Positions 1 to 64,000 of a stretch of DNA of 64,000 bases are shown here, one piece after another. The position numbers and the translations under genes are program-made. Position 1 is the first letter of the stretch, and each line of letters starts with the position of its first letter. A model generated the notes under the pieces. That model saw nothing but the letters and a program-made list of their open reading frames with translations. It made no database searches and had not been told where the DNA came from. The stretch comes from Eledone cirrhosa (taxonomy: Eukaryota): assembly GCA_964016885.1 (NCBI GenBank), contig OZ024740.1, positions 325,934,001 through 325,998,000 on the forward strand, read 5' to 3'.

Positions 1-38
1 GTGTGACAACGGACGGAGTAAACGTGACGGTGATAAGG

Positions 39-81
<43 letters not shown>

Positions 82-96
82 TATAAATGAGAGTGT

Positions 97-1010
97 ATGT
101 GTGTATCTGTGCGTCCTAAAGAAAAACGGTTTTCGTGGGGGGGGGGGGGGGATTTTAGACAAACACTCTCAGTCATTCCAAAAGGCAAGAGGATTTATCA
201 AATCCGAGCCTGTTTGAAAAAACCGGCACTTTGGACTTCTATCAAAGTTTTGAGGCTCGCTACAAACATGGGGGCATATCTTGGTGGAGATGAACAATCA
301 GAGCAGTTTGCCCTGAATCTATTAATGCTTGAACGGAAGACTTCCTGTAGATAGAAAAGGAGCTTTTGATATAAGTCTCATAGGCACGATGGTGGAATCA
401 TTCCATCTCATAGATAAAGTGTTCCCTAATCTTGAATATCAGTTCGCAAGAGTCACTAGTGGCTCAGTGAAAGGGCTATATTGGCCCCGAAAAATGTTAC
501 TGTGAAATTGGTAAATCAAGAGCTGTTAAAAAGAATTCCAAAGGTTTCGAAATTCTATCAATCTGTCGACACTGTGGTGGAACAGTCGGAAGCTGTCAAT
601 TACCGGACAGAGTTCCTCAACTCTTTAGAACCATTAGGAATACCTCCACATGTCCTTCACTTTAAAGAAGGAGCAGCCGTCATGTTATTGAGGAATTTGG
701 ACCCACCAAGGCTATGCAACGGAACTTGATTGATTGTGAAAAATATGTATCCACACGTGATTCAAGCCACCATTTTAATACGATGTGGTAAGGTAGAGGA
801 TGTATTCGTTCCAAGAATTCCTGTTATCCCCACTGATGTCCCATTTCAATTCAAACGACTTCAATTTCCAGTGAGTCTTAGTTTAACAAATCACAAGGAC
901 AAATATTTTCGTTTGCCGGTTTACATGTTGAAGAACCCTGCTTCACCTATGGTCACCTTCACATTGGATTTTCAAGAAAAGGAAGTCAGAAAAATCTTTA
1001 CATTATGACC
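97..1010 (+). pseudogene. Helitron Rep/Helicase, PIF1-like helicase C-terminal region, decayed (stops and frameshifts)
   Basis: Consecutive ORF pieces carry PIF1/Helitron motifs: GDFRQTLSVIPKG, LAPKN, TEFLNSLEPLGIPPHVL..MLLRNLDPPRLCNGT, VFVPRIPVIPTDVPFQFKRLQFPV. In-frame stop at 727-729. Flanked by (TA)n. Confidence 0.9.
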
Positions 1011-1098
1011 AGATAGAAAAACAACAAACATTGTTAATATAAACATTATAAATTGACTCAATTAATAAAGAAATCCGTCCTCATCAAGGGGTCTATAT

Positions 1099-1210
<112 letters not shown>

Positions 1211-1519
1211 ATATGGTCGTTTTGGAAGCCTCAACAATGCAGATGGGTAATTCTCCGGGTAACAAGATCCGGTGGTGAAGAAAGAGATGTAAGTGAATGT
1301 AGAATGAGATGTATAGTGTGTATAAGAACGTAGGAAAGAGCGTAAAAAATAAAAATAATAACACGAGATAGAGTTACCTTGGGAGAGATTTAATTGTCCC
1401 TATATTTCGGATTCACATCCATCAATTGGGGGGGTTTCCGGGGGGGTTATCTGTCGGAGAGGAGCGATACGTGTCCTCTGCTGTTCGTTGTTTTGAATAA
1501 CTGAGGTATTCAATGACAA

Positions 1520-2512
1520 ACAGAGATTCCGATGCTCTGCAGAACTCATCTGCAATGTCAGTTTTGACAGCGCCGGGAATAGGCGAAGCTCCCAACGAGG
1601 TTTGGTGGCCTCGGCCACCGATCCGCTTCGGATCTGGCTGGCTCTACCGGCCTACCTTTCCTCAATCTCCTTCAGTCGCGTTCTCGTCAGCGAATTTCTC
1701 AGCAAGACGTCCGAACCTGATGTGGCACCAGAGCTCGAACAGGCTCTGGCCGACTGGACAGGCGAAGGCCTCTCTGTCCCCCAGATACAAATACCCGACG
1801 TAACTGGGACGACATCAAATGCTGCTCTTCCTTCAGGCGAATCGAGTCTGGCTTGAACCAACACCGCCCCGCCTGCCTCCGCTCCGCGTCACAGCCATAC
1901 AGTGGCGCCTGGCTCAATTCGGTGCCCTCCTCATCAACCGGTACCCTTCCTGATGACGAGTGCACGTTCATCGGAGTAACCGAACGCCTCGGCCTCCGCG
2001 TGTGTGAGCCACCTAAATGTGGCCTGTACCCACTGTCTTGCCACCAGAGCGCAGGCCAGTTCCCGCGACATGCCGCTCTCAACGACATATTGAGAAGAAG
2101 CCTGGGTGCACCTAGCTTCCCATCACAACTGGAGCAAGCAGGCCTCGACCGCGGAGACGCCAAGCGGCCTGACGGAATTACTCTCTTTCCATTCGAAGGG
2201 GGTGATCCCTCATCTAGGACGCCACATGTGACACGTTATCCGCCTCCAACGTAGTCGCTTCGGCCACAAACCCCGGTACCGCAATGCAAAAGAAAGGAAG
2301 GTAAACAAATACCGGGGATTGGTGAACCGCTTCCTCTTCGCACCGGTCTCCGTCGAGACCTCAGGTGTACTTGGACCCCGTATTGCCCAGCTTCTCCGTA
2401 AGATTGAAACGTCAGCAGCCCGTCTGATGAAGGAGTCCCACGAGGTGTGGCGACTGTTGCAGCGGACGTCGCTGGCCATTATCCGCGGGGTGCAGCCCCA
2501 ATACCGACTCAA
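1520..2512 (+). mobile_element. Decayed 3' part of a non-LTR retrotransposon with restriction-like endonuclease (CRE/NeSL-like RLE clade)
   Basis: GC-rich island. Translations SGAWLNSVPSS...RLGLRVCEPPKC...CHQSAGQFPRHAALNDILRRSL...KRPDGITLFPF and FAPVSVETSGVLG...LLQRTSLAIIRG match the zinc knuckle + PD-(D/E)xK RLE C-terminus. Frameshifted, ends in (TA)n. Confidence 0.8.
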
Positions 2513-2577
<65 letters not shown>

Positions 2578-2580
<3 letters not shown>

Positions 2581-2838
2581 CAAAGAGATATTTAATTTGT
2601 TGGTAATTCAACTAATTTATTTATAACAGATTCGAAGCACTCAACAGTTTACCTGGAGTATCCAAACGGAACCTGAACCGATAAGGTCTGGTTTCTGGGG
2701 CATGTCACTATTTATAAAAAGAATTTTGTATTTTATCTGATGAGAGCGTACCAAAGTTTTTGGTACCCTTGAAATACATATATAATCAAATAAATATGGT
2801 TTTATAAATATAGTTTCTATTTATTAACATCATTGATA
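2578..2838 (+). mobile_element. PLE 3' end/pLTR fragment with hammerhead ribozyme motif (same family as 35900-36026)
   Basis: CTGATGA 2737-2743, stem II gtacca/tggtac, GAAA 2771-2774, then aataaatatggttttataaatatagttt, which is shared with 23567-23630 and 35965-36026. Flanked by (TA)n on both sides. Confidence 0.75.
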
Positions 2839-2854
2839 TATATATATATATATA

Positions 2855-3545
2855 GCGTCACTGATAGGTTTGCTGCCGAGTGCTGCACGGCAGGAATGAA
2901 AATCAATGCTGCGATGACTGAGGCACACGTCCTCTCAAGGAAGCCTGCACAGTGCACTCTACACGTGAATGGAATTTCACTGACGCTAGTGGAGAAATTC
3001 AAGTATCTCAAGGATGTGTTCACAAGTAGTGGGAGGCAAGAGACTGAATTTAGTGCAAGAATTGCAGGAGCTAGTGCAGTAAAACGCCTGGTCGGTCGGC
3101 AGAAGAAGGGAGGTAGGTGTAAAAGCCAAACTCGCTATCTTCAATTCAGTCTGCGTGACAACCCTTACTGATAGTCAGGAATCTTGGGTAATGACCGAAA
3201 GAATACGATCCGGAATACAAGAGGTTTCTCCGAATGGTCATTGAAATAACGTTAGTCGATAGAGTGCGTAACTTGGAGATGAGAGAAACGCTCCAGGTAA
3301 TGCCTCTACTTCACCGAATTCAGAGATCTCAGCTCCGATACTAAGAGCATGGGGTTAGAATGTGTCAGGAAAGAATGGCTGGGCAGATTTCACCGACAAA
3401 AACAACCGGCAGGTGATTAAGGGGTAGATCTTGGGCAAGGTGGTTGGATAACGTCCATGAGCTGAGCTGGTTTCGCTTGGGGATCTAGCCGGAACATTTG
3501 GAGAAGCTCACTTCTGACAGGGCCTACTCGAAGTCGTGTCTGAGG
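2855..3545 (+). mobile_element. RTE-clade LINE 3' fragment (RT C-terminus), degenerate
   Basis: DRFAAECCTAGMKINAAMTE...VNGISLTLVEKFKYL...EFSARIAGASAV is typical RTE RT domain 6-7 sequence. Downstream degenerate GR..RGRS..RWLD motif. Confidence 0.8.
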
Positions 3546-3568
3546 ACACTGTCCACACGAAGAAGTGC

Positions 3569-4120
3569 TCATTTATGTTTATTGCCTCTGTGATTTGTCT
3601 AAACATTGCGTCTTTTCTGAACATAGAAATAAAAATAGAATCTACACACAGAAAAGACGCAATGTTTAGACAAATCACAGAGGCAATAAACATAAATGAA
3701 CTCCAACCAAAATTAAATAGAAAACATGAATGGAATAGCAACATCACAACTTACAATTAAGGACAAAATGAAAACACACACACACAGAACAAACAACCAA
3801 CCAGTAACATGTAAATAAACAAATAAATAAACAAATATAAGCACACACAGACACCCGGATGTAACACATGCGCAAACTAAGCACACAACACACACAAAAA
3901 GAAGATGGCGTAGGACAGAACAAAGGAGAGGCACAAAAACAAAGAAAAGAATCCCCAGTCACTGAAGAGGTCACAGAATGTGTGATGAAAGAACTTTGAC
4001 AATATATGAACAACCGTCCGGTTGTGGAACCAACCAACCGGAAATTTATAAATCCTTAAATTGGAGTGAAAGCGATTGGTGCGTGTGTTTCTTATTGGCA
4101 ACGTGACCCTCCCAAAGCAT

Positions 4121-4126
<6 letters not shown>
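3569..4126 (+). mobile_element. PLE 3' fragment: GIY-YIG C-terminal end, 51-bp 5' inversion, hammerhead, terminal sequence
   Basis: ...MFRQITEAININELQPKLNRKHEW resembles the E..I....P.LN end of PLE GIY-YIG domains. Arms 3569-3619 and 3649-3699 are inverted. HHR gtca-CTGAAGA(3962)...GAAA(3987)gaac-TT-tgac. Terminus is shared with 21690-21755 and with 36600-36666 (opposite strand). Confidence 0.75.
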
Positions 4127-4193
<67 letters not shown>

Positions 4194-4327
4194 GTAGATA
4201 AATCTACCAAGAGTTTACGGTAGTGTCCAATCCGTATGAAGAACTCAATGTATTCCGGATATCATGGAAAGAAGAGATGTAATGAAAATCCACTTTCGGT
4301 GAAAGATAAACGGTATACAGAGTCAAG

Positions 4328-4742
4328 ATAAAATATTAAACAAATAATGAACAAACAATTCCTTATATTAAACAAAAAAAGTTCACTATTTAACGATCGT
4401 TTCTAGGGCATATATGTGTTATAATTGGTATGCATATTTAACAGATCTATGTACAAAATTATACAAAATTATACAAATTATCAAGATTAAATATACATAC
4501 CTAACTCATATATACGCCGTCTTCAGAAATATTATTATTATTTCTGAAGACGGCGTATATATGAGTTAGGTATGTATATTTAATCTTGATAATTTGTATA
4601 ATTTTGTATAATTTTGTACATAGATCTGTTAAATATGCATACCAATTATAACACATATATGCCCTAGAAACGATCGTTAAATAGTGAACTTTTTTTGTTT
4701 AATATAAGGAATTGTTTGTTCATTATTTGTTTAATATTTTAT
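4328..4742. repeat. ~415-bp near-perfect palindrome containing a hammerhead on each strand
   Basis: Arms of ~200 bp, axis near 4535 (cttcagaaata ttattat tatttctgaag). Confidence 0.95.
4535..4687 (+). ncRNA. Minimal type I hammerhead ribozyme with ~116-nt stem II region
   Basis: Stem I ttattattt/aaatagtga, CTGAAGA 4544-4550, stem II ggcgtatatatg...catatatgcc, GAAA 4667-4670, C-GATC-G stem III, GUU triplet. Confidence 0.75.
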
Positions 4743-4759
4743 ATATATATATATATATA

Positions 4760-4954
4760 TAACGAAGGAAATGTGGTAAGGAACCAGGTGAACCATAACG
4801 TACCAAAGTACTCAATACTTAGGGTAGTAGAGTGGGTAATAGGAACAAGTAAGACCCCGGCGGCTGAGCTCAAGCCGTTTCGACGGCTAATTCTGTACTG
4901 AATTAGCCGTCGAAACGGCTTGAGCTCAGCTGTCGGGGTCTTACTTGTTCCTAT
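4760..4954. mobile_element. ~195-bp TA-inserted element ending in a 116-bp hairpin (copy 1; copy 2 at 42074-42270)
   Basis: aacgaaggaaatgtggtaaggaaccag... followed by palindrome 4839-4954. Contains GAAAC of a probable hammerhead 3' half. Confidence 0.8.
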
Positions 4955-4984
4955 ATATATATAGAAAAGGCTTCTACAGGACAA

Positions 4985-5020
4985 GAACTGTTTCATTCAG
5001 GAGAAATCATCAGGAATATT
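4985..5020 (-). ncRNA. Degenerate minimal hammerhead motif
   Basis: Minus strand reads CTGATGA-tttctcctgaat-GAAA-cagtt. Stem I is weak. Confidence 0.35.
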
Positions 5021-5086
5021 TATACTCTGTTTTGTATTGAGTACCTTACTTAGTGTGGTTACCCTCGATTGAACCCGGGATAAATT

Positions 5087-5150
<64 letters not shown>

Positions 5151-5319
5151 TGTGTGTGTGTGTGTGTATGCGTGCGTGTGTGTCTGCTAAGATAAATAAA
5201 TAAATGAGACTACTGTGGATAGATAGACGGGGGAAAAGGAAAATAGATCTCTTCTTATTGCATTCCTTTACGGAACGGAATGTCTTCTCGACATTTAGTG
5301 CACAAAATTCCGTAAACAC

Positions 5320-5358
<39 letters not shown>

Positions 5359-5622
5359 TACACAAACACACACATGCACAGAGTCACATTGACACGTGTA
5401 CACAAACACGTAGGCATATACACATTTATACAGACGTACACAGTCACAAATACTTACACATACACACGTACACAATCACGTAGGTACATACAAATTTATG
5501 CACACGTACATACTGTGACAAATACTTACACACACATACAGATATACGTGTACACAAACACGTAGGCACATACAAATGTATACACACGTACATACAATGT
5601 AAAATACTTACACACAGACACA

Positions 5623-5683
<61 letters not shown>

Positions 5684-5929
5684 ACGTATATAAATAAATA
5701 TATATATATATGTGGGGGGGGGGGGCGTGGAAGTTTCCCCTCTCTAACATTAATCTGTCATATACTGCTACTGCCACTATATATATATATATATATATAG
5801 ATGAGATTCTACCCGGAATAACGTATATATATATATATATATATAGTGAAAAATGGAACGGGAACAAAACAGAGAGGCAGTACGAACAAAGGTTTATTAG
5901 TTTCACGCTCTTGAGAGTGGGGTGGTGGG

Positions 5930-5970
5930 GGGGAACGACGTTTCGGGCATAAGCTCTTCTTCAGGCGAAA
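5930..5970 (-). ncRNA. Minimal hammerhead motif in a TA-flanked PLE end
   Basis: Minus strand reads cgc-CTGAAGA-agagcttatgccc-GAAA-cgtc. Confidence 0.5.
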
Positions 5971-6175
5971 AGTGTGTGGAAAGAGATTTCCAAGGGTGTG
6001 TTGGGGAGTGGGGGAGCGACATTTAGAAAAAAGGGGGTGAGAGGAAACGGTACAAATGAAAATAAATATAAAAACATAATAAAAAAAAAAGCATGAAGAT
6101 AAACAAGTAGTTGAAGGGTGTGGGGCGTGTAGGGGTGGTGGCGGGTGGAGTGGGGAGAGGGAGGCGGGGTGTCCG

Positions 6176-6540
6176 AATGAAAATCCGAAGGCAAGGTAAA
6201 ATTCCAATCATTTAATCACGACACATGTTTCAATAAGAGATAGATCGATTGTGAAGCCATGATCGATTATCACTGATCTCATCAGGTGAAAATGAATTGT
6301 CTTCAAATTCTTGATATGAGGGAGAAAAATAACGATGTTCTCTCACAGAATCCATTCCCTCACAATTCTGTGAGAGAATATCGTTATTTTTCTCCCTCAT
6401 ATCAAGAATTTGAAGACAATTCATTTTCACCTGATGAGATCAGTGATAATCGATCATGGCTTCACAATCGATCTATCTCTTATTGAAACATGTGTCGTGA
6501 TTAAATGATTGGAATTTTACCTTGCCTTCGGATTTTCATT
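6176..6540. repeat. 365-bp inverted repeat (arms ~175 bp, 13-nt loop) with hammerheads on both strands
   Basis: The ORF track shows mirror ORFs 6230-6430(-) and 6286-6486(+) with near-identical peptides. Loop ccattccctcaca at ~6352-6364. Confidence 0.95.
6421..6508 (+). ncRNA. Minimal type I hammerhead ribozyme
   Basis: tcac-CTGATGA(6431-6437)...GAAA(6485-6488)-C-ATGT-GTC-gtga. Stem I tcac/gtga, GUC cleavage triplet. Confidence 0.75.
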
Positions 6541-6683
6541 TTGATACTTATACTCCGTTTTACATCATCTAGCTGTTTCCTTGAATGGAATTGGAGATAT
6601 ACAAAAGCGTGGAGAACTTAATATTGTTAACATAAATTTATTGGACCATTTTACACAACCAATATTGCACCTTACTATATAAC

Positions 6684-6775
<92 letters not shown>

Positions 6776-6867
6776 GCAGTACCAGTATATGACAGATTAT
6801 ATATATATATATATATAGTGGCAGTAGCAGTATGACATTAATGTTAGAGAGAGGAAACTCCCACGTC

Positions 6868-8490
<1,623 letters not shown>

Positions 8491-8599
8491 GTACGCAATA
8501 GAGCAATCGATACTAGATGAACATTTTAGAGGGGAAACTCCCACGTATGATTTAACATTAACATTGGAGAAATTGGGTGATGCACATGACTGACAGCTT

Positions 8600-11500
8600 G
8601 TATGTAGTATGTGTTGGTGTGTTGGGGAGTATCTGTAGTGTTGGTGTGTTGGGGAGTATCTGTAGTGTTGGTGTGTTGGGGAGTATCTGTAGTGTTGGTG
8701 TGTTGGGGAGTATCTGTAGTGTGTTGGTGTGTTGGGGAGTATCTGTAGTGTTGGTGTGTTGGGGAGTATCTGTAGTGTGTGTGTGTTGGGGAGTATCTGT
8801 AGTGTTGGTGTGTTGGGGAGTATCTGCAGTGTGTGTGTGTGTTGGGGAGTATCTGTAGTGTGTGTGTGTGTTGGGGAGTATCTGTAGTGTTGGTGTGTTG
8901 GGGAGTATCTGTAGTGTGTTGGTGTGTTGGGGAGTATCTGTAGTGTTGGTGTGTTGGGGAGTATCTGTAGTGTGTGTGTGTTGGGGAGTATCTGTAGTGT
9001 TGGTGTGTTGGGGAGTATCTGTAGTGTGTGTGTGTTGGGGAGTATCTGTAGTGTGTGTGTGTGTTGGGGAGTATCTGTAGTGTGTGTGTGTTGGGAGTAT
9101 CTGCAGTGTGTGTGTTGGGGAGTATCTGTACTGTGTGTTGGTGTGTTGGGGAGTATCTGTAGTGTTGGTGTGTTGGGGAGTATCTGTAGTGTGTGGGTGT
9201 GTTGGGGAGTATCTGTAGTATGTGTGTGTTGGGGAGTATCTGTAGTGTTGGTGTGTTGGGGAGTATCTGTAGTGTTGGTGTGTTGGGGAGTATCTGTAGT
9301 GTTGGTGTGTTGGGGAGTATCTGTAGTGTTGGTGTGTTGGGGAGTATCTGTAGTGTGTGTGTGTGTTGGGGAGTATCTGTAGTGTTGGTGTGTTGGGGAG
9401 TATCTGTAGTGTTGGTGTGTTGGGGAGTATCTGTAGTGTTGGTGTGTTGGGGAGTATCTGTAGTGTTGGTGTGTTGGGGAGTATCTGTAGTGTTGGTGTG
9501 TTGGGGAGTATCTGTAGTGTTTGTGTGTTGGGGAGTATCTGTAGTGTGTGTGTGTGTTGGGGAGTATCTGTAGTGTGTGTGTGTGTTGGGGAGTATCTGT
9601 AGTGTGTGTGTGTTGGGGAGTATCTGTAGTGTGTGTGTGTGTTGGGGAGTATCTGTAGTGTGTGTGTGTTGGGGAGTATCTGTAGTGTGTGTGTGTGTTG
9701 GGGAGTATCTGTAGTGTTGGTGTGTTGGGGAGTATCTGTAGTGTTGGTGTGTTGGGGAGTATCTGTAGTGTGTGTGTGTTGGGGAGTATCTGTAGTGTGT
9801 GTGTGTGTTGGGGAGTATCTGTAGTGTTGGTGTGTTGGGGAGTATCTGTAGTGTTGGTGTGTTGGGGAGTATCTGTAGTGTTGGTGTGTTGGGGAGTATC
9901 TGTAGTGTTGGTGTTTGGGGAGTATCTGTAGTGTGTGTGTGTGTTGGGGAGTATCTGTAGTGTGTGTGTGTTGGGGAGTATCTGTAGTGTGTGTGTGTTG
10001 GGGAGTATCTGTAGTGTTGGTGTGTTGGGGAGTATCTGTAGTGTTGGTGTGTTGGGGAGTATCTGTAGTGTTGGTGTGTTGGGGAGTATCTGTAGTGTGT
10101 GTGTGTGTTGGGGAGTATCTGTAGTGTAGTGTGTGTTGGGGAGTATCTGTAGTGTTGGTGTGTTGGGGAGTATCTGTAGTGTAGTGTGTGTTGGGGAGTA
10201 TCTGTAGTGTTGGTGTGTTGGGGAGTATCTGTAGTGTGTGTGTGTTGGGGAGTATCTGTAGTGTTGGTGTGTTGGGGAGTATCTGTAGTGTTGGTGTGTT
10301 GGGGAGTATCTGTAGTGTTGGTGTGTTGGGGAGTATCTGTAGTGTGGTGTGTGTTGGGGAGTATCTGTAGTGTGTTGGTGTGTTGGGGAGTATCTGTAGT
10401 GTTGGTGTGTTGGGGAGTATCTGTAGTATGTGTTGGTGTGTTGGGGAGTATCTGTAGTGTTGGTGTGTTGGGGAGTATCTGTAGTATGTGTTGGTGTGTT
10501 GGGGAGTATCTGTAGTGTTGGTGTGTTGGGGAGTATCTGTAGTGTGTGTGTGTTGGGGAGTATCTGTAGTGTGTGTGTGTTGGGGAGTATCTGTAGTGTT
10601 GGTGTGTTGGGGAGTATCTGTAGTGTTGGTGTGTTGGGGAGTATCTGTAGTGTGTTGGTGTGTTGGGGAGTATCTGTAGTGTGTTGGTGTGTTGGGGAGT
10701 ATCTGTAGTGTGTGTGTGTTGGGGAGTATCTGTAGTGTTGGTGTGTTGGGGAGTATCTGTAGTGTTGGTGTGTTGGGGAGTATCTGTAGTGTTGGTGTGT
10801 TGGGGAGTATCTGTAGTGTTGGTGTGTTGGGGAGTATCTGTAGTGTTGGTGTGTTGGGGAGTATCTGTAGTGTTGGTGTGTTGGGGAGTATCTGTAGTGT
10901 TGGTGTGTTGGGGAGTATCTGTAGTGTTGGTGTGTTGGGGAGTATCTGTAGTGTTTGTGTGTTGGGGAGTATCTGTAGTGTTGGTGTGTTGGGGAGTATC
11001 TGTAGTATGTGTTGGTGTGTTGGGGAGTATCTGTAGTGTTGGTGTGTTGGGGAGTATCTGTAGTGGTGGTGTGTTGGGGAGTATCTGTAGTATTGGTGTG
11101 TTGGGGAGTATCTGTAGTGTTGGTGTGTTGGGGAGTATCTGTAGTGTTGGTGTGTTGGGGAGTATCTGTAGTATGTGTTGGTGTGTTGGGGAGTATCTGT
11201 AGTGTTGGTGTGTTGGGGAGTATCTGTAGTATGTGTTGGTGTGTTGGGGAGTATCTGTAGTGTTGGTGTGTTGGGGAGTATCTGTAGTGTTGGTGTGTTG
11301 GGGAGTATCTGTAGTATGTGTTGGTGTGTTGGGGAGTATCTGTAGTGTTGGTGTGTTGGGGAGTATCTGTAGTGTGTGTGTGTTGGGGAGTATCTGTAGT
11401 GTTGGTGTGTTGGGGAGTATCTGTAGTGTTGGTGTGTTGGGGAGTATCTGTAGTATTGGTGTGTTGGGGAGTATCTGTAGTGTTGGTGTGTTGGGGAGTA

Positions 11501-13860
11501 TCTGTAGTGTTGGTGTGTTGGGGAGTATCTGTAGTGTTGGTGTGTTGGGGAGTATCTGTAGTGTTGGTGTGTTGGGGAGTATCTGTAGTGTTGGTGTGTT
11601 GGGGAGTATCTGTAGTGTTGGTGTGTTGGGGAGTATCTGTAGTGTTGGTGTGTTGGGGAGTATCTGTAGTGTTGGTGTGTTGGGGAGTATCTGTAGTGTT
11701 GGTGTGTTGGGGAGTATCTGAAGTGTTGGTGTGTTGGGGAGTATCTGTAGTGTTGGTGTGTTGGGGAGTATCTGTAGTGTTGGTGTGTTGGGAGTATCTG
11801 TAGTATGTGTTGGTGTGTTGGGGAGTATCTGTAGTGTGTGTGTGTTGGGGAGTATCTGTAGTGTTGGTGTGTTGGGGAGTATCTGTAGTGTTGGTGTGTT
11901 GGGGAGTATCTGTAGTGTTGGTGTGTTGGGGAGTATCTGTAGTGTGTGTGTGTTGGGGAGTATCTGTAGTGTGTGTGTGTTGGGGAGTATCTGTAGTGTT
12001 GGTGTGTTGGGGAGTATCTGTAGTGTTGGTGTGTTGGGAGTATCTGTAGTGTTGGTGTGTTGGGGAGTATCTGTAGAGTGTGTGTGTTGGGGAGTATCTG
12101 TAGTGTTGGTGTGTTGGGGGAGTATCTGTAGTGTTGGTGTGTTGGGGAGTATCTGTAGTGTGTGTCTGTTGGGGAGTATCTGTAGTGTGTGTGTGTTGGG
12201 GAGTATCTGTAGTGTTGGTGTGTTGGGGAGTATCTGTAGTGTTGGTGTGTTGGGGAGTATCTGTAGTGTTGGTGTGTTGGGGAGTATCTGTAGTGTTGGT
12301 GTGTTGGGGAGTATCTGTAGTGTGTGTGTGTTGGGGAGTATCTGTAGTGTGTGTGTGTTGGGGAGTATCTGTAGTGTTGGTGTGTTGGGGAGTATCTGTA
12401 GTGTTGGTGTGTTGGGGAGTATCTGTAGTATGTGTTGGTGTGTTGGGGAGTATCTGTAGTGTTGGTGTGTTGGGGAGTATCTGTAGTGTTGGTGTGTTGG
12501 GGAGTATCTGTAGTATGTGTTGGTGTGTTGGGGAGTATCTGTAGTGTTGGTGTGTTGGGGAGTATCTGTAGTATGTGTTGGTGTGTTGGGGAGTATCTGT
12601 AGTGTTGGTGTGTTGGGGAGTATCTGTAGTGTTGGTGTGTTGGGGAGTATCTGTAGTGTTGGTGTGTTGGGGAGTATCTGTAGTGTTGGTGTGTTGGGGA
12701 GTATCTGTAGTGTGTGTGTGTGTTGGGGAGTATCTGTAGTGTTGGTGTGTTGGGGAGTATCTGTAGTGTTGGTGTGTTGGGGAGTATCTGTAGTGTTGGT
12801 GTGTTGGGGAGTATCTGTAGTGTTGGTGTGTTGGGGAGTATCTGTAGTGTGTGGGTGTGTTGGGGAGTATCTGTAGTGTGTGTGTGTTGGGGAGTATCTG
12901 TAGTGTTGGTGTGTTGGGGAGTATCTGTAGTGTTGGTGTGTTGGGGAGTATCTGTAGTGTTGGTGTGTTGGGGAGTATCTGTAGTGTGTGTGTGTGTTGG
13001 GGAGTATCTGTAGTGTTGGTGTGTTGGGGAGTATCTGTAGTGTTGGTGTGTTGGGGAGTATCTGTAGTGTTGGTGTGTTGGGGAGTATCTGTAGTGTTGG
13101 TGTGTTGGGGAGTATCTGTAGTGTTGGTGTGTTGGGGAGTATCTGTAGTGTTGGTGTGTTGGGGAGTATCTGTAGTGTGTGTGTGTTGGGGAGTATCTGT
13201 AGTGTGTGTGTGTGTTGGGGAGTATCTGTAGTGTTGGTGTGTTGGGGAGTATCTGTAGTGTTGGTGTGTTGGGGAGTATCTGTAGTGTGTTGGTGTGTTG
13301 GGGAGTATCTGTAGTGTGTGTGTGTTGGGGAGTATCTGTAGTGTGTGTGTGTTGGGGAGTATCTGTAGTGTTGGTGTGTTGGGGAGTATCTGTAGTGTTG
13401 GTGTGTTGGGGAGTATCTGTAGTGTTGGTGTGTTGGGGAGTATCTGTAGTGTGTGTGTGTTGGGGAGTATCTGTAGTGTTGGTGTGTTGGGGAGTATCTG
13501 TAGTGTTGGTGTGTTGGGGAGTATCTGTAGTGTTGGTGTGTTGGGGAGTATGTGTAGTGTTGGTGTGTTGGGGAGTATCTGTAGTGTTGGTGTGTTGGGG
13601 AGTATCTGTAGTGTTGGTGTGTTGGGGAGTATCTGTAGTGTTGGTGTGTTGGGGAGTATCTGTAGTGTTGGTGTGTTGGGGAGTATCTGTAGTGTTGGTG
13701 TGTTGGGGAGTATCTGTAGTGTGTGTGTGTGTTGGGGAGTATCTGTAGTGTTGGTGTGTTGGGGAGTATCTGTAGTGTGTTGGTGTGTTGGGGAGTATTT
13801 GTAGTGTAGTGTGTGTGTGTGTTGGGAAGTATCTGTAGTGTGTGTGTGTGTGTGTGTGTA
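8600..13860. repeat. 27-bp minisatellite (gttggggagtatctgtagtgttggtgt)n, roughly 190 copies
   Basis: Near-invariant GGGGAGTATCTGTAG core with variable (GT)n linker; 27/29/31-bp unit variants. Confidence 0.98.
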
Positions 13861-14065
13861 CTGATGAGGAGTGCTGTGTGTTGGTGTACGTGTTCGTATG
13901 GATGTGTGTAGGGGGGGCGGTATGGGGGGTATGTGTGTTGGTGTACTGCAGTGTGCAGTGGTGTGGTGATGTGATGGTGGTGGTGTGTGTGTGTACTGAA
14001 CTGTGGAGTGAAGTGTATGTGCTGATGCATGTACATACTGGCATATATGTGTGTGTGTGTGTGTT

Positions 14066-14975
14066 GTGAAGGCGTGTAGTTTAGAGGGCAGGGGTCGGCG
14101 ACTCAAAATCTTATGGTTGTGTGTTCCATTTGGTGGCGTGTTATGTCCTTGTGCAAGTCCTTTTATTTCACGTTCTCATCTGTGACCATAATTGAAAAAG
14201 ACATCCTTGTCACACAGTGTCATAATGAATCACTCCGAGAACTACCTTAATGTTGCACGTGTCTGTGGAATGCTTAGCCACTTGCACTGATACAAAATGA
14301 ACTGTATATGTAATTCTAACGTTCAGCCTTGTCATACAGTGCCATGCTGAATCTCCCTGAGAATTATATTAAGGTACACTTGTCTGTAGAATGCTCAATC
14401 ACTTACATTATAACACAAGATAGACTGTACCTGTAATTGAATAGGTTAGCCTTGTCACTCACTGCGCCAAGCTGAATCTCCCTGAGAATTACATTAAAGG
14501 ACCACGTGACTGTGGAATGCTCAGCCACTTGCACTATGCTTCAAGATGAGATGTACTCGCAATTCAAAGAACCAGCCTTGTCACACAGTGCCATGCTGAA
14601 TCTCCCTGAGAATTTCGTTAAAGGAGCACGTGACTGTGGAATGCTCAGCCACTTGCACTAAGATACAAGATGAACTGTACTGCATTTCAAAGAGCCAACC
14701 ATGTCACACAGTGCCATGCTGAATCTCCCTGAGAATTATGTTAACAGAGCACGTGACTGTGGAATGCTCAGGAACTTGCACTAGGCTTCAAGATGAGCTT
14801 TATCTGCAGTTCAAAGAACCAGCCTTGTCACACAGTGTCAAGCTGAATCTCCCTGAGAATTACGTTAAGAGAGCACGTGTCTGTGCACGTTAGCTTCACG
14901 GGCAGGCTGTTCGGTTGTTCAAACAATTAGAATATACGCTTGTTAGGAAGCGACGGCGGTCCAACAACGTTTAGC
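14066..14975 (+). mobile_element. tRNA-derived CORE-type SINE with ~6-fold internal tandem amplification of a ~120-bp body unit
   Basis: Head gtgaaggcgtgtagtttagagg..., CORE-like ttatgtccttgtgcaagtcctttt, then repeated agccttgtcacacagtgccatgctgaatctccctgagaatta...tgtggaatgctcagccacttgcac. A monomeric copy is at 49710-49990. Confidence 0.75.
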
Positions 14976-15399
14976 TTTATTTAGCTGTCTGCCGTAATGG
15001 AGGACTGTGTAATGGTGATGCTTGACACCCACGTATTTCTGTTGTTACGACGGCGACAGCGGCAGTAGTGGGGGTGGGAGTGGGGGGTGAAGAGATGGTC
15101 ATACAGGTGGTGGTGGTGGTGGTGGTGATGGTGGTGGTGGTGGTGGTGGTGGTGGTGGTGTGCGTGTGTGGAGAGAGGCTCATGAAGGTGGTGGTGGTGT
15201 GTGTGTGGAGAGAGATGATCATGAAGGTGGTGGTGGTGATGTGTGTGTGTGGAGAGAGGCTCATGAAGGTGGTGGTGGTGGTTTTGTGTGTGTGTGTGTG
15301 GAGAGATGATCATGAAGGTGGTGGTGGTAGTGGTGTGGTGTGTGGAGGGATGATCATGAAGGTGGTGGTGGTGGTGATGGTGGTTGGTGCGGTTATAGT

Positions 15400-18300
15400 G
15401 TGTGGGAGTGGTGTAGATGGTGGTGATGGTAATGGTTGTGGTGGTGGTGGTGTTGATGATGGTGGTGATGGTGATGGTTGTGGTGGTGGTGGTGTTGATG
15501 ATGGTGGTGCTGGTGATGGTTGTGGTGGTGGTCGTTATAATGGTGGTTTGTAGTGATGATTGTGGTGGTTGCGGTAATTGTGGTGTTGGTGCTGGTGCTG
15601 GTGCTGGTTGTGGTGGTGGTAGTAGTGGTCTTCATGGTTGTAGTAGTGCTGTTATTAGTGATGGTGGTTGTAGTAGTTGTGGTTATAGTGATGGTGGTGA
15701 TGGTGGTAGTGGTGGTTGTGATTATAGTGATGGTGGTAGTGGTGGTTGTGGTGGTTGTGATTATAGTGATGGTGGTAGTGGTGGTTGTGGTGTTTGTGAT
15801 TATAGTGATGGTGGTAGTGGTGGTTGTGGTGGTTGTGGTTATAGTGATGGTGGTAGTGGTGGTTGTGGTGGTTGTGATTATAGTGATGGTGGTAGTGGTG
15901 GTTGTGGTGGTTGTGATTATAGTGATGGTGGTAGTGGTGGTTGTGGTGGTTGTGGTTATAGTGATGGTGGTAGTGGTGGTTGTGGTGGTTGTGGTTATAG
16001 TGATTGTGGTGATGGTGGTAGTGGTGGTTGTGGTTATAGTTATTGTGGTGATGGTGGTAGTGGTGGTTGTGGTTATAGTGGTGGTGGTGATGGTGGTAGT
16101 GGTGGTAGTGGTTATAGTGATGGTGGTGATGGCGGTAGTGGTGGTTGTGGTTATAGTGGTGGTGGTAGTGGTGATTGTGGTTATAGTGATGGTGGTGATG
16201 GTGGTAGTGGTGGTTGTGGTTATAGTGGTGGTGGTAGTGGTGGTTGTGGTTATAGTGAAGGTGGTGATGGTGGTAGTGGTGGTTGTGGTTATAGTGGTGG
16301 TGGTGATGGTGGTAGTGGTGGTTGTGGTTATAGTGATTGTGGTGATGGTGGTAGTGGTGGTTGTGGTTATAGTGATGGTGGTGATGGTGGTAGTGGTGGT
16401 TGTGGTTATAGTGGTGGTGGTAGTGGTGGTTGTGGTTATAGTGATGGTTGTAGTGGTGTTAGTGGTGGTTGTGGTTATAGTGGTGGTGGTAGTGGTGGTT
16501 GTGGTTATAGTGGTGGTGGTAGTGGTGGTAGTGGTGGTTGTGGTTATAGTGATGGTGGTGATGGCGGTAGTGGTGGTTGTGGTTATAGTGATGGTTGTAG
16601 TGGTGTTAGTGGTGGTTGTGGTTATAGTGGTGGTGGTAGTGGTGGTTGTGGTTATAGTGATGGTTGTAGTGGTGTTAGTAGTGGTTGTGGTTATAGTGGT
16701 GGTGGTAGTGGTGGTAGTGGTGGTTGTGGTTATAGTGGTGGTGGTAGTGGTGGTAGTGGTGGTTGTGGTTATAGTGTTGGTGGTGATGGCGGTAGTGGTG
16801 GTTGTGGTTATAGTGATTTTGGTAGTGGTGTTAGTGGTGGTGGTAGTGGTGGTAGTGGTGGTTGTGGTTATAGTGGTGGTGGTAGTGGTGGTAGTGGTGG
16901 TTGTGGTTATAGTGATGGTGGTGATGGTTGTAGTGGTGGTTGTGGTTATAGTGATGGTGGTGATGGTGGTAGTGGAGGTTGTGGTTATAGTGATGGTGGT
17001 AGTGCTGGTTGTGGTTATAGTGGTGGTGGTAGTGGTGGTTGTGGTTATAGTGATGGTTGTAGTGGTGTTAGTGGTGGTTGTGGTTATAGTGGTGGTGGTA
17101 GTGGTGGTTGTGGTTATAGTGATGGTGGTGATGGCGGTAGTGGTGGTTGTGGTTATAGTGATGGTTGTAGTGGTGTTAGTGGTGGTTGTGGTTATAGTGG
17201 TGGTGGTAGTGGTGGTAGTAGTGGTTGTGGTTATAGTGATGGTAGTGATGGCGGTAGTGGTGGTTGTGTTTATAGTGATGGTTGTAGTGGTGTTAGTGGT
17301 GGTTGTGGTTATAGTGGTGGTGGTAGTGGTGGTTGTGGTTATAGTGATGGTTGTAGTGGTGTTAGTGGTGGTTGTGGTTATAGTGGTGGTGGTAGTGGTG
17401 GTAGTGGTGGTTGTGGTTATAGTGGTGGTAGTGGTGGTTGTGGTTATAGTGATGGTGGTGATGGCGGTAGTGGTGGTTGTGGTTATAGTGATTTTGGTAG
17501 TGGTGTTAGTGGTGGCTGTGGTTATAGTGGTGGTGGTAGTGGTGGTAGTGGTGGTTGTGGTTATAGTGGTGGTGGTAGTGGTGGTAGTGGTGGTTGTGGT
17601 TATAGTGATGGTGGTGATGGTTGTAGTGGTGGTTGTGGTTATAGTGATGGTGGTGATGGTGGTAGTGGTGGTTGTGGTTATAGTGATGGTGGTAGTGGTG
17701 GTTGTGGTTATAGTGATGGTTGTAGTGGTGTTAGTGGTGGTTGTGGTTATAGTGGTGGTGGTAGTGGTGGTTGTGGTTATAGTGATGGTGGTGATGGCGG
17801 TAGTGGTGGTTGTGGTTATAGTGATGGTTGTAGTGGTGTTAGTGGTGGTTGTGGTTATAGTGGTGGTGGTAGTGGTGGTACAGGTGGTTGTGGTTATAGT
17901 GATGGTTGTAGTGGTGTTAGTGGTGGTTGTGGTTATAGTGGTGGTGGTAGTGGTGGTAGTGGTGGTTGTGGTTATAGTGGTGGTGGTAGTGGTGGTAGTG
18001 GTGGTTGTGGTTATAGTGATGGTGGTGATGGCGGTAGTGGTGGTTGTGGTTATAGTGATGGTGGTAGTGGTGTTAGTGGTGGTTGTGGTTATAGTGGTGG
18101 TGGTAGTGGTGGTAGTGGTGGTTGAGGTTATAGTGGTGGTGGTAGTGTTGGTAGTGGTGGTTGTGGTTATAGTGATGGTGGTGATGGTTGTAGTGGTGGT
18201 TGTGGTTATAGTGATGGTGGTAGTGGTGGTAGTGGTGGTTGTGGTTATAGTGATGGTGGTAGTGGTGGTTGTGGTTATAGTGATGGTGGTAGTGGTGGTT

Positions 18301-19945
18301 GTGGTTGTGGTTATAGTGATGGTGGTAGTGGTGGTAGTGGTGGTTGTGGTTATAGTGATGGTGGTGATGGTGGTAGTGGTGGTTGTGGTTATAGTGATGG
18401 TGGTGATAGTAGTAGTGGTGGTTGTGGTTATAGTGATGGTGGTAGTGGTGGTAGTGGTGGGTGTGGTTATAGTGATGGTGGTAGTGGTGGTTGTGGTTAT
18501 AGTGATGGTGGTAGTGGTAGTTGTGGTTATAGTGATGGTGGTGATAGTAGTAGTGGTGGTTGTGGTTATAGTGATTGTGGTGATGGTGGTAGTGGTGGTT
18601 GTGGTTATAGTGATGGTGGTGATGGTGGTAGTGGTGGTTGAGGTTATAGTGATGGTGGTGATGGTGCTAGTGGTGGTTGTGGTTATAGTGATGGTGGTAG
18701 TGGTTGTAGTGGTGGTTGTGGTTATAGTGGTGGTTGTGGTTATAGTGATGGTGGTAGTGGTAGTTGTGGTTATAGTGATGGTGGTAGTGGTGGTTGTGGT
18801 TATAGTGATGGTGGTAGTGGTGGTTGTGGTTATAGTGATGGTGGTAGTGGTGGTTGTGGTTATAGTGATGGTGGTAGTGGTGGTTGTGGTTATAGTGATG
18901 GTGGTGATAGTAGTAGTGGTGGTTGTGGTTATAGTGATGGTGGTAGTGGTGGTTGTGGTTATAGTGATGGTGGTAGTGGTGGTTGTGGTTGTGGTTATAG
19001 TGATGGTGGTAGTGGTGGTAGTGGTGGTTGTGGTTATAGTGATGGTGGTGATGGTGGTAGTGGTGGTTGTGGTTATAGTGATGGTGGTGATAGTAGTAGT
19101 GGTGGTTGTGGTTATAGTGATGGTGGTAGTGGTGGTAGTGGTGGGTGTGGTTATAGTGATGGTGGTAGTGGTGGTTGTGTTTATAGTGATGGTGGTAGTG
19201 GTGGTTGTGGTTATAGTGGTGGTTGTGGTTATAGTGATGGTGGTAGTGGTGGTTGTGGTTATAGTGATGGTGGTAGTGGTGGTTGTGGTTATAGTGATGG
19301 TGGTAGTGGTGGTTGTGGTTATAGTGATTGTGGTGAAGGTGGTAGTGGTGGTTGTGGTTATAGTGATGGTGGTAGTGATGGTTGTGGTTATAGTGATGGT
19401 GGTGATAGTAGTAGTGGTGGTTGTGGTTATAGTGTTGGTGGTAGTGGTGGTTGTGGTTATAGTGATGGTGGTAGTGGTGGTTGTGGTTATAGTGATGGTG
19501 GTAGTGGTGGTTGTGGTTATAGTGATGGTGGTAGTGGTGGTTGTGGTTATAGTGATGGTGGTGATAGTAGTAGTGGTGGTTGTGGTTATAGTGATGGTGG
19601 TAGTGGTGGTTGTGGTTATAGTGATGGTGGTAGTGGTGGTTGTGGTTATAGTGATGGTGGTAGTGGTGGTTGTGGTTATAGTGATGGTGGTGATAGTAGT
19701 AGTGGTGGTTGTGGTTATAGTGATGGTGGTGATGGTGGTAGTGGTAGTTGTGGTTATAGTGATTGTGGTGATAGTGGTGATGGTCGTGGTGGTAGTGGTG
19801 GTTGTGGTTATAGTGATTGTGGTGATAGTATTGATGATGGTGGTGGTTGTGTTGGTTGTGATTATAGTGATTGTGGTGATAGTGGTGGTGGTGGTCGTCG
19901 TCGTGGTAGTGACGGTGGTGGTTGTCGTTGTCGTGGTGACAATAG
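15400..19945. repeat. Triplet-based compound minisatellite (ggt ggt agt ggt ggt tgt ggt tat agt gat)
   Basis: Nearly all triplets are NNT. One frame reads GGSGGCGYSD, another poly-Val. Confidence 0.95.
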
Positions 19946-20264
19946 CAGGGTTAACGAAACATATGTGAAGAGAATGAAAAATATGTGGAGAGAGGTGATG
20001 GGGTATTACCGACAGAATGATGGATTACATGACAGAATACACGAATAAAAGATTAAATGATTAAATTTAGATGGAGCGTCAGGGAAGAAAAGAAAAATTG
20101 GGTAAGTTGGTAAACGGAAACTACGTGGAAGTCCGTCGGGTAGATTTTATCTGTAATTCAAATGTTCAGTGTTGTCACATATTGAATCACGACTATCATG
20201 CCGAATCTCTCTGAGAATTACGTCAAGAGTATACATGACTGTGGAATAATATATATATATAATG

Positions 20265-20770
20265 GTTTCTGCTTTAGACACAAGGCCAACAAATTTTGTG
20301 GAGAGTAAAGTCGAATAAATTGACCCCAGTGTGTTACTGGTACTCTATTTTTTCGACTCTGCAAGGATGAAAGGCAAAGTTAACCTCGGCGGGATTTGAA
20401 CTCGGAACGTACAGGGACGTAACTATGCCACGAAGTATGGTGTCCGATGCTCTACCGATACTAAATTGTATCAGTAATTCAAATGTCCAACTATGTCTCG
20501 ACTACTATGCTGAATCTCCCTGAGAATTACGTCAAGAATATACATCTCTTTGGAATACTCAGCCACTTATACAATATATATATAATTGTTTCTACCTTTG
20601 GCACAAGGCCAGCAATAATTCCAGTGCATTACTGGTACCTTTTTATTTTATCGACCCCATAAGGATGAAAGGCAAAGTTAACCTCGGCGGAATTTGAACT
20701 CAGACCATAATGGCATGTAATTCTATGCTGCAAAGCATGGCGTCCGCCAATCTACTGATACTGACAATAC
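20265..20770 (-). mobile_element. Two tRNA-derived SINE copies (family A), each preceded by a piece of the CORE-SINE body; apparent ~310-bp tandem duplication
   Basis: Reverse complement of ...gagttcaaatcccgccgaggttaactttgcctttcatcctt..gtcgataaaataaagtaccagt at ~20335-20465 and ~20630-20765. Confidence 0.8.
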
Positions 20771-20790
20771 ACCACACAATATATATATAT

Positions 20791-21450
20791 CCTGCGTCAG
20801 TGTTGAACAAAAAGGTGACGATGGTTGCCTAAACACTGTACGGCGTAACTCGGGCTGTTTGTTTGTTTACAAACAAACCGAGCATTATAATAAATGTTCG
20901 GTAAACCGATACGTGCATATATATATGTGTGCATGTATGTATATATAGACATACTACTGTACGTCTGTATGCATATATGTATGTAGGTATACATACATAC
21001 ATACTTACATTTAAGTAACTGCCGTACTAAGAGTGAGAAATGAAATTTCGTTTCATTCTATTCGATTTATCGTTTTCGGTGCGCCCGGCCGACTAAACTC
21101 ACTTGATATGCAAATTAGGCTGCTCAGCCGTTAATATGCATAAGGAAAGTATATACTTTCAGACGTTCAACCATCTGGCAGAAAGGTATACGATGCTGAC
21201 GATAGCTAATAAGCTTGAAACTAATACATCGTTCCTGTGTCAGTATTGAACAAAAAGGTGACGTGGTTGCCTAAACACTATACGGCGTAATTCGGGCTGT
21301 TTGTTTACAAACAGACCGAGCATTATAATAAATGTTCGGTAAACCGATACGTGCATATATATATATGTGTGCATTTATGTATATATATACATACTACTGT
21401 ACGTCTGTATACATATATGTATGTACGTATACATACATACATACTTACAT
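20791..21450 (+). mobile_element. Non-coding hammerhead-containing element, ~1.5 tandem copies of a ~445-nt unit (retrozyme/pLTR-like)
   Basis: Direct repeat 20791-21010 = ~21234-21450. HHR at 21191-21231. Second genomic copy on the minus strand at ~36150-36452. Confidence 0.75.
21191..21231 (+). ncRNA. Minimal type I hammerhead ribozyme
   Basis: cgatg-CTGACGA-tagctaataagctt-GAAA-ctaa-TA-catcg. Perfect 5-bp stem I and agct/agct stem II. The sister copy has GAAA-ctag-TA. Confidence 0.8.
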
Positions 21451-21499
21451 ATATATATATGCTTGCACCAAATAGAGCCCAGAGCATCGGTTATAAAGG

Positions 21500-21533
<34 letters not shown>

Positions 21534-21585
21534 TTTCTGAATTTGTTTAGCAAGATTCTTTATCTGAAAACGTGTGTTGAAACCG

Positions 21586-21749
21586 ATATTGTTATACTTT
21601 GGGAGGGTCATGTTGCCAATAAGAAACACATGCACCAGTTACTTTCACTTCAATTTATTATAATAAATTTATAAATTTATTATAATAAATTGAAGTGAAA
21701 GCAACTGGTGCGTGTGTTTCTTATTGGCAACATGACCCTCCCAAAGTAT

Positions 21750-21756
<7 letters not shown>
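21586..21756. repeat. 170-bp palindrome made of two head-to-head PLE terminal sequences
   Basis: attgttatactttgggagggtcatgttgccaataagaaacac... and its reverse complement, axis near 21671. Confidence 0.9.
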
Positions 21757-21833
<77 letters not shown>

Positions 21834-23301
21834 TGACGAAACATAATAGCTTGGTTCAGCCATGAAGTATCTAAACAGAAGGGCCGGCTTATTCGGTGCC
21901 TGCAGACACCTAAGGACGAGAACTTTCCTCAAGCTATATGGATAAACCCCGGTTATGGCCTCCCACAACGCCCCCCTCCCCCGCCTTGTAGGTCTCCTAC
22001 ACCCCGTACCAATGACCAATGGGCAACAACAACCACCCATAGTTTGTGGTCCCCGGGGTGGATTGTCCACCGGATCCTCTACTGATTAGGAGTCAGCAAA
22101 ACCACGTTTATTTAACCTGGTGCCCCCCCACCCTCCCGGAGTGGCCCACACAGGAAGAGCGATTATCCTAAGGTACTAAACCTACACGCATGAATGAGTG
22201 CCCGCAACCGTGCGTTGTGTGTGTATACTGGGATTAGGTGAATGTACACACTCATGTGAACGCAACGAAATACTAATACCCCAGGTTGCATTTGAAAAAT
22301 GTTCGAGTGTATGCTTAAGAGTATATTTGTGTATGCTCTCTTGTATGAATGCACATGTGTATATAGACATACACGCGCATCCAGAGGTATACAAGTGTGG
22401 GCGGGTGCGTGTACCTGTATATGTCTGTACTGAGGGATTCGCCTAAGCTCCAAAGCCCCTAAGCTATTGCTGTGAAGATATATATCACACTCTACTTTTG
22501 TCTAGTCTAAACAATAACTTTTCCAAACACCCACTTTACCTTTCTTTAAAAATAACACCCACCTCGTTTTATGCCTGCCATATACTTGGTTTTGGGGGCC
22601 TCTGTCGTATATATATACGCACTTGTGTGTACATACATATATATACACATCTGTATGGATTTGTAAGTGTAGATGTGTGGGTGTGTCTGTGGGTGTGGGT
22701 GTGAGTGTATGTGCAAGTCAACCAACATAAGTCTTTTTATATGCAAACCTTCTAAGTATTTGACTCTAACCATAATTTTCAGTAGTACCACCCCACATAA
22801 ATTCCTCAATTTAAGAATGACCTGTAGTATCGAATTTCATACTATAAACCTCAATTGAATATATATCTGACCAGGAATGCTTTTTGTGAAAATCAGTCAT
22901 ATGGAACTATTGTCATCTTGCTTGACGGTTTGAACTTTACAACACCACCTGCCTCTTTGAGGTCAAATAGCAATCCTACTAGCATCTACAAACTGACCAA
23001 TGAGAATTAAGATTATTCCTGCTGACAACATTAAATTATCCCTAACAAGCTCATATGTCCCAAGGCTCTGAAACCATCAACACCAAAAATACAGAGCTGG
23101 CATATCTAAGAACTGACTAATTGCCCGAAGTCATAGCCATACAATGGCTATCATCGAAATATATATATAGCAGTAAATAAAAGATTATGAGTTCATGCAA
23201 TTGACTTATGTTTCGTCACTATTATAACTCCGGAACTTATATCTTCGTTGAGTGCTCCCTATCCGCATACTGAAGTACTGGATTTTACCAACACTTTCTT
23301 G

Positions 23302-23407
<106 letters not shown>

Positions 23408-23627
23408 CTTTATAACCTATGCTCTGGTTTCTATTTGGTCCATGGAGCGCTTGCCAGCATTACTCGGATATTGCGTTTCGCTTTGTTTTCGACCATAGCC
23501 GAATTACGAATTTCGCTGAAATTATATTTGTATGTGTGTATATATATAGTTTTCTGGAGTACCCTTGAAATATATATAATAGAATAAATATGGTTTTATA
23601 AATATAGTTTCCATTTATTAATATCAT

Positions 23628-23686
<59 letters not shown>

Positions 23687-23788
23687 TTGGTGGTCTGAAT
23701 ATATATATATATATGTGTGTGTGAATGAAGTAATTCCGTCGGAAAGGTCCAGGAAAAAAGAGTGCTCTATGTAGGTTACAGAGCTTAT

Positions 23789-23962
23789 TAGTTATGTAAT
23801 AAACAACATAAGATAATTATTTCATTTACCAGTGGTTTCTTGAAAGCAAACAAAATTTGCTTTCAGTCATCAGAATTCTGATGACTGAAAGCAAATTTTG
23901 TTTGCTTTCAAGAAACCACTGGTAAATGAAATAATTATCTTATGTTGTTTATTACATAACTA
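23789..23962. repeat. Perfect 174-bp palindrome with no loop, centred on GAATTC; each arm is a hammerhead core
   Basis: Axis 23875/23876. CTGATGA 23878-23884, 10-bp stem II tgaaagcaaa/tttgctttca, GAAA 23912-23915, cc-act-gg, GUA. Confidence 0.92.
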
Positions 23963-23981
23963 TATACATATATATATATAA

Positions 23982-24096
23982 AAAATTGAAAAAGTGGAGA
24001 ATAACATGGTCAACAGTACAAAAAAGGAGATTTATTTACAGTCTAAATTAGACTAAATAAATCTCCTTTTTTGTTATTCTCCACTTTTTCAATTTT
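23982..24096. repeat. Imperfect palindrome (with indels) at a TA-adjacent element end
   Basis: aaaattgaaaaagtggagaataaca...agtctaa a ttagact...tgttattctccactttttcaatttt. Confidence 0.85.
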
Positions 24097-24251
24097 ATTA
24101 CTCCAGGTTAAACTTACATAGGAATACAAGTGAAATCATAAACTCGTCATCCACGTTAACCTCTTGTTCAGTCATACAACGCCGTACGCTAAAACTATCC
24201 ATGAGGTATTCACAACCTCTAATCGGATTACCTATAACGATATCTTGTTAT

Positions 24252-24328
<77 letters not shown>

Positions 24329-25159
24329 AGCGAAATCTGTCCGCGCCTTGAACTTTGGGTGATACCTAAAGATCAAATTCTAGGTCACATCATTTATTGT
24401 GTTAACAGGTTGATGCTTTGGCTGTCCCCTCAAGGTGGGGGACAGGAAACGACAGGTATATAAAGCCTGTGCTATCATACCACTCAAGGAGATACATCGG
24501 AGCACCCCACTACAGAACAAGCTATGTAAGGATTTACTGCTATTAATAGACCCCAAGGGTCTACAGACACAGAGATATCGAAGCGCTAGGATACACAACT
24601 AACTACGTGAAGATTCACCACTATTCAACAGACCCCATGAGGTCTACAGATACACCCAGAGCGATTGGAACCCTACTCCTACAGACCATGTACAACCCAC
24701 AGTGGTCTAAAACTAATTACAGACCATTCAGAGATATACAAGTCATATCTCTCTATTTCTTACTAACACGGTCTAACAACTACTACCACGGTCTCCAAAT
24801 TCCAACAACAACAACAATTATCTGTTGCTCGCTGCTTTCACACCACACAACAACAGACTACAACAGCCTCACATCAGAAACAATAACAACGTTAACAACT
24901 CTTGGTAACTGTTTTATATGAACTTTTTAATTGATTCACGTGAAGTAAACTATATATAACCAAATCATTTATTCTCATATTCTTTATATTCTTTATATTC
25001 CTATTATACATTTACAATTATTATTCATGTTATTTCCTCTAACAATTTTGTTATTACATTTAACAACTTTGTTATTATCACATATCTAAATAACCGCATA
25101 TAACCATCTAACTTTTCATTATTACCATTCGTTAAATATATATATATATATATTTAATA

Positions 25160-25665
25160 CAAGATAGATTGTACCTGTAATTCAAATGTCCAACTATGTC
25201 ACACATTATGTCTCGACTGCCTTGCTGAATCTCCCTGAGAATTATGTCAAGAGTATACGTGTCTGTGAAATACTCAATGTGACAGTTATGATATGGTGTA
25301 TGACAAAGACGGACCTTTGGATACAGATACATTGATTGTAGCTTTTATTCAAAGGTCCGTCTTTATCATACATCATATCATGACTGCCACACTGAATCTC
25401 CCTGAGAATTACGTCAAGGATACACATACCTACTGAATACTCAGCCACCAGGATTACGCAACCAATTACTCAGTAATGCAAGATGAATTGTACCTGTAAT
25501 TCAAAGGGCCAGTCTTTTCACATATTGTGTCACACTGATTCTACCCGGGAATTACGTTAAGGGTACACATGTCTGCGGAATACTCAACCACTTACATGTT
25601 AATTCATGAGTTGGATGTTCTGTTGATCGAACAACTGAATGCTCACCGTCGAAACCAACGAAGGA
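25160..25665 (+). mobile_element. CORE-SINE body, 3-4 degenerate tandem units
   Basis: Repeated tgtaattcaaa...ctgaatctccctgagaattacgtcaag, same as 14200-14900. Confidence 0.7.
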
Positions 25666-25671
25666 TCCATT

Positions 25672-25775
25672 ACTATTGCTGCAATTTCAATTGCCAGCTG
25701 TGAGCGATTTTTCAGTAAGATGAAATTAATCTTATCGTATCTGAAATCTTCAATGAGCCAAAAAAAAATGTCAGA
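25672..25775 (+). pseudogene. hAT transposase C-terminal dimerization-domain relic
   Basis: From 25681 the sequence translates AISIASCERFFSKMKLILSYLKSSMSQ, matching the hAT motif ASxERSFSKLKLIKxYLRSTMSQ. Confidence 0.8.
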
Positions 25776-26149
25776 TTAAGACTTACGAAATATTTAACTC
25801 GAGGCAAATTAAAATATCAGAGAAATCCACTTATTTCTTTCGTTTCCATGGGTATTTTACCCGATTTTTCACAACTATTATATATAATAATCGATTATTA
25901 TTATGATTATTCCAGCATTGGGATAACAACATTTCAAATTTTCCCCAATGCTTCTTAAGTCAACTGGATGTTTAGAAATGTCTATGTTGTCATCGAAGAG
26001 TTTACATTGTAAGGTCTGCTAGGCAATCACCTAGACACAAACCTCAGAGAAACGCATTACTGAAAATTAAAAGATCATAGGTTTATACAAATTTGTATAA
26101 TCAAATTAAATATAACAGTGACGCTGATCGTAATGCATTGTTATTACTA

Positions 26150-26340
26150 AGGATGGTGAATTGGCAGTATCGGTAGAGGGTCGGACGCCATGCTTTCCAG
26201 CATAGTTACGTCCCTTTACGATCTGAGTTCAAATCCCGCCGAGGTTGACTTTGCCTTTCATCCTTACGGGGTCGATAAAATAAAGTACCAGTAATGCACT
26301 GGGTAATTGCTGGCCCTGTGCCTAAAGTAGAAACAGTTAT
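26150..26340 (+). mobile_element. tRNA-derived SINE family A
   Basis: A box-like tggcagtatcggtag, B box gagttcaaatcc, central gcctttcatccttacggggtcgataaaataaagtaccag. Confidence 0.85.
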
Positions 26341-26814
26341 TACTAATGCATGTTTAGCCATTTTCTTTGTGGTCAGAGCAAGAAGTGTCAAAACTAAGTT
26401 CGTCAGCTTACCAAATTGTAAGTTGAAATTTTTGAAACATGTGGGCGCATAACGAGGAGAAGGACACACATTGTAGATTTAGCCTATAGCGCTAAATATC
26501 CTGATACTGGCTCTGATGTTGAGAGGTGAATAGTGTGGACTATGTAGTGGAATAGGCAGGCTTAGTAGCTGTCTTAGTCTAGTCATAGCATGAGTCAATA
26601 ATTAGGATCGTTGAAATTATTTTATTTGTGAGAATGAGGACGCATAACTGGGTAAAGGCGACGCACATTGTAAAGTTAACTTAGATCGTTAAAGACCCAA
26701 GAGTCGGCTCTGTGTACAACCTTAGAATGAAGTTCAAAATTATTCATAAAAATTACCAAAAATGACTGCAATCTAGATATTTCTCTTAAAGTTCTATATA
26801 ATTACTTTCTCTAG

Positions 26815-27045
26815 TAGGAGCCTGGTGCGTTGGCCTACCACCCAGGCTCTGCTGCTAGCCAAACCGAAGAGGGCAAACTGTCCAAGTACCAGCCGCTCTT
26901 TGATAGGTTTGTGGTAGAGCCTGTAGCAGTGGATACTTCCAGCGTTCTTGCCCCCCGGACCTCATTCCTGCTCCGCGAGGTTGAATGGCTGTTCCAGCGC
27001 GTCTCCTTTTCCGTTTTCCTGTCGGCCGGGACCGGAGAGGATACT
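26815..27045 (+). mobile_element. RLE-clade (CRE-like) non-LTR 3' fragment
   Basis: AASQTEEGKLSKYQPL..FVVEPVAVDTSSVLAP...WLFQRVSFSV is homologous to the 2319-2510 peptide. Confidence 0.7.
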
Positions 27046-27316
27046 AATTCATGTCACACATACACACACACTATAAATTTATCTCTGATAGGTGATCTAA
27101 CCCCAAGGTTACTAATATATTTTCGTATTTATAAAAATATAAACAACGTATTTTCAATCTGAATTCTTTTTAGCATGTACTGGTTTCAGTCATTATACTG
27201 GACTGCGGTCATATTGTGGCATTGTCATGAATTGATTTAATCGCTCATATTTTTTAAAGTCTGATATATATGTCGAACCACTAAATTATGTAATGAGCCT
27301 CTGTGAGGTCTGCATC

Positions 27317-27496
27317 AAGTGCTAGATTTACCATTGTGCTTAGGTGTGCTTATGCACAGGGCCCCGTTGGTCAGAGAAGGGGGTTGGTAGGAGGGGGGGG
27401 GGCATCCTCCTGCCAAAATATTTTTACAATGAATTTTTCAAATATTCATAACTTAACTAGCACAACAGGGCCTCATTTGTCCTAAATCCAGCACTG
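27317..27496. mobile_element. hAT-like MITE (TIR ~CAGTGCCGGATTTA)
   Basis: agtgctagattta...taaatccagcactg with internal gggccc sites. Second copy at ~42940-43102. Confidence 0.65.
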
Positions 27497-27879
27497 TCTG
27501 CGCCCCCAGACAGATGCCTAGTTTGCCTTAATGGTAGCACCAATCCTGCACATATATATACTTATATCAATTATATATATATATATAATACGTTTAGATG
27601 TTTCCACATCGCTGCTACGCGACAATGATATTTAGTGATTTATTTATTGATCGCAGCCAGTTAATTATATTTTTTATTTAATTATATAAATTTGTATAAA
27701 GCTGTGATCATTTAAGGTTCAGTAATGCGCCACACTGGGGTTTGTACCGTTGGTAGCTGTCTCGTTGACTTTAATGGTAGTCCTGGTTACACACATTGCC
27801 AGAAATATAGTTTTACTTTAATTTCCAACGAAAATATATATATACTTTCACTTTTAATGTATTCACTCTGTCTTATTTT

Positions 27880-28414
<535 letters not shown>

Positions 28415-28959
28415 TACATTCAAAAGTTACAGACGGTAATTTCATAAACAAATTCATTGAACATATTGCGTTATTTCCACTCGCACCACCATAACCATCA
28501 TCACCATCACCATTACCACCATCACCAGCTTAACCATCACCATCATTACCACCATCACCACCATTAACACTATAACCATCACCACCATCAACACTCACCA
28601 TTACCGCCATCAACACCATCACATCCCTACCATCACCACCACCAACATTACCACCGCCGCTGCCACCACCACAACCACCGCCAACATTACCTCCGCTGCC
28701 GCCACCATCACAACTTCCCACCACCACCACCAACATCGCCACCACCACAGCTCCCACTACCACTGCTACCAACAACAACATCGCCACCACAACCACCAAA
28801 ACCAACTCCACCACCACAACCAATACCAACAACAACAACGGTACTTTTGTGTGTCACCAGGTCGACAAATGGTTGGAACCAGTTCGATAATTACAACAAC
28901 AGTAACCATAACAACGACCGTCTGCAAACAACAACAGTAACAATTGTTGACATGAGATG

Positions 28960-30365
28960 ATAGCTTCTACATGGTTACTTGACCTGCTAGAAATAGCAGT
29001 CAATGACTAAGAAAAAAGTCAACACGAACAGCGAACGAAGGAACCTCGAAATGGTTGGTTCACTATGCTAGAAACAGCAGTCAAATCTGCAAACTCAACA
29101 ACCACCGTAGCACCTGTTGATGAAAGTGCTCGATATGGTCGTTCAACCGGTTAGAAATAGCAGCCAAAGATTGCAAAAATCAACAACAACGAACAGAGAA
29201 GTGTCTATGTGGTCGTTTGGCTTGCTAGAAATAGTCAAAACCTACACAAATCAACATCAACAACAGCAATACCAACAAACGAGAAAACCGCTATGTAATC
29301 GCTTAATTTGCTGGTAATAGCAGCTAATATCTGCAAACGCAACAACAGTAGCACTTATTTACGCAATGCCTTCTTTGTGGTTGCTCAATCAGCTAGAGAT
29401 AACAGCCAATGTCTACAAACGCAAAAACAACAATAGCAAACGAAGGAACAGCTGTAAGGTCGTTCACCCTGCTAAAAATAGCAGCTATATCTCCCTCAAA
29501 ATCATACGTTAGCGTATAGAAAAAAAGAAGGAAAGGACATAGTGGATAATGTAGTGCTCTTTACAGTATGCTCGAGAAAAATATTGGATGGTCATAGCTG
29601 GAACGTCTTTGGTGTTTGGTCTTTGGTTTGTTCTGCTCAATCACAGCTGGTCTGGCCTGTGGTTAAACAACAACTGTCACACTTGTTGATAAGGGAGCGA
29701 CTATATTATCACTCAACCAGCAAGAAATAGCAGCCAATCGTAACACCAACAATAGTAACACTTGTTGACAGGGGAACCTCTACAGAGAACGTGAGTTCTA
29801 CTAGAAATAGCTGCCAACGTCGGCAAAAACAACAGCGAATAATGAAGCCTCTATGTAGTCATTCGCGTTGCTAGAAATAGCAACCAACGTCGGTAAACGT
29901 AACATTTGTTCACGAGGGCGCCTCTATGGGGCCATTAGCTCTGCTAGAAATAGTAGCTAAGATTGTCAAACGCAAGAACAACAAGAACGATAACAACAGC
30001 TGCAACGAGCAAGGGAGCCTTTATGTAGTCGTTTAACTTGCTAGAAATAGCAGCTAATGTCTGCAAACGTAACAATAATTTATTGATGCGGAATCCTCTA
30101 CATAGTCACTCAACCAGCTAAAAAATAACAGCTAAAGTCTACAAAAATCAATAACAACATGGATCACAAAACCCATACCAAATGAAGGAAACACCATGTG
30201 GTCGTTCACTCAACTAGAAATAGCAGCTATATCTCTCCCAAATTATACGAATATCATCGGTCACAGCTGGAATGTCATTGGTCTGTTCTGCTCAAACGGG
30301 TCTTCATGTGGTCGCTCGGATAGCTAGAAATAGCAGCCAAATCTCCCTCAAATCATACGCTAACG
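28960..30365 (+). repeat. Degenerate array of ~15 units (mostly ~70-110 bp) with conserved hairpin GCTAGAAATAGCAG
   Basis: Motif at ~28984, 29066, 29150, 29223, 29310, 29391, 29469, 29718, 29800, 29868, 29941, 30038, 30116, 30213, 30322. Confidence 0.85.
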
Positions 30366-30594
30366 TCATACTAGATACTACTACTGATGCTGCCGTTGTT
30401 GCGGCTACTACTACTACTACTACTACTACTACATCTACCATTATCATAAATACCACTCGCCTACCACCACCACCAGCATCACGACGACCACCATCACCAT
30501 TGACAACACTACCACCATCATCAATATCACCACCAACATCACCAATACGACCACCACCACCGCTAGCAGTATCATCACCACCACAACCACCACT

Positions 30595-30629
<35 letters not shown>

Positions 30630-30649
30630 TGTAGACAACACTACTACTC

Positions 30650-31160
30650 CGTCTAGTAATAGGCCCAAACTAGATGTAAAGTGTAGCTCCCAAGGTTGCT
30701 TATAAGTCCTCGCCTTATGTAGAATGTAGGTTCTCAAAGCTGATAATAGCTCAGACGAGATGTGAGACATAGTCCCCCAAAGCTGGTAATAGGCCCTAAC
30801 CAGATGTGAAATGTATCCCCCTACCTCACCCCCAGCTCATGTTATATGTAGGCCTCCAAAGAGGGTAATAGTCCCAAGCCAGATATGAAATGTAGGCCCT
30901 CAAAGCTGGTAATAGGCCCTGGCCAGATGTGAAATGTAGATCTCCCTCCCAAAGCTGGTAATAAACCCAGGCCAGATATGAAATGTAGGCCCTCAAAACT
31001 GGCAATAGGTCCCATTTAGATATGAAATGTAGGGCCCCAAAGTTAATAACTGGCTCAGGTCAGATGTGAAATGTAGGCCCCAAAAGCTGGTAATAGGCCC
31101 AGTTCAGATGTGAAATGTAGGCTTCCAAAGCTGGTATTAGCCCCAGACCAGATGTAAACT
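30650..31160 (+). repeat. ~41-bp degenerate minisatellite (ggtaataggccc..ccagatgtgaaatgtaggccc.caaagct), ~11 units
   Basis: Direct reading. The same family recurs at 61105-61326. Confidence 0.85.
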
Positions 31161-31674
31161 GCTCATTAAAGAAAGGAGCCAATCGTCAAGCCGATTCAAG
31201 GAAGCATTGGTCTTTTCATTGCTGACACTATCTGCCAGTCGCAACTCCTGGCAGAAGGAACGAGATTTGAACTCAGAACTGACAGAGGCGAAACAGATAC
31301 CGCAAAGCATTCTATTCGGTTCTTTATCATTTCCGCCAATCCACCGCTCCATGACCGATACTCTATTTATCGACCACGAAAGGATGAAAGGCAAATTCGG
31401 CCTCGGCAGGATTTGAACTCAGATCGCCAGAACAAATTTGAAGCATCTAATCTGACGCTCTAACGACTTTAGTATGTATGTATGGTCTCATAACTTCTGG
31501 ATGGGTCGTAGGAGCGCTGGATTGACATTCTGAGTCTCTTGGGGCATTTTTTAAACCTGGCAGAGAACCGAAACAAATACTGCAAAGCATTCTATCTGAC
31601 GTTCTAACGACTCGGCTAATTCGTCGTCTAATATTTTAATTACCTGTGCTAAACACGTCGTTTGAATATAAGTT

Positions 31675-32060
31675 GTGAAGGCGCGCAGCTTTGAGATTAG
31701 GGTGTTTGGCTGACAATCGTAAGGTCATGAGTTCGATTCTTGGCGGTGCGTTGTGTCCTTCAGCAAAATACTTTATTACGCGTTGCTGCAGCTCTCTCAG
31801 TTGGTAAAAATGAATTGTACCTGTAATTCAAAAGACCAGCCATGTCACACACACACTACGTTAAGGGTGCACGTGTTTGTGGAATGCTCAGCTACTTACA
31901 CTACAGTACAAGATAGACTGTACTTGTAATTCCAAGGATCAGCCTTGTTACATAAACACTGTGTCACACTGAATCTTCCTGAGAATTATGTAAAGGGTAC
32001 ACGGGTCTATGAAATGATCACCATCTTACACGTTAATTACATGACGGAGGTTCAACGACA
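31675..32060 (+). mobile_element. tRNA-derived CORE-type SINE
   Basis: gtgaaggcgcgc...gagttcgattct...gttgtgtccttcagcaaaatactt followed by two body units. Confidence 0.75.
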
Positions 32061-32129
32061 AAAAAAGAAAAAACATGTAATGTATACGATATACTTACAT
32101 GTAGGATGCAGGTTACATATATATCTATA

Positions 32130-32542
<413 letters not shown>

Positions 32543-33026
32543 ATTAAATAAATGGAAAACTATATTTATAAAACCATATTTATTTCATTATATATATTTC
32601 GGGGATATCATATTAACAATATGCTATGCCTTCATCAGACAAAATACAATATAAACAGTTTTATAGATAAATATATTCGACATACCGTAATAAACATCAA
32701 CTTCATTTGAAGAGGTTCACTCTAGCAGTGAAAATACAGAGAGAAAGAAAGAGAGAGAGAAAAGAGGGAAATAAGAAAGAAAGAAAGACGAAACGAAGAA
32801 AAGGAAGAAAAAGAAGAAAAAGAAGAAATGCATGGGACAAAATAGAGAGATGGAAAAATAGATAAAGCGAAGAGCTTCATGTAAAGAGACCGAAAGAGAT
32901 ATATATATATATATAGAGAGAGGAAATAGAGATAGATACATATATAAATATAGATATAGTAAATAAGGCACTAAATTACGCATTCAAACATAAATAGAGA
33001 TAGATACATATATAAATATAGATATA

Positions 33027-34430
33027 GTAAATAAGGCACTAAATTACGCATTCAAACATACGGACCTAACTAGCAAAGAAATGCATATTATATTATCGGC
33101 TAGGAAAACTTTGATAGAATTTGATGACAAATTATGGACCAGAGCAGATAGAGATAGCAATTTTGACATAACTATGGGATCTTCCGACTCAGCTCAAGTA
33201 ACTGACCTTGTGGGCTTATTTTTAATCAATTCGCTACATAGGAAAATACCTGGTACTACCGGAGGTTTATATAGGGATGACATGCTTTTACTCATTAATA
33301 ATAATAACCCTGAACTAAATAGAAAATGTAAACAAATTACAAAATTTTTTAATTACTTTAACCTTAAAATAGAAATTGAGAACAACCATAGAATAGTCAA
33401 TTTCCTAGATATAACATTAAATCTCAACACATGTCTCCACTATCCTTTTCACAAGTTGAATGAAAACTTAAACTATGTCAACTTTAACTCTAACCACCCC
33501 AGATCTGTCAAAAACACTATAGTAAACTCAGTCCAAAAGCGTATCTCTAGGATCTCGTCGAATAGAAAGATTTTTGACGAAAAGGCCCAATACTATAATG
33601 ATGCACTAGCTAGGGCAGGGTATGCTGATAAGATTGTGTACATAGATAATGATAAACAAACTAAACAAAGTAACAACTTTTTTAATTATGGCAACAACAT
33701 TAACAACTATAATAGAAAGCATTACAATAATTCCAAAGGACAAAAAAGAAATAGAACTAGGAACATAATTTGGTTTGCCCCCCCTTTCTCACTAAACATT
33801 AAAACCCACATCGCTAAATTATTTTTCAAAGCTCTTGATAATCGCTTCCCTAGAACACATAGGTACCACTCAATCTTCAATAGGCATACAATTAAATTAA
33901 CCTATTCATCCACCAAAAATTTAGCACAAAATATTAATAGAATAAATAATAGGAACTTAAAAACTACTGATAATAGCATAAATAATATACAAGTTAACAA
34001 ATGCAACTGTAGAGATAGATCTAAATGTCCGTTAAATAACAACTGCTTAGTTAAAAATATAGTATACAATTGTAATGTTAATACTGACTCTAATTCTTTT
34101 AACTACGTCGGTTCCACATCGACGGAATTTAAACTTCGCTATAATAACCACAAGAATTCTTTCACAGATCCAAATAAAAAATCTTCAACGGCACTATCAG
34201 GTGTACTCTGGCAACTTAAGCTAGATAACGTTAGATATTCGACGGCTTGGAATATAGTCTCAAGAGGGATTCCTTTTAATTCATCCTCTGAGACATGTGA
34301 CCTCTGCGCAGAGGAGATATTCTTTATACTAAAATCTAAAAATTCCCTTAACCTACGGACAAATTTATTCAGTTGTTGCAAACATAGATTAAACTCAACG
34401 TTTAAATATAAATTTAAATTTAAAATGTAG
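33027..34430 (+). CDS. PLE reverse transcriptase (C-terminal part) + Cys linker + GIY-YIG endonuclease, N-terminally truncated but uninterrupted
   Basis: FDITMGSSDSAQVTDLVG, GLYRDD, VNFLDITLNL, SNHP, IIWFAPPFS, CNCRDRSKCPLNNNC, NIVY...YVGST...FKLRYNNH, CDLCAEE...LNLR...CCKH. The frame extends upstream of the annotated ATG (VNKALNYAFKHT...). Confidence 0.9.
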   Translation, partial: VNKALNYAFKHTDLTSKEMHIILSARKTLIEFDDKLWTRADRDSNFDITMGSSDSAQVTDLVGLFLINSLHRKIPGTTGGLYRDDMLLLINNNNPELNRKCKQITKFFNYFNLKIEIENNHRIVNFLDITLNLNTCLHYPFHKLNENLNYVNFNSNHPRSVKNTIVNSVQKRISRISSNRKIFDEKAQYYNDALARAGYADKIVYIDNDKQTKQSNNFFNYGNNINNYNRKHYNNSKGQKRNRTRNIIWFAPPFSLNIKTHIAKLFFKALDNRFPRTHRYHSIFNRHTIKLTYSSTKNLAQNINRINNRNLKTTDNSINNIQVNKCNCRDRSKCPLNNNCLVKNIVYNCNVNTDSNSFNYVGSTSTEFKLRYNNHKNSFTDPNKKSSTALSGVLWQLKLDNVRYSTAWNIVSRGIPFNSSSETCDLCAEEIFFILKSKNSLNLRTNLFSCCKHRLNSTFKYKFKFKM

Positions 34431-35520
34431 TATATTTAGTTTGATTTATATTTATATGAGAACTAGCCGATAAATCTTTTGATTCCTAAATCTTTGATTC
34501 CCTCTTTTTACTGTTTATTTTATTGTATTTATTTTTATTTTTATTTTTTATTTTTATTTTTATCTAAACATTCCTCATGAAAAATTAAGCTACCCTAAAA
34601 GCCGATGCTCCAAATTTTATGAATTAACCTTACACTTGATAAACTTATATATTAAATATAGGAACATATGTAGACATTATTGGACATCATAACCTTTTTT
34701 TTTTTGCGATATTCCTTGCTAGATGTGATTTGATAGATAATTTTTGGCTTTGTCTTGTAGTGAACTTGGCAATATATTGTCAATTAACCTTGAAGGGTTG
34801 TTCTTTGTGGTTTATTTTTTATTTTTATTTTTATTTTTATTTTTATTTTTATTTTTATTTTTATTCTTTTAGTATTGTAGTATTCTATAATATTTTTATA
34901 TTTTTATTTTTTATTTTTTATTTTATTTTATTTTTATTTTTAATATTTTTATATGTAAAGTTTTAATACGTAATAATTTTAAAACATAGTATTTTTAATA
35001 TGCAATATTTTTATTATGTAATATTCTTTCGTAATATTCTTTTTTAGTTTTCTATTCTATATTTTTATATTTTTATATATTTTTACTTATTATCATTATT
35101 ATTGTTATCTCTGCTTATAATATAATATATATTTTCGATTAGTATATTGAAATCTGCTCTCTATTTCTGCTTGATAGATAATCTTGTAGAGTAATCGCAA
35201 GAATAATAATACGCTCAAATGTTTATACCACATTGAGAATGTTTTCCGGTAACTTTGAATTTGCGGAGTGAATCAGTTGGATTCACATAGACATATGAAT
35301 TTTTTAAAAAACTAAACATAAGATAATGAATTTTCACGCATTGTGAATACTTGTTTCATTCAGGAATACTGATATTTACAATATAGTGTAAGTTTTATAA
35401 ATACTAATACATTAAAACATAGGGTTTTCTACGCCTCGAATATGTCTGGCTATTTTTAAATTTTTCTCTCTCTATATCTCTCTATATCTCTCTATATCTC
35501 CCTTACATTAATACTTGAGC

Positions 35521-35555
<35 letters not shown>

Positions 35556-35918
35556 ATGCATCATTGATACACTTACTCAAAATGACCTCCCACTACCTAA
35601 TTTTTCTATATCTATATTTATATATGTATCTATCTCTATTTCCTCTCTCTATATATATATATATATCTCTTTCGGTCTCTTTACATGAAGCTCTTCGCTT
35701 TATCTATTTTTCCATCTCTCTATTTTGTCCCATGCATTTCTTCTTTTTCTTCTTTTTCTTCCTTTTCTTCGTTTCGTCTTTCTTTCTTTCTTATTTCCCT
35801 CTTTTCTCTCTCTCTTTCTTTCTCTCTGTATTTTCACTGCTAGAGTGAACCTCTTCAAATGAAGTTGATGTTTATTACGGTATGTCGAATATATTTATCT
35901 ATAAAACTGTTTATATTG

Positions 35919-35984
35919 TATTTTGTCTGATGAAGGCATAGCATATTGTTAATATGATATCCCCGAAATATATATAATGAAATA
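35919..35984 (+). ncRNA. Hammerhead ribozyme of the PLE pLTR (mirror copy on the minus strand at ~32580-32645)
   Basis: tattttgt-CTGATGA(35927-35933)...GAAA(35965-35968)-tatata-TA-atgaaata; palindromic stem III. Confidence 0.75.
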
Positions 35985-36115
35985 AATATGGTTTTATAAA
36001 TATAGTTTTCCATTTATTTAATATTGTAAATATACTCCAAGTATTTGTCGAGTGCTTTTATATCAGTTATAAATATTTACTAGTTGTAACCCAACAATTT
36101 TAAATATAACTTTAC

Positions 36116-36149
<34 letters not shown>

Positions 36150-36344
36150 ATATATAAGTATGTATACGTACATACATATATGTATACAAACGTACAGTAG
36201 TATGTATATATATATACATACATGCACACACATATATATACGTACGTATGGGTTTACCGAACATTAAACAAACAAACAGCTCGAATTACGCCGTACAGTG
36301 TTCGGCAACCATCGTCGCCTTTTTGTTCAAGACTGACACAGGAA

Positions 36345-36385
36345 CGATGTACTAGTTTCAAGCTTATTAGCTATCGTCAGCACCG
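36345..36385 (-). ncRNA. Minimal hammerhead ribozyme (sister of 21191-21231)
   Basis: Minus strand: cggtg-CTGACGA-tagctaataagctt-GAAA-ctag-TA-catcg. Confidence 0.8.
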
Positions 36386-36457
36386 TATACCTTCCTATCA
36401 GATGATTGAACGTTTGAAAGTATATACTTTCCTTGTGCATATTAACGGCTGAAGTAT

Positions 36458-36528
<71 letters not shown>

Positions 36529-36666
36529 TGTGTGTATATACTTCATTTTTGTATTTCTTTTGCAAGATTTATTATCTGAAAACGTATTGAAACAGACAGT
36601 GTTATACTTTGGGAGGGTCATGCTGCCAATAAGAACACACGCACCTGTTAGTTTCCACTTGAATTT

Positions 36667-39316
36667 CACCGTGTAACATATGTTTTGTTCCCCGGTTCTA
36701 AGTGTCATTTCCTGGTTTGTTATATCCCATTATTATTAAAAAAACACTATTATTTAAAAAGAAGTTTGGGTTTGTGGTCAGGAGTTTGATATTTCGAAAT
36801 TTTCATATTTTTCAAGAAAAAACACATTTTTTTAAAATTTATCAGTTCATATAATTAAATCAACAGAGTATATATTTATTTTATTACACAAGCTTATCAA
36901 AAAACAAACAAGTAAAAACAAATAACACTTATAAAGCAACTTATGCACGTCAGAAATGACTGGATTTCCTGGATTTGCGGTTGTAGTCCAGGTCGCATTC
37001 CCGCACTAGCCCCCAGATATAGTCCCCCATCATTTTTTCATTGTAGTGGCCCTGGTACCTCCGCTCTATCTCTTTCACATCTTGGTGGAATCGTTCGCCT
37101 TGTTCTTCTGAGTAGGCGCCCATATTGTCCTTGAAGTTTTCCAGGTGAGCGTCCAGCATATGGAGTTTAAGCGACATCCTGCATCCCATGGCGCCAAAAG
37201 CCTTTATCAGATCCTGCACCAGTTGCTGGTAGTTTTCAGCTCTGTAGTTGCCCAGGAAGCCCTTAACAACTGCCTTGAAACAGTTCCATGCTGTTCTCTC
37301 AATCCTATTGAGCTTATTGGAGAACTCGTTAGACTCAAACACCTTCTTTATATGAGGTCCAACAAAAATTCCACCTTTGATTTTGGCCTCAGATAACTTG
37401 GGGAAGAACTCAAGAAGGTACTTAAAAGCAGCTGATTCTTGGTTGAGAGCCTTCACAAACCGCTTCATCAACCCCAAATTAATGTGCAGTGGCGGCATGA
37501 GCACAATCCTGAGATCAACCAATGGCTCCCACATGACGTTCCGGGTCCCTACTACAAATTCTGTTCGCTGCTCCCAGTTCTTTCTTTTGTAGTGGTCAGA
37601 GGTGGCTCTGCTGTCCCAAAGGCAGAGGAAGCATTGGAATTTGATAAAGCCTCCTTGGAGTCCAAGCAGGAAAGCCACCATCTTGAAGTCTCCAATGATT
37701 TCCCAATTGTACTGGTTGTATTGCAGAGCTTCCAAGAGGACTTTCACACTGTAGTAATCTTCCTTCAGGCAGACTGATGAGCTAGGGGCAGTGTCGGGAA
37801 CTTGTTTCCATTGTGGAGGAGGGCAGCCTTCAAACTTGTGGTGGAGCTGTCTATAAATAGCCGCCACTCCTTGGGCACGAACGGCACCCCAATAACGTCA
37901 AACAGTCCAGGCTCGTCATGGCAGAAGCAGAGGCCATCCCCAAGAGTGTAAAAGCCTGAGAAAGGTTCGTGTCGACTTCTCTGACTTGTCACCTGCACTT
38001 TCTTCTTGACCAAGTTCCACTGCTTCATCCTGGAGACGAATAGCTCTGCATTGGACTTGGTCAAACCCATATCCCTGACCAAGTCATTGACTTCTTTTTG
38101 GTTTGGGAAGTGAGGAACTTTTTCTGGTACCTCAGGCAGGTAATCCAAGTCCTCAGCATCCATCTCCTCTTCTTCATCAGAATACTTATCTTGGACTTCA
38201 TCTGGAGCAGGTGGCACTGGCACGGGATATTTGGAGCAGTGAAGAATTGGAGCAATTGATGATGGAAGATCTGGATAATCTACATCAGCAGCATTCTTTC
38301 CTTTCCGCCGCCTGCTAACATCCACCATGCAAAAAAAGCAGTTTGTGGCGTGGTCTGTTGGCTCTAACCAGACCAGTGGGTTGGAAAATTTCAGGGACCT
38401 TTTCTCACCTCGCAGCCACCCTTCCAGCGGCTTCTTACAGTGCTCACAACAGTAGTGAGGGGCCCAGGGTTTGTTCTGGTCCCCAACTGGCATCCCGAAG
38501 TACTTCTGGTAGGCTTCACAAAACTTCGCCGACGTTTCCAAGGAGAATTTTTTGCCTCTTTTCTTTATATACTCACCGCATATAAAACAGAAAGAGTCAG
38601 GGTGGTGCCGGCAGCCTCTTGAAACCATTCTAAAAATATAGAAATACATGCAGTCAGAAAATATAGATCTGAAAGTATAAATAAAAACATGTTAAATGAA
38701 CATACATGTATAAAATAAGTAGGGTAATTCAAGCTAAAGTCATCAAATTTTGAAAACAAAAATTAATATTTAGCACCAAATTGCAGTGCAGTTCAATGAA
38801 AGAAATGTTTAATTACAAGTCTAATGTCATGATCGAAACCTAAAATACAAAATAAATTTGATATGCAATACAAAATAAATATTGGAAAGGGAAATACATA
38901 TTTAAATAATATAAAAGAACACTAATCATACTAATGAAAATTCGTGCTTAAAACACAACTTACCCTTTATTCAGGGTGCGAAAATCCAGTATCAATAAAT
39001 CTCTTTAATCCACTTTTTAACAATTTTATACTTTATTGCACTTTTATAATTTTCTTTAGGTATTACTCTTTATTTTATAATTTTAATTTAACCTGAGACA
39101 TATATAAAAAAAAATCATTTAACATAAGCAAATTAAACTTACATACAACGTAAAATCCAGCATACAAATAATTCTAGTGAATAGCTTAGAATTTTTACAA
39201 ACCCAAACTTTTAACTGTTTAATAGCACTTTTTTTTATTTATCTGGGACCTAAGCAACACAAAAAAGTAACTACAAGCCAGGAACAGAGAAAATTTTTTT
39301 TTTTTGTTACACAGTG
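36667..39316 (-). mobile_element. Chapaev3-like (CMC superfamily) DNA transposon, full length, 2650 bp
   Basis: TIRs CACCGTGTAACA... and ...TGTTACACAGTG with subterminal tgttcc/ggaaca. 3-bp TSD TTT (36664-36666 and 39317-39319). The empty site reconstructs the PLE terminus seen at ~21645-21663. Family name is from recalled motifs. Confidence 0.85.
36950..38628 (-). pseudogene. Chapaev3-like transposase (~559 aa) with a single 1-bp frameshift near 37777
   Basis: CRHHPDSFCFICGE, GDQNKPWAPHYCCEHC, EPTDHATNCFFC, WRLFIDSS, IGDFK, CFLCLWDSR, PPLHINLGLMK, SEEQGERFHQD. Inserting one T restores LAHSVCLKEDY and joins the two ORFs. Confidence 0.88.
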
Positions 39317-39369
39317 TTTATTATAAATTTCCAATTGGTTAATTTAATAACCTGATGGTTGTTTATTTA

Positions 39370-39416
39370 TTGTCAAAGCTCTTTCGTCACACATTCTGTG
39401 ACCTCTGCAGTGACTA
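39370..39416 (-). ncRNA. Hammerhead motif (sister of 3958-4000), core mutated to CTGCAGA
   Basis: Minus strand: gtca-CTGCAGA-ggtcacagaatgtgtgac-GAAA-gagc-TT-tgac. Confidence 0.6.
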
Positions 39417-39601
39417 ATTTGTTATTGTGTGTCTCTCCTTTCTTCTGCCTTACACCATCATGTTTTTGTCATCATCTGGCTGATGAACGACTAGGTTGAA
39501 ACATCAAAGTTACTGCCACTTTTCAACTTTAGAAATGTATTTCTAGTATTAAGTGCTTATTCAGTTAATGTTTTAAATACAACAGCATTTTCAACACATA
39601 T

Positions 39602-39766
<165 letters not shown>

Positions 39767-39939
39767 CAGGATATCTGTAGATAAAAGGTCAAGGAAAACA
39801 ATGCAAGAGAGCTTATTTAGTATAAATAAAGTTTCATAAAGTTTAAATATATATATATAGTGTAGGTAGTACGGTGAAATACTGGTGCTGGTACTAAATC
39901 AAGCACTCTATGCACAAACAGAGTGTATATAATAGGAAA

Positions 39940-40133
39940 AAAGTTTCGTTTACATGAAAAATATTTATTGCGTATCGACCTGTTCCGTGCGTTTCGCAGA
40001 GGATTGCTTCAAGGTGACCCATAGGAGTTATGGACCCGACTCCAGTATCGATCTGTTCCTCAGACTGGTGATGCGACAAAAGATATATTTTAGGTCGATA
40101 CGCAATAAATATTTTTCATAAGTAACGAAACTT
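39940..40133. repeat. Inverted repeat (~42-bp arms) enclosing a minus-strand hammerhead-like motif
   Basis: aaagtttcgtt...cgtatcgacct and aggtcgatacg...aacgaaacttt. Minus-strand CTGAGGA (40063-40057) ... GAAAC (39995-39991). Confidence 0.75.
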
Positions 40134-40504
40134 TATGAAACTTTATTTATACTAGACTTGTGTATATAAGTAACGTGTGTATATTGATATTATACGCAGG
40201 TATATATATACATGTAGATATGATACATCAAATAAAATCGTAATTGACAATATATATAATACATAGAAATTGAACGAAGACTGCGTTACACTGTCCTATT
40301 TAATCAGTAACGTAATCCATGATACATTAAAAAAGACGATATTATATATAAACTGCATTAGGAAATTAGTATGTTTATTTAAGCGATGGCCAACTGGAAG
40401 TGTTGACATTTCAGAAATTTTAAAGAAGTGAATCTTTAAATAAACGAAATATATTTAATCAACAGCCACGAAATTTAGTAAATAAATTATGTAATATTCA
40501 TTCA

Positions 40505-40900
40505 GTGGATTGGCAGTATCGGTAGAGAGTCGAACACAATGCTTTGAAGCATAGAGTTACGTCCCTTTATGATCTGAGTTCAAATCCCGCCGAGGTTAAC
40601 TTTGCCTTTCATCCTTACGGGGTCGATAAAATAAAGTACCAGTAATACACTGGGTAATTGCTGGCCTTGTGCCAAAAGTAGAAACAATTATTTATTCAAA
40701 GGGCGGTGGATTGGCAGTATCGGTAGAGGGTCGGACGCCATGCTTTGACGCATAGAGTTACGGCCCTTGCCATTCTGAGTTCAAATCCCGCCGAGGTTAA
40801 TTTTACCTTTCATCCTTACGGGATCGATAAAATAAAGTACCAGTAATACACTGGAATAATTGCTGGCCTTGTGCCAAAAGTAGAAACAATTATTTATTCA
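40505..40900 (+). mobile_element. Head-to-tail dimer of tRNA-derived SINE family A
   Basis: Two ~200-bp copies (40505-40698 and 40700-40900). Confidence 0.88.
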
Positions 40901-41028
40901 AAGTAATCCAACTTATTTTATAAACGCGATAAAAAAAATAAACCGTACGCAGTCCCGCAGACCTTCCTTTATTATATAATATATATATGCGTGTGTGTGT
41001 GTAATATATATATGTACATATATATATT

Positions 41029-41117
<89 letters not shown>

Positions 41118-41231
41118 GGAATTTATATCTAGTAACATTTATATACACACAGATGCATATCAATGCTAGCAAATATATAGGTTTTGTCTTATGAACATTG
41201 TGGTTCAATGCATGGGGTTGCAAAACAATAA

Positions 41232-41758
41232 TATGAGAGACGTAAAATAAGAAAATTATAAAATTAACTTACTTACTAAAAAATCACTTCCAACTAATTA
41301 GTTTCTGGAATGGAGTAAATATATTTTCCGAAGAAACATATAGAAAATCATTCCGTCATCAGGAAAGTCTTTTTCATTTGTCGAGCAATATTTGGCCATG
41401 ACTGCTACTATGGTAGTAGGCTGGCCGCTGTCTTATTAACCACTCGCTTTCCACTGATTGACCTCGATGTCACGTGATTGATTCTTTTTGAATTTGCCAC
41501 AGACGTAGAGGCAGTGATTTTCTCAATGGCTAGGAATCCAGTCCACGCTTCGCTATTTCCTTTCCACTGAATTATTTTTTTAATAAGTTTCCAGAGTCCT
41601 CGCTATGCCTGGAGACTTACACGGAAAAAGACTTTCCTGATGACGGAATGATTTTCTATATGTTTCTTCGGAAAATATATTTACTCCATTCCAGAAACTA
41701 ATTAGTTGGAAGTGATTTTTTAGTAAGTAAGTTAATTTTATAATTTTCTTATTTTACG

Positions 41759-41767
<9 letters not shown>
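41232..41767. mobile_element. TA-inserted PLE end with ~140-bp inverted arms and a ~250-bp spacer; hammerhead in each arm
   Basis: Arms 41232-41372 and 41625-41767. actttc-CTGATGA(41637)-c-ggaatg...cattcc-a-GAAA(41694)-ctaattag-TT-ggaagt. Confidence 0.88.
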
Positions 41768-41850
<83 letters not shown>

Positions 41851-41893
41851 GTATATATGTATATATATATATATGTATATATGTATATATATA

Positions 41894-41966
<73 letters not shown>

Positions 41967-42003
41967 GTATATATGTATATATATATATATATGTATATAT
42001 GTA

Positions 42004-42034
<31 letters not shown>

Positions 42035-42073
42035 ATATATATATATGTATATATGTATATATATATATATATA

Positions 42074-42270
42074 TAACGAAGGAAATGTGGTAAGGAACCA
42101 GATGGATCATAACGCACCAAAGTACTCAATACTTAGGGTAATAGAGTGGGTAATAGGAACAAGTAGGACCCCGACAGCTGAGCTCAAGCCGTTTCGACGG
42201 CTAATTCTGGACTCAGAATTAGCAGTCGAAACGGCTTGAGCTCAGCCGTCGGGGTCCTACTTGTTCCTAT
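42074..42270. mobile_element. Copy 2 of the hairpin-terminated TA-inserted element (see 4760-4954)
   Basis: Same ends and same hairpin axis (gacggctaattctg gact cagaattagcagtc). Confidence 0.8.
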
Positions 42271-42939
42271 ATATATATATATACCCCATTATTCTTGTTC
42301 TTGTGTGTTGGCATGTAAACAGAACTGCATGTGTATATGTATGTTATATAAAATGTATATGTATATATGTATATAGAGAGAGGGGGAGAGAGATAACAGT
42401 CATACATGGTATATTATCATATAACAGACTAAAATGAAAGAACTAGAAATTAAGGTCAGTATGCTCTCTTCAAAATCACAAGGCCTCCTGCCAAACGCCC
42501 TACTTACTCCCATCCTGCCCTCAACCCCACCTCAAGTGTGGTCTGTCCTGTTTCAACTACGATATTTGATTTACCTGGAATCACCAGATTGTTGCAGGTG
42601 TTACATCCTCGTTAATATTGTTGTTGTTGTTGTTGTTGTTTTGTTGTTGTTGTTTTGTTGTTGTTACTGTTTTTATTATTGTCGTAATTGTTGTTAGTGG
42701 TGTGGGAGCTAATGTTATCGTTGTTGTTGTTACTTTTGTTGTTTTTGATGTCATTGGTGTTGATGTCATTGTTGTTGTTGTTGTTGTTGTTACTTTTGTT
42801 GTTTTATATGTCATTGTTGTTGTTGATTAGCCTTGATTGAGTGTTTCCAGCTGTGACCAGACCACGTTTACCATCCACCAGATGCTAGCAAACTCTTGAT
42901 CAACGGAACAGCCTGCTCTTGAAATTAACGTGTAAGTGG

Positions 42940-43102
42940 TTACCATTGTGCTTAGGTGTGCTTACGCATAGGGCCCCGTTGGCCAGGAGGGGAGGGGGCG
43001 GCCTGTCTTCCTGTCCCCAAAAAATGTTTACCTCCTTCCGGGTCAAACTAAAGGGCCTCATAACTTAACTAGCACAGTACATTTGTCCTAAATCCGGCAC
43101 TG
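42940..43102. mobile_element. hAT-like MITE copy 2, within a minus-strand CORE-SINE
   Basis: ttaccattgtgcttaggtgtgctta...taaatccggcactg, flanked by reverse-complement SINE body. Confidence 0.65.
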
Positions 43103-45164
43103 GACACATGTACTCATAACGTAATTCTCAAGGAGATTCAGTATAACACAGTGTATAAGGAGGCTGGATACTAGATATTTGAATTACAGGTGCAGTGCAT
43201 TCTAGATATTTGAATTACAGGTGCAGTGCATTCGACTTCCAAGCAGTCTCTGTCTATCTAATTTCATTCACAAAGCTGCGCTCGAACCATAGCTACGGGA
43301 AATGACTGAGGTCTATGATGTCACGAAGTGGGATCGAGCCCGGGATTCATCATTGCGAAGTGAAATTCTTAAACATTCGGTATGGTACGTCCACGATGGC
43401 AATAGATATACATAACCGCAGCTGTAAAATGCCCTGACATAAACGCAAACAAATCGACTCCAAATCAATGTTATCTGCGAACTCAAACGAATATTGTCCA
43501 TATAATTTCTGAAATTATGGTAGGCCAAATTTGTTCAATTTAGTTGTAGTGATTAGTTAAGCTGTTATTATCAAATATCAACCAATATATAAGAAACTTC
43601 GATATGCAATAAACATAACATGTACATAAATTGTAGCGCATATACAAATAGATGTGTGTTTTGATAGTTTGGGGAGAAAAATATAATTCTTGCGGGAGCC
43701 ATGGCTCTCTTGCCACCCACCCCCAGTTCCACCCCCTCTCCTATATCTAAACTCAACTCGACCCACCAGGTAGATATTACACAAGACATTAAGTAAAACT
43801 AATCATGTCCTTCAGAACAACACCCAAAGCACCCAAAGCATAACAACAACGAAACCTACGCCAATTACTAGTACGGGGTTGACGAGCGTCATCAAGCAGC
43901 AGTTTTTTTTACGTGGTTTCTATATATATATATATCTGCAGCAACCACTACCACTTTACGTAATCGGTATATATATTTGTTGTATATTTAATTATACAAA
44001 TTTATTTAAAACTATGATCCTTTAAGCTTAGTTAAGCGTCATTCTGAGGTCTATGCCTTTGGTGGCTGTCTAACTAACCTAATGATAGCACTAATTCTAC
44101 GTCCATAATGGCCATAGATATATAAAGAAAGGCTGAGATTTTGACATAGTTTGTGTATTGCTCTCAGTATTAACACAATTAGTGGATTGTCAACCATCTT
44201 GTGTACTTTAATCCATTTTCGCTAAATATTTTGCGCCCTAAGCTAGCTCTACAATCTGTGTCCCTTCTTTACTATGAATCCATTCTCTCAAATATAACAA
44301 TTTAATATTAAGTCTGCATTTTCTACTACACAGTCCACACACAACCACAGCAGATATGTGACACCATACAACACTTCCATGTTGAATACTTCCACAACGC
44401 TGTTACACGTCAAAGACGTTTAGTGATTGATTTATTGATTGCAGAAAGTTATATATTTAAGTTAATTTTTCCTCCAAATTTCGAATTAGTTTCTGCAGCT
44501 TCGAAAATAGTTGTTTGGATCACAAATAGAGAACGCTGGTGTATCAATATTTTAGTGAAAGAATCTGTTTGAAATCTTACGTGTCATTCTCTTAGATTAA
44601 GTCAATATAGTTAAAACATTATTATTTTTACTTTTTTTTTTCAGTAAAAAATTAATATCTAAAAACAGAAAAGGAAGGGAAAGACAAGGGCTCTAGGGTC
44701 ACAGAAGAATAGGAGAGGGAAAGGAGAAATATGCATAAAACTGTGATCTTTTAAGGTTCAGTAATGCGTCTTTCAGTTGTCTGATTAGGAAGGATGAGAG
44801 AAGTAGTGTGGTTTGTGGGTGTCGGCTGAGTAAGTGAAATAAAAAGACAAATAGATACATTACTGCATATGTAGATGAATAGCTGATTAGGTGGATAGAT
44901 GGATAGATAGATGGGGGAAGAAAAGGGTGGATAGAGGGTTTGCTGGATGGTTGAATAGGTAGACATATGGATAGTTATATGGATAGATGGATAAATGGGA
45001 AGATAGATAGGTAGATGGATAGATAGGTGGGTGAATAAAAGGGTAGATAGAGGTTTTGCTGGATGGTTGAATGAATAAGTGGATATATAGATAGATGGAT
45101 GGTTAGATGGATAGATGGATAGATTAATGGGCATATAGAGAGGTAACTGCATAGATGACCAGAT

Positions 45165-45745
45165 GGATACATAGCTGGGGAGATAGAGGGGTGGATGGTT
45201 AGATGACCAGATGGATGAGTGGATAGATACATAGCTGGAGAGATAGAAGGGTGGATGGTTAGATGACCAGATGGATGAGTGGATAGATACATAGCTGGAG
45301 AGATAGAGGGGTGGATGGTTAGATGACCAGATGGATGAGTGGATAGATACATAGCTGGAGAGATAGAAGGGTGGATGGTTAGATGACCAGATGGATGAGT
45401 GGATAGATACATAGCTGGAGAGATAGAAGGGTGGATGGTTAGATGACCAGATGGATGAGTGGATAGATACATAGCTGGAGAGATAGAAGGGTGGATGGTT
45501 AGATGACCAGATGGATGAGTGGATAGATACATAGCTGGAGAGATAGAGGGGTGGATGGTTAGATGACCAGATGGATGAGTGGATAGATACATAGCTGGAG
45601 AGATAGAAGGGTGGATGGTTAGATGACCAGATGGATGAGTGGATAGATACATAGCTGGAGAGATAGAAGGGTGGATGGTTAGATGACCAGATGGATGAGT
45701 GGATAGATACATAGCTGGAGAGATAGAAGGGTGGATGGTTAGATG
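45165..45745. repeat. 60-bp tandem repeat, ~9.5 near-identical copies
   Basis: agatagaagggtggatggttagatgaccagatggatgagtggatagatacatagctggag. Confidence 0.97.
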
Positions 45746-45850
45746 GATGAATGGATGGATGGATGGATGGATGTGTGGATAGATAGATAAATGGCTGGCT
45801 GCGTGGATGGATGGAGACAGAAAGGGGGGAGGGAGGGAGAGAGAGAGAGT

Positions 45851-45943
<93 letters not shown>

Positions 45944-46098
45944 GGAGAGAAAACGGGAGAGACAAAGAGAAAGACAGACAGTTGCGTTGATAAATGGATA
46001 GACAGATAAACTAATAGCTGGTCGGATCATTAAGGAAGGAAAAGACGGTAAAACTACGATTGACAAGGAGAAAAGGTAAGTTTCAGATAGACGAATGT

Positions 46099-49000
46099 AA
46101 ACATATAGTATAGGTATATAACCTATAGTATAGGTATATAACATATAGTATAGGTATATAACCTATAGTATAGGTATATAACATATAGTATAGGTATATA
46201 ACCTATAGTATAGGTATATAACATATAGTATAGGTATATAACATATAGTATAGGTATATAACATATAGTATAGGTATATAACCTATAGTATAGGTATATA
46301 ACATATAGTATAGGTATATAACCTATAGTATAGGTATATAACATATAGTATAGGTATATAACCTATAGTATAGGTATATAACCTATAGTATAGGTATATA
46401 ACATATAGTATAGGTATATAACATATAGTATAGGTATATAACATATAGTATAGGTATATAACCTATAGTATAGGTATATAACATATAGTATAGGTATATA
46501 ACCTATAGTATAGGTATATAACATATAGTATAGGTATATAACCTATAGTATAGGTATATAACCTATAGTATAGGTATATAACATATAGTATAGGTATATA
46601 ACATATAGTATAGGTATATAACATATAGTATAGGTATATAACATATAGTATAGGTATATAACCTATAGTATAGGTATATAACATATAGTATAGGTATATA
46701 ACCTATAGTATAGGTATATAACATATAGTATAGGTATATAACATATAGTATAGGTATATAACCTATAGTATAGGTATATAACATATAGTATAGGTATATA
46801 ACATATAGTATAGGTATATAACCTATAGTATAGGTATATAACATATAGTATAGGTATATAACATATAGTATAGGTATATAACATATAGTATGGGTATATA
46901 ACATATAGTATAGGTATATACCCTATAGTATAGGTATATACCCTATAGTATAGGTATATAACATATAGTATAGGTATATAACATATAGTATAGGTATATA
47001 ACATATAGTATAGGTATATAACCTATAGTATAAGTATATAACCTATAGTATAGGTATATAACATATAGTATAGGTATATAACCTATAGTATAGGTATATA
47101 ACATATAGTATAGGTATATAACATATAGTATAGGTATATAACATATAGTATAGGTATATAACATATAGTATAGGTATATAACCTATAGTATAGGTATATA
47201 ACCTATAGTATAAGTATATAACCTATAGTATAGGTATATAACATATAGTATAGGTATATAACATATAGTATAGGTATATACCCTATAGTATAGGTATATA
47301 CCCTATAGTATAGGTATATAACATATAGTATAGGTATATAACATATAGTATAGGTATATAACATATAGTATAGGTATATAACCTATAGTATAGGTATATA
47401 ACATATAGTATAGGTATATAACCTATAGTATAGGTATATAACATATAGTATAGGTATATAACCTATAGTATAAGTATATAACCTATAGTATAGGTATATA
47501 ACATATAGTATAGGTATATAACCTATAGTATAGGTATATAACCTATAGTATAGGTATATAACCTATAGTATAGGTATATAACCTATAGTATAGGTATATA
47601 ACCTATAGTATAGGTATATAACCTATAGTATAGGTATATAACCTATAGTATAGGTATATAACCGATAGTATAAGTATATAACCTATAGTATAGGTATATA
47701 ATCTATAGTATAGGTATATAACATATAGTATAGGTATATCACATATAGTATAGGTATATAACCTATAGTATAGGTATATAACCTATAGTATAGGTATATA
47801 ACCTATAGTATAAGTATATAACCTATAGTATAGGTATATAACCTATAGTATAGGTATATAACATATAGTATAGGTATATAACATATAGTATAGGTATATA
47901 ACCTATAGTATAGGTATATAACATATAGTATAGGTATATAACATATAGTATAGGTATATAACATATAGTATAGGTATATAACCTATAGTATAGGTATATA
48001 ACATATAGTATAGGTATATAACCTATAGTATAAGTATATAACCTATAGTATAGGTATATAACCTATAGTATAGGTATATAACATATAGTATAGGTATATA
48101 CCCTATAGTATAGGTATATAACCTATAGTATAGGTATATAACATATAGTATAGGTATATAACCTATAGTATAGGTATATAACCTATAGTATAGGTATATA
48201 ACATATAGTATAGGTATATAACATATAGTATAGGTATATAACCTATAGTATAGGTATATAACCAATAGTATAGGTATATAACATATAGTATAGGTATATA
48301 ACATATAGTATAGGTATATAACCTATAGTATAGGTATATAACCTATAGTATAGGTATATAACCTATAGTATAGGTATATAACATAGTATAGGTATATAAC
48401 ATATAGTATAGGTATATAACCTATAGTATAGGTATATAACATATAGTATAGGTATATAACCTATAGCATAGGTATATAACATATAGTATAGGTATATAAC
48501 CTATAGCATAGGTATATAACATATAGTATAGGTATATAACCTATAGTATAGGTATATAACTTATAGTATAGGTATATAACCTATAGTATAGGTATATAAC
48601 ATATAGTATAGGTATATAACCTATAGTATAGGTATATAACCAATAATATAGGTATATAACATATAGTATAGGTATATAACATATAGTATAGGTATATAAC
48701 CTATAGTATAGGTATATAACATATAGTATAGGTATATAACCTATAGTATAGGTATATAACCTATAGTATAGGTATATAACATATAGTATAGGTATATAAA
48801 ATATAGTATAGGTATATAACCTATAGTATAGGTATATAACCTATAGTATAGGTATATAACATATAGTATAGGTATATAACATATAGTATAGGTATATAAC
48901 ATATAGTATACGTATATAACATATAGTATAGGTATATAACCTATAGTTTAGGTATATAGCATATAGTATAGGTATATAACCTATAGTATAGGTATATAAC

Positions 49001-49440
49001 ATATAGTATAGGTATATAACATATAGTATAGGATTATAACATACAGTATAGATATATAACATATACTATAGGTATATAACATATAGTATAGGTATATAAC
49101 AGATAGTATAGATAAATAACCTATAGTATAGGTATATAACCTATAGTATAGGTATATAACATATAGTGTAGGTATATAACATATAGTGTAGTTATATAAC
49201 ATATAGTATAGTTATATAACATATAGTATAGGTATATAACATATAGTATAGGTAAATAACATAGTATAGGTATATAAACTATTGTATAGGTAAATAACCT
49301 ATAGTATAAGTATATAACATAGTATAGGTACATAACATAGTAACAGCATAAAACTTATAGTATAGGCAAATAACATAGTATAGGTAAAATTTATAGTATA
49401 GACATAACATAGTATAGGTAAAACTTATAGTATAGACATA
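46099..49440. repeat. 20-bp minisatellite (ac[a/c]tatagtataggtatata)n, ~165 copies
   Basis: Direct reading; degenerates after ~48900. Confidence 0.98.
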
Positions 49441-49709
49441 TATATACGAATATAACAGTTTAGACACTAACATATTATATAAGCATAAAACAAACAGAAT
49501 TCTTTTTTTTTCATGTCTGGTACTTATTTTATTGATCTGTCTTTTATCGAACTGCTAAATATGGGACATAAACACAGACACAAACGTAATCACAGACTCA
49601 TACACACACACACTCTCTCTGATACATACACATATGTATTATATATATGTATATATATATAATATATATACATATGTGTGTGTGTGTGAGTATGTCTATG
49701 TCTGTGTGT

Positions 49710-49992
49710 GTGAAGGCGCGTGCCTTTGTGGTTAGGGCATTCAGCTCACAGTCGTAAGGTCGTAAGTTCGATTCTCGGTGGCGCGTTGTGTCTTTGAGTA
49801 AGACACTTCATTTTACGTAGCTCCAGTCCACTTAAATGGCAAAAATGAGTTTTTACCGTAATTCGAACGGTCAACCTTGTCACATTCTGTCTCACGCCGA
49901 ATCTCCCTGAGAACCACATTAAGGGTACGCGTGTCTGTGGAATGTTCAGTTACTTACACATTAATTTCACGAGCAGGCTGTTCCGAGATCCG
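49710..49992 (+). mobile_element. tRNA-derived CORE-type SINE, monomeric
   Basis: tRNA-like head, B box aagttcgattc, CORE-like gttgtgtctttgagtaagacactt, single body unit. Confidence 0.8.
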
Positions 49993-49994
49993 TA

Positions 49995-50038
<44 letters not shown>

Positions 50039-50092
50039 CGGAAAAGGTTCAGGACACCGACGACAGGGCTCAAGCCGTTTCGACGGTGGACC

Positions 50093-50167
<75 letters not shown>

Positions 50168-50812
50168 TATGTCGGGTCACTCTTCAGTGCTACTGGTAAC
50201 ATGTAACCCAGTACAACCTGTGGCATAATCGGGTCGTCGGCGGCTAAACCGGCAACCCCACCAAGTTTACTTGGTAAGGAAGCTGATTATGGACACCCTG
50301 CAGAACAAAAAACAAAACCTGACAAAGGGCGGAAGAACTCATAAAAGTCAACGGCCATCTAAATGTGTGTAAATATGTAATACACATGTACATATGTATG
50401 TATATGTATATGTGTATATGCATGGGTGTATGTATATGCGCGGGGACATAGAAATAGTCGGGCTGGACACCCGATTACGCGCCGTTAAACCACTGGAAGT
50501 GAAGGACCCCTAGCCTTTGTCAGGGCATTCTTCTAGTAGAAGGCAACTCGGGAAACTGGGATAACTCCGATATAAAACCTGCTGCTCGGTAGTTACCGAT
50601 GATGTTGATCTTTTCTTCTTTTCGGGTTATAGCTACTGCCGCTCAGAGAGTGGGATTGGCTCAGTGCACAGTCTTTCCTCACCTTAAAAAATTCTTCACG
50701 CACAAGCATTGCACGATAGAATTAATTAATTATTATTAATAATGGTATATCGTGCAATGGCCATACTCGATAACGAGGGGGCAGCCATCATATATACATA
50801 TATATATATATA

Positions 50813-50891
50813 CAGGGTGTCTCCAAAAAATGTATACACACTTCAACAGCATTCTAATATATGTGTGTAAACATTTTGGGGGGACGCCCTG
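50813..50891. mobile_element. 79-bp Tc1/mariner-type MITE
   Basis: TA|CAGGGTGTCTCCAAAAAATGTATACACAC...GTGTGTAAACATTTTGGGGGGACGCCCTG. Confidence 0.7.
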
Positions 50892-50909
50892 TGTATATAT
50901 ATACATTAA

Positions 50910-51096
50910 TAATTGTTTCTATTTTAGGCACATGGCCAGCAATTATCCCAGTGTATTACTGGTACTTTATTTTATCGACCCCGTAAGGATGAAAGGCAAA
51001 GTTAACCTCGGCGGGATTTGAACTCAGAACGTAAAGGGCCATAAGTCTATGCTGAAAAGCATGGTGTCTGACGCTCTACCGATACAGCCAAACCAT
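50910..51096 (-). mobile_element. tRNA-derived SINE family A
   Basis: Reverse complement of the 26150-26340 consensus. Confidence 0.85.
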
Positions 51097-51754
51097 TAAA
51101 TAATAGTAATAATAAATGTGAAAACTAAAATCCGAAGAGGGTTCGATAAAGATTATATATATATATATATAAACCCGTAGAGCAAGTATTTATTATAATA
51201 AGAACAATTTAAATTTTAAGCAAAGAATCACTGCTTTCACCCTTAACGGGATCTTCTGAAATAAAAAAATAAAAAATCAATCTGTGGACGCAGAAGTAAA
51301 TATTTCGAAAAACGTTGCAACCGAAGGAAAACAGGAAGACGATACTTTGGTTCGTGATGACGTTCCCTGGCAATGAATATATATATCATACGGACCTCTA
51401 GTTTTCTACCAAATATAATTTGACTTACAATGCATTGGTCAACCTGTGGCTATAGTAAAAGACACTTGACTAAAATGCACGCAGCGGAATAGAACCCAGA
51501 ACATCGTGGTTGTGAACTGAACTCTTTAACCACACAGTTATACCCGGCATAAAACGAAATATAATATAGAAAGAAGAAGAAAAACAAATAGAAAGAAAGA
51601 AAGAAAAGAGAATGAATGAATGGAATTAAAACTGGAGAGTGAGAGAAAGAGAGAGATGTGAAGCGGAGAGAAAGGAGGAAGAGAAAGAGAGATGTATGAA
51701 TAAAAGCAGGAAGAGAGACGGTTTATCGAGTAGTATAGTTGAGTTCTTGGGCCG

Positions 51755-51792
51755 CTGGTTATAAACAGCTGTGTCGGTCGCTGTCAGTATAT
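51755..51792 (+). promoter_or_regulatory. Candidate Pol II core promoter (TATA + Inr)
   Basis: TATAAA 51760-51765 and TCAGT 51784-51788 in unique, CpG-containing sequence downstream of a GA-rich tract. Confidence 0.45.
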
Positions 51793-52136
51793 CGACAGAG
51801 TAACAAAGCAGGCATTTATTTTAAAGTGTTGCTGTTGTTATTGCTTTAATTCTCATCGGTTGACCAGAAAACGTACGTCTAGTTACTTTGCACTAAATAC
51901 ATTTATATATAAAAAGTATATATTCTATATATTTTCCTCGCATATTTTCTCCAAACGAAGCCTCATAAACATATATACACTTATGTATATATATAGTTAT
52001 TAATATATATTATATATTTTCCTCGCATTTATCTGAACAAAACATTTAGAAGTATAAACACATAAGTCTATATTTATATATATAATATATTTATTAATAT
52101 TATTATTTTGGTAAACTCTTGGAACTATCATTAACA

Positions 52137-52189
52137 ATGCCAGGGGATTCTTCTGATGAAACCACCACCTCTGCTCCGAGCAAAGAAGC
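52137..52189 (+). CDS. Candidate first coding exon MPGDSSDETTTSAPSKEA..., cut by an assembly gap; product unknown
   Basis: ACAATG context and an abrupt shift from AT-rich leader to ~50% GC open frame up to the N run. Confidence 0.4.
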
Positions 52190-52389
52190 NNNNNNNNNNN
52201 NNNNNNNNNNNNNNNNNNNNNNNNNNNNNNNNNNNNNNNNNNNNNNNNNNNNNNNNNNNNNNNNNNNNNNNNNNNNNNNNNNNNNNNNNNNNNNNNNNNN
52301 NNNNNNNNNNNNNNNNNNNNNNNNNNNNNNNNNNNNNNNNNNNNNNNNNNNNNNNNNNNNNNNNNNNNNNNNNNNNNNNNNNNNNNNNN
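52190..52389. other. Assembly gap (200 N)
   Basis: N run. Confidence 1.
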
Positions 52390-57370
<4,981 letters not shown>

Positions 57371-57387
57371 TATTTATATCATATTCG

Positions 57388-57575
57388 GACGGTGGATTGG
57401 CAGTATCGGTAGAGGGTCGGACGCCATGCTTTCCAGCATAGTTACGTCCCTTTATGATCTGAGTTCAAATCCCGTCGAGGTTGACTTTGATTTTCATCCT
57501 TACGGCCTCGATAAAATAAAGTACCAGTAATGCACTGGATAATTGCTGGCCTTGTGCCTAAAGTAGAAACAATTA
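57388..57575 (+). mobile_element. tRNA-derived SINE family A
   Basis: Same consensus as 26150-26340. Confidence 0.85.
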
Positions 57576-57579
57576 TTTA

Positions 57580-57797
57580 TATCATATTCATCATCATCAG
57601 TTACGTCTGCTTTTCCCTGCTTGCAAGGGTGGGACGGGTCTTATTCAGCACAGCATCTCTCCACTCGTCATTGTCCCTCGTCATCTCCACCGTGAGCTTC
57701 AATGATCTGAGGTCTGTTCTCACCACCTTCGCCCATGTTTTTCGTGGTCTACCTCTACCACGTCTTCCTTCAACTGGCATTTCCTGGCACTTCTTCA
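57580..57797 (-). mobile_element. RTE LINE extreme 3' end with (TGA)n tail
   Basis: CQEMPVEGRRGRGRPRKTWAKVVRTDL....MTRDNDEWR is the typical RTE C-terminus. Confidence 0.85.
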
Positions 57798-58139
57798 TAT
57801 ATATATTATATATATATATTATTTATATTATATTATATATATTATATATTATATGTATATTATTTATATTATATTATATATATATTATATATTATATTTA
57901 TATATATTTATATATTATATTTATATATATTTATATATTATATTTATATATATATATTATATTTATATATATATATATATTATATTATATTGCCTGAATA
58001 AAAAAGAAAACTATTGGGAGGCGGTAGTCCGTGTGTGTGTGTGTGTGTGTCTGTGTGTGAAAGGTAAACTGAAATAACACAATCGGTACAGTATATGGAA
58101 GGTATATATTAGGTTAACATTTCATATAGCAGGAAGAGG

Positions 58140-58180
58140 GTATTAACGTTTCGGACGCTAGTCATTCATCAGAAGAAAGT
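58140..58180 (-). ncRNA. Minimal hammerhead motif
   Basis: Minus strand: CTGATGA-atgactagcgtcc-GAAA-cgtta. Confidence 0.5.
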
Positions 58181-58875
58181 ATGAGAAATATATATATATA
58201 ATGTTAAACTTCAAATATATCGGAGCTATATTAGCAATTCTCAAAGGAGAGTAGAGAATTCAATTTATAGAATGTATTTGCCAGCTGTTAAGAGAAAGAA
58301 ATAGTTCAATGCGTTTATATTATATATAAAAGCTTGAAGAGCTAGTGGAAGAGTGGTCACACATATAAATGCAAAGTAAATATAGACAAATGTATTTAAG
58401 ATGCAGAATTAAATAACATATTCTATGCTAAAAGTAATCTAAATTTTACAGTGATAAAACTTCACCAATGACTATTTTTCCCTCCAAAGAGAATGAGCTG
58501 TGATCTTATAGAAATACATCTATTTCTATATGAAACGAATTCTGTAATAACACTTAGAATATATGCAGATAACAATAAATAATAATTGAATAAGTTAGCT
58601 AAAGTACCCCTCGAGACGGGGGGTAAGAGGGACAAAATTACCTGTGGGAATAAATATATGGTTAAAAAAAAGTAACCGGCCAGTTACAATCGCTCTCTCT
58701 CATACTATTATATGGCATTTAATTTTGGCACAAAGCTAGTAGTTTTATGGTGGCGGAATTTGAACTAAAAAACAGGGGCTAAGTGTTGTATCTAAATGCA
58801 ACAGTGTCCGTCGTTCTAATGAGTCTAGCAAACTACCCCTCCCCACCTTAATATGAGTATATTGCTATAAATAGA

Positions 58876-58906
<31 letters not shown>

Positions 58907-59516
58907 TTATATTTGGGGAGGATCATATAATATTGCCAGAAATATATAATAAAAGTTTGATTTGGGTTGGGTTTAACTTCCGTATATTGTATATCCCTAT
59001 AGTTAATTTAGCTGGCAATCAATGTTTATCATTGATTAACCAACAGTTAAAAAATATATATAGTATCTGAGTTCTTTCATCACATACCTGTAACATTATC
59101 AGTGATACTATTAGGGAAACATAATAGTAAGTTCCTAGTTCAATGCTTGTCATGAGATAGAAACATAAATTCAGAAGAGGTTAGATTTAAAGAATGGTTA
59201 GGGACATATAGTAACACAGAACATGTATAACATTAAGACAGACAAGAAATCTTTCAAATCATTTACTTACTTTACTTCAAGTGTTCTGATGTTCTTCGGG
59301 CTCATATGCTATGCTCATTAATTTGTCAGATAAGAAAAAAAATATTTCACTATTTCCTCGAATTCTTCAAACGGCTGTTAGTTAGTCTTGGAATTGCATC
59401 ACTTAAGAAATCAATTAATGATCGTGTGCACACTCACTCACTCTGTGTGTGTGGAATCTCTATTCTGATTTATTCATTTCTACCGTTTAAAATTAAATGT
59501 GTAGTAACCTTTAGTG

Positions 59517-59549
<33 letters not shown>

Positions 59550-61104
59550 CCCCCCCTATTCACGTGGCTATGTACCTCTGTTCAGCGTGGTTGGTTTGTA
59601 CTCATGACTATAAGCTATAAATTGAATTCTTAGAGTAACACCTTGAATGACCTTCAAAAGTTAGCAATGGAGAAAAAAACATGAAATTTACAGTCTGCAT
59701 CTATACAAATTTAGGTGGCCATCTACGATGTTGCATTTCATAGGATGTTTCTTGTTTTAATGATAGGGTCCCCAGCCTTTTCACTCGTTGCTATTGCTAT
59801 TATAGCTCACACTTAAGCATATTTAATTAACCGCCTACGAAGTTCTTACAGCTCACACTTCAAGTTTATATGACCGCTTATGCGGTTCTTTCATAGATTT
59901 TTTTTTTTTTTTTGTTTTTTTTTTGTTTTTTTTTTTAATAAGGGCCACTGTCCTATTATGTGGTTGTTGCTACAGCTCACATCTGTGTAGATTTAACTGG
60001 CTTCCTTAGAGATTGTATCTCATGAGGTTTCTTGGGTGTTTTAATGACAGGGCCCCCAGTCTTGTTAAAATTCATACCTATGCAAGTTTAACTTGTCACC
60101 CACGAGATATCTCATAGTTTGTATGTCTTAATAAGGGCCCCAGTTCTATCATGTTACAGTTTACACCTGTTTAGATTTAGCTGGACTTCGATAAGGTCGT
60201 ATCTCATAGGTTTCTTGTTTTAATAATACCATACAAAGCAACAAGAAAAGAAGTCTTGCTTAAGAACACAATGCACCCCACCAATCTAAGAATCGAACTC
60301 ACGAACTCGTGATTGCGAGTCTAACACCCTAACCTAATTAAATACAATCGTTACATTGTATTTAATTCGCAGTCCAAGCCATGCAAGCGTGGAATAGCAG
60401 ACGTAAAAGCAATGGTGACGATGATCTGAGTGGTGGATGAATTTTTTTATTTAAATGTCTGTCATGATAAAATGCACCCAGTATACTCTGTAAAGTCGGT
60501 GCAAATGCTACAAGAAAATGCACCCAGTACAGTCAACTGTCAGTGCTATTGTCGCAATAAAATGCTCCTGGCACATTCTGACTGCTGGTAGTGCTGTCAC
60601 CATGATATAATGCACCTAGTACAATCTGTAAAGTGGTTTGATTAGGATGGTCATCTAGCCGTAGAAATCATACCAAATATGGAATGTATGAGCAAGATGA
60701 GGTCTCCTCCATCCATCTAGTCTTGGACTGTGACAACCTGTCCAACCCATGCCAGCATGGTGAGGATGTCCATAAATGAAATGTTTAATGTTAAATCAAG
60801 GGTTTTTGTATAGTTAGTTACCGAGTTAATATTGAGCATATGGTAGCACACATGGCCAACTGGTTAAGTCTGTTTTTCAATCATAAGGTCCTGGTTTCAA
60901 TCCCACTACATGGCATATTGGGTGTCATTTACTTTACCATAGCCTTGGGTTGACCTATCTCTTGTCCTGAGCCTTTATCAATTACTGGGCCTCCTTCCTA
61001 CAAAGCTCAAGTCACCCCTTCCCTGCTATACACTGAAATATGTTCATATAAAATGGTACCATTACTGCTGCTACACAAACTAACAGCCATGTGCAGACTT
61101 GTAT

Positions 61105-61326
61105 AAATGTGGTAATAAGCCCAGGCCTGATGGGAAATGTACACCCCAAAGTTTGTAATAGACCCAGGCCTGATGTGAAATGTAGGTGTCCAAAGTTAGT
61201 AATAAATCCAGGCTTGATGTAAAATATACATCCCCTAATCTGGTAATAGATCCATAAAATGTAGGCCCTCGAAGCTGGTATACACAAGTCAAATGTGAAA
61301 TGTAGCTCCAACAGTTGATAGGCCCT
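61105..61326 (+). repeat. ~41-bp minisatellite, ~5-6 units (family of 30650-31160)
   Basis: gtaatagacccaggcctgatgtgaaatgtagg units. Confidence 0.8.
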
Positions 61327-63369
61327 TCTGCCTTCTGATACCAAGCTGCCTGAAACTTCCCTTGGTTATACAATGCAAAGTTGGTCCTTTTAGAGCTTAT
61401 AGTCATTTAAAAACCTTCCATCATAATTTTGTCAATGTTTGTTCCAAACAACTTAATGGGAAAGTTAGTTATATTACTAAATCTCAAAATGTTGCTTATT
61501 TTCAAATTTATTTGAAAATAATACAGTGCCTTTCTTTAGAAATATAGTAATAAAGGGGTTAAATCTGTTGGAATGAAAACATGTGCAACTGTGTGTGTTG
61601 TTGCTTGGTCTTGATCAGAATTTTGTAGTATTCCACCTAACAATAGTAGATCGGGATAATTCTACAAAAATTGACAATGGGAATATATACTATAGTATGA
61701 TAAAGGAAATATTTTGTGGAAATGTTCTTTTCACAACTACATGGTTTCAGGTTTAACCCCTCTGTATGTCACCTATAGCCTTGGGTTGATCTCTCTCTCT
61801 GTGTCTCTCTCGGTCTCTCTCTGTCTCTCTCTGTCTCTCTCTGTCTCTCTGTGTGTGTGTGTGTGTCACTTCTTGGGAAGCCATTGACAGTTTGTCTCAC
61901 ACAAACTGTCCCAGAACACAACAGTTTGTGTGAAGACCAATGAAATAAGGACCATACTTTAAAATAAGGGCTTACTTTGGGAAAGGCATCTAGCAGTAAA
62001 ATTGTGCCTTATAAAGTCTCATTCAGCCCATGCCAGAATTGAAAAGCAAGTATAGAAACATAATTTGTTTGTTCACATATGGTAATGTCGTAATACTGAA
62101 ATATTTTCACTTACAAAAAATATTAAATCATGCATCATTATCAGCATCGTCATTGTTATTGTTTTACATCCGTTTTTCAAACTGACAGACATTTGTAATT
62201 GGGTAGGTGAGGTGACTATTTTGTCAGATAAGCTTTGAGGTCAATTATATTGAAATAGTTCCATTCCGATGTTACTAAACCAAGGTAGTAACAACTGTGC
62301 ATATTTCTTGCATATCACGGTGACATAACTGGTATTGGTTAACATATCAATGTCTAAGCTATTTACTACAGGCGATAATGACAACAACATTACCAAGTCT
62401 CTCAAACAACGTTACCCAAGCTATATTATGCAGTCTCTCAAACAAATATGTGCTGAGGAATATTAATGTATTTAATGCAAATATTTTATAAGCATATTGA
62501 ATGACCTTCATGGAAGCAGCTATCAACTGAAAGGTGTGTGGGTGGATGGGTGGTGCCTTAAATTATAAATGTTGCTACAAAACATTTCAGCATTAATTAC
62601 TACCTTTTAAAACGAATCAAAATTGTTGCATAATTTTTCTCGCTTTGTTTCTTATTAATTCTTCACATTTCCAGATTTTTATTTTTGTGATAATCTTTAA
62701 ATGTTTGTGCGCTTATTGTTTTGATTTTGTTTGTTGTCTTGAATCTCTTTAGTTTGTGATTTTAAATTCTAGGCCTCATATGCAGCATGAATGAACAGGA
62801 AGTGCTTGCAATATGCTATGAGTGATGGGTGAGCAGTTATATTTAGTGTATGTATGATACAATAGTAGCCTTTTGTATTAACCCTTCTACTACCATATGG
62901 TTAATGAAAGACACTGTTCAAATAATTCTGAAAATAATTTGAAGGTATATAGTAATATAACTTTCTCATTAAGCTGGTGGTTGGAACACAACTTCACAAA
63001 GGTTCTTACATAGAATTGATACGATTTTAGATAAATATAAACATTTAAAAATAATCTGTATTAATAACACCTACAAGATGATGTAGTTGATAGGAAGTAC
63101 AGAAAAAATTTAACATTTAATTTTCAAATATTAGGGAAATGAAGTCTGCAGATTACGAAGAATTCTTTTGTTCTTTTCATAATTCGTCATTAGACTGGGG
63201 TCATTCTGGAGCACTTCCCTGAAGAGATTTCAGATGATTATATTGACCCCAGTATTTTTTTTTTTTCAAGTCCAGGAATTCTTTTATCAATATCTTTTTT
63301 GGTTAAACCTGTAAGTTACTGGACATAAAAGTAAGCATAAACACACACACACATGCATGCATGTGTGCG

Positions 63370-63822
63370 ATGGGTTTCTACACACGTTCTATCAACATAC
63401 TTTTACTCGTATAGCATTGATCAACTACACGAGACACTTCCCCAAGATGCCAAGCAGCAGGATTGAATCCAGAACTGTGTGCTAAGCAAACTCCTTAACT
63501 CCATAGCTATGCTTCTATATGTAGTTGGCCTTTGGAAGGACATGTAGCTGTAGAAACTAAATCAGAACAGTTCTGTTTGAGCAAGACTTGGTCACCTCAC
63601 CTGGCTTATCTCACAGCATGACAGCCTTTCTAACACATGCAAGAATGGAAAATAGATGCTAAACAGTGATGATGGGTTTCCACATACTCTGTCTATCAAA
63701 TTCTACTCAAAAGCATTGGTCTATCTGAGGCTATAGAAGACACTTGTCAAGTGCTGAACAGCAGAACTAAGTCCAGAACCCCATTATTGTGAACTCCCAA
63801 GCCACACAGCTATGTCTACATA
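63370..63822 (-). mobile_element. Two old minus-strand tRNA/CORE SINE remnants (related copies at ~43250-43380, 51380-51545, 60850-60960, 61720-61790)
   Basis: gcattggtc...ggctatag.agacactt...gaac..agaac motifs. Confidence 0.55.
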
Positions 63823-64000
63823 GGAACAAGTGGAGTGTATATATTATACAAAGGATTGACTAATTGATTTCGTATGGACCTACAATTCCTGATGGAATCA
63901 TAGGAGTGCCAACACGACATTCTTGGTACTTTAAACCTGGCTAAGACCACTCTCCATGTCTGAAGACAGCTGAGCTCTCCCAGAAAAGGGATCTGGATAG

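What the first reader, a model, noticed from the sequence alone, without database searches (positions are those of the whole stretch)
4328..4742. 415-bp palindrome folding back at the 5' edge of hammerhead stem I; ribozyme has a very long stem II
Seen: the axis (~4535) coincides with the start of the stem I 5' strand. The HHR has a 9-bp stem I (with G-U pairs), a C-GATC-G stem III and ~116 nt between CTGAAGA and GAAA, closed by ggcgtatatatg/catatatgcc. This is a second, unrelated family with a ribozyme-anchored fold-back, and the stem II region is far longer than in the other motifs here.
Basis: partly seen in the sequence, partly recalled or inferred. Interest (0 to 1): 0.7.

Follow-up and report, generated by a model that had tools for sequence, protein, structure and literature searches.

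The report
Penelope stub marks capped RNA start
This palindrome is the two-armed stub of a very common jumping gene whose predicted self-cutting RNA motif has an unusually long side arm kept across relatives, and hundreds of its copies turn back at one base, often with an extra G, which likely marks the capped start of the element's RNA rather than the ribozyme itself.

Summary
The palindrome (4328-4742, axis 4535) and the type I hammerhead motif with a 116-nt stem II are real. They are part of a 552-bp 5'-truncated insertion (4191-4742) of a young, abundant Penelope-like element with Hydra-clade motifs, sitting in (TA)n. The long stem II is a family trait: 190 of 191 cores have 98-126 nt, and its base stays paired through compensatory changes. 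The axis is a real hotspot: 385 fold-backs versus 4 and 5 in control windows. Arms stop sharply at the A seven bases before the core, inside an initiator-like TCATT. About 30% carry a non-native G there, versus about 5% elsewhere, as expected from copying an RNA cap. None of 30 internal pLTRs starts there, which argues against a stall at the ribozyme. Best model: one capped RNA is copied from two fixed start sites, and the two cDNAs are joined head to head. Long tandem copies need another template (ribozyme-made circle or read-through RNA). No RNA data were found and cleavage is untested. The scan noted such stubs, twin priming and long stems II elsewhere in this genome; the cap signature was not in the notes returned.

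The parts
4191..4742 (.). Whole insertion: two head-to-head arms of the element's pLTR in a (TA)n tract
   Evidence: TA tracts at 4125-4190 and from about 4741
4191..4531 (-). Long arm: pLTR from position -5 to the long (distal) 3' end
   Evidence: 100% match to the 341-nt pLTR of full-length copies; breakpoint -5
4191..4327 (-). 137-nt one-sided 'tail' between the two fixed 3' ends
   Evidence: short arms end 137 nt before long arms in nearly all of 70 short arms
4532..4536 (.). 5-nt non-element junction filler, probably ATT slippage; this copy has no extra G
   Evidence: gap 5
4537..4742 (+). Short arm: from position -7 (inferred RNA 5' end) to the short 3' end
4537..4543 (+). Stem I 5' strand (7 element nt); A4537 is the inferred +1 of an initiator-like TCATT in intact copies
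   Evidence: initiator consensus recalled
4544..4550 (+). Hammerhead core CUGAAGA
4551..4666 (+). 116-nt stem II rod; C-A first pair, C-C mismatch at position 4, 10-nt repeat at the apex
4564..4568 (+). DPE-like AGTTA at +28 to +32 from A4537 (AGACG in subfamily B; imperfect in the commonest subfamily)
   Evidence: Penelope DPE in PMC2377424
4667..4678 (+). GAAA, palindromic minimal stem III (dimer type) and GUU; predicted cut after 4678
   Evidence: two copies pair at -13.8 kcal/mol
4679..4689 (+). Stem I 3' strand
4718..4728 (+). Downstream copy of the stem I 5' strand, predicted to sequester the stem I 3' strand
   Evidence: pairing probability 0.81-0.95 versus 0.0 for stem I; 0-5 of 100 shuffles as good in 13 of the 14 commonest variants
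4382..4531 (-). Mirror hammerhead motif on the long arm; predicted cut after 4392

Best explanation
This is a 5'-truncated, two-armed insertion of a young Penelope-like retrotransposon with Hydra-clade motifs, likely made when one RNA, probably capped at the A seven bases before the hammerhead core, was copied from two fixed internal start sites and the two cDNAs were joined head to head. Shown: family, ORF, (TA)n target, two fixed 3' ends 137 nt apart, the -7 boundary, the extra G, and near-identical arms within a locus. Inferred steps: (1) Pol II starts at an internal initiator in the pLTR. (2) The RT-endonuclease nicks both strands of (TA)n; one nick primes at the long end and the other at the short end. 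(3) Both cDNAs run off the RNA 5' end, sometimes copying the cap as an extra base. (4) End joining through 1-2 nt of AT microhomology or filler makes the palindrome. The axis meets stem I only because the RNA starts there. The hammerhead is a dimer-type motif with a conserved 98-126-nt stem II, predicted to be off as a monomer. Copies longer than one unit would come from a different template without this 5' end, such as a circle made by ribozyme cuts at two pLTRs, or a read-through RNA.
For: Identity: full copies carry an RT plus GIY-YIG ORF with RWR, DKT, CxCX5C, YRDD, CxxC and CxH, matching the Hydra description except RWR for RWK. Unit 6111 bp; 5009 long ends. Hotspot: 385 fold-backs at the stem I edge versus 4 upstream, 5 in stem II and 30 at stem III/cut site. 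In a position-ordered sample, 27 of 68 long and 34 of 64 short arms that reach the core end within +4 to -25; per-nt rate 0.013-0.018 versus at most 0.0023 elsewhere. Boundary is one-sided: of 143 truncated arms, 76 at -7, 50 at -2 to -6, 13 at -8 to -11, 4 beyond (33 of 67 at -7 in the unbiased part). Extra G before -7: 21 of 76 versus 3 of 50 at -2 to -6 (p 0.002) and 3 of 58 elsewhere; 13 of 39 versus 2 of 24 after removing bases the other arm could template (p 0.03); 29 of the first 100 of 1730 genome matches (hand count; p 0.0002; overlaps the sample). An extra G is the cap signature at full-length L1 junctions (PMC11702581). Penelope has an internal pLTR promoter with a DPE, RGACGTGY (PMC2377424); subfamily B has AGACGT exactly at +28. 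Two primings on one template: arms identical in 50 of 68 loci versus 35 of 300 random pairs, 10 with a sequence private to the locus; short arm reaches more than 10 nt further 5' than the long arm in 15 of 38, some not overlapping it at all. The anole PLE protein cuts and extends both strands and starts at two internal sites (PMC11167929).
Against: No RNA evidence for the start site, the cap or cleavage. 0 of 30 pLTRs that run on into the ORF begin at -7, which a simple 'capped full-length RNA' model would predict; a second template class has to be added. About 70% of -7 junctions have no G, this window's copy included. The -7 count is inflated by AT microhomology and TA flanks. The DPE is imperfect (TGTTG) in the commonest subfamily, which still shows the hotspot. 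A second family with the same TCATT before its core has no sharp hotspot there. An AATAAA at -21 to -16 offers another source of a 5' end.
Confidence: 0.65

Rival explanations
1. The reverse transcriptase stalls at the folded ribozyme or at a protein bound to it, but only at the pLTR where priming took place, so the axis is ribozyme-anchored.
For: The stop lies within the stem I 5' strand. The long stem II could be a protein-binding arm. The anole hammerhead needs the element's protein.
Against: 0 of 30 stops at internal pLTRs versus 61 of 132 at terminal ones (p 1e-7). RT has already crossed the stable stem II before it stops. The boundary is one base sharp with an extra G. No such hotspot in a second family.
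Confidence: 0.12
2. The 5' end is made by 3'-end processing: cleavage after the CA at -8/-7 downstream of AATAAA releases a pLTR-only RNA that is then copied.
For: AATAAA at -21 to -16, a CA, and a GU-rich stretch behind it are visible in intact copies. An AATAAA lies upstream of the core in subfamily B and in the second family too.
Against: Cleavage after CA would start the RNA at -6, but -7 dominates (76 versus 13). An uncapped end does not explain the G. The hexamer-to-cut distance of 9 nt is short (recalled range 10-30).
Confidence: 0.1
3. Self-primed hairpin copying (one cDNA folding back, or self-priming on an antisense RNA as proposed for rotifer PLEs) makes the palindrome.
For: Arms are near-identical. 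Head-to-head palindromes were read this way in PMC3846280.
Against: Loop-less junctions with 2-nt overlap are the commonest. In 15 of 38 stubs neither arm can be a copy of the other. Several junctions have a G on both arms (L065, L079, L240).
Confidence: 0.1
4. The palindromes are long-read chimeras or assembly errors.
For: Fold-back chimeras are a known long-read artefact (recalled).
Against: Arms have two fixed, different biological ends in (TA)n; junctions vary and cluster at one base; one arm of one type and one of the other in 43 of 50, the rest partly unclassified.
Confidence: 0.02

Closest known systems
Hydra clade of C-terminal EN+ Penelope-like elements (Craig et al. 2021, PMC8557442; passages, section 11, supplement parts 1-2 and a term search read)
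   Same: RT then GIY-YIG; DKT, CxCX5C, CxxC, CxH; (TA)n target; type I hammerhead in the pLTR; inverted 5'-truncated copy (noted for Penelope-13_HM); visibly alignable with the printed Hydra-1_Obim protein.
   Different: Unit 6.1 kb versus generally under 3 kb; RWR for RWK; N-rich linker insert; tail 137 nt versus 30-40 bp; stem II region 98-126 nt versus stems of 3-7 bp with 3-10-nt loops for the Hydra rows of file S2.
Minimal/dimeric PLE hammerheads (Cervera and de la Pena 2014, PMC4209133; parts 1-2 of 4 read)
   Same: Type I, palindromic minimal helix III, extra nucleotide after A9, pairs of motifs on opposite strands 100-700 bp apart, circle model for more-than-unit copies.
   Different: Helix II there is 6-8 bp with a conserved G10.1-C11.1; here a C-A first pair (62 of 63 variants) and a rod about five times longer, plus a downstream competitor strand.
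Poseidon_Ac internal RT initiation (Frangieh et al. 2024, PMC11167929; parts 1-2 of 4 read)
   Same: Two internal start sites define the tail; both target strands are cut and extended; start sites lie downstream of the hammerhead.
   Different: The parts read do not address the 5' junction, a cap signature or the source of the inverted arm.
L1 twin priming and cap-derived extra G (PMC11702581; passages read)
   Same: Second priming on the other target end, end joining with microhomology, extra G at the RNA 5' end.
   Different: In L1 the second priming site varies and the pieces barely overlap; here both sites are fixed and the pieces usually overlap fully.
Penelope pLTR internal promoter (Schostak et al. 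2008, PMC2377424; section 15 and passages read) and Adineta vaga PLE palindromes (PMC3846280; passages read)
   Same: Internal Inr/DPE promoter in the pLTR; head-to-head palindromes at the inverted junction.
   Different: The palindromes were explained there by self-priming on an antisense template, with the question left open; the junctions here point to a capped sense template.

Membership tests
EN+ Penelope-like element | Single ORF with RT and C-terminal GIY-YIG endonuclease | tested here: met
   (YRDD; IVYKC..SYIG); 260 homologs at E<=1e-20, one named a predicted GIY-YIG endonuclease; Pfam itself gave 0 hits
EN+ Penelope-like element | pLTRs, partial tandems, inverted 5'-truncated copy, one-sided tail | tested here: met
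   (230 tandem junctions)
Hydra clade | DKT instead of DKG | tested here: met
Hydra clade | CxCX5C linker; CxxC and CxH near the C terminus | tested here: met
Hydra clade | N-terminal RWK motif | tested here: inconclusive
   RWR at the equivalent place: a conservative change
Hydra clade | Insertion into (TA)n | tested here: met
Hydra clade | Generally short (under 3 kb); a tendency, not a strict criterion | tested here: not met
   unit 6111 bp
Hydra clade | Placement in the RT phylogeny; absence of IFD and of CCHH | not tested
   no tree or reference alignment was run
Type I hammerhead ribozyme | CUGANGA, GAAA, NUH with A15.1-U16.1 and three helices | tested here: met
   191 of 204 cores fit, with GUU or GUA in nearly all; Rfam 0 hits
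Type I hammerhead ribozyme | Watson-Crick 10.1-11.1 pair (usually G-C) | tested here: not met
   C-A in 62 of 63 variants; precedents: c/a in PLE-X1_cBra, t/t in Hydra rows, U-U (PMC3088659)
Type I hammerhead ribozyme | Self-cleavage after GUU | not testable with these tools
   indirect only: 4 of 30 fold-backs near the site have both arms within 1 nt of it; 2 long arms start at +135
Non-LTR retrozyme | Non-coding tandem monomers, each with a hammerhead | tested here: not met
   the motif belongs to the pLTR of a coding 6.1-kb unit

The most novel reading that the evidence does not exclude
The junctions record two RNA templates in one Penelope-like family. Capped pLTR transcripts are double-primed at two fixed sites and give the stub palindromes. 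Full-length tandem copies are made on a unit-length RNA circle produced by dimeric hammerhead cleavage, gated by a 116-nt stem II and an anti-stem-I hairpin. This would be genomic evidence for both the sense-strand origin of PLE inverted ends and the proposed circular intermediate.
Probability: 0.25. Interest if true: 0.72.

Novelty: new variant of a known kind. Interest (0 to 1): 0.45.

Why it matters
How PLEs get their inverted ends, and what their hammerheads do, are stated as open in the papers read (PMC3846280, PMC8557442, PMC11167929). This family offers thousands of young junctions that give a single-base prediction for the RNA start, favour a capped sense template copied twice over antisense self-priming, and imply that long copies use a template without that end. 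Each point can be tested directly. The long stem II is a conserved structural variant of a known ribozyme; on its own it is of modest interest.

Tried and rejected
Rfam at gathering score: 0 hits. Pfam on the 765-aa ORF piece: 0 hits. RNA runs: no RNA holder listed. Contigs of public runs laid on the pLTR and on the junction: pieces cross junctions of this kind, but none listed has 31 letters on both sides and the sample may be the assembly's own, so not counted. Two different RNAs (a cross-subfamily dimer) as templates of the two arms: rejected, no locus showed a clear cross-subfamily pair and 62 of 68 differ by at most 2 columns. A general ribozyme-anchored axis: not seen in the 23789-23962 family; 19 close fold-backs among 680 cores with scattered axes, most sampled copies running well upstream. 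The competitor hairpin as a general feature: mixed in subfamily B (0-99 of 100 shuffles as good) and significant in only 1 of 6 other motifs in the window. MAFFT misaligned the 3' side of stem II between subfamilies, so pairs were counted by symmetric register instead. There a slide of 2 also pairs well (0.89 and 0.68 versus 0.97) because of the AT repeat, and the compensatory changes amount to only a few subfamily-level events. A splice branch point at -7 was considered (YUNAY-like) and dropped: the AG is only about 12 nt away and nothing else supports it. Endonuclease cutting at its own ATT was considered and dropped: it predicts stops at internal pLTRs too and no G. A genome-wide count of fold-backs whose long arm runs into the ORF was not obtained; only 30 of 230 such pLTRs were inspected. 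Lunse et al. 2017 was not held, and the Terminon paper was not seen; either may describe long-stem or C-A variants. Paper searches returned no report of a cap signature or a start-site hotspot at PLE inverted junctions; most subscription papers are outside the library.

Full report
1. Observation. The palindrome is at 4328-4742 with centre 4535: 204 perfect pairs and a 7-nt centre. The + strand has CTGAAGA (4544), 116 nt, GAAA, C-GATC-G and GTT (4676-4678); the - strand has the mirror motif. Stem II folds as one rod, z -5.46, although the centroid structure lacks stem I. Rfam found nothing at gathering score. Positions below are counted from the C of CTGAAGA.

2. What it is. A search of the window's own 3.0-Gb genome gave 56 matches at 99-100% identity from 40 scored of 810 candidates. 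Nine longer loci showed a roughly 6-kb element with an RT plus GIY-YIG ORF and two kinds of 3' end, one 137 nt beyond the other. The ORF has RWR, DKT, YRDD, CxCX5C, CxxC and CxH, as described for the Hydra clade apart from RWK (PMC8557442 section 11); no tree was run. The best named homolog is a hypothetical protein of Argonauta hians. Exact-pattern counts: 5009 long ends, 3719 core starts of the GGCG type, 1507 of one intact-upstream variant, 230 pLTRs that run into the ORF. The unit is 6111 bp, with the ATG 490 nt after the core. The window copy is a long arm (-5 to the long end, 4531-4191, minus strand), 5 nt of filler, and a short arm (-7 to the short end, 4537-4742) in (TA)n. Inverted truncated copies and one-sided tails are known PLE features (PMC8557442 passages; PMC3846280 passages).

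3. Stem II. Of 204 distinct core occurrences, 191 fit the full motif; 190 of these have 98-126 nt between the core strands and one has 42. Among 63 distinct long variants (65 found, 2 poly-C slippage variants dropped), the symmetric register gives: position 1 C-A in 62; position 2 G-U 51 or G-C 12; position 4 C-C in all; position 5 G-C 21, A-U 21, G-U 17; position 6 U-A 43, U-G 10, G-C 9; positions 7-11 paired in 59-63. The caveats are few independent events and an AT repeat that also pairs when slid by 2. The Hydra rows of file S2 have stems II of 3-7 bp with 3-10-nt loops, and odd first pairs including c/a occur in that table. Stem III is one extra pair plus a palindromic loop, the dimer type (PMC4209133); two copies pair at -13.8 kcal/mol. 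A downstream copy of the stem I 5' strand (4718-4728) is predicted to take the stem I 3' strand (probability 0.81-0.95 versus 0.0). It beats shuffles in the main subfamilies but not consistently in subfamily B or other families. The monomer is thus predicted to be off; cleavage is untested.

4. The axis. Fold-backs within 30 nt number 385 at the stem I edge (GGCG subfamilies only), versus 4 upstream, 5 in stem II and 30 around stem III and the cut site. I fetched the first 100 listed long ends and the 93 listed core starts in the same 91 Mb (7 core starts beyond that range were left out). Of the arms that reach the core, 27 of 68 long and 34 of 64 short arms end in +4 to -25, at least five times the per-base rate of any other bin. 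Pooling this sample with 49 fetched fold-backs, 76 of 143 truncated arms start at -7, 50 at -2 to -6, 13 at -8 to -11 and 4 beyond. The native base at -8 is C, yet a G stands there in 21 of 76, versus 3 of 50 and 3 of 58 in controls; 13 of 39 versus 2 of 24 remain after removing bases the other arm could template. In the genome listing it is 29 of the first 100 of 1730 (hand count; overlaps the sample). An extra G marks the cap at full-length L1 junctions (PMC11702581 passages). The -7 A lies in TCATT, like the initiator TCAKTY (recalled). +28 to +32 reads AGTTA in this subfamily and AGACG in subfamily B, but TGTTG in the commonest one. Penelope's internal promoter has RGACGTGY (PMC2377424 section 15).

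5. Against a ribozyme anchor. All 30 inspected pLTRs (of 230) that run into the ORF extend at least 216 nt upstream; none starts at -7 (p 1e-7 against 61 of 132). A stall at the ribozyme should act there too. The result also rules out a linear, capped two-pLTR RNA as the usual template of full-length copies, which weakens the simplest form of my own model. It requires a second template without that end: a circle from cuts at two pLTRs, as proposed in PMC4209133, or read-through RNA. I cannot separate these. Hints of cleavage are weak: 4 of 30 fold-backs have both arms within 1 nt of the cut site. A second hammerhead family in the window has the same two-end layout but scattered axes.

6. Two primings on one RNA. 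Of 50 fold-backs, 43 have one long and one short arm and 7 were partly unclassified. Arms are identical in 50 of 68 loci versus 35 of 300 random pairs. Of 60 long arms that break near or within the pLTR, 38 have an adjacent inverted short arm; in 15 the short arm reaches further 5', in 4 the long arm does, and 19 agree within 10 nt (BLAST ends are approximate). Neither arm can then be a hairpin copy of the other. This fits the anole PLE protein, which extends both target strands and starts at two internal sites (PMC11167929 parts 1-2), and it differs from the antisense self-priming proposed in PMC3846280.

7. Verdict. A new variant of a known kind. The identity is near certain, double priming likely (about 0.8), and the capped start likely (about 0.7); together about 0.65. 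No RNA run was available. Earlier scan notes report similar stubs, twin priming and long stems II on other DNA of this genome; none of the 24 rows shown mentions a cap signature, and a sequence look-up found nothing. Also read: bioRxiv 10.64898/2026.07.22.740005 part 1 of 5, PMC6765202 passages, PMC3088659 passages. Lunse et al. 2017, unread supplements of PMC4209133 and the Terminon paper may bear on the novelty of the long stem II. Interest 0.45.

Noticed in passing
window 4761-4954 and 42077-42270: Two copies of another fold-back family (palindromes 4839-4954 and 42153-42270) with a partial core-like GCCGTCGAAAC motif; the first sits in the same (TA)n tract as this insertion.
   Followed up: no
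window 23700-23962: Second hammerhead family, 680 cores in the genome, with the same short-end/long-end layout, a C-A first pair in stem II, and scattered fold axes.
   Followed up: partly
window 6285/6431, 41362/41637, 32638/35927: Three further inverted pairs of hammerhead motifs with stem II regions of 47, 50 and 31 nt; the last has 433-nt identical arms around 2.6 kb. The 41637 motif also opens stem II with C-A.
   Followed up: no
window 3962 (+), 36380 (-), 37774 (+): Single hammerhead-like motifs; 36380 has a strong downstream competitor for its stem I 3' strand (0 of 100 shuffles); 37774 has a 179-nt spacer and may be chance.
   Followed up: partly
window 21586-21757 and about 4070-4124: A 172-bp palindrome without a detected core, and a related single arm next to the (TA)n left of this insertion.
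   Followed up: no
L207, behind the short and the long 3' end: Similar small hairpins (TTTCACCGAAA and TTTCACGGAAA) lie about 25 and 15 nt behind the two ends; predicted folds are weak (-4.9 and -6.8 kcal/mol). Echoes the twin hairpins in earlier notes.
   Followed up: partly
L122:492-577: Subfamily B-like copy with stem II cut to 42 nt while its base stays paired: a natural deletion control for a cleavage assay.
   Followed up: no
L090, L166, L070: The 10-nt repeat at the stem II apex varies in copy number (105, 115, 126 nt), sometimes between the two arms of one insertion.
   Followed up: partly
G000:C1:49908700-49919100 (L038-L039): A 9.7-kb fully palindromic insertion of this family, folding inside the ORF.
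   Followed up: no
L037 ORF, linker between RT and endonuclease: An N/K/T-rich stretch of roughly 110 aa, like the N-rich inserts of Adineta vaga PLEs.
   Followed up: no
window 8611-13851, 15106-19938, 46100-49435, 52390-57384: Long tandem arrays of 27-bp, GGT-rich, 20-bp and AT-rich units.
   Followed up: no

Follow-up and report, generated by a model that had tools for sequence, protein, structure and literature searches.

Introduction

Head-to-head pairs of terminal repeats (pLTRs) with a palindrome at the junction and a tail on one side only are known from Penelope-like retroelements (PLEs), where they have been read as products of self-priming on an antisense transcript (PMC3846280), and the formation of such repeats is stated as an open question in the consulted parts of two papers (PMC3846280, PMC8557442). 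Work in vitro on the Poseidon element PAc describes two internal reverse transcription start sites that bound the tail, with extension of both target strands, and an enzyme that cuts both target strands, is predicted to form a dimer and does not need hammerhead cleavage (excerpts of PMC11167929). In L1 twin priming, a second cDNA is primed internally from the other target end, leaving microhomology at the inversion junction, and full-length 5′ junctions carry an extra G that stems from the mRNA cap (excerpts of PMC11702581).

The locus described here lies in a window of 64,000 nt of the Eledone cirrhosa assembly GCA_964016885.1 (contig OZ024740.1, positions 325,934,001–325,998,000), the whole stretch of DNA that was analysed and to which window coordinates refer. 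It is an ordinary, young Penelope-like insertion. As in the Penelope head-to-head pLTRs (described in parts of PMC3846280, PMC8557442 and PMC2377424), a 5′-truncated inverted copy abuts a direct copy, with a junction palindrome and a tail at one end, but neither arm here reaches the length of one pLTR, and copies are abundant enough for breakpoint mapping. The family shares with PAc the two starts bounding the tail downstream of the hammerhead and an AT-rich target, although PAc was studied in vitro and belongs to a different clade, and the sites are 65 nt apart here (PMC11167929). Junction microhomology and an extra G at full-length 5′ ends are held in common with L1 twin priming, whereas both starts are fixed internal sites here, as opposed to poly(A) and a random site in L1, and the arms, unlike those of L1, often overlap and so form palindromes (PMC11702581).

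Structure of the palindrome

The preliminary description of this DNA reported a loopless 174-bp palindrome whose arms are exact reverse complements meeting at GAATTC, with CTGATGA beginning at the last C of this site on each strand. Both statements were borne out: the palindrome (window 23789–23962, 174 nt) consists of two 87-nt arms that are 100% complementary with 0 nt between them, and CTGATGA starts at 23878 (+) and 23873 (−), placing the axis 2 nt before the core on each strand. That first reading missed the asymmetry of the element, the left arm of which runs 65 nt further, to 23724, while the right arm has no tail (Table 1). Element positions are counted from the first T of TTCTGATGA (position 1, window 23876), so that the hammerhead core occupies positions 3–9. 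The tail at 23724–23788 agrees in sequence comparison with the ORF-bearing copy L170 up to position 152. Folded as RNA, the 174 nt form one hairpin of −133 kcal/mol (z −31 vs 200 shuffles), and the palindrome is therefore not a product of chance. The overlap at the junction of this copy (locus L252) allows alternative splits of 0, 1 and 2, and the exact 32-nt window junction occurs a single time in the genome. On a check for target-site duplication, both flanks were found to be microsatellite.

Table 1 Features of the palindromic insertion (window coordinates)
Feature	Position	Strand	Remarks
Left flank, (TA)7(TG)5	23700..23723	+	Target microsatellite and strand-biased (TG)n run typical for tail-side junctions
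65-nt PLE tail, element positions 88–152	23724..23788	−	Prolongs left arm; terminates at family site 2
Left palindrome arm	23789..23875	−	pLTR positions 1–87; identical to many genomic copies
Mirror truncated hammerhead	23820..23873	−	Exact reverse complement of the + strand hammerhead
Junction, 2-nt AT microhomology	23875..23876	.	Suppliable by either arm; within GAATTC 23873–23878; compared with parent copies
Right palindrome arm	23876..23962	+	pLTR positions 1–87; terminates at family site 1
Truncated type I hammerhead	23878..23931	+	Core CUGAUGA 23878–84, stem II 23886–23910, GAAA 23912–15; quasi-palindromic stem III; predicted cleavage between 23924 and 23925; 3′ strand of stem I present
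Right flank, short (TA)n target	23963..23980	+	From sequence

Other inverted structures are present in the window. Directly right of the palindrome, 23982–24096 holds a short imperfect inverted repeat with arms ~75% alike with indels. Six further head-to-head palindromes or inverted pairs belong to other repeat families (4380–4700, 4820–4970, 6150–6560, 21586–21757, 41250–41760 and 42130–42290); several of these have CTGANGA motifs, with axes at differing distances from the motif, and the one at 21586–21757 is loopless too, with 86-nt arms at 98%. The other PLE-like palindromes of the window have axes ~9, 73 or more nt before a CTGANGA motif. A long inverted pair of another TA-flanked family spans 32480–36050, with motifs at 32638 (−) and 35927 (+) and related pieces at 2737 and ~23540–23630. 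The rest of the window includes a long G/T-rich tandem array with 9- and 12-nt spacing, an N gap of ~200 and several kb of near-pure A/T repeat (~8000–19900, 52190–52390 and 52000–58000, respectively).

Parent element

The palindrome arm is the pLTR of a high-copy Penelope-like retroelement with Hydra-clade motifs. It is a high-copy repeat in the 3.0-Gb genome (1135 candidates, of which 40 were scored, most matches being 100% identical), with 1218 exact genomic matches of a 33-nt pattern for site 1 (position 87, followed by TATA or (TA)n) and 829 exact matches for site 2 (~position 152, after the 65-nt extension). The parental order is seen in L162, in which a pLTR with tail is followed by an ORF with reverse transcriptase (RT) and GIY-YIG domains and then by a pLTR ending at site 1; L163 is similar with a deletion in the endonuclease. 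In both, an ATG lies ~120 nt beyond the extension, followed by a degraded ORF (N-terminal, RT and GIY-YIG parts), a long repeat-rich 3′ region and the second pLTR.

Several Hydra-clade characters were recovered, with RT and GIY-YIG domain calls made from motifs read by eye; Pfam and PDB searches with the ORF pieces returned no match. A single ORF with RT and C-terminal GIY-YIG endonuclease is linked to the pLTR in L162 and L163, degraded in each. The RWK motif and the change of DKG to DKT appear as RMRWKAM and LSDKTKN in the L023 piece, which is 75–94% identical to the ORF start of L162 and L163. The CxCx5C linker is found as CSCRKPDEC, preceding VVY...YVG with no cysteine between, and CCHH is absent, while CxxC and CxH near conserved E and N are present in other frames of the frameshifted L162. 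Insertion is into (TA)n: all 18 tail-less ends among 30 loci enter (TA)n, and repeats of (TA)/(CA) begin within a few nt of the tail end in nearly all of the 100 listed of 829 matches. Motifs and domain order would thus place the element in the Hydra clade; membership of Naiad, Neptune or Poseidon was considered and rejected, as both fit Hydra instead. Against the Hydra-clade PLEs described in the consulted parts of PMC8557442, the L162 unit is long (~4.6 kb, with microsatellite-rich and nested 3′ DNA, vs <3 kb), as is the tail (65 nt vs the usual 30–40 nt). The 65-nt extension is the known PLE tail, both ends of which were demonstrated to act as RT start sites in work on another clade (excerpts of PMC11167929).

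A second Hydra-like family is represented by L175 (G000:C2:109002000-109011900, − strand), which has an uninterrupted 831-codon stop-to-stop frame with RWR, DKT, CxCx5C and CxxC/CxH motifs; the DNA upstream of this frame matches an arm of the window palindrome at 4380–4700.

Hammerhead ribozyme

The hammerhead is real in the parent element. Parent copies have the CUGANGA and GAAA cores, an NUH site and stems I–III, with the 5′ strand of stem I preceding the core, and the minimum-energy fold of a parent-type copy is the three-stem type I shape. Across 17 related aligned sequences, including this copy, 94% of cells are paired and 19 cells show two-sided changes (0 of 500 shuffles as high), a result inflated by the kinship of the sequences; within stem II, two-sided changes occur at 4 of 10 pairs. 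Rfam at gathering score gave no match in the window. Under the conventional hammerhead position numbering, the G10.1–C11.1 closing pair of stem II is absent, the core-proximal positions being C/A/U opposite A, followed by U–A. This pair is typical of PLE hammerheads (excerpts of PMC4209133).

In the present copy the axis falls inside stem I, the 5′ strand of which is reduced to 3 nt and otherwise replaced by the opposite arm, leaving a stem I of 3 bp, and the minimum-energy fold of the copy loses this stem. Both cores are predicted to be inactive, because stem I is cut to 3 bp and the long hairpin forms in any transcript that crosses the axis; the 174-nt hairpin would sequester both cores. The proposal of a ribozyme core on both strands is accordingly right as to the cores themselves, but they are not expected to be working ribozymes, since the hairpin is predicted to outcompete the ribozyme fold.

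Distribution of inversion junctions

The preliminary description went on to propose that breakpoints are positioned at the ribozyme, and that axes mapped against hammerhead coordinates should cluster there. Breakpoints were taken from the first 100 listed of the 829 tail-end matches, in contig order rather than as random draws, with the anchor far from the ribozyme; automatic calls over-extended into microsatellites and were curated by eye. This sample comprised 40 head-to-head copies within 520 nt, 37 long copies and 23 single short arms. Exclusion of L201 (long partner) and L237 (both arms tailed) left 38 pairs with 76 breakpoints, 72 of which lie between −60 and 87. Another 100 copies, anchored at site 1, were left out of the statistics as mixed subfamilies lacking upstream references.

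No clustering at the core was found among the 38 pairs. The core window (−2 to +3) holds 3 of the 72 breakpoints against 2.9 expected, and two of these three belong to the present copy; the cleavage window (48–53) gives the same 3 against 2.9, while the window −42 to −37, picked after seeing the data, holds 12 against 2.9 (P 3e-5). Axes of head-to-head pairs span −61 to +66, and junctions occupy a range of ~130 nt in which −42 is the one hotspot. Among 100 listed of 564 core-bearing arms, one breaks between −5 and +2, the search pattern having barred C as first letter and excluded the arms of this copy. Genome-wide counts of symmetric junctions (a motif, 0–6 nt and the mirrored motif) are highest at −40/−42, with 55, against 8 each for the core, the cleavage site and the control at −19 and 0 for the control at 64; these counts are only roughly comparable, as the five junction patterns cover different subfamilies and contain either 24 or 28 fixed letters. 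The eight core junctions include this copy and L278, likewise with GAATTC, and each of the eight is joined through an AAT, ATT or AATT overlap, indicating microhomology and a small local preference. The ribozyme core is at background as a junction site and the axis rule is not supported; what stands of the original claim is a PLE inversion that includes the hammerhead core, without a breakpoint placed by the ribozyme. The hammerhead cleavage site was also rejected as a hotspot, its 8 loci genome-wide and 3 of 72 breakpoints being background; both arms end at 48–53 in a few copies (L038, L095, L123 and L254).

Position −42 is a G after a T run. By eye, this G is preceded by another on at least one arm in 34 of the 50 listed of the 55 junctions at −42, two neighbouring junctions on C7 being possibly one event; among the other 16, 7 continue the template T, 7 end at a single G and 2 are ambiguous. 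Of 77 copies that read through the site, 3 show the same GG by eye. Among 100 listed arms of more diverged subfamilies, the hotspot is the end point of 9, and GG is present in 4 of these 9 and in none of the other 91. Since GG is found on either arm and across several subfamilies, the −42 GG junctions are independent events; GG is also present in non-inverted copies. One amplified master palindrome was rejected as their origin, because the junction letters, the subfamily and the GG-bearing arm vary, and a splice acceptor at −42 was rejected because no AG precedes it and the letters 5′ of GG vary. In most −42 junctions just one of the two arms carries GG, a pattern not expected from simple blunt joining of two capped ends, and T/A runs around −40 may make joining easier.

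Judged from DNA alone, −42 is likely to be the capped transcription start of the copied RNA. The pLTR of D. virilis Penelope contains a transcription start 46 nt ahead of an intron (excerpts of PMC2377424), and that intron has its end at hammerhead helix I (excerpts of PMC4209133); here −42 lies ~37 nt before helix I. A search of literature largely outside subscription journals returned no −42-type extra-G boundary, cap-like extra G or twin priming for PLEs, and no paper combining Penelope, hammerhead, inversion and pLTR.

Fusions of pLTR ends to internal ORF pieces in the same orientation were observed at L002, L086, L148 and L272–L274, suggesting template jumps; that of L148 is at −42 with an extra G, and L272–L274 are a triplication with a 28-kb period.

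Origin of the head-to-head arms

The two arms of a pair end in a regular manner. Opposite the tailed arm, the second arm terminates at site 1, or a few bases from it, in 37 of the 40 head-to-head copies and there meets an A/T run or (TA)n; the other three gave no clear partner end, one of them being tailed on both arms. Exceptions to the pairing of site 1 with site 2 are L237 and L287, both arms of which are tailed, and L278, with neither. The tailed arm stops at or before site 1 in several pairs (L178, L203, L206, L214 and L218), and 9 of 38 pairs (e.g. L203 and L218) have a tail-less arm whose 5′ reach exceeds that of the tailed arm by >10 nt, so that neither arm can have been copied from the other by fold-back. 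Arm ends are correlated, lying within 10 nt of each other in 19 of 33 overlapping pairs (permutation mean 5.4; Spearman 0.68), and arm divergence is 2.7% within a locus and 6.8% between loci (33 loci). The arms of one locus share the same source; the correlation of arm ends is equally explained by later symmetric trimming.

The signature of twin priming, two opposite RNA-templated cDNAs from one source with a microhomology joint, is found at family level, with the AT overlap in this copy. We think it probable that the copy is a short head-to-head pLTR insertion made by twin priming, with its axis given by AT microhomology and the ribozyme uninvolved. Two cDNAs would be primed from opposite strands of a cut (TA)n target, at the two fixed internal sites (1 and 2) of a capped sense RNA, and both would run towards the RNA 5′ end, after which their far ends would be end-joined into head-to-head arms. 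An RNA starting at −42 would yield only 130- and 195-nt cDNAs, which would explain the mass of short palindromes. In the present copy, both arms would have stopped, or been trimmed, ~42 nt short of the RNA end (near 0) and been joined via the 2-nt AT beside the core, and the position of the axis was likely not influenced by the ribozyme. Correlated ends and the extra G suggest that both cDNAs may have been made on one capped RNA molecule. Extended to the whole class, the chances seem evenly balanced that head-to-head PLE palindromes result from programmed twin priming, in which a capped sense RNA is copied from both start sites of the tail jointly, each serving a different target strand, with a sharp start boundary marked by a cap-derived G and a tail-side start often placed after reiterated (TG)n.

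Tail-side junctions (loci L178–L277) often have (CA)n that is absent from the parent, with at least 3 CA units starting ≤7 nt from the end in 35 of 100, and (TG)n at the same place in 0 of 100. On the cDNA strand, (CA)n corresponds to (TG)n before the element, and would reflect either reiterative, telomerase-like addition or priming from TG-ended targets. In L237, one arm passes the tail to just beyond the ATG and then enters (TA)n, which suggests a rare third start site.

A longer twin-primed palindrome (e.g. with −42 on both arms) might instead have lost its centre later, through cruciform or hairpin processing at the AT microhomology. Perfect palindromes are unstable, few arms of short pairs pass −47, and the strong correlation of arm ends is also in keeping with such a loss. 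However, palindrome processing usually leaves asymmetric centres, intact −42 palindromes persist, and the arms of this copy are 100% identical to each other and to many copies, marking it as young, so that we regard later loss of the centre as unlikely. For rotifer Penelope palindromes, which have the same architecture, the published reading is self-priming on an antisense transcript (excerpts of PMC3846280), and this accounts for symmetric junctions; it appears distinctly unlikely here, since the sharp extra-G boundary at the sense-strand 5′ end and the two fixed sense-RNA end sites fit sense templates, and non-overlapping pairs such as L203 and L218 have no self-complementary junction.

Two further readings take the symmetry of this one copy at face value. 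The mechanism offered in the preliminary description, in which reverse transcription stops at the hammerhead and folds back with axes fixed at the core, is compatible with the geometry of this single copy, its axis being 2 nt from the core, and can draw on the eight core-junction loci, one of which (L278) has the same GAATTC. Fold-back is nevertheless not supported at family level, where the tail is in one arm only and the 9 of 38 pairs with a tail-less arm further 5′ cannot be fold-backs; the core is not enriched over controls, a separate reason would be needed for the stop at position 87, and the probability of this mechanism is very low. A sequencing or assembly chimera, from a fold-back read or from ligation at an EcoRI-like site, would give the perfect symmetry, the axis in GAATTC and the single-copy junction, for which no read support was obtained: comparison of 23722–24235 with contig sets (X1, X2 and X4) and raw RAD reads (X21) returned thousands of records, from other copies, and among the listed read and contig pieces over this interval none crosses the axis, with 16 'goes back 2' reads having unknown letters between. 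A fold-back read would mirror the tail, though, whereas the outer ends are asymmetric in the manner of the family (tail on one side, site 1 and (TA)n on the other), the flanks differ and the junctions of seven other loci fall no more than 1 nt from this one, and we give a chimera the slightest of probabilities.

Implications

Copies of this family provide a direct readout from the genome, in which two end sites are fixed, junctions are correlated and a boundary is marked by an extra G. Taken together, these features make a model of twin priming on sense RNA testable, and the family data suggest that PLE transcription starts can be read from genomic sequence by itself. This family-level cap and twin-priming signal bears on the open question of how PLE head-to-head repeats form. 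If true, programmed twin priming would replace the hypothesis of antisense self-priming and would explain the abundance of short palindromic pLTR pairs.
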